Assembly: GCF_011386835.1 (NCBI RefSeq)
Contig: NC_088792.1
Coordinates: forward strand, 7,812,001 to 7,876,000
Reading direction: 5' to 3'
DNA: 64,000 nt
From: Chrysemys picta bellii
Taxonomy: Eukaryota
Shown: piece by piece, positions 1-64,000 of the stretch
Layout: every line of letters starts with the position of its first letter
How positions within the stretch are numbered: position 1 is the stretch's first letter
Made by a program: the position numbers and the translations under genes
The notes under the pieces: generated by a model
Seen by the model: only the letters and a program-made list of their open reading frames with translations
The model's database searches: none
Told to the model about the DNA's origin: nothing

Positions 1-50
1 ATGAGGGCTAGAAACTCCTTGCTTCACTGAGAGCTGATTCTTATAGGATC

Positions 51-129
51 CCCTGACTCCAGGAGCTGAAGCTTTGGGGAATATTGCAGGACTTGAGTTC
101 ATAGGTGCTGGAACTGCAGCACCCCCTGG
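51..129 (+). repeat. 79-bp exact direct repeat, copy 1
   Basis: Identical to 1383-1461 (ccctgactcc...accccctgg). Confidence 0.95.
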
Positions 130-217
130 CTTTAAGTGGTTTCCATTATATACAGGGTTTAGTTTGGTTCAATGGCTCTCGGCACCCCCCACTATATAAA
201 TTGTTCCAGCACCCCGT
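100..217. mobile_element. Short MITE
   Basis: 11-bp TIR ggtgctggaac (104-114) / gttccagcacc (202-212); no TSD found. Confidence 0.65.
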
Positions 218-347
218 GTTTGTTTGGAGAAAGTGGCTTTATGTAACCAAGGAAAACAAAGATATAGATCTCCCACTCATTACGCCATCTTTGACTGGGA
301 TTTATCACAGGCCAATGGGAACTCTTCTGGGAGCCCTCATTAAGATG

Positions 348-550
348 AAAGGTTTCAGAGTAGCAGCCGTGTTAGTCTGTATCCGCAAAAAGAAGAACAG
401 GAGGACTTGTGGCACCTTAGAGACTAACAAATTTATTAGAGCATAAGCTTTCGTGGACTACAGCCCACTTCTTCGGATGCATATGTCCACGAAAGCTTAT
501 GCTCTAATAAATTTGTTAGTCTCTAAGGTGCCACAAGTCCTCCTGTTCTT
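348..550 (-). mobile_element. Miniature Penelope-like (PLE) insertion: pLTR 3' end plus inverted partial copy
   Basis: Perfect 66-bp inverted arms 393-458/485-550 and a 12-bp flanking direct repeat ctcattaagatg (336-347, 551-562). The terminus gtttcagagtagcagccgtgttagtctg is typical of turtle PLEs (recall). Confidence 0.85.
439..476 (-). ncRNA. Minimal hammerhead ribozyme-like motif within the PLE pLTR
   Basis: Minus strand reads CCGAAGA-A-[GUGGG CUGUAG UCCAC]-GAAA-[GC UUAU GC]-UC: core, stem II, GAAA, short stem III and a UH site. Stem I pairing is not evident. Confidence 0.65.
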
Positions 551-855
551 CTCATTAAGATGGGCAGCATGTTGTTTTAGTGAAACCACAGAGGCTACTC
601 AACTTGCTGTTGTATCCAGAATCTTTGGTAACCCCCTTGGAAAAAATAAAGGACATGTCCTTCATCTTGCCAAATAAATATCTTTACCAACCAGCCTGGG
701 CACTGTGCAGAGAAAGGGAATTCTGTTTCACGGTGGATTTTAATATTTCCAAAGTTGGGTTTCAATGTGATTCTGAATAAAACCCAGATTTTTAAATTTG
801 CCATGAAAAGGACTGGAGCCTCAGCTCCGGGGTAGTTCACCTGGTGGGCTGCCAC

Positions 856-1204
856 CAGGGCCGGCTCCAGGCACCAGGCAACCAAGCACATGCTTGGGGC
901 GGCACCTGGTAAGGGGCGGCGGGGGGAGCACGGTGCGGCATTCCGCGGGGGGGGGGGGGGCGGGGTTCCGGCGGCGCTCGGCGGGGGGGGGGGTGGTTTC
1001 CGGCGGTGTGGCGCTCGGCGGGGGGGGGGGCGGGGCGCAGCGCTGGGGGGAGGTGTTCTGGCGGCGCTCGGCTGTGGGGGCGGGCTCCGGCGGCGCGGCG
1101 CTCGGCGGGGGGGGCGGCGCTGGGGGGGGTAGCGCGGCGGGGGCTCGGGGGGGCGGCACTTTTTTTTGCTGCTTGGGGCAGCAAAAAAGTTAGAGCCGGC
1201 CCTG
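856..1204. mobile_element. Non-autonomous hAT element, GC/poly-G rich
   Basis: 12-bp TIR cagggccggctc/gagccggccctg and a perfect 8-bp TSD gctgccac (848-855, 1205-1212). Confidence 0.92.
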
Positions 1205-1382
1205 GCTGCCACAGAGCTGTGGACACTGGGAATCGGGGGCTGCCATGGGATTGGCACGCCCAGGCTCCTGCCTGCTGAGCTGATGGGGTGGGGAGGTCTG
1301 GGGGAGTGAGAGCTTGGCAGTGCACAAGGTGAGTGGAGGAGAAGCCTAGGAGCTTGGGATGAGAGCCTGGAAGTCCTGTCAG

Positions 1383-1461
1383 CCCTGACTCCAGGAGCTG
1401 AAGCTTTGGGGAATATTGCAGGACTTGAGTTCATAGGTGCTGGAACTGCAGCACCCCCTGG
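1383..1461 (+). repeat. 79-bp exact direct repeat, copy 2
   Basis: Identical to 51-129. Confidence 0.95.
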
Positions 1462-1704
1462 TGGACTGCTGAGGAGCTGGGCATGTGAACTAGCCGAGCT
1501 GGCAGTGTGGGTGTGATGTTTTGGTTTTTGACACTTTTATTTTCTGATGGGGAAAAATGTTTGTTCCACTGGCGATCTTCCAGCCAGCTCTACCTCGTAC
1601 CAGATAACACCACATTATCATATAAAGATTAAGCGCTGATTTAGATACCGTCAAGAGAAAATGAGGAAGTCTGGTCCAGAGTCAAGTCCCTCTTCTGCTG
1701 TAGA

Positions 1705-2456
1705 TAGGCTTGGAAGGATCCGATTTTTATTGGCAAATGTCAATTTCGTTGTACCCACCTTGAGACAACATTTCCATTGAAGAGGATAGAAATTTAATAA
1801 TCAGCAAAGTAAGAAAAATGCTGCTGGGGACTTATTAGTTTGATGTAAGGCTATTTACTTTGTATATTGACATGCGATGATGATGTGTTTTAATGGCTAT
1901 AAAGCTTTAACTTTGAATGTCAGCATCTACTGTCGTGAGTTATTGTCTGACCCCCTCATCATTAGGGGTCTACTTAAATCTCCGTGAAATCACACATTTT
2001 TCGCGGGTTGGTCAGGGCATCAATAGCAGATTTTTGCGGCTGTGTTCATACAGTTGTATATTCCAGGCCTCCCTTATTTCTGCGCTGCTGCTGGCAGCGG
2101 TGCTCCCTTCAGAGCTGGGCATCCAGCCAGCAGCTACAGCTCTCTTGCCACCCAGCTCTGAAGCCAGTGCAGAAGTAAAGGTGGCTATACCGTGACCCCT
2201 CCCCACAATCGACTTGCAACCCCCTTTGGGGTCAAGACCCCGAGTTTGAGAGAGGCTGTGTATTTTTACCATCGTATAGGGTAAACGTACACAAAAGACC
2301 AACTGTCATGGTCCATTACTTGTGTTCACAGCTGCAAATGTGGTAGACCCTACTCATAATAGCCTCCAACTTGGAATTTTTAAATTGATAGATTATTTTA
2401 AGCATTTTCCCCCCAGACATTGATATTCATTGAAATAATTTTTTTTGCCAAGCCTA
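1705..2456. mobile_element. Degenerate composite DNA transposon remnant
   Basis: Termini taggcttgg...ccaagccta and internal hAT-like segments; no TSD recovered. Confidence 0.5.
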
Positions 2457-2459
2457 GTT

Positions 2460-2575
2460 AAATGTGTGACCTAGGGAAAGTCACTTAGCCTGTTTGTGCC
2501 TCAGTTTCCCATCTGAGCAGTGGGGATAATAGCATTGCTTTCTCTCATGGCTGCTGTGAGAATAAAGGCAGAGGA
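2460..2575 (+). mobile_element. MIR-like CORE SINE fragment
   Basis: tgtgacctagggaaagtcacttagcc...gtgcctcagtttccccatctg...ggggataatag core. Confidence 0.7.
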
Positions 2576-3734
2576 GCTCAGGCACTGGGGCGGGGGCAGA
2601 AAAGTATGCTATCTAGACTGACAGAAATAAATGGCAATTACAAAATTAACATGCAGGAGGAAGAGTATTGGCAAATGAAGGCAGGGCGTGCCCCAGTGAT
2701 GGATTCAACCTGAAATGTGTCCACTGGAGGAGCAGTATAGAGATTGTACATAGTATTGCTAGTCTTCATTAGTCAAATTATGACCCTGCTAAGCTATATA
2801 TACCACAGCGACCGTTTCCTTCTCTAACTATCCACAGAAGTATGATAACATCTCTGTGTCAGGGCAGAATCACTTCCCTGTCTATTTATACAGAAACCCC
2901 AAATACTGTGTCCTGTAGATACACTTTCCTTTTAAATTCCCTAAAAGCAACTCGAGCGTCAAGTTACTTGTTTAAACATTAATGTGGAGTCGTGCCAAGC
3001 TCTGGCTGCCTGCCAGCGGTTTCCATGTTGACAAGGAATGTTTTGCAGTGCACTTTGGGATAAGACCGTGACTTCTTGGTTTTTTTGTTTTGTTTTGTTT
3101 TGTTTTAAAAGCTAGTAAATAAAGTAGCTGAAAAGTCCAAACAGGGCAGCCTCCTGTCAACAACTTCTCTCTCCACTCCATGGCACTGCATGGTCAGGCT
3201 GATAACCCGCACCCTGGTAAGGAATGCGTCTCGCTCCATTTCGGCTAGCGTGACGCTGATTTAGGACAAAATCTAGCTAGGCTGCTATTCAAGTGATATT
3301 TTGGGAAACAGAGTGGATTGTCCCAGGAGGGAGCTACATTTTTCAGAAGGGTTGGGTCACTCCTGTGGCCAAACATCTCCTTACAGCTGTGTGGGAGAGT
3401 GGTGCTGAGTGGGAGGGATCCTGCATAAGGCGCAAGACAAGGAGTCCGGGATAGAACCTGTTCTGTCAGCCAGGCTGCGGCCTTGAGGAAACTGTCATCT
3501 CTCTGCCTTTATTTGCCCAATTATAAAATGAGGACACTGCTGATTTCCTGGGTGAGTTGAGGTGAAATCCACTCGTGTTCCAAAAGCCCTTCAAAATCCT
3601 CGGAGGGCAATAACCTAGTAATTTATAATAATCTTGTCAAATAATATAATTTTTCTCTTGCATTGCCTCTTTATGTACTTGTATGATCACACCATAAAAA
3701 CTCACCACATCCCAGTCACTAATGCCTTCCCTAC

Positions 3735-3905
3735 CTCCCAGGGAACTGTGAGGATAGAAGTGCTATGCCCATTTTACAGATGGGGGTGGGGTGTGTGGAA
3801 GGAGAAACTGAGGCACAGTGGCCAAGGTCACACCGGAAGACAGTGGCCAAGCCAGGAACAGACCACACCTCTCCTAAGCCCTGGTCTAGACTTTTATCCA
3901 CTAGT
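3735..3905 (-). mobile_element. MIR-like CORE SINE fragment
   Basis: cccattttacagatggg...gaaactgaggcaca...gccaaggtcacac (reverse core). Confidence 0.7.
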
Positions 3906-4235
3906 CCATCCAGCCCATCCTCACAATAGATACCAGGAACTAACCCTCTCCTTCTGCACAAGTCGGTGCCCTATTGATTTCTGCTTGACGAAAGGCATGG
4001 GAACCAGCAGTAGGGAGATGCATGTAACATTGAGTTGTGCCGGGGGGAGGTGAAGACCTTCTGCGAGTCCTGACCCACATCCCTTCTGCCTCTGCTGCCC
4101 ACTAGTTAGCTAGTCCATTGTATTTCATGCTTTCTCCCATGCTGCCAGTATGTGTGAGCTCCTTAAATGGCCCCTCTCTCATCTCCTAAGCCTCTCCCCT
4201 CTGCTGAGATGGGTGCTTCTGTTCGCAGTTCTGGA

Positions 4236-5303
4236 GTGACCTGGGTAATTCTAGACCTGTCAGTCTGACATCAATCCCAGGCAAGGTAATGGAGCAGCTG
4301 ATATAGGACGCGATTAATGAAGAATTAGAGGAGGGTAATATAATTAGTGACCATCAATGTGGGTTTATGGAAAATAGACCCCATCAAACTAACTTGATAT
4401 ATATATCTTATTTAAAAAAAGTCTGGTGATTGAAGATAATAGTGTTGATGTAATATACTTAGGCTTCTGTAAGGTGCTTGACTTGATACTGCATTGCCGG
4501 CGCCCCTGGCTGCCCGGCGCCTGGAGCTGCCCCTCCTCCTTCTCAAAAAAACAAAAACAAAAAAACCCCAAAGAGTGTAGGCCATACATACAGGATGGGA
4601 GACTCTGTCCAGGGTAGCCGTGACTTTCTGAAAGAGTTGTGGTGGATAATCAGTGGAACATGAGCTCCCACTGCAATGCTGTAGCCAGAATGGCTAATGA
4701 GATCCTGGAATGCATAAACAGGAGACTCTCAAGTGGGTGTACAGAGGTTATTTTACCTCTGTATTTGACACTGGTGCAACTGCTGCTGGAATCCTGTGTC
4801 TAGTACCAGTGGCCACTGTTCAAGAAGAATGTCGATTAAACTTGAGAGGCTCAGAGACGAGCCATGAGACTGATTAAAGGATCAGAAAACCTGCTTTATA
4901 GTGATGGACTCAAGGAGCTCAATCTACTTAGCTTAACAAAGAGGAGGTTAAGGGGTGACTTGATTAGTCTAAGTATCTACATGGGGAACAACTCTTTAAT
5001 AATGAGCTCTTCCGTCTAGCAGAGAAAGGTTTAACGCTGTCCAGTGGCTAGAAATTGAAGCTAGACAAATTCAGACTAGATATAAGGTGTAACTTTTAAC
5101 AGTGAGGGTAATTAACCATTGGAACAATTTATCAAAGGTTGTGGTAGATTCGCCATCACTGACCATTTTTAAATCAAGACTGGATGTTTTTCTAAGCGAT
5201 GGGCTCTAGGAATTGTTTGGGGGAAGTTCTCTGGCCGGCATTCTACAGGAGGTCAGACTAGATGATCACAATGGTCCCTTCTGGCCTTGGGATCTATGGA
5301 TCT
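4236..5303 (+). mobile_element. CR1 LINE 3' fragment (decayed RT, internal deletion)
   Basis: Translates LGNSRPVSLTSIPGKVMEQLI; 3' end ggtcccttctggccttgggatctatgga. Confidence 0.9.
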
Positions 5304-5663
5304 GTTGTTGATTTGATTTACCTGTGCTCTGGATTATATTCTGCCAGGTAGCAATTCCAGCCCTGCAAAACTCTGCTGTTACAGTTCACTGGAGTCTGTC
5401 CTCCTGTCTCACCCTAAATCTCATGAGGGCTGCATTTGAATGAACACTAAATAATCCTCTAAACCCAATGAAAACTACCAAATTTTGCTGCCCCATTAGG
5501 ATCAAATTCTGTCAACATCCTAGAACATGACTTGACTTGTGCAAATGCATCCCCCAGTTGACTGATGTTATGATGAGCTTTTCCACATACTTGGCTCATC
5601 ACCAGTTCACACTTAAGCTTTGCTTGGCTTCAGGTTGTGTTAGGAAATTCCCAGCACATCCCT

Positions 5664-6198
5664 TTATAGAACTGGAAGGGACCTTGAGAAGTCATTTAGT
5701 CCAGTCCCCTGCACTCAAGGAGCGACTAAGTATTATCTAGACCATCCCTGACAGGTGTTTGTCCAACCTGCTCTTAAAAATTCCCAAAGATGGAGATTCC
5801 ACAACCTCCCTAGGCAATTTATTCCAGTGCTTAACAACCCTGACGGTTAGAAAGTTTTTCCTAATGTCCAAATTAAACCTCCCTTGCTGAAATTTAAGCC
5901 TGTTGCTTCTTGTCCTATCCTCAGAGGTTAAGAACAATTTTTCTCCCTCCTCCTTGTAACAACCTTTTATGTACTTGAAAACTGTTCTCATGTCTCCTCT
6001 TCTCCAGACTAAACAAACCCAATTTTTTCAACCTTCCCTCATAGGTCATGTTTTCTAGACCTTTAATCATTTTGGTTGCTCTTCTCTGGACTTTCTCCAA
6101 TTTGTCCACATCTTTTCTGAAATGTGGCACCCAGAACTGAACACAGTACTCCAGTTGAGGCCTAATCAGCGTGGAGTAGAGTGGAAGAATTACTCCTC
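5664..6198 (-). mobile_element. CR1 LINE 3' fragment
   Basis: Minus ORFs [36 protein letters not shown] and GRFNLDIRKNFLTVRVVKHWNKLP match the CR1 ORF2 C-terminus. Confidence 0.93.
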
Positions 6199-6698
6199 CT
6201 TTGTCAAGAGCTGGACAGAGAGGTTTGCATAAAACAGGAATACAAGTAAACAACTTTAGGGGCTTCGATAATTCCCCGTTCCTTTGCACGTATTTCTGAG
6301 ATCTGATTCCATTTGTGAAGGAGAAGGTCTGGCTTGGGATCTCAAGTCCCCTGAGAACCGCTGTCTTCAAAGCCACATCGTTCTGGGGCTGCTTCGAATG
6401 AGATATGAACCAGAATGCATTGGCTGATTGGAAGCACTGGGACTTAGCCTAACCTCCTGAGATACATTTTTAGCAAGGCTAGGAGGTAGCTCATTTGGAA
6501 AAAAGATTTGTACGAAGGTGTGGGTTATGAGTTCATCCTTGAATGAGTTCATCCCTGTCGTCTTCAATAGAGCATTATTGAACTGTGGTGTACGCTAAGG
6601 TTCTGCTAATGTAACAATGCACCTGACAGGTCCTCTGTGGGAACTGAGCCTGGGACACCTGGATCTAAAAGCAAGCTCCATTCGCTTGGAGGCAGTAG

Positions 6699-7551
6699 CA
6701 TAAGAATAGCCAGATTGGATCAGGCCAATGGTCCATCTAGCCCAGTATCCTGTCTTCAACAGTAGCCGGTACAAGGTGCTTCAGAGGGAATGAACAGAAC
6801 AGGACAATTATCAAGTGATCCATCCCCTGTCATCCAGTCCCAGCATCTGGCTGGTAGTCAGAGGCTTAGGAACACCCAGAGTATGGGGTTGCGTCCCTGA
6901 CCATCCCAGCTAATAGCCATTCATGGATCTATCCTTCATGAACTTATCTAGTTTTTTGAACCCACTATACTTTTGGCCTTCACAACATCCCCTGGCAACG
7001 AGTTCCACAGGTTGACACTGCATTGTGTGAAGTACTGCCTTATGTTTGTTTTAAACCTGCTGCCTATTAATTTAATTCGGTGATCCCTTGCCCTTGTATT
7101 ATGAGAAGGGGTAAATAATATTTTCTCCACACCAGTCATGATTTTATAGACCTCGATCATATCCCCCCTTAGTCGTTTCTTTTCCAAGCTGAACAGCCCA
7201 GTCTCTTTAGTTTCTCTGCATAGGGAAGCTGTTTTGTAACCCAATCATTTTTGTTGCCCTTCTCTACATCTTTTCCAATTCTAATATGGCTTTTTGAGAT
7301 GGGGACGACCAGAACTGCACACCGCATTCAAGGTGTGGGCATACCGTGGATTTATATAGCGGCAATATATTTACTGTCTTATTATCGATCCCTTTCCTAA
7401 TAGTTCCTAACATTGTTTACTTTTTTGACTGATGCTGTACATTGAGCCGATATTTTCAGAGAACTATCCACAATGACTCCAAGATCTTTCTTGAGTGGTA
7501 ACAGCTAATTTAGACCCCATCATTCTGTACATATAGTTGGGAGTGTTTTTT
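6699..7551 (-). mobile_element. CR1 LINE 3' fragment (long 3' UTR subfamily)
   Basis: Minus [24 protein letters not shown]...NLWNSLP; 3' UTR similar to 21311-22140 and 57755-58346. Confidence 0.9.
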
Positions 7552-8580
7552 CCATACTTTGCATAAACTTCTTGGCATGGGTTATTACACTAACCATGCA
7601 GGGATCGTAATCTGACACGGGGATGACATCTCTTCTCCCCTGTCCCCAAATCCTCCGGGGACACCCCCTGTTCTTCAGAAGCAGTCTGGAAGGAAGGGTG
7701 GATGATGAAATGTTACTTATAGTGAGGAGAGGCAAGGCTTCTCAATTGTTGTGACCTGAGCAGGGCCGAGGTTTTGTGAATCACTGAATTAATCCCAAGT
7801 GTGAGCTGCTGGGGATGGCTCTGTACAGCTCCAGGCTTCAGTGGTGCCTTCAGCTGAAGCAGTGACACATCGTCTTCAGTAAGGTTATTCCTAGAAACCA
7901 AAAATCACCCCGAACTAAAACTTAAATAACCAATAGTTCCTGTAAGATGATCTGGCACTGCCCTTGGATTGTCTGTCTGCAAACCACTCCCTCTGGTGCT
8001 GACTCAGCATGTCATCAGCTGCCCTGACACCTCTTTCCTCCCCACCTCCCCCAGGGCAGAGAAGAATGAGTTTCTGCACTCCCACAGAACAGAGGAACTT
8101 GAGCTATAAACCAACTTCCTTAAAGCCCCAACTGGGGGTGGAGGGGAAAATAACTCCGTCATTACCGAAAACCCTCTTTGGGGACACAGGGCCACATCCT
8201 GAGCGGATGCAAACCAGGCTAGTTCCCTTGGAGGGTCTGGTCTGTAGTGTCGGTTTCTAGAATCATGAACATGTGGCAGTAGGATGAGATTTTTCCATTA
8301 CCTGCTGTCAGAGCTGTAAATGCCTTTGTGACCCAAGGACCTCCTTGATGCCAACTGGTGGGGGGCATACGGGTTACAGAGATCCAATGCGGGGTGGAGG
8401 TGTCATGTAGGTTTTCAGCACACTGGTCAGCATAATCTTTGCAAAATGTATGTGTGGAGAATGCCTAAGATGTGGGTGGGAAATGTATATGCTCAAGGCC
8501 TTGTAGTTCAAGGTACCATGACTTGAGACAGACTTCTCCAGACCAGAGGTGGGAGACCCTCATCTCCCTGGTGGAATGTT

Positions 8581-8796
8581 AAGTATCAGGGGGTAGCCGT
8601 GTTAGTCTGTATCTACAAAAACAACAAGGAGTCTGGTGGCACCTTAAAGACTAACAGATTTATTTGGGCATAAGCTTTCGTGAGTAAAAACCTCACTTCT
8701 TCGGATGCAACCGAAGAAGTGAGGTTTTTACTCACGAAAGCTTATGCCCAAATAAATCTGTTAGTCTTTAAGGTGCCACCAGACTCCTTGTTGTTT
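8581..8796 (-). mobile_element. Miniature PLE insertion forming an 86-bp-arm perfect palindrome
   Basis: Arms 8619-8704/8711-8796 with a 6-nt loop; 13-bp direct repeat ctggtggaatgtt (8568-8580, 8797-8809). Confidence 0.88.
8711..8749 (+). ncRNA. Hammerhead-like motif (cleavage site CC instead of UH), mirrored on the minus strand in the left arm
   Basis: CCGAAGA-A-[GUGAG GUUUUUA CUCAC]-GAAA-[GC UUAU GC]-CC. Confidence 0.5.
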
Positions 8797-9690
8797 CTGG
8801 TGGAATGTTGTGTATTGTGTGTCCTACAATAGAAGTCTATTAGCATAGGAAATCAAATGCTAATTTACAGCTTGTGGGGACTTCAGAAGGAAAACTAACC
8901 AGAAGAGATAAACAGCCTGAGGGCCCGAAGGGAGGAGACCAAAGCTCTCAGCTGATACCTCTGAGGGTGCAGAAAGAAACCCGGGCAGTGGACATCTGTC
9001 AGAGAGAAGCAAGCTGCCAGGGGGCTTGGCCTCAGGAAAGCAAGATCTTAGCCATTCTGGGTGAAAGACGCTGTGAAGAAGGACTTGGGGGTAAGCAGTG
9101 CCTTATTAGACAACCGTGTGTCTTGTTAGCTGAGTTTGGGCTCTAGCCTGTGTTGTGATTTTTGTTCTTACAAACCTTTCCTTTGTTCTGAGTATTTGTT
9201 TGCGATCGTATGAATCTGTTCTTTGTTGAATAAGCAAGAGGAAGTTTTCTCAATAAACAGCTCTAAGTGCTGCATGTGGAGCTGTGTGCTAAGGGGTAGG
9301 CTGCGGTGCCCTGGGGAACCACAAGCCTGATAATTCTGTGTCCAGTGGATAAGGGGCTGGACACCGCAGGGGGATGCTTGGAGGGCTCAGGCACGCTCCA
9401 ATCCCTGTGTCTGGCCTTCCTGAGGGACAGCAAAGCCTGCGAGGCTGAGTGGGGGGTGCTTATGCTTCAGGAGGCTGGGGCAGCCAGGGAGCTGAGCCCT
9501 GGTAGGTACAGGTAACGCTTCCCCACGCTTAAGGCAGGTGCAGTGAGGTGCCTTAAAGGCTGGGTACCCCAGGATGTCCTTTGATAGGCAGGGGATGTTC
9601 CATGCAAATGTGCTGCTCCCAAAGGCCTTGATAGAAAAGGATTTGGAACTAGGCGGCTTTTCAATATGGAAGTTGGATCTCCCTGTTCTC

Positions 9691-9774
9691 AGAAGTGGGC
9701 TGTAGTCCACGAAAGCTTATGCTCTAATAAATTTGTTAGTCTCTAAGGTGCCACAAGTACTCCTGTTCTTTTTT
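9691..9774 (+). mobile_element. Truncated PLE pLTR insertion
   Basis: gaagtgggctgtagtccacgaaagcttatgctc...tactcctgttctttttt; 9-bp direct repeat cctgttctc (9682-9690, 9775-9783). Confidence 0.85.
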
Positions 9775-10535
9775 CCTGTTCTCCTGCACTCCCATCCAGC
9801 TGGGCGAGGAGGGGAGGCTGGTAGCTGCTTGTATTATGACTAGAGACTGCAACTGAGATTGCAGGGCTCTGTTGTGCTAGAAAATGAACATACATAGAAC
9901 AGGAGACACTGAAGAAAATCTAGCTAGAAAAGGTGGGAGGGGAAACAGAGGCAGAGAGATTAAGGGACTTTGGTAAAGTGACACAGCAGGCAAGTGGCAG
10001 AACCAGGGATAGGACACAGGCCGGGGCCTTATCCACTATACCAGAGTACAGACCTGGAGTGAGTACATCATTCAATCCTTCATCCCGGAGTCTTCAAATC
10101 CAAGAATGGCTGAAGACATTGGAGGATGGGCGGGTGCAAAGCTTGTGTAACTGTGGCATGGTGGTGTGTGGGGAGTGAGTGGCAGAGGAGTGAAGCCAGG
10201 CCTGGGGAAGAAGGGGAGGTGGACAGTGGGAGTAAAGGCGCCGCTGAGAACTCGTGGGAAGGTACTAGGAATTCATGTTGTGTCATGGTGGTGACTGTCT
10301 GCCGTGGACAGTCATACAGGATGGATGGTCGGTCTCATGGCTGAAGGACAGGACCAGGTCAAATCAGAATGCCTGGGGTCTATTTCTGGCTGTGCCATCA
10401 ACTTCCTGCGTGAGTTGGTCAGGAATGATGAACATCTGTATGTTGCTGAAAATTAGTTTTGTTGGTCTTCCATTTGGAACATCAGAATGAAGGATTCATT
10501 TTGGATGCAGTGTTGTAGCAGTGCTGGTCCCAGAT

Positions 10536-10643
10536 CAGGGGTGGCAGCCTTTCCAAAAGTGGGGGGGCCAGGGGCCCCCCTCCTCATCCCCTGACACCCC
10601 TCCTCTTCCCTTGGAGGCTCCGCCCCCTGCCCTAGGAGGTGGG

Positions 10644-10674
<31 letters not shown>

Positions 10675-11123
10675 AGAGCAGCCCCCTGTCTCTCTGCCCC
10701 CTCAGGCCCGCTGCCCAGGGCAGGTGGAGGGACGCAGGCTCCCTACAGCTGCCCACGTGGTTCTTACCCCGATCCGGCTCTGGCCTGAGGATAGGGCCTC
10801 AGAGTTGCAGCCTGGGCGTGGTAAGAGCCATGCGAGCAGCTGTGGGGAGCGGCGGCGCAGACCCTCCATCCGCCCTGGGTGGCGGGGACATGGGCTGGGA
10901 GCTGCTCTCGGGGCGGGGGGGGAGGGGGGTCCGCATGGCTCCCACAAGTGCACGGGCTCCATCAGCTGCTGGCCTGGCTGAGGAGGGGGTGGGACCTCAG
11001 GGGGGGGAAGAAGTGAGGAAGGGAGCAGGGTCAACCATGGAGAAACATGGATGAGCCAGGCCCATCCCTTTTCAAAAAGGGGGAGGGCCATGGCCCCCTG
11101 AACCTCCCATTCCGGCACCACTG
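10536..11123. mobile_element. Non-autonomous hAT element inserted in the PLE pLTR
   Basis: Imperfect TIR caggggtggc/ggcaccactg; perfect 8-bp TSD tcccagat (10528-10535, 11124-11131); internal (GT)n. Confidence 0.88.
10643..10670. repeat. (GT)n microsatellite
   Basis: gtgtgtgtgt... followed by gcgcgagag. Confidence 0.95.
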
Positions 11124-11159
11124 TCCCAGATGTTAAAGACCAGGTGGGTGAGGCTCCGA

Positions 11160-11394
11160 GGGTATGTCTACTCCGTAATTAGTCACCCAGCTGGCTTGGG
11201 CTGGGGGGCTGTTTAACTGTGATGTAGACCTTCAGGCTCAGGCAGGAATCTGGGCTCTAGGACCCTGTGAGGTGAGAGGGTCCCGGAGCTCAGGCTGCAA
11301 CCCCAGCCCAAATGGCTTTGTCTACACTGCAATTAAACAGCCCCTTAGCCTGAGTCAGCCTGCGCAGGTGCCTAAGTGCAGTGTAAACCTACCC
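11160..11394. mobile_element. PIF/Harbinger-type MITE inserted in the PLE
   Basis: Termini gggtatgtctac...gtgtaaacctaccc. Confidence 0.75.
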
Positions 11395-11891
11395 ACAGCA
11401 TCACAGCTCAATCCAAGGTGGAACAGATTCTTTAGTGTAAGTAGTTAACACATTTCAAGGGACCATTCAAGGGGAAGTGGCCCATTAACACCCTTTCCAG
11501 TGCGAAGGGGGGGCAGGGCGGGGGAGGGGGAGGCAGCTTGGTGGGGAGGGGCTGTTAGTAGCTTTTAGATTGTTTGTTTGTAATAAGCCATAAATCAGCA
11601 TCTCTATTCAGTCCATGATTTTTAGTATCTAGCGGAGTTATGAATTTAAGCTCCCAGGCTCTTCTTTTGAAGGTGTTGTGCCGGTTCCCTTCGAAAATGA
11701 GAACCGAGATCCGCTGTAGCCGGATTGTTTTGGAAGTATGCACCTGCAAGTGTTTTCGTTGCACCCATGTGTTTATTGAGGCACTTAGCGCACTGGATGA
11801 GTCCAAAGTTCATTGAGCTCTGGAGGGTGTCGCGACCATCTGCTTGTAAAGTAGTGGAGGATGATTCCCCTGTGGCCTGGGGGGTGGTGGG

Positions 11892-12796
11892 TAGGGTTGC
11901 TAACCCTCCCGGTTTCCCCGGGAGTCTCCCAGAATCAGGCCCTATCTCCCGGAGGCTACTGCAGCCAAACTGGGAGATTTTGGGTGCTAACTGTCCGGCG
12001 GCACAGTGGGGCTAAGGCAGGCTCCTGCCTGCCCTCGCTCCACTCTGCACCTGGAGGCGGCCGGCAACGGCACTGTCTCTGTGGCCCTTGGGAGGGTCGG
12101 GGGTCTCTGCGCACTGCCCCTACCCTGAGCGCCAACTCCACAGCTCCCATTGGCTGGGAACTGCGGCCAATGGGAGCTGTAGGGGCAGTGCCTGCAAGCT
12201 GGGAGCTCCCTGCCCCTGTCTAGGAGCCACTGCCAGAGGGATGTGCAGGTCACTTTCAGGAGCCGCCCGCGGTAAGCACCGCCACACCCCAACCCCCTGT
12301 CCCAGCCCAGAGCCCGCACCCTGCACCCAAACTCTCTCTGCCAGAGCCCACACCTCTGCCCCAGGCTCAGCCCAGAGCCACCTCCTACACAGGGCCGGTC
12401 CACAACATTTTGGCACCTGAGGCGGGGAGCTCAAATGACGCCCCCATGCCCCCTTGCAGCTGACACAATTTTCTACACTCTGGGTCCTAGTGGCGCGCCT
12501 CCCCTTCTCCCCCCCCCCCCCCTCCCCAGTCTGGCACCTAAGGTGGCCGCCTCAGTTCGCCTCAAGGTAAGGCCAGCCTTGCTCCTACACTCCGAACCCT
12601 TCAGCCCCAGCCCAGCGCCCGCACTCCCTCCTGCACCTCAACCCCCTGCCCCAGCCTGGTGAGTGAGTGAGGGTGGGGAAGAGCAAGCGACGGGGGTAGG
12701 GGGCTGGAGTGAGTGGGGGCAGGGCCTCAAAGAAGGGGCGGGGCCTTGAGGAAGGGGGCAGGGCAAGGGTGTTTGGGTTTGTGCCATTAGCCCCTA
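11892..12796. mobile_element. Non-autonomous hAT element (TAGGG...CCCTA) with a nested insertion
   Basis: Perfect 8-bp TSD gtggtggg (11884-11891, 12797-12804). Confidence 0.88.
12390..12581. mobile_element. hAT MITE nested in 11892-12796
   Basis: Termini cagggccgg/ccagccttg; perfect 8-bp TSD ctcctaca (12382-12389, 12582-12589). Confidence 0.88.
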
Positions 12797-13269
12797 GTGG
12801 TGGGGCATGCTAATGCTATGAGCTTTGAGATTCTCTGATTAAAAGTACCAGCTGGCTCTGCAGTTGGAAGTTCAGACTGGTTTCTGTTGGGTTCAGATCC
12901 CTGCCCAGCCCTGCCTGAGAGAAATGTGTTCATACAAGGAGCATGGAACACAATAGCCCTGTAAATAAAGCAACCCCTTGCGCAGTGCACCAGAAAGACG
13001 ATTTCTGCTCGGTGATGTACCACCAGGGAAAGTGACTTCTCTTCAAGCCGCGGACCAAACTCGTCAATTGGATGTTTCAAAAGCAGCTCCTAGGAGTTGG
13101 TCCAAAGCAAATATAGCTCCCTATGCTCCGCCCTTGGACTTCCTGAGCGGGTGAAAACAGGAAGCAAAAGTTTTCCTTTAAGAAGAGCCATGCCGCTTAT
13201 GATACCCTGCCATCCCATTGCACCTTGGAGCAAAATCTCTTCTCCCACCTTTTAGTTAGGTGTATTCTC

Positions 13270-13520
13270 CCCATTTGACAGAGGGGGGGGAAACTGAGGC
13301 ACAGATAGAACAGGAGTACTTGTGGCACCTTAGAGACTAACAAATTTAAGGTGCCACAAGTACTCCTGTTCTTTTTGAGGATACAGACTAACACGGCTGC
13401 TACCCTGAAACCTGTCAAAATGAGGCACAGATGTAACCTGTTAAGTGACTTGACCAAGGAAACATATGGCAGAGCTGAGAATAAGACCTAGATTTCTTGG
13501 CTTGGAGCCCTGCATTTAAC
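13270..13520 (-). mobile_element. MIR-like SINE interrupted by a PLE
   Basis: ccccatttgacaga...gaaactgaggcacagat|...|gtaacctgttaagtgacttgaccaagg. Confidence 0.7.
13307..13420 (+). mobile_element. Miniature PLE insertion with a short inverted copy
   Basis: 25-bp inverted arms 13307-13331/13348-13372, followed by the tail ...ggctgctaccctgaaacct; 12-bp direct repeat tgaggcacagat (13295-13306, 13421-13432). Confidence 0.88.
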
Positions 13521-13773
13521 CACAAACCCCTTCATCTTGCTGTAAGTTTATGGATCAAATCTGAGGGTGACATTCAGGACCTAAGAGGCTGGAAAAGAAA
13601 AGGGACCTATCTTGCGGTATAGGATTGTTCCCTGCTCGGTGTATACCTGCATGCCTTATATGGATTGCTTGCTGCACAGCCGAGCTGGGCAAGTCACCCT
13701 CGCTGAAGTGGACAGTGAATTATGGTGCAGGTGCCGTGCTGAAAAGGACCGTGGAGTTCCGGGGGAGCAGGGA

Positions 13774-13902
13774 GGAAGTCAGTATAATAAATCACTCTCA
13801 ACAAAGGCTCCCCCAGCCTGGACACCCCTCCACTCTCCTTTGTGCAGTGGGCATCCTCCGAGTGATGGCCTGATGAGCCCTGAACCTCCTGTGCTAGTAA
13901 GT
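13774..13902 (+). promoter_or_regulatory. Candidate promoter and non-coding first exon
   Basis: ETS-like GGAAGT (13774-13779), TATA-like TATAATAAA (13783-13791), donor cta|GTAAGT at 13897, and locally raised CpG. The link to ALS2CL is unproven. Confidence 0.3.
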
Positions 13903-15948
13903 TCCTGCGGCGTGTAAATCCTTCAGCTGGGGAGGAAAGCCAGTGAATTGTAGCGTCGGCGCGTCTGGGGAATCGGAGAATGGGGCTTTGTTCCTGCTCT
14001 CCAGCGCTCCCCGAAGCAGGCTGGGACAGTGCGGGCCTTTGTTTAGCAGCACTCGTGGGGTAGGCTTGCTGCCTGATGAAGGATTGCATGGATTTGTTAA
14101 TTATGGATGGATTGATTAGAAAAGCTGAAGGGCTTTTGGGCAGAGGGCTCTGGTAGGTTGAAGGGCAGCGGGAGGTTGGCGGGGGTGAGGAGGTGTGGTT
14201 AAAAAAATCTTCCCTTGCTGGTGACCGCATGAAGGTGTAGTGGCTTGTGTGCTGCTGTGGGGAACACGTGCATCATGTAAGCATGTTTAGTGTGCAACAG
14301 ACATGTGTGCAGTGTGTTTTGAATAGCAGTGGCTCTCCTGTTTCCCAGTGCTTTGATCTGACTCTCATGCTGCTCTTAACAGCAGAAGCCAGGCAAGTGT
14401 GAAAATTGCCGAGCAAGGTAAATGATGCAAGGCGAAGGATCATGGAAAGCACCGAAATACACAGGAGGAGGGGGCAATACGTGGCCTGGAGCTGGGGAGA
14501 TATTGGACGTGGTGATCCAGGGGATGTAACCTAGTGGAGAGGAATTCATTGAACGGCTTTCCCTTTAAAACATACTTCTATTTTACATGCCTCTAACATG
14601 CATTAAACAGTAATTGACACATTGGATTGAAGCGACAGGGGTTTTTTGTTTCTAAGCAACTGGAGAACAAAGGTAATGAGCAGCCAATGCCTAGCTTCCC
14701 TTTGAGGGTTTGGTAATTCTATCTCGGGGCCCTGTGTCTCTTGCCCAGTACACAGGCCTGGATCTGTGTTTCAGCAAAGTAGGCAACTTGCTGTGGGAGG
14801 GAGGAAGGGAGCTGTGGGTGTGGTGATCAGAGACTCTGGTAGTTCAGCGCTCAGAAGCCCAGAGGAACTGAAGCCGCAGCAGCCCAAGGAAAACATGATT
14901 GTTCATCTTATGTAAAGTAAGTTATTTTAGCCACCAGTGTGTACGTTAAAGCTGCCTTCGCTTGACCTTAAATAGCCAGATTGCACGAGGGAGTGTTTTA
15001 GGATACTCTCCCCGGATTAAATAGACAAGGTAAAATGCAGTTGAAATCTTTTTGAACGTGGAGAGCCCTTTAATTGTGCCAGTGGTGGTAGAATTCAGTG
15101 CATTTCCTGGAGTGTCTGCCACTGGCAGGGTTTATTGGCATTCTGCTTTCTTATCAAGGGGAGGGAGGGCTCAAGGTGTCTTAATTAGGGGCGGGGGGGG
15201 GGGGGGAATGGGGTGGATATTGGTGCTACTGGTGAATGTAAGATACACAGCACTGGAAGAGAACTGAGTTCTCAGCAGTGTCACAAGGTTAAAATAGGAG
15301 CCCTGAGACTTCTTAGGAGAAACACAAGATGACCCTGGCAAAAGGAGGGGGGAGAATCTAGCTGGAGCCTGTTTGTGTGGGAACTTGTTCCTGTATCGAA
15401 CGAGACAGACCCGGCCGAGGCAGGAAGCACCGATTTTTACCTGGGATCAGTAGCTTGGTGAAGCCAGATTCAGAACCCTGCGTGCAGCTCCGGATTGGAG
15501 CCTCCCTGGCTGAGCAAAAACAAATACCAGGCTTATTAGTCACGGTGGAAGAGCGTGCCCGGGTGCTCTGCAAATGGCACAATTGCTGTCATTCTCCCGA
15601 CGAGTTGACTGCAAAGTTTTAGACTAGCCTGGTGTGATTGCAAGCCCGGCTGGGAGCGTTTTGGAATGCAGGTGAACTTTTGGTATCTTAAAAGCCTCTC
15701 CAAACGCTGATTGCAGGTAAACTGTCTTGCCAGGTTGCATTGGCTTTATTTGCAGTCCAGTAGCTCTCAGAGGTCTCCTCAAAACCCCAAAGTGGCCTGT
15801 TGTGCTAGGTGCTGTACAGACGCCTGGTGCGCTCTCGTCCAAATGGGGGGTGGTCTAATCCTTCTCTGGAGGAGAAGGGGATCAGTGTTAATAGTCCTGT
15901 ACTAAGTGGCCCGTTTCCGTGCTGATGAGTTTAGAGGTCTGACACATC

Positions 15949-16200
15949 GCAGAGGGTGGATGGCCCAGTGGTTGAGACACTAGCCTAGGACTTGGGTTCA
16001 CGTTCCTGCTCTTGGGCTCAAGTTCATGCCACAGGCTTCCTGCAGGACCTTGGGCAGGCTGCTTATTCTTGGGACCTGTGTTCCCCCGTCTGTAAAATGG
16101 GCCCTGCCCTGCCTCACAGGGGCGTCGTGAGGATAAATACACTACTGGTTATGAAGCACGGGGATGCAATGGTGATGGGTGCCGTATAAGTATCTTAGGT
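15949..16200 (+). mobile_element. MIR-like tRNA-CORE SINE
   Basis: A-box-like tggcccagtgg; core gaccttgggcagg...ccgtctgtaaaatggg...tgaggataaat. Confidence 0.75.
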
Positions 16201-16260
16201 AGCACAGTTCTGTTTCATGGACTCTTTCGTGACCGCTCCCACAATGCTCTGGAGCTATAG

Positions 16261-16553
16261 CATGGGGTGTCCAGACTTACATATGGCAATCTTAAGAAAT
16301 TCAAGAGCCAGGGTGCACCCGTGTGGGTCAGGGCTTCAGCCCCACTCCTACTGAAGTCCCAAGCCCTGGCAGCTGTGCCCTGCTGGGCAGAAGCTCCTAC
16401 CCCCCCCCCACCCTGCTGCAAGGCAGAGGTCCGGAGCTACCCCCGCCCCCTGCAGTTTGGTAGGTGGAGAATCGGGGGTCGGGGGGCTCCGTGAGTTGCA
16501 CTTTAACTGTAAAAGAGCCACATGTGGCTTGTGAGCCAGTTTAGCCAGCCCTG
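16261..16553. mobile_element. hAT-type MITE
   Basis: Ends gccagccctg; flanking 7-bp repeat ctatagc. Confidence 0.7.
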
Positions 16554-16972
16554 CTATAGCCGGAACTAACAGCGGAGAGATGAGATGGAGCTGCGGGAAG
16601 AAGGCAGTTCAGGGTAGGGGAGTTTGAGGGTGGATTAGCGGCCCCCTCCCCCCCCCCCTCCAGTGGGTCGCTGGTGAGGTTTGATGGGCAGTAGAGACCA
16701 CTGCCTTACAGATTGCTGGCACCTGACTGGCACTTGCTGCCGCTAAGGTTGGTGCTCATCTTACCTGCCTTCCTTTTAAGGACAGGAGGGAAGCCAAGAG
16801 ACAGCGTGAGGAGCAGGGGAGAAGCGGCACTGTTGTAATATGCTTAACTGCTCTGATGATGATGATGATGTAATATGCTTAACTGCTCTGAATTGTTTTC
16901 GCTGGCACTGCGGGGAAGTTCTCGCCCGTCTGCAATTCACAGGCTTCGCTCTCTTCGGAGAGAAGTCGTTTA

Positions 16973-17041
16973 GGGCCTGATCCAAAGCACGTTGTTTATG
17001 GAAAGACTTTCACCCACTTCCGCGGGCTCTGGCTCCGGCCC
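16973..17041. mobile_element. Short hairpin MITE remnant
   Basis: tta|gggcctgatccaaagc...gctctggctccggccc, an imperfect ~70-bp hairpin. Confidence 0.55.
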
Positions 17042-17496
17042 AGACGCTCTGCCTCTCTCCAGTCTTTGAGAACAGATGTTGCTTTCAAAGGCTAAGCCGA
17101 GAGCCTAGTTCCCTCAGCAAGAGCAGCGCAGGCAAACTTTGTGTAGGGACCAGGTGGGGAGCGGGCCTGGATCGAGCGGGGCTGGAATCCTCTCCTTCCA
17201 GTGTCCAATACAAAGGCTGGACCCTGGCATCCGGGCAGGTGGGCTGCAGGCTTTAGGGTTGTCAACAGACCTGTATTACAAGGGATGCCGCTTATTTACA
17301 TGGAAAATTGCCTGTCCTGTACTAAATCTGTACGGGACGCCCTTTGTCCTGTATTTCAACATATTAAAACTAGTCTCCTGACGTAAAGTCAGTCTTCTTC
17401 TTATGTTGGTGTCCAAGGCTATAAAGTTTGTACAATTAGACAGTGTAGTAATGCAGAATCGGTCCCGTGACTTACTGAACCAATGTACCTATAGGG

Positions 17497-18270
17497 CAGC
17501 GGTTCCCAAACTATGGGGCATGCCCCCGGGGGGGGGGGGAGCATGGTAAGCTTATTGCGGGGGGGGGGGGGGGGGGGGGAGGGGCACGAAGCCCTGACGG
17601 GCCATGCTGAAAGGCTGGAGTCAGGAGCGGGCTCTGTCCGGCAGGGGAAATGGAGAGGGCTCTGTGCTGGTGGTCTCGGCTGCCAGGACCAGGTTCCCTG
17701 CCCTGCCCTCCATGTTCCCTGCCTGCCGCAGCAGCCACCTACTAGCAGTTATGCTCCTCTACTGGGGATGTTGGTGGGCACTCTGCAAGTGGGGAACAGA
17801 AGACAACACCCCAGGAGTACCGAGCCCCCTGCCAGACAGCCCCTTCAGCGCAGCTCCAGGGCATGCAGCCCCATCCACTTACCCTGCCAGACAGAGCTGG
17901 TGCAGGGAAAGCAGACAGGGCCATGGTCAAGGGCTATAGTCAGGAGGGGGCCCTGTCCAGCAGGGGGTCAATACTCCCAGGTGCATCTTTCCACTCCCCT
18001 CCCGACACCAGGCCGTGTAGTGCTGCCCTGTTCGCTTCCCCTGCGCAGGTGAGGAGCCAGATGGGCAGGGAGCCGGGTCCCGGCAGCCAAGACTGCCTGA
18101 CTGCTGCGTGGAGTGGAAGGTTTCCTCAATTTCCACATGGCTAGTACTCCCCACCCCTTGTGGTACTGGACACCCCACCCCTGGCACCTTTGGGTACAGG
18201 GTACTCCTCCCCCATAAGGGTGCTAAGAAAAAAGTCCTGAATTTTTGAAATACAGTGTTGAAAACCCCAG
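17497..18270. mobile_element. GC-rich hAT-type element
   Basis: Starts cagcggttcccaaact and contains poly-G tracts; right end and TSD uncertain. Confidence 0.6.
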
Positions 18271-18405
18271 CTGCAGTCCGTTAGCAATCATGGCAGTTGC
18301 TATGATCTCCTCCTGCTCCTCTGACTTGCCCACTATTTCTCAGCTCCTGGGGAGGGTCAGAGTTTCTGGTCCATGCAGTGAACCTGTAGAAGTTGTGTAC
18401 TGGGG

Positions 18406-18955
18406 TTCACAGAATATATATCAGGGTTGGAAGGGACCTCCTGAGGTCCCTTCCAGTCCATGCCCCAGCTCAAAGCAGGACCAACCCCAACTAAATCATC
18501 CCACCCAGGGCTTTGTCAAGCCTGACCTTAAAAACCTTGAAGGAAGGAGATTCACCTCCCTAGGTAACCCATTCCAGTGCTTCACCACCCTCCTAGTGAA
18601 AAAGTTTTTCCTAATATCCAACCTAGACCTCCCCCACTGCAACTTGAAACCATTGCTCCTTGTTCTGTCATCTGGTACCACTGAGAACAGTCTAGATCCA
18701 TCCTCTTTGGAACCCCCTTTCAGGTAGTTGAAAGCAGCTATCAAATCCCCCCTCATTCTTCTCTTCTGCAAACTAAACAATCCCAGTTCCCTCAGCTTCT
18801 CCTCATAAATCATGTGCTCCAGCCCCCTAATCATTTTTGTTGCCCTCCGCTGGACTCTTTCCAATTTTTCCACATCCTTCTTGTAGTGTGGGGCCCACAA
18901 CTGGACACAGTACTCCAGATGAGGCCTCACCAATGTCGAATAGAGGGGAATGATC
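18406..18955 (-). mobile_element. CR1 LINE 3' fragment, well preserved
   Basis: Minus ORF 18496-18933 [39 protein letters not shown]...WNGLPREV. Confidence 0.95.
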
Positions 18956-19789
18956 AGCCTGGAAGGATTTCACCCAATAACTCCATAACTAGACATTTCG
19001 GATTCCGTTGTTGCCTGCTTAGCGCTGTGCAAAGCGAGAGAGGCTGCCAACTCGGACTGGTTGTGCTTCCCCCACATACTTTGCTTATGTGTCACTGGGG
19101 TTGAAACCACTGACTAAGCGCCATATAGTCCTGCTGATTTACTGCTCTTGACCCTCTTCCCCCTACCCCCGGGATCTATAACTTCCTCATTAGATCCTAG
19201 GGCCCAGGATTCTGCCGTTTTAAGACCATTGGAGTTTTGTCAGTGGGCCCAGGATTTCACTCCTATATTGAAGGGGATAGAAGAAACTCAGTTAGTCATC
19301 ATAACTTTGCCCCCCCAAGGTTATTTTTTTTTGAAGGAAGCCTGTTCAAATAATACAAATGCTGCCGCAAAAAACATTTGGGTTTTTCAAAACTTTTTTT
19401 TTTTTTTGGTCAGATCAAAATAAACATGTGGTCTTTGTGGCTTCCCTCTTCTCCCCCATTTCTGGTGGCATTGGGGAGGACAAATCTGAAAACCGAACAT
19501 CTCTCCGGGATTTGATGCATCACACTTAAAAAGAAAGTGCTTCTGAAACTGCAGAAAATACTGCCCACTCTTGGGGACCAGCTCTAGGCAATGCTAACCT
19601 TCCTAGCATTTCTCTCCTAGATTTACCAAACTTGATAGTCAAGATCATGAAAACTGTTGCCAACCTGACCTTTAATTCTCCTTAACTATTACTAGGTCCA
19701 TAATAGTACTTACCTGATCCTCCTGAGTTCACATTACTTCAGCACTTTTACCATCTCACTTTTATATTAACCGTAAAGCCCTAGCAGCC

Positions 19790-19990
19790 TTAGTCATGGA
19801 GCAGCACCCCACTGTGCTAGGTGCTGTACAAACACAGATCAAAAAGACCGTCCCTGTCCCAAAGAGTTTATAATCGAAGACAAGAGACAACACACGGATA
19901 TGGACAAATGGGGGAGCACAAGGAAACAATGAGACCATGTCAGTCAGCAGAACAGATAGTGGTCTCAGCTTCGCTGTTGTCGTGTTTTTT
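19790..19990 (-). mobile_element. L2-tail-like SINE/LINE fragment
   Basis: tgctaggtgctgtacaaacacag...gtccctgtcccaaagagtttataatc. Related pieces at about 42050-42170, 46440-46540 and 53320-53530. Confidence 0.6.
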
Positions 19991-20060
19991 TGTAGATCTT
20001 TCTGTCCCAACAAACTCCAAGAGCGGACCCTTCAATTCCTTCAACTGGCTTTCAATCTCC

Positions 20061-20415
20061 TGTAACCCCTTTGGGTTTAGAGAGCATGGCCCCTTTAAAT
20101 CTTTTTCCTAAGGGGAGAGGGGGAGCAGTGAGAGAATGGAGGGAAACTCCAGGGGGTGGCTCTGGCGCTCCAGAGAGAGAAGGGCTGCAGCCCGCAGCCC
20201 CTCACAAAGTGAAGCAGCAGAGAACCTGCCTGGAGCCTGGGAAGGGCAGGGCCGAGCGGGGACACCCCAGGACAGGCGCCAGGAGGAGCACTGTTCTGGG
20301 GGGAATCGCCCGAGAAGGACCCAGTATCACGGCTGCCCAGAGCTGCATGGGGTTGTGAGTACTGGGGCTTGGGACTCTGCACTGGGAATAAGGAGGGAGG
20401 CTGCTAGCTGGTTTG
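20061..20415 (+). mobile_element. Possible LTR fragment
   Basis: Begins tgtaacccc and is purine-rich; the right end is not visible. Confidence 0.35.
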
Positions 20416-20419
20416 TGTA

Positions 20420-20954
20420 CACAGAATCAATCCCTTACCTCTCTCTAAAAGTGCAAAGTTTCAAAAAGTTCAATGAATAGAAGATTGTTGGGGGCAGGAT
20501 AGATCTGGGCAAGGAGAAGAAGTCTGGAAATATATGTGAGAAGCGAGGGACATATGCTTGTTTTGTGAAAATATTATATGTTTGCTGTTGAAGGAAAAAA
20601 ATCCAGAATACTTAATGACAGCATGGCAAGAAAATCCTCCAAATAGTAATGATTAACCTGTTGAACTGGAGATAGTTCACCTCCCAACGACTTCATAAAT
20701 ATCTGGTTCAGTTACATTTGGTAACGGAAATAACCAAACAAGCATTCATTTTTTGATAAATCTGAAAAGTTTTCAAAATAAATCAGTTTAAAAATATATA
20801 TAGTGTGTACCTTCTAAAAATGAAACCTACATCTATCTCTGAGTTGTGAAGAATATGTATTAAGGTTATAACAACCAACAAGAATGCACTTTTATGTAGA
20901 AAACCATGATTAAACGGAGTTTCCTGACTAGTGATTTAAATCAAATCCACCCTG
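20420..20954. mobile_element. AT-rich DNA transposon (hAT-type) terminal fragment
   Basis: Ends gatttaaatcaaatccaccctg; the other terminus was not found. Confidence 0.55.
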
Positions 20955-21310
20955 ACACTAACACAATATGCTGTGTGAAAGTCTGGTGTGAAGAACTTGC
21001 TTCAGAGTGTCTATTGGCCAAAATAAGGCTTGGACCTGTTTTTTCCTCCTGAGATGAAAGATCTCTGTTGGGACTCTAGTCTGAATGCAGACACTGCAGC
21101 ATAATACAATGCTGGGATGTGGCTTATCACAGTGGCATGGACTAGAAACATGGCTTAACGTTTAAGGAAGAAAGAACAATGGTTTAGACCAAATCAGAGC
21201 CTTTCCCCAGACTCCTAGAATTGGCTCTCTGGACCAGTCTTAAATACATCTGTGAAAAACTCAGAACATGTGGTGACTAGAAAAGACCATCTCAGAACCC
21301 ATTATTGGAA

Positions 21311-22140
21311 AGTTCTGTTATGGTGCAGGTGTGGTCACCCCATCTCAAAAAAGATATATTGGAATGGGAAAAGGTTCAGAAAAGGGCCACAAAAATGAGG
21401 GGTATGGAACGGCTTCCGTATGAGGAGAGATTAATAAGACTGGGACTTTTCAGCTTGGAAAAGAGACGACTAAGGGGGGGATATAATAGAGGTCTATAAT
21501 ATCATGGAAGTGTTATTTACTCCTTCTCCTAACAGAAGAACTAGAGGTCACCCAATGAAATTTAATAGTCAGCAGATTTAAAACAGAAAAAGGAAGTATT
21601 TTTTTCATACAACACACCGACAGTTTGTGGAACATTTTGCCCGAGGATGTTGTGAAGGCCAAGACTATAACAGAGTTCAAAAAAGAGCTAGATAAGTTCA
21701 TGGAGGATAGGTCCATCAATGGCTAATTAGCAGGGCCAGCTCTAGGCACCAGCTAAGGAAGCAGGTGTCTGGGGCGGCAAATCTGAGGGGGCGGCACTCC
21801 GATTTTTTTTTTTCTTTTTTCCCTTCTTCGGCGGCAGCTTTTTCATTTTTTCTTTTTCGGCGGCACTGCTGCGGCCGCTTTATTTTTTTCCCCTTCTTTG
21901 CTTCGCTGCTTGGGGCGGCAAAAAAGGTAGAGCCTGCCCTGGCTATTAACCAGGATGGGCAGGGAGGGTGTCCCTAGTCTCTGTTTGCTAGAAGCTGGGA
22001 ACGGGCGACAGGGGGTGGATCACTTGGTGATCTGTTCTGTTCATTCCCTCTGGGGCACCTGGCATTGGTCACTGTTGGTAGACAGGATACTGGGCTAGAT
22101 GGACCTTTGGTCTGACCCAGTACGGCCGTTCTTATGGTTC
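21311..22140 (+). mobile_element. CR1 LINE 3' fragment with a nested hAT
   Basis: [55 protein letters not shown]; 3' end ggccgttcttatg. Confidence 0.92.
21731..21941. mobile_element. hAT MITE (same family as 856-1204) nested in CR1
   Basis: TIR cagggccagctct/agagcctgccctg; degenerate TSD gcta(a)ttag / gctattaa. Confidence 0.85.
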
Positions 22141-34888: not shown

Positions 34889-36218
34889 GTGAGTCAGAAA
34901 CAGCATCTCGGTGGCCCTCCAGTCTGCCTTCCTTCATGGTCATGCTGATGGCCCAGGACAAGAGATTCCAGCACATGCATTGTACTAGGAACTAGACAGG
35001 CCCTCATGAAGGGAGTCCTTTATTGCATCCACTTTACCAAAGGACTGGCCATTCCAATCCCTCCCCCGTGGTTCTGGAGAGCCATACAGCGGGCCCCGGG
35101 TCTTGTATTCTCAGGTTAGGTTCCATAACGGGTTCATTCACGGAAGCTGTTCAACATCCCCTTCACCAAAGAAGGGTGACCCCCAAAATATTCAGGGGTC
35201 AAAGTGTGGCTTAATTGACTAGCCAAATCTCTGAGCCCCCCTCCAATGCTACAAAACCCCCATTCCTGCCTCAGACCTCCACACAACTGCCCCAATCAGA
35301 TCCCCAAACATTCCCTTTTCAGTCTGTACAAATCCCCACTGCCCTCCCGTCCTAGGAGGCCTGTGTTCTGACTGTCTGGGGGGGCCCTGCGACCTCTGAG
35401 CAGGGGCCCTGCTGCCTGCTATTCCTTCGGCATCCTTTCTCCTTAAAAGGTGCAAGTAATAGTGGCCAAGCTCCTGCCGGTGTCTTGAAGCCTACAAAAT
35501 ATACGTGGCCTCCGTAATCCTCTACCTGGGGGTGACCAACCGTCCTGCTCCCCCACTCTGGGGTTTGCAGGGGTCTGTCTCCTGTTCCTTTACCTGGGAG
35601 CAGCATCGGGCTCTGACTGTAACTCCTCTTCCATGGCACTTCCAGCAAGTGCTTGTCCCCACCAGAAGTGAGAGAACATTTATCCAAACACCTCAACTGC
35701 AGTGCCTTCGTTTTTTTTTTTGTTTGTTTGTTCCAAAAGTAGGCAAGAGTTCGGCAGGCTTCCTATGTTATCTGCTTCCTTCCAGCCCTCTCTTCCTGGG
35801 GAGGCAAAGTTAGTATTGCTCCCACATTCTAGTCTTCTCTAGGGCTGTGTGACTGGTTCAGATGTGACTATAAGCTTCCTTGAACCAGGCCCCATTCAGG
35901 CATATGGAACACATGTTCTTGGAGACAAAGACAGAAGTAGACTCAATGAAGACTTACCTAGGTCTCCTGCTTCCAGGGTGCAGCCTTGGAGGTTTCCAAG
36001 GGTTCTCCATCACTGGAAACCTTGCGTGGTTGAAGCTCTAGTTTGAGGAAACTCTTCTGTTTGGCTTCTTCTGCCCCCGTAGCGCTCTAACGTTGGCAGT
36101 CAGCTAGTCTCTCTGAGGTGATCAGAGTGAGATGCCCTGTACCCATTCCTACAGGTGCTTCTCTTTGGGAGTCCATGAGCTCTTTCTCCATCACGTACTT
36201 TCTTGGTTCCCTTGGCAG

Positions 36219-36338
36219 GAGTGGCTCTGTGTTCCTGAGCGCAGGCTGCTGGAAGACAGCAAAAACCTTCCGGTCTTCGCCAGCGTGGGCCGAACCAACC
36301 GGGTTCTGCTCTTTGATGACATCCTAGTGCTGATTCAG
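36219..36338 (+). CDS. ALS2CL: ALS2CL coding exon 6 (PH domain start)
   Basis: cttggcag|; EWLCVPERRLLEDSKNLPVFASVGRTNRVLLFDDILVLIQ; |gtgagt; 120 nt. Confidence 0.95.
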
Positions 36339-36624
36339 GTGAGTCGGTCCTGGGAGGAGGATAAAGCGCTAACATAGTCGTCGTGAAAGGCTCAGTACTG
36401 CTGAAAGTGACGCCACTTCGGTTCAAATACCATAGTGGAGCCTGGCTGGGGTTTGAAATGCTGCAGCTCAGATCCATGTATGTTTTGACTTTCAATGGAG
36501 ATGAAGAGAAGAGAGCTGGGTAGGGAGGGAGAAGAAGAGCCCTAGCATAATTTTCTTTCCTAGTACCACCTGTGCAATCGTAACATCCATGCTACTTAAT
36601 GTCCATGGTTGGAAGTGTACTTAG

Positions 36625-36917
36625 AGGGCCGGCGCTTCCATTTAGGCGATCTAGGCGGTCGCCTAGGGCACCAGGATTTGGGGGGGGGGGGCGGCATTTT
36701 GCCGTCCTCGGCGACAATTCGGCGGCGGGGGGTCCTTCCGCGCTCCGGGTCTTCGGCGGCAATTCTGCAGCGGGGCCTTCACTCACTCCGGGACCCGCCG
36801 CTGAAGTGCCCCGAAGACCGGGAGCGCGGAAGGACCCCCGCCGCAGAATTGCCGACGACGATCGGGAGCGCGGAAGGACCCCCGCCTAGGGCGCCAAAAA
36901 CCCTGGCGCCGCTCCTG
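36625..36917. mobile_element. CpG-rich hAT MITE with internal inverted subrepeats
   Basis: Perfect 8-bp TSD gtacttag (36617-36624, 36918-36925); termini agggccggcgc/ggcgccgctcctg. Confidence 0.88.
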
Positions 36918-37654
36918 GTACTTAGTTCTTTTTTTTCCGTGAGAGAGAGAGTTCCTTGAACTGATGAGATTAGTCTAAAGCCTCAATCTGCCAATACTTA
37001 CGCACGTGGTTACGTGCTTGCGGGACTGAATGCAAAGTCTTTGGAAAATTTTAAGTAATAAAGCATGGAACAGAGTTTGAGCCAGAACTACCGCGCCTTT
37101 CAAACGCATTTCCTTTCTCTGCTTCCCCTGCTGCTACCCCTACCCCACATCCGTGCCTGGAGCAACGTGAGGTCCGCTTGGAATCTTATTGAGATGGGCC
37201 GCACGGGATGCATGCACTGCTGTCAAATGCTACTACAGCTGTGTGGATAACGGGATTTTTGGGTTGCTGGCAATTCTGGAATGGAAAAAATATGGGGCTG
37301 AGTGAAACCTTTTGTTTGAATTTTGAGCAATTTAAGGGATTTTGAATTCTTAAAATGTGAAGGAAATGTCAAAACGGTCCACTTAAAACTGGGAAATCAA
37401 AACATTTCGGTTTAGAAAGTGCCAAAACAAAACATTTAGACTTTTGGAATCTTTTTGTTTTGACACAAATAACTTGGTGACACTGACACGAATTCTCAAA
37501 GTTTTGGAGTTACCAAATCTGCCTTGCTTCCCTCCCCTCCCCAATTCAGCCAAAAAATGCCATCCAGCTCTACACGCGAAAGTCTGTTCCCTCGATCACC
37601 TGGGTATGTAATATCCACTCTTCTCAAACTGCACAACTTTGTCTGCTTCTTTAG

Positions 37655-37731
37655 GGGAACAACTGCCAGAGTTTTGATCTGAAGCTTGTGTGGGTGGATG
37701 GATCCGGCAGTGAAAAGCCAGCCCCAGAGAA
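37655..37731 (+). CDS. ALS2CL: ALS2CL coding exon 7 (PH)
   Basis: cttctttag|; GNNCQSFDLKLVWVDGSGSEKPAPE; AA|gtaagt; 77 nt. Confidence 0.93.
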
Positions 37732-37815
37732 GTAAGTGAAATACTTGCGCTTTGAAAACCGCCACATATTTCAAATCATTCACTTTGGGACCAGTCTCCT
37801 TCCCCTTACTGGTGG

Positions 37816-38973
37816 TAGGGTGACCAGATCACAAGAGTGAAATATCAGGACACATTGGGGGGGGGGGAGGAGGGGAAAGACAGACACAGGTGCACAGCCC
37901 CGACCGGAGCCAGAGGCGCACTGATCCGTCTGGCCCTATGCTACTAGCGTGTCCCTTCCTGCTGGGGGTGGGCCCGTGCTGCGCCACACGGCTCCCCGCC
38001 CAGTGCCCCCTGGATCCACTGTGCCCAGAGCCCCCCTACAAATGCACAGTACTGTGCACACCCACCCCGCCCAGTGCCCCCCTGCCCACAGCCCCACCAC
38101 GGCTGCCCAGCACCCCACACAGAACCCCCCACTCGCTAGTTTCCCAATACAGACAGATTTTCTCTCCCTCCCAGTGCCCTTCCCCACAGCCCCACCACCA
38201 CAACTATACAATGCCCCACAGCGATCCGCACTGCCCAGTGCCCTGACACACAGTTCTCCCCCATCTCCCAGCACCCCCCAACAGGCCCCCATTGTCTAGC
38301 ACCCCAAAACACACACACCTCCCTCACAGCCCAGCACCCCCCCACACACGCACACCTCCCAGACACTCACTCCATCACACCCTGCCCCCTTCCCTGGCCA
38401 CACTCATCAGCCCTGCTGGGAGGTCTCTGGCTCCTAGGGTGAGAGCGGCAAGGGAGGTCTCCAGACTCTCCATGTGCTGCGCCCACCACAAGCGGTAGCC
38501 CCGTCGCTCCCATTGGCTAGGAAAAGTGCCAATGGGAGCTGCCGGAGTCGCGGAGCGGGGCTTGCAGGCGCTGGCAGCACACAGAGCCTCCCCCCGCCCC
38601 CCTTCCAAGAGCCAGAGGGACCTGCCAGGGGGTGAAGTGGGGAGTCCAGGCGGTGATCACCTGGGGCGGCTCCTGTCCTGGGAAGCATCTGGCAGGCTGG
38701 TTCCTAGGGTCGTAGGTCGGGTCGGGTGTGGGGGGGCAGAGGGCTCTCTGCCCGCTCCCAATGCCTGCAAGCCCCGCCCCTATGTGGTGCTCCTGCCGGT
38801 GGGCGGGCATCGGGAGCTGCCCCAGAAGTGGTGAGCGGCGGTGACACGGCTGCGGTCTCGACGGTCCCCAATATTGGGACAAAAGGCGTCCCAACTGATG
38901 TAAGATCAGGACGTGGGACAAGTCCCCTAAAATCAGGACTGTCCCGATAATATCGGGACATCTGGTCACCCTA
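37816..38973. mobile_element. hAT (Blackjack-like termini) non-autonomous element, 1158 bp
   Basis: 14-bp perfect TIR tagggtgaccagat/atctggtcacccta; perfect 8-bp TSD actggtgg. Confidence 0.93.
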
Positions 38974-39074
38974 ACTGGTGGCTGCATGAGCAGGAGCTAG
39001 CTATGGGCTATTCATGATCCTATCTTAGACCCGTTCTCAGGAAGTTCAGATGTGTACTGCTGGTTTTACTGATT

Positions 39075-39532
39075 AGTTTGAGAATGCTCAATAATAAAAT
39101 GTCTTAGTGACCGTTTAAGGAGTTCAATCTCCTTAGTTTCTCAAAAGACAAAACTTGGATATAGGATGTAAGTACCGTCCTGGGGAGAAAATACCAGGCA
39201 TTAAAGGGCTCGTCAATGTAGTGGAGAGAGGTATAGTAGGAACTTATGGATGGAAACTGAAGCCAGACAAATTCACATTTAAAAACAAGGAATGAACTTC
39301 TAACTGTGAGGGTGATTTAACCACTGGAACACGCTACCAAGGGAAGTGATGGATTCTCCATCTCTTGATGTCTTTGGACCAAGACCGGTGGCTTTTTTGG
39401 AAGAGATGTTTGAGCCAAACCTAAGTGGGCTCAATCCAGGGGTTAGCGGCTGGAGCTCTCTGGCCAGTGTTATTCAGGAGGTCAGACTAGACAGTCATAA
39501 TGGTCCCTTCTGGTCTTAAAAATCTTTGAATC
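39075..39532 (+). mobile_element. CR1 3' fragment (decayed)
   Basis: ttaaccactggaac...ggattctccatctcttgatgtc...aatggtcccttctggtctt. Confidence 0.8.
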
Positions 39533-39576
39533 CAAGTGGCAATTACTTGGCTGCTGGGTCAGTCTCTGGAATATGT

Positions 39577-40075
39577 TCATAGAGGTGAAGGCCAGAAGTG
39601 CCTGTCAGATCATCCTCTGACCTCCTGTCTGTCACAGGCCACCAACGCATCCAGCATCCCCACACCAAACCCAACAACCCAAGTCTTGTAGGCCACAGGA
39701 GACTGGACTGTCATGTGCCAATGGTATAGAATAGGAGGGACCCACACGCTGCAGAGAGAGGCAGGAGACCCCGCCAAGATCACTGCCAAACTGACCTGGG
39801 GGACTACTCCTTCCCACCCCATGCATGGCGTTCAGTTACTCCCTGAGGATGTGAACAAGAACCAGCCAGCCAAGCACTGGAGAGAGACTGCTCAGTGCCA
39901 CACCAGAGCCCTGGCCCACCCTGCCCAGTGTCCCATCTTCAGCTGTGGCCGTCCCTGATGATTCAGAGGAAGGAGTTAAACCGCCCAGTATACATTGTGG
40001 GGAGGAAGAGGGGGAAATCCCTTCCTGACCCCTGCAGGTGGCTGGCTGATGCCCAGAACCATGAGTTTTTAGGCA
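39577..40075 (-). mobile_element. CR1 3' UTR fragment
   Basis: ttcatagag...ggccagaag...gatcatcctctgacctcctg is a reverse CR1 tail. Confidence 0.65.
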
Positions 40076-40195
40076 CATAAACCAGAAGTTGAGTACGAAG
40101 TAGTCAGGAAAGGGCAGTAAAGTCTTGCTGTGGACTGCTGTAGAGAGAGCTCTCGCCTTTCCCCACCTCCCTAATATTGCCTTTCTGCTTAGCAG

Positions 40196-40262
40196 GCATA
40201 CGATCCATATCGTCACACCAGAAGAAGTGTTTTTCCTCTCGGCCAAAGAGCCATGCATGAAG
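40196..40262 (+). CDS. ALS2CL: ALS2CL coding exon 8 (PH)
   Basis: gcttagcag|G; HTIHIVTPEEVFFLSAKEPCMK; |gtgagt; 67 nt. An alternative acceptor lies 3 nt upstream. Confidence 0.92.
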
Positions 40263-40742
40263 GTGAGTTGAAGTGACAGCAGTGTTCTGTAGATTCATTG
40301 TGTGCAATACCAGGGCCGTCCTGGCTGTTGGAATAAGGAGAAGACATAAAAGCTTTAAATGCTAAAAACAGCACTTGTGTTTTGATGCAAAACACTCAGA
40401 TGCCACCTTTTGTTCATAGGCTGATGGTTGGGATGTCCAGTCCTTGCTCACGTCCTGATTAGAAGTATAAGGTGGCCGTGTATCTGCCTAAATCCAGATT
40501 GGGAAGCTCCACTGTGGTTACTGGATGTTGTGCTAAAAGGCCTTCAACTTGAAACCTGAGCTCCCAGATGAGTAAATGGCAGGAATTTCCTAGTGTGGGA
40601 GCAGTGATCCAACATGATTACATGGGGGTGGGTAGATAAATGAGTAATATTGGACCCTGCTGGTGGCTGTCTGCCTGTTTCCCTGGAACGTAGCTTGTTC
40701 CCACCTCCTGCCTGAATCCTCTGGTCCCTTTGTTGCCCCCAG

Positions 40743-40939
40743 GCAGTCTGGCAGTGGAAGCTGAACCAAGCCGTGCGCCAGGCGCTGAATGGGAAGAGAG
40801 ATTTCCCCTTGTGGGGCGAGGCCAGGGAGGGAAGCGAGCCTCCTGTCCATCGCTGTTTCAAGTACGTGTTCCGAGCAGAGGGCAGATTCAAGAACGCCGC
40901 GTACGAAGGTGAATGGTACTGGGGGAAACCACATGGCAA
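40743..40939 (+). CDS. ALS2CL: ALS2CL coding exon 9 (PH end, first MORN)
   Basis: gcccccag|; AVWQWKLNQAVRQALNGKRDFP...AAYEGEWYWGKPHG; AA|gtaagg; 197 nt. Confidence 0.96.
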
Positions 40940-42955
40940 GTAAGGACCTCCGCTTGTGTTTCCAATTCTGTGTGTAAACTTTGAGGCCACCTATCGCTCT
41001 CATGCAGTGGGACCAGGCAGGCAATGTATCCGCTTCCCTCTGTCTGGCTTTGCCAGAGTCGTTCCTGTCATGTGATCCTTCCTGGGCCTCTTCACTAGGT
41101 ACTACTACTAGTACTGGCTTGTGCTGTAAACGGCCGGGTCCTAAGCTAGGGATGTAGCTAAGGGCTGTTGAAAGCATCACATGGAGTTGCACTTGAACAT
41201 GGTCATGGCTATAAAGACACCTGTCTGACAGAGCCTTGAATGCTCACCAGACCTGAACTCTACCAGCAAACAAGTCCTCTGGGTAACAAGAAAATACTCT
41301 ACGTGCCGGCTGGACCTGGCCCACCCTGGCCGAGTGGGTGAGTAGAATCACCCACGGCTAGTAATGTCCTCTCCACTCATAAGCCCTTTTTGTTACGAGC
41401 CCCAAACACTGCCCCGGTTTTGTGTCTACACATCGTAGGTATGACCCTTCTAGCAGTTCATAGATTCCCAGGCCAGAAGGGACCATTGTCGGACTGCATG
41501 ATGACACAAGCTGTGAAACTTGCACCGGAAAACGGGGACTGTGTTGCCATTGATCGTAGAATGGGGTGGACTAAGTGAGGTGCTGGGAGATTCTCTGGTA
41601 AAATGGCCACCTGGGTATTACTCAATCATCCCTGATGGAGAACTTATCCCTGGGTTCATGAGTCCCTTTTGGAAGAGCAAATGCTTTTCCCTTGGATTGC
41701 ACCAAATGGGAGATGTGTGTTAGTAGCACCCACAGCTCCTAAATGAGAGCAGGACCCCAGTGTGCTACTTACACATGGTAAAACACTGCTCCTTCCCCAG
41801 AGCGCTTTCCGTCTAGCCAGATGAGACACAGGGTGGGAGGAAGGGAAGTATTATCCCCGGGTTACCGAGGAGTCACTTTGGTACAGACACTGAGGGTATG
41901 TTTACATTGCAATTTTAAAACCCGTGGCTGGTCCATGCCAGCTGACTCTGGCAAAGGGCTTGTTTAATTGCAGTGTAGGGGTTCAGGATGGAGCCCGGGC
42001 TCTAGGACCCTCCCATCTAGCAAGGGGCTGGAACCCAGAATCCCTGTCTGTCTTCATCTGTTGTTTTTATACTTGGATTGTCAGTTCTTTGGGGCAGGGG
42101 CTGTCTTTGTTTGTATAGCACCTAGCACACTGGGGGTCCTGGTTCATGACTGGGACCCTAGGAGCTGTACAGCCTCAAAGCACTTTACAAAGGAGGTCAG
42201 TACCATTACCCCCATTTTACAGATGGGAAAACTGAGGCACATGGCAGTGAAGTGACTTGCCCAAGGTCAATCTACAGGCCAGTAGCAGAGCCAGGAATAG
42301 AACCCAGCTCTCCTGTGTCCCAGTCCTGGGCTCAGTAGTAATCTACTGTGGGCAGTTAATTTATAGGGCAGAAAAATCTCAAAGGGTTTTGCTTTGTGGG
42401 TCTGTTGGGATTGGGTATGTTGGCCAGACACCAAAGTCTTGTGAACCACTTGTAAGGGGAATGTGCCCTCCTGGGAGTCATGGAGTGAATCTGGCTCCAT
42501 GGCCAGTACTTGGAGCTGGTTGAAACCCTTGTTTTACTTGTCCAAATTCTGATGCGAAAGATTTTGCAAAAAAACCTTTTTTTCAATATTTTGCAATGTT
42601 GGGTGGTTTTTGATCCAATTAGAGTGGACACATTTCTGAAAAAAATTCTATCTTTATAAATAAGTTGCTAAAACCTTTCTTTTCTGCCCAGTGCTAGTTA
42701 TACCTTGGGAACAAAAAGTTGAAATAAGAGAATACCAGCTTTGTCACAACTGCCTCATTCTCAGGGTCAGATTCGCACCAGTCAGAAGACACAATCACTT
42801 CATTTGATTTGACCATCTCCATGACCTGAGTGTCTCTGCTTGGAATAGAACTATAAGAATTGCCAAAGCAGAACGAATCAATGGCTATGCAAAATGCCTC
42901 AATTAATATAAATCCCTCATTAGTTCCCCAATTCTGCTCCAGAGTGCACAAACTT

Positions 42956-43150
42956 GGCATATGTATTCACTGCACACAAAAAAGTGTGCTCTTAACTTGG
43001 GTTAAAATAGCAGTGAAGACACAGCAACTCTGCTTTAACATGGGTTAGCAGCTCAGGTTAGTCTATAGGCCAGCCTGGGATTGACCTCCGCTGCTAACCA
43101 GAGTTAAGAATCTGCCTTTTTTTTGTGTGTGTGTGCAGTGAAGACATACC
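42956..43150. mobile_element. Harbinger-type MITE
   Basis: Termini tatgtattcactgcac/gtgcagtgaagacatacc. Confidence 0.7.
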
Positions 43151-43339
43151 TAGTATCATTATCCACGCTCATGAGCATAATCAATCACCTCTGAGGTCTA
43201 GGACAATCCCTCCATGTAATTATACTATGGGGCAGGGGTGGAGGACTTCCTGACCTTAGTTGAGGAGTGGACTATGCCTAGAAGCATGAGTATTAAAAGC
43301 TCTTGATGTTCTAGCATACTTAGGATATCTCCATTTATT

Positions 43340-43511
43340 TATCTCCTAGAACTGGAAGAGACCCTGAAAGGTCATCAAGTCCAGCCCCCCTGCCTTCACT
43401 AGCAGGACCAAGTACTGATTTTGCCCCAGATCCCTAAGTGGCCCCCTCAAGGATTGAACTCACAACCCTGTGTTTAGCAGGCCAACGCTCAAACCAGTGA
43501 GCTATCCCTCC
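43340..43511 (-). mobile_element. Tortoise-type Pol III/SINE (tRNA head plus CR1-derived tail)
   Basis: Reverse strand has A box tagctcactgg, B box gagttcaatcc and a CR1-like tail ggactt gatgacc...cttccagttct. Confidence 0.88.
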
Positions 43512-43520
43512 GCCCCCTTA

Positions 43521-43824
43521 GTCCTGGTCTATACTGGGGGGAGGGTCGATCTAAGTTACGCAACTTCAGCTACCTGAATAACGTAGCTGAAGTCGACGTA
43601 TTTAGATCGACTTACCGTGGTGTCTTCACCGCGGTGAGTCGACTGCTGCCGCTCCCCCATTGACTCTGCTTGCGCCTCTCGCAGCGCTGGAGTACAGGGG
43701 TCGACGGGAGAGCACTCGGGGGGGGGGGGGGTGTCGATTTATCACGTCTAGACTAGACACGATAAATCGATCCCCGCTAGATCGATCGCTGCCCGCCGAT
43801 CCGGCAGGTAGTGAAGACATACCC
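43521..43824 (+). mobile_element. PIF/Harbinger-type MITE, CpG-rich
   Basis: TTA on both sides; TIR cctggtctatact/agtgaagacataccc; same family as 23889, 47409 and 58953. Confidence 0.88.
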
Positions 43825-43885
43825 TTAGAGAAACTGCAACTGTTCTTGATCCGCTTCGTATAATGATACTTGCTTTGAATTGCAG

Positions 43886-43951
43886 GGGGACGCTGAAGTG
43901 GCCTGATGGCCGGAACCATGTTGGGGATTTCAAAGAGGGCCTGGAACATGG
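43886..43951 (+). CDS. ALS2CL: ALS2CL coding exon 10 (MORN)
   Basis: attgcag|G; GTLKWPDGRNHVGDFKEGLEH; GG|gtaagc; 66 nt. Confidence 0.96.
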
Positions 43952-44576
43952 GTAAGCCTTTATAAAGCTGGCTTCCCTCGCTTATAAACACAAGTACAGG
44001 GGGGCTGGCTGATAAAGGGTCAGCGAAAGGGGAACCCTAAAGCATGAGTTTTCTCGCCCAGTCCCTCTAGAGAAACATGGAGTTATGACCACTGCCCACC
44101 GGGCAAGTGGAACAATATTCATGCCTTGAATCCAAATCTCCGTGCAGGTGTTTTAATCCCTAGTTGTAGCTAGTAATGACTGAAGTGCCTGATACATGAG
44201 GAGCTGCTAGTCCAGGCAGAACGCAGGGCAGCAGCCTTTCCCGCCAGTCTTTGGATTTCTGAATATTGCCACGTTGTCTCGTCTGCGCAAATGCATCTGG
44301 TGGCTGGTACGCAAGAGAACAAGAGTCTGCTACAGCTGTTGAGCTCAAGCAATAGTGATTCATGCTTCGCGCAGCCAGTCCTGGGTTGAATCCCCAGTTG
44401 TTAGAGCACCCACACCCACATGGAGTGTGTTGCCTCATAGACACGTGCTACAGCTGGGGGCGGGCGTCAATCACTTTCCTCTCACACCTATGAAGGGGAG
44501 ATCATCTGGGCCAAGTTCATCCCTGGGGTTAATCCATTGAAACCTAGAGAGATGGATTTGACCTGTGTGTGTAGCT

Positions 44577-45304
44577 CCGGGGTGGGCAAACTTTTTGGCC
44601 CAAGGGCCACATCTGGGTGGGGAAATTGGATGCAGGGCCATGAATGTAGGGCTGGGGCAAGAGGTTGGGGTGCGGGCGGGGGGTGTGGTGTGCAAGAAGG
44701 GGCTCAGGGCTGGGGGCAGGAGGGGTGCAGGAGGGGTGCGGCAGGGGGTTGGGGGTTCAGGGCAGGGGGTTGGGGTGCAGGCAGGGTGCAGCAGGGGGCT
44801 CAGGGCAGGGGTTTGGGGTGTAGGAGGAGGTTGGGGTGTGGGCTCCGGCCTGGCGCCGCTTACCTCGAGCGGCTCCGGGGTGGCAGTAGCATGCAGTGGG
44901 GCTAAGGCAGGCTCCCTGTCTGCTCTGGCCCCACGCCGCTCCCAGAAGCGACCCAGCATGTCCGGGAGTGGCTCCTGGGGGTGGGGTGGGGCAGGCGGCT
45001 CAGCTGCACGCTGCCCTTGCCTGCGGGTACCACCCCCAAAGCTCCCATTGGCCACGGTTTCCTGTTCCCAGCCAATGGGAGCTGTGGGGGGTGGTGCCTG
45101 CAGGCGAGGGCAGTGTATGGAGCCCTCTGCCCCTTCTCCCCCAGGGGTTGCAGGGACGTGGTGCCAGCCGCTTCCGGGAGCGGGGCAGGGCCAGGGCAGG
45201 CAAGGAGCCTGCCTTAGCCCTGCAGCACCACAGGGCTGGCAATCCCGCAGCCCAGATTGAAAGCCCTGACGGGCCGGATCGGGGCCGTAGTTTTCCCTCC
45301 CTTG
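44577..45304. mobile_element. GC-rich hAT (Charlie-type) element
   Basis: Termini ccggggtgggcaaact/agttttccctcccttg; TSD gtgtagct/gtgtagat (7 of 8). Confidence 0.87.
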
Positions 45305-45408
45305 GTGTAGATGGTTTCGGAGTGACACCTGTTTAAAATTCTTCTGCTGTAGCTGTTCTTCCCCCTCTCGCCCTGCCCTTATGCTGAAGTCTCCTGTCTG
45401 CCCTCTAG

Positions 45409-45507
45409 GTTTGGAATCTGCCTTGTCCCGCTCATCTCCGAAGACAGGTACGACTGCTACAAATGCCACTGGTGTGAAGGCAAAATGCGAGGCTATGGAA
45501 TCTGTGA
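45409..45507 (+). CDS. ALS2CL: ALS2CL coding exon 11 (MORN)
   Basis: ccctctag|G; FGICLVPLISEDRYDCYKCHWCEGKMRGYGIC; GA|gtaagt; 99 nt. Confidence 0.96.
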
Positions 45508-47265
45508 GTAAGTAATGCTCAGAGCACGACCTCCGGGGAGCGCAGTTTCCTAGCTGCTTGGCGGGTGGCTGCTCACCTCTCGGCCACAGAGGACGAACCA
45601 CAGGGCAGGGCAGGCCACAGAAGGAATCTGCTGTTCCTGCTGCCCCGAAGCCCGGCTCCGTGCTGCCTTGTTCTGCAGCAGCACGGGGCTGGAGGGGCAG
45701 GGTGGAGCGGCTGATTGATTCCCGGGCCTAAAATCTCCTGCATCTAGGAGTATCACAGGGCCCTGGTCCGGTTTCTCGGCCTGTGGGCCTTAATATAGGT
45801 AGCAGCAGCCATGGGATACTGCAGCCTCTCTGCACCGTGGCAGGACTAGCATTTTGGGGTCAGTCAGATACTTTCTAGAACAATCTTGGTGTCTCGTCCT
45901 CTGTTTAGCCTGTGCCGTGCTGCCTAACTTAGGCTGTGTGTGCATCGCTCCTTGATGATCTTAATGATGCACACAGCTTTCTCCTGTCTTTTTTGCCTGG
46001 TGTGCTGGGTGGGCTAAATGTGCACCTGCACCTTCGGCGGGCAGGGCTGGAATTGTTCTCCTAGACTGCTAAAGCAAACAGGGCAGTTGGCCTAGCAGTG
46101 TTCTCTTGGATTTGGTTTCCGGGAGGACTCCTGGACCCGAAGTCCTGTCAAGTTAAACACTGGAATAGAGGGTAACATGAGTTCTGACTGGGTTTCCAGG
46201 AACTCTTTCCCATTGAGGGGCGTTAGGTTCATGTCGCCCTTTTCCTGTTCCGCTATGTGGTTTGCTGTCCCTGAACTATAGGGGAGCTGGGTGGAACCCA
46301 GACTGAAAAGAGCTATGTAAGGGAAACACCCATATTCTGCATCGTAACGCCCCGTCATCCTTGTTCAGCAAACACAGGACTCCAAAACAGAGGCCTTCTC
46401 AACTGGAGTGTATTTGTACATAACCCTCTAACTTCCAGCCCAGGTTGACTGATGGGGACAGGGGCTGTCTTCTCTTGTTTGTACAGCACCTCGCACAGCG
46501 GAACCCTGATCCTTGCTGTGGACCTGTTGGTGCTTCTGTAATACCAACTTGGCTAGTCCAATCCTGATATAGTTAACTTTATAAATACCCACCAACGCCT
46601 CTGTCGTCTCCACTCTAGCCAACCTTGCTCTGACCCTCTCAAATTGGTAGCAGTCGAGAATACAACTTGGGTCTCTGGAGTGGGAGTCAGACCTACCGTG
46701 CAACTCTGCTGTGTTTCCTGTGATGACTTCTAGTTACGCAGGCTGAATTGGGCTATCAAATCATGCTTTAGAATGCAAGATGTTTCCAGGAGTCAACAAG
46801 CAGTGTCTCCATGTGGAACACTGCTCAGTTGGCCAAATGCATTCTGGGTTTGCCAGCATCTAAAGCAGCAAGTACTTGCGCCTTCTGGAGAAAGGGTAGT
46901 TGATGGAGTGAGCGAAAATGGCAAATACTATGATAGGATCTTTTAATGCTGACTTTTAATGTCTAGGTTCATAATGTTCTGCAGAATATACCTGCATTGT
47001 TGACTGGACTGAGACATATAGCAATAGTTCTCTAGCTATGTTAAAAGTTTAATCGTTTTACATTACAAATAGGCCATATGAGGGGAACTCAGCTATACTA
47101 CTTGCGTAGTGTGTCTCGTGTTGGGAGCATAACATCATCTAACCTTCACAGTAGCCCTGTAACTCTCCACACTGTTTTCTTTCTAGAGGCAGAGGGAGAT
47201 GCATTGGCATGTATAAGAATTAGGACTAGGGGCTGGCTTATTCCCAGGCCTATGCTCTCTGAAGC

Positions 47266-47956
47266 CTGGGTGGCTAGTGGGTTTAGAAACAAAACATAAG
47301 AGACTCTATACTAGCTCCAATCCAGCTGAGGATGAGAGTGACCCAGTCGTGTTACCATCTGCCTAGTTGGCTGAGAGCCTGAGTGAAACCAGGTGGGTTT
47401 CAATCCCAGGGCTGGTCTACACTCGGGGCTGGGGGATTGATCTAAGATACGCAACTTCAGCTACGAGAATAGCATAGCTGAAGTCAACGTATCTTAGATC
47501 GACTTACCTCGCATCCTCACGGCGTGGGGTCCATGGCCGCGGCTCTCCCATCGACTCCGCTTCCGCCTCTCGCCCTGGTGGAGTTCCGGAGTCGACGGGG
47601 AGTGCGTTCGGAGATCGATTATCGTGTCTAGACGAGACGCGATAAATCAATCCCTGATAGATCGATTACTACCCGCCGATCCGGCGGGTAGTGAAGACGT
47701 ACCCCGAGTTCCTAGTGAACAGGTGTCAGTATGACACTCTAGTACCCTTATTGGCAGTCTCCATTGAGAGGTTAAGGACTGGACTACCCCCCTTAGAGGA
47801 GCGTCCAAGTTCAAGGCTTAGATTTGGGGTTCCAGTTGTCTAGGCCCATCTACGCTTGTCGCTGTAAGTGGTGTCTCGTAGGGCAGGCTTGATGCATGCT
47901 GTTAGGGAAGCTTGCACCAGTGTTACTCTGCTGCCAGGAAACTGAAGTCCTCTAGG
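47266..47956 (+). mobile_element. Probable LF-SINE relic, interrupted by a MITE
   Basis: Blocks gtgacc..ttaccatctg, agttcctagtgaacaggtgtc, acccttattggcagtctc, gagaggttaaggactg, ggaagcttgcac appear in the order of the recalled LF-SINE consensus. Confidence 0.7.
47409..47704 (+). mobile_element. PIF/Harbinger-type MITE inside the LF-SINE
   Basis: TIR gggctggtctacact/agtgaagacgtaccc; flanks cca/cga. Confidence 0.85.
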
Positions 47957-48033
47957 ACTAAGCAAGGGCAACCGCAAGAGAAATAGGTAGTGTCTGCTGG
48001 TCTAAAAGATGATGCTGTCCATTCTCTCTCTAG

Positions 48034-48192
48034 GTATGGAAATGAGATGGTTTACAAAGGATACTTTAACGATAATCTGCGTCAAGGATTTGGCATCCTG
48101 GAAAACCCTTCAGCGGAGCAGCCATTTAAGTACACAGGGCAGTGGGATAATGACAAGAAGAATGGATATGGAGTCTGGGATGACAAGGACAG
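48034..48192 (+). CDS. ALS2CL: ALS2CL coding exon 12 (MORN)
   Basis: ctctctag|G; YGNEMVYKGYFNDNLRQGFGILE...YTGQWDNDKKNGYGVWDDKD; AG|gtaatg; 159 nt. Confidence 0.96.
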
Positions 48193-50122
48193 GTAATGTT
48201 ATGGAAGGGAGCTCTGCAAATGTTCACAACACCTGGGTTTTCAGCATTCCTTGGTCTGAAGCATATTCGACTTGAACTTGAGATGGACAAAGTTTATGCT
48301 AAGTTTGAGTTGTGCTGAGGGATGGAAATTCTGTTTCACAAAGGATTTTAAAATTGGGTTTCATTCCAATTTAGAACAAACCCCCAACACTTTGAAATTC
48401 TCCATGCAAGAAACATTTTAGAAAACCCTAATTTTGGGTCGACTGAAACACTTCCTTTTGATTTCAACCTTATTTCTGTTTGAAAACGGAAGTTTTCCAA
48501 ACCCATTTTTTTTCAAAGCAAAAAATTGAAACCCTTCATTTGAAAATCCTGAATTGGGATGTGGAGATGGTTGGAACTCTTTCTAGCTGTTCTCCAAAAT
48601 GAAAATTGACACAAGTTTGCAAGGTGACCTAGATTTTGATGGAACTGCACTTTCCAACAGATAAAAGGTTCCATCAAAGTTCAGTCTCTAACGGTAACAC
48701 CTGAGATGACCTGATATGGATGTGGGTGTGCTGACCCATCTGACTGGCATCATTACATTGTTCCAAGGCAGAATATCAAGTTTAGAACCATGAGTGCCCC
48801 TTGCAGCAAAATCCCTTGCAGCAATAGCAGTCTGAGTTGCAATGACGTCAGGACCCCTAATGTTCTGCTAGTTGTGTGCAGGATGGCTGTAGAAAGAGTG
48901 GGATGGGTGGCGGCCCCTTGCGTGCATGACTCTTCCGGCAAATGGAAATGTATATCTGCTTTGTGGCTGGATGGCTGTTAAGTACGTTACTGATGTAGGG
49001 TCAAAGAACATTGAAAAGAAACCTTGTTAAATCAAGAGTACGTGGCTTGAACTTGAAGCTTTGATCAACAAAAGATCTCCCTGGCTTTCCAAAGGCTTCC
49101 TGTACAATCACTGACCTGCTGACAAGGGTTTATGGAGGAAATCTGTAGCATGTCGCCAAGATGGGAGGACTTACCATGTGTGGACAGCTCTAGCTTGCTG
49201 GTCTATGTCCTGTCCCTCAGTCCACTATGGGCTTGTAAGCAGGTGTTCTCTGGGGACACTCGGATCTAGTCTTTGGGGGAAGGTGTTCAGGGGGTTTGAC
49301 TATGCCACGATCATGGTCCAATCAACACTTCCTCCAGGTTAAGGTTGGTCCCTGCTGCCTTCCTACCAAGGCGTAAGACTTAGAGACGCCTCATTGAGAG
49401 CAGATCATCCTCTCTGGGTACCAGAGCTTTCTGGAAGATTCTACCTTGTCTCTGGGCTGGGTGCGGTTAACCGGGAGGGAATATCAAAATTCTTACCAAT
49501 GCCTTTGACCCATAGATAACCCTTCCTTTTGCCACAGTCTGCACAGAACTATGTGACAGCTGGGGAGAAGCCTGGAAGACAAACAACTCCATTGGCTGCA
49601 TCGCAGAAAATATATGCCCTAGTGGACGTTCAGGCCTTATCTATGCTAGAATTTTAGGCGTGCTTTTCTGCTGTCAAGTAGAGGCTTGAAACAGGGGAAA
49701 GCACCACCAGAGTAAATAATATGGGATGTAGGGAGGAGGCTTTCACCTGTGCAGCTACACTGATGGGTGATATCTGGGCTAACATCAACGGGGGGGCGGG
49801 GAAAAGGTCTGACATGTATGAGATGCAGAGACCTGACCGGTGGCACCACTCTGGATAGCGGGTCATCAGAACCACCCAGCCTTTCCCAACTTACAAAATC
49901 TATCTCTAACTCACACACTTAAACACCCGTCCAAAGTGAATGTTCAAACAATCCCTGACGTCTTTCAGAAGCTGCCCACAGCATGAGGATCAAACTCACC
50001 CCAGCTGTAAGCAAGCACCTTCTTTCACCTGCTGTGAAGCTGGCTTATTGTCTTAGTTCTCAATGGCCTTGTGCAAAGTTCTCCAGTGATGGTGTATGAG
50101 GGCCTCCTATCTTGTGTTCCAG

Positions 50123-50234
50123 AGGGGAGAGGTACATTGGGATATGGCAAGATGACCACAGGCATGGACAAGGCATTGTGGTGACCCAGTCAGGCGTGTG
50201 CTACCAAAGAAAGTTTCATGTGGATAAAATGGTG
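50123..50234 (+). CDS. ALS2CL: ALS2CL coding exon 13 (MORN)
   Basis: gttccag|A; GERYIGIWQDDHRHGQGIVVTQSGVCYQRKFHVDKMV; |gtgagt; 112 nt. Confidence 0.96.
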
Positions 50235-51249
50235 GTGAGTAAATAACTTTTCCTGTGGATACTTTAGCCAATAGACCACGGAATCCCTTATCAAGGGTAT
50301 GAGGAAAAGATGAGAACACACTTTTTTATTAAAGTAAGAATCTTTCAGGTGTGTAGGAGGCAACATACATATATGTATTATGGCAGTCCCTGTGTTAGGA
50401 GACCCCACCATGAAACTGGGCCCCATTATTCTAAGTGCTGTACAGGCTTGTAACAACCTGTAAACTCCTCAGGGTGCAGGCAAAGTAACCATTAACACGT
50501 GGAAGCTGTTGCCACAAGGTTGTCTGTAGAGGCCAAGCATTTAGTAATACTAATAAAAGGATTATCCACTTGTATAGATAATGAGAACCCAGTGTCACTA
50601 GCAAATGACTAGAGAGGGACAGAAAAAAGAACTGTCTTAACATATAGCAATTTAATCCTGAGTCAGTACAAAGTCAAAAACGTGACCCTTTTTCCTGAGA
50701 ACTGAAAGGGAATTTGTTCCTGGATGCCAACCTGGAAGATGCTAGAAAGTGAAATTGACAAGACCTATTAGATGGGCACCTCACTTTTCTCTCAGAAACA
50801 TTTAATTTTGCAAACAGAGTATTTTCCACAGGGAAATCCTTCTGCTGGCAGATTCCCAACCAACTCTAAAAACGACCTCTTGTGTACACGTCCGTCCTTC
50901 CTTCCTTTCGGTTTCAGGGCCTAAACAAACAGTGACGGAAGTCATGAAGCAACTTCCCCATGGGCACAGTATTCTGTGTTTGGCCACTCCAGAGTTTCTT
51001 GTTGCTTCCTCCGAAGCATGCACTGCTGTAACCTTTGGATTTCGTAGATGCCGACACCAGCCTTTAATGGGTATGGGGATATGTAGTGGAGTCATACGTG
51101 TTACGTTACTGGCCATGGTCAGAGAAGGGCTACTGAACTAGGACTACTGGCTTGATCTGTGTGGTAATTCCTTGGTTCCTATTGTACCACTGGCCACTTA
51201 AGTCAGATGCTTGGGATAGGAAATCAGTCTCTAACCAGTATTCCTGTAT

Positions 51250-51417
51250 GAAGGATAGCTCAGTGGTTTGAGCATTGGCCTGCTAAACCCAGGGTTGTGA
51301 GTTCAATCCTTGAGGGGGCCATTTAGGGATTTGGGGCAAAAATCTGTCTGGGGATTGATCCTGCCTTGAGCAGGGGGTTGGACTAGATGTCCTGAGGTCC
51401 CCGACATTCTGTGATTA
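51250..51417 (+). mobile_element. Tortoise-type Pol III/SINE
   Basis: A box tagctcagtgg, B box gagttcaatcc and a CR1-like tail; 84 of 89 nt identical to the reverse complement of 43419-43507. Confidence 0.9.
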
Positions 51418-51630
51418 CACCCACTTCCTTGCGAAAAAAAACTCCTTTCCCACCTAGTGCCTGATAGCTTATGTTAATACACGATCTTCCTCCCCACTAT
51501 AACGTGCCATACACACTGCACCCCACAAATGGCATATGTCAGTGTGCCCATGTGTTGGACAAAATGCAATAACTTAACAGAAGCCAATGTGTCTCATTCC
51601 CCACTCAATGTCTGTTCTTTTATCGCCTAG

Positions 51631-51708
51631 GGTTCTGGGATTCTCCTCTTAGAAAATGACTCTGTTTATGAAGGCAACTTCACAAGAGATCTGACATTTG
51701 TTGGAAAG
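51631..51708 (+). CDS. ALS2CL: ALS2CL coding exon 14 (MORN)
   Basis: tcgcctag|; GSGILLLENDSVYEGNFTRDLTFVGK; |gtgagc; 78 nt. Confidence 0.96.
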
Positions 51709-52342
51709 GTGAGCTACTTGCCTACCCTGCTGTGTTACTGCTAACTTTCAAGAAAGCTGGCACGCCTGTCCATCAACGTTCATACCTTTTTTCCTATTAG
51801 TTACAGCTCCTTTTATCACACTAGAAACTTTACAACAAAGGGTTAGCATGGTCCCATGTTTTCTGTGATTCTGCAGCTGCAGAATCAGATGCAACCTTTG
51901 TTTTTTAAGTTTCTAACCCTCATGGTGGCTTAGAGAACCCCACAAACTGGAACAGTGCAAACACAATGCTTTGGAACCGGCATCTGCACTAGCCTACAAC
52001 AATAGCTCAGAGGTGTGAGCAGCCCCATTTGTTTCAACTGCTTCACTTTGAAACATGAAGATGACCATTTAAATCAACACGTTAAAGCATTTCACTGATG
52101 AGCATGAACAAATATACAGCTAAGGCGCTTCTCCATAATCCTCCAGCTTGTTACAAAAATCCGTGCCAGGTCACACGAGGAATGTGAGGGTAGTATCACC
52201 GTGACTTTAATATAGTGACTTACAATCCATGTCGTGGTGCTCAATAACGCATGCTAAGCATGGATCTTTGTCTCCTTCTAGTGGCTAGTCCACAAGAGGT
52301 TGACGGGTCTGCCACATCTTACAGCTAGCGTACTAGGGTTGA

Positions 52343-52364
52343 GTATCAGAGGGGTAGCCGTGTT
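52343..52364 (-). mobile_element. Ultra-short PLE terminal fragment
   Basis: gtatcagaggggtagccgtgtt, nearly the same as the terminus at 8583; 7-bp direct repeat gttgagt. Confidence 0.6.
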
Positions 52365-53162
52365 GAGTTTGCCTAAGTCCAACTAAAGCACTTAGACACA
52401 ACTACCACTGAAATTAATGTTGGGTTTGAAAAGGTCCTTACTTGGGATCAAGCAGGCCTTGATCCCTGGTTCACATCCTAAGAAGGGCTGGCTCTACTGA
52501 ATTACTTAGTTGCTGAGCTCATTAAACCTCCTAGCCTGAATCAAGCTACCACAGAATTTCCCATCTGCCACCCCAGAGTGCTGCAGAATCCAGAGACCTT
52601 GTCTCACAGAACAGCGCTTACCTGGGTACTAAAAAGCACTCAAAAGGGATCCATTCTTGCAAGCTTTCCAGGCGCACATTTTCCTGTGCTCACCTCACTA
52701 CACCAATGATGCCAAGCCCGCTGGTGCCTTAAGGAACAGGGGAGAAACTAAACCAGAATTAGACTTCCAGATTGTATATTCACTGTATCTTGGCGATTTG
52801 AGCCATCTCTCTAGGTTTAGGCCAGGAACTTCAGGGCAATGACTAATACCTAGTCCTACTTGTCGTATTGGACCCATGCATTTCTAGCTGGATGTCCATA
52901 TCCAGAGTCCTATCAGTATGGGCCGTGTCACTCGAGTCAAATGGACTTCTGTCTCTTGGCTCCTGGGATCTCCTGTCTTCGTGACGTTCTCTGGCATTGG
53001 GAGTGCTTTCAATGTATAGCCCTTCTAGTGGAAATAACCTTCTTAGACTTCCTTTTAGGGATCGTTCCTGCTTGTGGGCTTCACGAGAGGGGGGTTGGAA
53101 CCTTATCCAACCTCCTGCCAAGCGAGAGCTCAATAGAATAACCCCATTATTTTTTGTTTCAG

Positions 53163-53290
53163 GGAAAGCTGACCTTTTCCAATGGCTTCACTCTGGAGGG
53201 CACCTTTAGTAACAAATCAGGCCAAGGGCTTCAGACGCAAGGAATCCTGAACACTTCCAGCGACCAGCAAGATGCCTCCATAACCAAAGT
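53163..53290 (+). CDS. ALS2CL: ALS2CL coding exon 15 (last MORN and linker)
   Basis: tgtttcag|; GKLTFSNGFTLEGTFSNKSGQGLQTQGILNTSSDQQDASITK; GT|gtgagt; 128 nt. Confidence 0.94.
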
Positions 53291-53629
53291 GTGAGTGGCC
53301 GTAAATAACTCTGATTTGTATTCCATTAGCACCGACTGAATCCCCACGGTGCTAGGCTCTGTACATCTAAATAAGACCGCCCTTACCCTGGAGAGTGGAG
53401 TCTAAATAAGCAAGGATGGCCAAAGGAGAAAGAGAACCCTCCCCCACTTTTACAGATGAGGCTCTGATGTGCAGATGAATGACTTTCCTAAAGCCACCTA
53501 CAGAGCCTGAGGGAGATTTGATCCCAGAATTTGATCCCATCTTGAGTCCAAGCCAGTGCCTTAAGAACAAGGGCATCCTTTCCTCAAAGTCTTGAGGGTT
53601 TTTCGAGGCGCAATTTCTAGCCGTACATC

Positions 53630-53826
53630 CCATTAGGAAAAGCCTGCTACCTAGAAGGATTCTGAAGCACTGGAGCAGGTTGCCTGGGGAGGCTGTGGTA
53701 TCTCTGTCACTGAAGGTTTTTAAGAACATGTTCAACACCTGGCAGGAATGGCCTAAGTATACTTGGTCTTGGAGTAGATGAGGTCTGGAGGGTCCCTTCC
53801 CCCCACCCCTACATTTCTATGATTCA
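53630..53826 (+). mobile_element. CR1 3' fragment (decayed)
   Basis: gaagcactggagcaggttgcctggggaggctgtgg...ggtcccttcc...ttctatgattc. Confidence 0.8.
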
Positions 53827-54872
53827 CAAAAAAGGGGGAAGGAGGTCCAATATTTGACCCACTCCCTGCCCCCTTCTTGATACTCATGCTTGCAGTGTAC
53901 TGCCAGATGTGGCGGGGAGTTAGAAGGGACAGTGATCCGAGGACAGAGCGACAGCATGTGAATTGCTTAGCAGGGCATGGTTGGCTCGAATTAGGAAGCA
54001 CTGTGGGTAGGCTGAAATATCTTACTGGGTGGTCAGAGCTCTATTTTCCTACGCAGCGGTCGCTCCCTGACAGGTGACCACATGAAAGCAGACGGTAATT
54101 CTGACTTGAACCCAATGGGCGGATTCCTACAGCACCTGTTGCAAGGCCCCCAGCAGCAGAGCCCTCTGTAGAAGGGTGTGAGATGCTCACAACTTCCCTC
54201 TCCACCAGGGAGACCCATATGGAGCCAACTGAGAGTGGCCGAGGCAGCTGGGTGATGCACATTGCAGCAGGGATGTTCTGGATCAGTCTCAGCCACAATG
54301 TTCCCGAGTTGACCTCTCTTGATACAACCCAGGAATTAAGGCAGCAGTTGGAATGCTGCCAGCCTTCCCCTGAGATGAATTCCTGGACATGCAGCCCAGC
54401 CACACCATTTCCTTCTCCCCAGGAGGTTTCCTCTCCACTTCTGGCTGGTTCCTCCACGCCGCAAGAGCCAATCCTGTTTCCTCTGCTTGTATAGCAGCAG
54501 CTACCAGCAGAGGTAGTTGGCCTGGCTCTGTCACCAGCTGCTTCGTGAGGCTCTTAAGCAAAGAGCCTCTGTATCTGCAGAAGCAGCTGTAAGCAAGACG
54601 GAGAGTGCACAATGTGTGCCTAGTCTACCCTAGACCACCAATAGTCCATGTGCCAAGCTTTGGGACCCCCTGGCCAAATGCATCTCATTGCCAGCAAAAT
54701 AAATCAAAGTTGACCCCTGCTGAACTTTGCTCCTTGTTACATGCCCCAGTGGTGTTTGTGCTAGTGGCTGGGGCGGGAGAAACTGTGTTCACGAGATGAT
54801 TAGAAGGGGCGGTCGGTGGCAATGTAGGGAGTGGTGACGGAAGCAAGGCGTAACTTCATCTTTGTTGTGCAG

Positions 54873-55046
54873 TCAGCTGGGTCTTGATGAGTTCCCGGTG
54901 GAGAAGAGATGGCAGGGTATCTACGACCAGTTTCTGGGATTCCTCCACTCTGGCTGCAAAGAAGAAATGGAGGAGTCCTTCACCGGGTTCCATATACAGA
55001 CAAGCAAGGAGCTGCGCAAGTCTCAGGAGTACCTCTTCTGCCAAAG
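54873..55046 (+). CDS. ALS2CL: ALS2CL coding exon 16
   Basis: ttgtgcag|T; QLGLDEFPVEKRWQGIYDQFLGFLHSGCKEEMEESFTGFHIQTSKELRKSQEYLFCQ; AG|gtgaca; 174 nt. Confidence 0.95.
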
Positions 55047-55644
55047 GTGACAACTGGCTTGTCCCGGTGCAGTGGGCTAGTGTGTTCAATTTTGGGGTTC
55101 AAGTCTTGACCTCGGGTTGTCCAGTCACTCCTGCGAGCCTGTCTACGGGTGGCATTGCCTCGCCGGGGCAGGTGTGTTCCGTCAGGCTAGAACCTGACAC
55201 TTCCTCATGATTACTGTGCAGCGTATACTGTCCAACGCCGGTGTTCACCAAACACAACGGTGCTTCTCGGGGGAGAGAATTCAAGAGATTCAGCTGGTCA
55301 AGCTTCTCTTATACCCTGATTGATATGGTATTGGGAGGGATCTCCGTGTCTCATTGGCTGGTTTAAGCCCCCTAAGAATGACTTGGCCATTAAATGATGC
55401 TTCAGAGGGAGTGGGAAAGGTGGAAAAATAACTCCATATAAATGAAGTAATTTGGGGAGAGAGTCATTGAGAGAGACCATGAACACACAGGGTGGGGAGT
55501 TGACTCTCCTCTGCCTTGTGAATCTGTTCATCCTGTGCCAAGGGTAACACATGATTACACACAGCGCAAGGTAGGTGGCAGTTAGGCCCAAGGGCTGAAC
55601 AACAACTCCTCCGTCACCCTTGTACTTGTTTTCCTCCCTCGCAG

Positions 55645-55738
55645 GGGGCCCGAGGATGTCTCTGGGAAGATGGAGGATGTCCTTGAAGAACTAGTTCAGC
55701 ATCAGGAGCCAGAGTCGCTCCAGTGTTATTTACAAAAG
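55645..55738 (+). CDS. ALS2CL: ALS2CL coding exon 17
   Basis: cctcgcag|G; GPEDVSGKMEDVLEELVQHQEPESLQCYLQK; |gtaccc; 94 nt. Confidence 0.94.
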
Positions 55739-55987
55739 GTACCCCTCAAAATGCACTGTGCGCCGAGGCTCTGAAGCACCCAGAAATGGGAGGCGCCCAC
55801 CACACAAAAGGAACATGGTCCCTGTCCAGTAGAACACATCTTCTGTAACTCCCTCTGAAACAACCACTCTTTTTTTCTCCAGTGACTGGGGAAAACCAGG
55901 CACTCTAACCAATCCACAGCCAGTAACCCCCAGAGTTTTCTCTTCCGAGTGCTACGCGAGCTGTGGTGCTGGTGAAGAAAAGGGTTA

Positions 55988-56135
55988 GCTGGGCTGCCTT
56001 GGAGACTGAAGCTTCACCTCTAGCCTCCCAGCACAGGCTGTGGCAATACAAGTCTACTGTTGTGTTGGAAGGACTAGCCCCAAGGGGTAATTCAGTCTCC
56101 TCCATCCCTTGACCTCTGCTGAGAGAGCCTGACCT
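55988..56135 (-). mobile_element. Probable LF-SINE 3' fragment
   Basis: Reverse strand ctctcagcagaggtcaagg...ggagactgaattacccc and cttcagtctccaagg. Confidence 0.5.
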
Positions 56136-56526
56136 TACTTCCCACTGAAGGTCAATGGCAAAATGCTATTTGTATAGTCGTCGTGCCTAGAGGCACCAAT
56201 TGTTACCCTTCAGTGCGAGCAGGATTGGGTCAAGAGAATAGCAGCATTTTCCAATAGGATATTGACCTAAACAATATCCTGCCTAGCCACCATAAGGCCC
56301 TGGCTAGAGGTTGAGCTGGGTGGCTCTCCATCCGCAGGGAGGCTACGTCCCTTTGGGATTTGCCCGGATATGGACCAAGGCCCACCGGCTCATCTTCCCT
56401 CGGCTGAACTGGCTCACTGGCTAATCTACGGCTTGGTTTTGAAGGCCCTCTCCTGCCAGGCGGAAGGGAGGACTCACCCTGGCAATCCATCCCTTAAATG
56501 CAGAACTTTCCTCCACTGTCTTGCAG

Positions 56527-56684
56527 GCTTTTAAGTCTTCCCTGCACCCACTAGGAAAGCTGTTGAAGGCCCTGACGTTCGCTTTTCAGGCTACATACTC
56601 TGGGATCGGAGCAAACAAGCACCTACTGAACATGGCCCAAGAGGAGGTCAAGTACTATGCCAAGAAAATATGGGAGCTTTACCA
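56527..56684 (+). CDS. ALS2CL: ALS2CL coding exon 18
   Basis: cttgcag|; AFKSSLHPLGKLLKALTFAFQATYSGIGANKHLLNMAQEEVKYYAKKIWELY; CA|gtaagt; 158 nt. Confidence 0.96.
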
Positions 56685-56937
56685 GTAAGTCCAGTGTGTA
56701 ATTGGCTTCCATGCAATCATATGCTAGTGAGGAACACTTGCTAGATAGGCAATCTAATTCATTCTTTGGGGGGCTAGGCCCTGGATTAGTGCATCTAGTA
56801 CTTCTGTGCAATCCAGTTTCTTTCCATCAGAAAGTTTACTTCAGAGGTTTATCTCTTTAGGTGTTCATGCCTATGACTCTCATCACTGTAGTACCTAGGT
56901 AAACATACTCCCTTTTACTCCATATACAATCTTAGTG

Positions 56938-57095
56938 ACCTAGGACTTGCCAGTCTGGATCAGATGCATGGTCCATCTAGACAATTTCTTATCTCTGGCA
57001 GTGACCAGCAACAGATACTTCAGAGGAAGGGGTGAGAAATGCCATAATGGGCAGATGTGGGGTAATCTGCCCCCATGAAGTCTCATGAACTATAG
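56938..57095 (-). mobile_element. CR1 3' UTR fragment
   Basis: gccagtctggatcaga...ggtccatctag...ggcagtgaccag...ttcagagga. Confidence 0.7.
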
Positions 57096-57754
57096 CTGAA
57101 GGAAATCCTATTGTAAAAAATGACTATGGGAAAAACATAGCTCTGTCTTAATCAACCAGTCTGTTTTGTGTATTCAAGGGTGTATCTCTTCACCCTAATG
57201 CCTTCAGAAAAGCGGTTTTGTCTTTTTTTACTCCTGTGCAATTGGCAGAGCCAACACAACTTGCAGAATGGGTTGGATTCTGTTCCTCCTTGTGCATCAA
57301 CAGGCTGGCTTACTAAGATCCAGTCTGTTACGGCTGTGTGAACCCACTGAAAATGGCTGCATGGCCTAACTTCATTTTCAGACCCTTTCTTACTGGTGAT
57401 GGGTGAGGAGGAAGAACCCAGCTTGGCTGGCTGTGTCCAGGGCTGGCCACTCAAAAACCCTCTAACTGTAAATGGAACCGATTTGGCTGAGGAAATATTG
57501 AGACAGAAGTCCCTTGATGCCATTTTTAGTTGCCTTTCAGAATAGAGCTGCACTATTTTGCAATTGACTTGTTAGGCTCACAGGTGAATGGACGAATTGT
57601 CTAGAACAAGAAGCTTTTGGACATCTTATTCCTTGAGTCCATACACTGTCTAGGGAAACACCAGAGCTATTGCTGATCTGAGACGGGAGTGGCAGCCCTA
57701 CAAATGGGATCGCTTTAGACAGCGTTAAAGTGCCTTGGAAAAGCATTAAAGTGG

Positions 57755-58346
57755 AATTGGAAAAGGTTCAGAAAAGGGCAACTAAAACGGTTAGGGTATG
57801 GAACAGCTTCCGTATGAGGAGAGATTAAGAGTGGGACCTTTCAGCTTGGAAAAGAGACAACTAAGGGGGTTATGATAGAGGTCTATACAATCTTGACTGG
57901 TGTGGAGAAAGTGAATAAGGGAAAGGTTATTTACTCCTTCTCGTAACAAGAACTAGGGGACACCCAATGAAGTGAATAGGCAGCAGGTTTAAAACAAACG
58001 TGAGGCAGTACGTCACACAATGCACAGTCAACCTGTGGAGCTTTTTGCCAGGGGATGATGTGAAGGCCAAAAGTATAGTGGGTTCAAAAAACTAGATCAG
58101 TTCATGGAGGTTAGGTCCATCGCTGGCTATTAGTCAAGATGGGCAGGGATGCAACACCATGTTCTGAGTGTCCTAGCCTCTGTTAGCCAGAAGCTGGGAG
58201 TGGACGACAGGGGATGGATCACTCGATGGTTGCTCTCTTCTGTTCGTTCCCTCAGAAGCACTTAGCACTGGCCACTGTCAGAAGACAGGATACTGGGCTA
58301 GATGGACCATTGGTCTGACCCAGTATCGCCATCCTTATGTTATGTT
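57755..58346 (+). mobile_element. CR1 3' fragment
   Basis: ttggaaaaggttcagaaaagggcaactaaa...ctgacccagtatcgccatccttatgttatg. Confidence 0.92.
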
Positions 58347-58743
58347 GCCTCTTCTAGAGACTTAATTCTTTCCCAGCTGGATTCCTTATGGACATTGCTA
58401 GAATGAGTTTCTGTATCACCAATGTAATACATTCCTCTGTTGTGAGCTGGCACTTAAGCCTACAGAGTATCTTCAAGTATTAAACCCTTCGCAGCAGTGG
58501 TTTCTGTGCAAAGTATGGGTGCCCCCAGTCCAGAGATCTAAAATAATTCTCTAGAACAAGTCATTCCATCTTCAATGAAGTATCCACTCATTTTGAATGC
58601 ACTAAGTAAGCTGTTTGCCTCTCCTGTACTGTTACTGTTATAGCTGCCAATTTTGCAGGGGGAGAAGATCTGGCTAATGCTAACTAGTGAATGACTGAGT
58701 TACCCTTGAAAATGAGAAGCTAAATCTTCTACTTGCCTTTCAG

Positions 58744-58812
58744 GGGTTTACTACATCTGGCATTGGAGCAGAAAGGCCAACCGCTGGCAGAGACAGAAGA
58801 TGGAGAGAAAAG
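58744..58812 (+). CDS. ALS2CL: ALS2CL coding exon 19
   Basis: cctttcag|G; GLLHLALEQKGQPLAETEDGEK; AG|gtggct; 69 nt. Confidence 0.92.
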
Positions 58813-58952
58813 GTGGCTGGGATTAATGGTCATTTGGTTATAACGCCATATCTGTTTTACCTCTTCTGAAGAAACATTAGGCATGGAGACCATCCTGTTT
58901 TCTAGCCTTTGGTTGTGGCAATAAATCCACGTAGCTGGTGCAGCCACACCTA

Positions 58953-59248
58953 GGGTACGTCTATACTTACCTCCGGGTCCGGCGGTAAGCAATCGATCTT
59001 CTGGGATTGATTTATCTCGTCTTGTCTACACGCGATAAATTGATCCCGGATCGATCCCGGAAGTGCTCGCTGTCGACGCCGGTACTCCTCTCGCGGAGCA
59101 GGAGTATGCGGAGTCGACGGGGGAGCCTGCCTGCCGCGTCTGGACCCATGGTAAGTTCGAACTAAGGTACTTCGACTTCAGCTATGTTCTTCACATAACT
59201 GAAGTTGCGTATCTTAGTTCGAAGTGGGGGCTTAGTGTGGACCAGGCC
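58953..59248 (-). mobile_element. PIF/Harbinger-type MITE, CpG-rich, opposite orientation to 43521 and 47409
   Basis: Flanks cta/tta; TIR gggtacgtctatact/agtgtggaccaggcc. Confidence 0.85.
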
Positions 59249-59720
59249 TTAGGGGAAAAACTGTGCTAACACATTTTCACTCATTCCCACCTTATGGACT
59301 AGACACCGTGTTAGTTCGGACATTGGATGTGAGCTCAGAAACCACTGAAGGAGAGAGAGCTCTGAAACATCAGAGGAAACAAAACCTCTCCCAACACCTA
59401 AATGAGTCACCTGGTTGAGCATTGCATTATGTGGGGTAAAAGGGATGAACGATTCCTTCCTGACCTCTGTAGACCATGTCCTGTAGCCTGAGATCTGATT
59501 ACTCTGATCTTAACTACTACAAATGTTCTATCCTATATTGGTCGCAAAATTATCCAGTCGCAGCATTGGACACTAGGAAGAGGGGAGTGGGGAGAAAGAT
59601 GGACACATCTTTAAGGTGTTATATGTTGAGCCTTAACTTGTATCCTGTGTGGACACAACCTTTAACAAACAGATACCAACAATCAGTAGGGCTCATCTTT
59701 TGCTTTCCTCTCTAACTCAG

Positions 59721-59894
59721 TGACCTGAGTGCATACAGACTGATTCTGCCTCTGATCCTGCCCTGTTTCTATCCGGAGCTCTTCATGCTGTACATGCTCT
59801 ATCATGAGAAGGAAGATGACCTCTACTGCCAGGGGATTGTGGACCTGAGTTTATTTCCTGACATTAAGCTGCTAGAGGTCCTGGACGTACAGAA
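59721..59894 (+). CDS. ALS2CL: ALS2CL coding exon 20
   Basis: taactcag|T; DLSAYRLILPLILPCFYPELFMLYMLYHEKEDDLYCQGIVDLSLFPDIKLLEVLDVQ; AA|gtgagt; 174 nt. Confidence 0.96.
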
Positions 59895-60542
59895 GTGAGT
59901 AACCCAGCACTGAACAAATTCCCAAAACAGCTGGGAGAACACACTCTGCAGAGAGAAGTTCTGATGGGGGTGGGAAGCAAGAACTCACCAATGGACCCTA
60001 TGGTTCCAGTACTCCTCATTCATCCTAGTGCTTAAACTCTTCCTGGGCAGCAATGTCAATCCCTTGATGGAGTTCCTGTAATATACAGTACTTTCTTACA
60101 GGTCAGGAGTACTCTTAAAAGGCCAGGACTTTAATTTCCCATGCTGAGTTTGTTCCCTTCCTTTCTGTATGTCTCTCTTGAGCAAGAGTCTTTCCAGTTG
60201 CTTTACCAAGTGACTGGTTTACTTCAAGTTAGAAGGGTCCCACAGCAGCATATGGAGAATGGTGATTCACAATTGAAAGGAGCAACATGCTGTGGCATAA
60301 GCCTGACTCTCCACTCTGTTACAACCGGTTCTTAAAGTGGGGTTGTTCAGTTAATCCAACCGTTACTGGTTCCAGGCCAGTGCTAGAGTGGAGAATCGGA
60401 ACTCATAAGTCTACGTCCATGGTGGTGATTCCACCAAGAGCAAGGGTTTGTCAGGGCGAATGGGTGAGTGAGAATTTAGACTCTAACATGGGGATGGGGT
60501 AGATCTGCACGTCATAACTGCTCGGTCTTCATCTCATTTCAG

Positions 60543-60585
60543 ACACCTGTGGCCCCTCAAAGATCTCACCCTAACGACCAATCAG
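60543..60585 (+). CDS. ALS2CL: ALS2CL coding exon 21
   Basis: catttcag|A; HLWPLKDLTLTTNQ; |gtaagt; 43 nt. Confidence 0.95.
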
Positions 60586-61489
60586 GTAAGTAGCAGTCCT
60601 GGGATAGATCCTCAGAGCAAACTGGAGTAGCTGCTCCAACTACAGTGAAAACGCTTAAACTAATGGGGCCAGGCCGAATTACATCAGGTGAAGATCTGGG
60701 CCTTTGTATTTAGATATGTGTCAAATAACACATCAGTAGCAGATCATGTACACGAGAGCATTGGATCCAATAAATGCAGGATACAGAAAAGATATGGACA
60801 ATAGACTTCCAGTATTATCAATAAAACTTCTATCTTCTAAGTAGAAGGCATTTCCACTCTGTTGCAGGAGTTTCTCTATCTGTATTATGACAGTTCATAG
60901 ACACTCCAGTGCTAAGTACTAATTTTCTTCCTGTCCTAAATGGTTGCACAGGGTTGTTGCATGATGCTAAACATCTGCATTCCGCTCTAGAGGTTTGCTC
61001 GGTCCAAACTTTAAAATCCAGCCTGGACCCAAACCTGAGCCAAGCACAGCCGACCTGAGACTTGTCTTCAGAACTGACCTGACCTAAACCTGTTAGTGCA
61101 ACCGCCTTATCCTTGGGGCTTGGCCTGGTGGGGGCTCCCTGTGCCCACAGTCATTCTCCAGCTGCCTTCTGTCCGTGGGGTCAGGCTGATGGCTTCCTGC
61201 CCCATTCCTGCCATTTGTTGCCATCTGGCACTGTGCACTGCAGAGTGAGTGTGCAGACCAGTCACTGTGCCTCACCCCGCAGCACCCTGGTCAGTGCATA
61301 CAGGGTCTGGTCATGTTGCAATGTCTGCTCCATGGGTGGCTGCATTTCATTAGTGAATAGATTGCTGCTGATGAAGTCCTCTGGGAGGAAAGGCAATCTA
61401 TAGAAATTATTCTATAATATGTGCTTTGCTGAATCATGGGGTTTCAAAGACCTCCTAAGCTTCCCAGATGACTGTACCAGCACAGACAA

Positions 61490-61622
61490 AATGCACGGAC
61501 AGTTCTGTGTGGCTCGAAAACTTGTCTCTTTCACCAACAGACGTTGGTCCAACAAAAGACATGACCTCCCTCCACCTTGTGTCGCTAGTAACCTGGGACT
61601 GACACGGCCACAACTACATGCG
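61490..61622 (+). mobile_element. Decayed PLE pLTR (second family)
   Basis: ctgtgtggctcgaaaacttgtctctttcaccaacagacgttggtccaacaaaaga...ctgggactgacacggccacaac. Confidence 0.7.
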
Positions 61623-61652
61623 TACTAATGCAAACACTTATCTGCCTTTCAG

Positions 61653-61714
61653 AGACGTTCTCTTGTCAAAGACAAGTGCTTCCTTTCTGCTACGGAATGT
61701 CTGCAAAAGTTGAT
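61653..61714 (+). CDS. ALS2CL: ALS2CL coding exon 22 (VPS9)
   Basis: cctttcag|; RRSLVKDKCFLSATECLQKL; AT|gtaagt; 62 nt. Confidence 0.95.
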
Positions 61715-62101
61715 GTAAGTGGCCTTCTGTGATTTCTTACTCATGCCTAAGCAGGGTTGGATGACATGGTCATTAAGATACCTGAGCTCTCAGTCTAGGC
61801 TAGCACTAGGGGAGAACCTTCCTGAAAAATATTAGCATAGACTCAGGGCGAGTGACTAATGCTGAGAGCTTGAGGAGACCTAAGCTCTATTTGTGCAATG
61901 CCACAGTGGAGAGAGACCTTCCTGACCTCATCCTGGTGAACCCTTTAGATCATGAAGTCTTGTCTTAGTTCAGGCAACTGGCCTTCTCCATTCAAAAGAC
62001 TGACCCTCTTACTCTGCTTTGAGGTATCTCAGTAATGCCACTTCTCGCCTCTTAGCTGGGTAGCCCGGGGCTGCTTTCTCAGTTTATCTTTATATTGGCA
62101 G

Positions 62102-62251
62102 CACTACTGTGGACCCCCGGGAAAAGCTGGAGATCCTTCAGAAGACCTATGAGGAGATCGAGACCACGGTGTCACGAGTAGTGGAGAGGGACTATAAACT
62201 CCCAATGGATGACCTCTTGCCGCTGTTGATGTATGTTGTATCGCGGGCCAG
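62102..62251 (+). CDS. ALS2CL: ALS2CL coding exon 23 (VPS9 core, xDDLLP motif)
   Basis: attggcag|C; [49 protein letters not shown]; AG|gtaaga; 150 nt. Confidence 0.97.
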
Positions 62252-62306
62252 GTAAGAGATTCATGTTTACCACTGCTAATATAAAGCAGAGTGTCTCTTG
62301 CGTATG

Positions 62307-62506
62307 TGTAATCCACACACCTTCTGGGTGTGGTGGTCTGTCCCAGCTAGTGGCACCGAGACCACTTAGAGAGAGCGCTAAAATGAGTTTGCTCTACAGC
62401 CTTAGCTAACAGCCGGTTGGATCTTAGCTCATGCGGTAGAGGCTCATGCCCTAAGCTCCAGAGGTCCCCGGTTTGATCCCGCCCGCTGGGGTCTGTTGGT
62501 GTTACA
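62307..62506 (+). mobile_element. 200-bp solo-LTR-like element carrying a tRNA-like Pol III promoter
   Basis: TGTAA...TTACA termini; perfect 4-bp TSD tatg (62303-62306, 62507-62510); A-box-like tagctcatgcgg (62425-62436) and B-box-like ggtttgatccc (62470-62480). Confidence 0.75.
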
Positions 62507-63059
62507 TATGCTCCGTTAGGGCTGGTTGAAACTGTTTAATGGGAAATTTGGGGGTTTGATTAAATGAAGTATTTTGTGAGGTCTGTTTTCACACTAGGAA
62601 AAAAAAATCAAAATTGTCCATGGAGAATGAAGTATTTTGGCCAATATCCTGAAACTTAGATTTGGAGATGCAGTGCCTCGTGGGAGTTGTAGTTCAGTTA
62701 CCTCATGTTCCTATCCTCTATGGGCTGGGCTCCCTGGCTGGACTACATTTTGCATGCTGGACAACTTCTCTCTCCAAGAGGGAACACCATGGTGTATCAT
62801 GGCAGATGTAGTCTGACCAGGGAGCCTGACCTATAGAGGAGAATGGGAGCATGAAGTATGTGAACTACAACTCCCATGATGCACTGGCAGTATTTCCATA
62901 TAGAAAAATTCAATGGTGAGTGGGAAAACTTTGACAAATGAGAGACTCTGACCAACTGTAATTATGAAGTGTCTCCATATGCCACTGAAAACCGGTACTG
63001 CACTGCAGATGGAAAAGGCCTTCTGCTCACCCTCACAGCCCATGTCTTCAGTAGCAAGT

Positions 63060-63250
63060 CACTGAGATGAAAGAGCCCAAAGAAGACTGCTGTAGTTACA
63101 GCACCCGACTAGGGATGAGGAGAACTGAGTTGAGTTCCTGTGTGACGTTGGGCTGCCTAACTCTTTCTGGGACTCTGTTCCAATCTGTAAAATGGATCTA
63201 CTTCCTACTTTACTGGGATGTTGTGGTCTAATTTATGGCTGTGAGGGATT
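63060..63250 (+). mobile_element. MIR-like SINE fragment
   Basis: tgtgacgttgggctgcctaactct...caatctgtaaaatggat. Confidence 0.55.
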
Positions 63251-63437
63251 CTGAGCCTCTGGTAGGCGTCACTGAAATGCCTCAAAATTAAGCTTTACCA
63301 GTATAGAAATAGGTCTTAAATTATTAGTTTTCTGTAAAGAGAAATTTGTTGCCTGCGCTGTCTTCATTAGTGCTGAATGAACCAGTTCAGATTCGGTAAG
63401 AATGGAGCTGCACTGTTCTGTGAGGTTTGCAAGTGAA

Positions 63438-63468
<31 letters not shown>
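63438..63468. repeat. (CT)n microsatellite
   Basis: ctctctctctctctttctctctctctctc. Confidence 0.95.
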
Positions 63469-63941
63469 CACTCCTTGCACACGTCTGTGCTTCCTGGTTA
63501 CGCTACCGGTCCTTATTGTACTGTGTGCCACACAAGCAAAAGTAAGAAGCTTTGGGAATCTCATCTGGCCCTGAGACCTAGAGATGGAAAAAAACAGGAT
63601 CATACATTTGATAAGGCTGCCCCCACCTGAAATGGGTACGAGGAGCATTGTCCCCCAAGTGCAGATGTGGAAACCGAGGCACAAATGTTAAGGGCTTGAA
63701 TTTTCTTAGGTTCTGAACATCCAAAAGATCAGGTGCTTTGCACCTCCAAAAATCAGACTCCACTAACTCAAGGCCACAGAGGCAATTGGTTCTGTGAATT
63801 AGAACTGGGTTCTTATCCCAGTTCTCACACCAGACCCTGATTATTGGATCATCACTGCCCTGTAGGGAAGTTGCCTGCTAAGTCCAAGATATTTGTGTCC
63901 GAGGATTCATTTGAAGGATGGCCACTATTTTTGTTTTCTAG

Positions 63942-64000
63942 AATACAACATCTAGGAGCTGAGATACATCTGATCAGAGATTTGATGGACCCTACCAATG
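63942..64000 (+). CDS. ALS2CL: ALS2CL coding exon 24 (VPS9), truncated by the window end
   Basis: gttttctag|A; [19 protein letters not shown]... Confidence 0.95.

What the first reader, a model, noticed from the sequence alone, without database searches (positions are those of the whole stretch)
62307..62506. Solo-LTR-like element with a built-in tRNA-derived Pol III promoter (possible tRNA analogue of Cassandra)
Seen: a 200-bp element in ALS2CL intron 23 with TGTAA...TTACA inverted ends and an exact 4-bp TSD (tatg). Its 3' half holds a tRNA-like block, tagctcatgcggtagaggctcatgccctaagctccagaggtccccggtttgatccc, with A- and B-box spacing. No AATAAA is present. Established: TG..CA ends with a 4-6 bp TSD are the integrase signature of LTR elements, whereas SINEs have variable TSDs and simple tails. 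Cassandra TRIMs are LTR elements that carry a 5S-derived Pol III promoter inside the LTR. Inference: this is the solo LTR of a small non-autonomous LTR/TRIM family that took up a tRNA-derived promoter, an LTR-SINE hybrid. I do not know of a description of this in turtles, but it may already be catalogued.
Basis: partly seen in the sequence, partly recalled or inferred. Interest (0 to 1): 0.75.

Follow-up and report, generated by a model that had tools for sequence, protein, structure and literature searches.

The report
Turtle solo LTR with tRNA-type promoter
A 200-base mobile-element remnant in a turtle intron is most likely one leftover end of a miniature retrotransposon that carries tRNA-style promoter boxes, a type already published in 2024 as "Helenus" but not yet listed for turtles or any land vertebrate.

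Summary
Bases 62307-62506 are a 200-bp insert with TGTAA...TTACA ends and an exact 4-bp repeat (TATG) on both sides. Its 3' half holds a tRNA-type box A and box B at the normal spacing. Each feature is far rarer than chance in this window (about 0.025 and 0.02 expected).

The reading as a solo LTR of a miniature LTR element with a tRNA-derived Pol III promoter is the best one. It is not a new kind of element. Kojima 2024 (PMC10886601) described such elements as Helenus (TRIMp3) and named them as the tRNA counterpart of Cassandra. Animal Helenus make 4-bp duplications. Vertebrate Helenus LTRs are 162-227 bp with TGTAA/TGTAG...TTACA/CTACA ends.

That paper lists no turtle or other tetrapod. Short words from this element link it to none of the published consensus sequences. 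I therefore class it as a new member of a known kind.

The scan's first readers noted at least ten similar elements elsewhere in this genome, two of them with two LTRs; all are unverified.

The parts
62303..62306 (.). Left copy of the 4-bp target-site duplication, TATG
   Evidence: Read. It is identical to 62507-62510 and cannot be extended.
62307..62506 (+). 200-bp putative solo LTR, TGTAAT...GTGTTACA. The + orientation is set by the sense of the tRNA-like block.
   Evidence: Single copy in the window. Bracket plus TSD: 1 seen against 0.025 expected.
62307..62417 (+). 5' part of the LTR, upstream of the tRNA-like block; it would be U3 under Pol III transcription. It holds hairpins at 62313-62333 and 62332-62365, and the left arm of a 23-nt inverted repeat at 62392-62414.
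   Evidence: Fold; inverted repeat. The U3 role is inferred.
62418..62490 (+). tRNA-derived block in tRNA register. The promoter parts are kept; the cloverleaf is not.
   Evidence: The stems were read by hand.
62425..62436 (+). Box A-like motif, TAGCTCATGCGG
   Evidence: fits TRGCY...YGG as given for Helenus in PMC10886601.
62470..62480 (+). Box B-like motif, GGTTTGATCCC (GGTTC read as GGTTT, a CpG-type change)
62507..62510 (.). Right copy of the 4-bp target-site duplication, TATG
62572..62575 (+). First T4 run downstream, the likeliest Pol III stop for a transcript starting at this solo LTR (about 160 nt)
   Evidence: The role is inferred only.

Best explanation
The element is most likely a solo LTR of a Helenus-type terminal-repeat retrotransposon in miniature (TRIMp3).

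In a full copy, two such roughly 200-bp LTRs would flank a short internal part of about 40-110 bp that holds only a tRNA primer-binding site and a polypurine tract. The box A and box B pair in the 5' LTR would recruit TFIIIC, TFIIIB and RNA polymerase III. Transcription would start near 62410-62418 and run through the internal part and the 3' LTR. The RNA would be reverse-transcribed and integrated by the proteins of an autonomous LTR element or retrovirus. That integrase produces the TG...CA ends and the 4-bp duplication. Later recombination between the two LTRs left the single LTR seen here.

Shown: the termini, the TSD, the box pair and its spacing, the absence of Pol II signals, and the match of size and layout to published vertebrate Helenus LTRs. 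Inferred: Pol III use, the existence of full copies, the partner element, and the recombination step.
For: - Exact 4-bp TSD and TGTAA...TTACA ends: 0.025 expected per window.
- Box A plus box B at tRNA spacing: 1 seen against 0.02 expected.
- No AATAAA, TATA or T4 in the element, so it lacks the signals of an ordinary Pol II LTR.
- PMC10886601 states that animal Helenus make 4-bp TSDs, that many families survive as solo LTRs with TSDs, and that most Helenus LTRs keep TRGCY/YGG and GGTTC but do not encode a working tRNA.
- Its Table S1 and Data S1 give vertebrate LTRs of 162-227 bp that begin tgtaa/tgtag and end ttaca/ctaca. In LTR-11_DR the tRNA-like part lies in the 3' half. Coelacanth LTR1_LCh is 199 bp and runs tgtaat...gtgttaca, the same end letters as here.
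- Like this element, the published LTR-11_DR LTR and its internal part show no T4 run (read by eye).
- True turtle tRNA SINEs in the same window have the head at the 5' end and an ATTCTGTGATT tail, unlike this element.
- Leads only: at least 10 first-reader notes of similar 175-211-letter elements in this genome, plus forms of 351 and 446 letters said to have two LTRs, one with a tRNA-Pro primer site.
Against: - Only one copy could be examined. There is no second copy in the window.
- No copy with two LTRs, PBS and PPT was seen by me.
- A solo LTR and a short DNA-transposon derivative with 4-bp TSDs cannot be told apart from one copy.
- Box B has GGTTT instead of GGTTC.
- There is no Pol III terminator inside the LTR, so how a repeated R region forms at the RNA ends is unclear.
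- Short words link it to no published Helenus consensus.
- Pol III transcription is untested, here and for Helenus in general.
Confidence: 0.72

Rival explanations
1. It is a true solo LTR, but the tRNA-like block is a passenger. It would be a piece of an old SINE or tRNA taken up in the LTR, with no role as a promoter. The family would then be transcribed in another way, for example by read-through or from Pol II signals too weak to recognise.
For: The cloverleaf has decayed and box B has a mismatch. There is no terminator in the LTR. Kojima notes that 'not a few' Repbase LTRs hold tRNA-like pieces without being TRIMs. No transcription data exist.
Against: Only the two promoter boxes, at their exact spacing, are preserved while the stems are not, which is the pattern of selection for a promoter. 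No Pol II signals are present. The layout is the same as in Helenus.
Confidence: 0.1
2. It is a short non-autonomous DNA transposon (MITE-like) of a superfamily that makes 4-bp duplications and has TGT... ends, such as a Ginger-type element. It would have picked up a tRNA-like piece.
For: Inverted TGTAA/TTACA ends and a 4-bp TSD. By my own knowledge, Ginger elements have TGTNR ends and 4-bp TSDs. The element folds into long hairpins.
Against: The terminal inverted repeat is only 5 bp; beyond it the ends match at 9 of 17 positions (read by hand). The fold z-scores are modest, -1.8 and -2.7. Size, ends and position of the block match published Helenus LTRs. Scan notes report two-LTR forms (unverified).
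Confidence: 0.07
3. It is an atypical or truncated tRNA-derived SINE, or a SINE lying in unrelated sequence. The TG...CA bracket and the 4-bp repeat would then be chance.
For: The box pair is SINE-like. A bracket plus TSD has a chance expectation of 0.025-0.13 per window. A second such bracket in the window, at 6610-7589, may be chance.
Against: The tRNA-like block starts 111 nt inside the element, not at its 5' end. There is no LINE-type, A-rich or simple-repeat tail; only 26 nt follow box B. Real SINEs in the window look different. The block is not a copy of the abundant local SINE: 46 of 73 matches against 39 +/- 2.8 for shuffles. The joint chance of the box pair and the bracket is very small.
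Confidence: 0.06

Closest known systems
Helenus (TRIMp3), Kojima 2024, PMC10886601; closest in layout are the vertebrate families LTR-11_DR (zebrafish) and LTR1_LCh/LTR2_LCh (coelacanth)
   Same: LTR of about 200 bp with TGTAA...TTACA ends and a 4-bp TSD. A tRNA-derived block that keeps box A and box B but is not a working tRNA. No Pol II signals and no T4 run in the LTR. Occurrence as a solo LTR.
   Different: The host is a turtle; the paper lists no tetrapod. Twelve words of 8-11 bases from this element were looked up in the published consensus file. Seven were absent. The matches read in context were the end letters gtgttaca (coelacanth), the box B word (a Lingula family), gctagtgg (coelacanth, carp), and two that lie away from the corresponding part of fungal or wasp LTRs. 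The internal part, PBS and PPT were not seen here.
Cassandra TRIMs of plants
   Same: The same principle: a non-autonomous LTR element with a Pol III promoter from a small RNA gene in each LTR.
   Different: Cassandra's promoter is 5S-derived and the elements are in plants (5-bp TSD by my own knowledge). Here the block is tRNA-type, the TSD is 4 bp and the host is a vertebrate. Rfam finds no 5S match.
tRNA-derived SINEs, such as the Cryptodira Pol III SINE present in this window
   Same: A tRNA-type box A and box B as an internal promoter.
   Different: SINEs have the head at the 5' end and a LINE-type tail (ATTCTGTGATT in the copy at 51250-51425), and LINE-type insertion. This element has 111 nt before the block, TG...CA ends, no tail and a 4-bp TSD.
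Ordinary TRIMs and solo LTRs transcribed by Pol II
   Same: Termini, TSD and small size.
   Different: No TATA and no polyadenylation signal; a tRNA-type promoter stands in their place.

Membership tests
Helenus / TRIMp3 | LTR ends TG...CA with a short inverted repeat | tested here: met
   TGTAA...TTACA.
Helenus / TRIMp3 | 4-bp TSD, as in animal Helenus | tested here: met
   TATG on both sides, exactly 4 bp. Criterion from PMC10886601.
Helenus / TRIMp3 | tRNA-derived sequence in the LTR with box A (TRGCY...YGG) and box B (GGTTC) | tested here: met
   TAGCT...CGG and GGTTTGATCCC, starts 45 nt apart; 1 seen against 0.02 expected. Box B has one CpG-type mismatch.
Helenus / TRIMp3 | LTR length within the family range (vertebrates 162-227 bp) | tested here: met
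   200 bp, compared with Table S1.
Helenus / TRIMp3 | Full copies: two LTRs around a short internal part with a PBS and PPT; whole element under about 1.3 kb | not testable with these tools
   No other copy in the window. Only unverified scan notes report forms of 351 and 446 letters.
Helenus / TRIMp3 | A multi-copy family in which the tRNA-like block is part of the family sequence | not testable with these tools
   Same reason. No internal TSD or tail suggests a private SINE insertion in this copy.
Helenus / TRIMp3 | Transcription by RNA polymerase III | not testable with these tools
   Needs wet-lab or RNA data. The paper also leaves it unproven for Helenus.
tRNA-derived SINE | tRNA-derived head at the 5' end of the element | tested here: not met
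   The block starts at base 112 of 200.
tRNA-derived SINE | LINE-derived, A-rich or simple-repeat 3' tail | tested here: not met
   The element ends ...GGTCTGTTGGTGTTACA. SINEs in the window end ATTCTGTGATT.
Cassandra | 5S rRNA-derived promoter in the LTR | tested here: not met
   No Rfam 5S match.
Functional tRNA gene | Cloverleaf that scores as a tRNA | tested here: not met
   No Rfam tRNA at E<=10. ARAGORN finds none at default settings.
MITE / Ginger-type DNA transposon | Terminal inverted repeats of tens of bases | tested here: not met
   Only 5 bp are inverted; the repeat finder shows no terminal inverted repeat.

The most novel reading that the evidence does not exclude
Turtles carry their own Helenus lineage, so far uncatalogued. 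It would be the first in a tetrapod, unrelated in sequence to the fish and coelacanth families, and so an independent capture of a tRNA-type promoter by a miniature LTR element. If the tRNA-Pro primer site reported in one scan note is right, a retrovirus-like partner rather than a Gypsy element might mobilise it.
Probability: 0.4. Interest if true: 0.45.

Novelty: new member of a known kind. Interest (0 to 1): 0.3.

Why it matters
If confirmed, it extends Helenus/TRIMp3 elements to amniotes. It would show that Pol III-driven LTR elements arise repeatedly. It would also give turtle genome annotators a reason not to file these repeats as SINEs or tRNA pseudogenes.

Such copies place possible Pol III units and TFIIIC sites inside genes. 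This one lies 53 nt after a splice donor, in the sense direction. As a single solo LTR of a published class, however, it is an annotation point and not a discovery.

Tried and rejected
As a precaution I sent the exon letters inside that stretch to no search tool.
- A word search with the 52-aa open frame running through the element, hoping for spurious ORFs from other copies, found no candidates.
- Pattern scans with CpG-tolerant motifs of 30-32 bases found nothing: two in metagenome contigs and one in viral contigs. These collections are unlikely to hold turtle DNA, so the blanks mean little.
- The search of earlier findings by sequence was blank.
- A second TGTAA...TTACA bracket with a 4-bp repeat at 6610-7589 looked at first like a longer relative. 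Local alignment to the element does not exceed shuffles, so I dropped it as evidence.
- I did not align the element to the published Helenus consensus sequences. Short-word look-ups replaced the alignment.
- Pfam scans of the longest ORFs in the window, looking for a handle to sample more of the genome, found nothing.

Full report
**What is there.** A 200-bp stretch at 62307-62506 starts TGTAAT and ends GTGTTACA. It is flanked on both sides by TATG (62303-62306 and 62507-62510), and that repeat cannot be lengthened on either side. The stretch lies 53 nt downstream of the GT donor of an exon at 62101-62253, on the same strand. The exon translates to ...LPMDDLLPLLMYVVSRAR, a VPS9-type motif by my own knowledge. 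I did not test the gene name by a search.

**Is it more than chance?**
- A TGTAA...TTACA bracket of 150-300 bp with a matching 4-bp flank is expected 0.025 times per window in Markov simulations and is seen once. For 100-1000 bp the expectation is 0.13 and two are seen.
- A box A (TRGCY...YGG) followed at tRNA distance by a box B (GGTTYRANNCC) is expected 0.02 times per 64 kb on both strands. It is seen once, inside this bracket.
- The two features are independent, so the element is real.
- It is the only copy in the window (blastn with word size 7; local alignments).

**The tRNA-like block.** In tRNA numbering, position 8 falls at 62425.
- The D-arm region reads TAGCTCATGCGGTAGAGG, with A14, G18, G19 and A21 in place.
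- The T-loop reads GGTTTGATCCC, one CpG-type C-to-T change away from GGTTCGATCCC.
- The stems are not kept. By hand, the acceptor pairs at 3 of 7 positions and the anticodon stem at 2 of 5.
- Rfam reports no tRNA match at E<=10, even when only 102 nt are searched.
- ARAGORN finds nothing at default settings. At an 80% threshold it finds only a poor pseudo-tRNA in another register.
- So the block keeps the promoter parts of a tRNA and nothing else.
- It is not a copy of the abundant turtle SINE head present twice in the window: 46 of 73 matches against 39 +/- 2.8 for shuffles.
- The element has no AATAAA, no TATA and no T4 run. The first T4 downstream is at 62572.
- Inside the element, a 23-nt inverted repeat puts box A in a hairpin, and a second, weaker box B-like word lies 55 nt upstream.

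**What it is.** A full-text search found Kojima 2024 (PMC10886601). That paper defines Helenus as terminal-repeat retrotransposons in miniature whose LTRs contain a tRNA-derived sequence. It names them explicitly as the twin of Cassandra and groups them with Cassandra and Ajax as TRIMp3. Its statements match this element point by point:
- Animal Helenus generate 4-bp TSDs.
- Many families survive as solo LTRs flanked by TSDs.
- Vertebrate LTRs are 162-227 bp.
- The published consensus sequences begin tgtaa/tgtag and end ttaca/ctaca. Zebrafish LTR-11_DR (193 bp) has the tRNA-like part in its 3' half. Coelacanth LTR1_LCh (199 bp) begins tgtaat and ends gtgttaca, as here.
- Read by eye, LTR-11_DR also lacks a T4 run in its LTR and internal part. 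The missing terminator is therefore not peculiar to this copy.

As a control inside the window, genuine tRNA-derived SINEs (about 51250-51425 on +, 43415-43524 on -) have the tRNA head at the very 5' end and an ATTCTGTGATT tail. This element has neither.

**How it most likely works.** In a full copy, TFIIIC would bind the box pair of the 5' LTR and Pol III would start near 62410-62418. The RNA would run through the rest of the LTR, a PBS, a PPT and the 3' LTR. A partner element's reverse transcriptase and integrase would copy and insert it, giving TG...CA ends and a 4-bp duplication. Recombination between the two LTRs then left this solo LTR with the original TSD.
- Shown here: the ends, the TSD, the boxes, their spacing, the lack of Pol II signals, and the fit to the published anatomy.
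- Inferred: everything about transcription, the full copy, the partner and the recombination.
- If this solo LTR is still transcribed, it would give an RNA of about 160 nt ending at the T4 at 62572.

**What could not be tested.** The decisive family-level tests need other copies. These tests are fixed ends, uniform 4-bp TSDs, the block present in all copies, and two-LTR copies with PBS and PPT.
I neither retried nor trimmed it, so read laying was unusable.
- As a precaution I sent the exon letters within that stretch to no search tool.
- A protein word search through the element's open frame found nothing.
- Three pattern scans of metagenome and viral contigs also found nothing.

The scan's own notebook gives leads only. 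At least ten first-reader notes in this same genome describe 175-211-letter LTR-like elements with TG...CA ends, 4-bp TSDs and tRNA-type boxes. Two longer forms of 351 and 446 letters are said to have two LTRs, one with a tRNA-Pro primer site. None has been followed up. I could not check that they are the same sequence family. They raise my odds modestly and are not counted as evidence.

**Relation to published families.** Instead I looked up twelve words of 8-11 bases from the element in that file.
- Seven were absent.
- gtgttaca, the end letters, occurs in the coelacanth LTRs.
- The box B word occurs in a Lingula family.
- tgtaatcc has 8 occurrences. The two I read lie inside fungal LTRs, not at their ends.
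- ctctacagc occurs once, in a wasp LTR.
- GCTAGTGG stands upstream of the block in the coelacanth and carp LTRs.

So the element is not a close relative of any published family. More distant kinship is open. Table 1 of the paper lists no turtle, reptile or other tetrapod. Later papers that cite Helenus add none. Whether Repbase or Dfam already holds the family under a plain LTR name could not be checked.

**Verdict.** The reading as an LTR with a tRNA-type promoter is the best explanation (about 0.72), but the class is already described. The rivals are:
- a true LTR whose block is only a passenger (0.10);
- a MITE-like DNA element (0.07);
- an odd SINE with a chance bracket (0.06).

This is a new member of a known kind, of modest interest (0.3). 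The most novel reading still open is a turtle-specific Helenus lineage that arose independently, the first in a tetrapod (about 0.4).

Noticed in passing
window 6610-7589: A second TGTAA...TTACA bracket with a 4-bp flanking repeat (CTAA), 980 bp long, enclosing a common-looking repeat. Its minus-strand 3' end vaguely resembles the end of the 62307 element, but the alignment is no better than shuffles. It may be an unrelated solo LTR or chance.
   Followed up: partly
window 51250-51425 (+) and 43415-43524 (-): Two copies of the Cryptodira-type tRNA-derived SINE, with the head TAGCTCAGTGGTTTGAGC...GAGTTCAATCC. The + copy, read to its end, has the tail ATTCTGTGATT. They fit a turtle genome and served as an in-window contrast.
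   Followed up: partly
window 26270-26350 (+): A MIR/CORE-SINE-like fragment (GGGTTCAATTCCCTGCTCTGCC...GTGACCTTAGCCAAATCA).
   Followed up: no
window 62392-62441 and 62413/62468: Inside the element, a 23-nt inverted repeat (78% complementary) places box A in a hairpin with the sequence just upstream. CCGGTTGGATC and CCGGTTTGATC form a direct repeat 55 nt apart, as if a second decayed box B preceded the block.
   Followed up: no
window 62345-62352: The 8-mer GCTAGTGG upstream of the tRNA-like block also stands upstream of that block in the published coelacanth (LTR1_LCh) and carp (Helenus-1_CCa) LTR consensus sequences. It could be a shared motif or chance. One scan note calls the same spot CTCF-like, but by hand it fits the CTCF core poorly.
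   Followed up: no
window 62101-62253 (+): An exon with a VPS9-type motif (LPMDDLLPLLMYVVSRAR). The element lies 53 nt after its splice donor in the sense direction, so a Pol III unit there could collide with host transcription or splicing. This is speculative.
   Followed up: no
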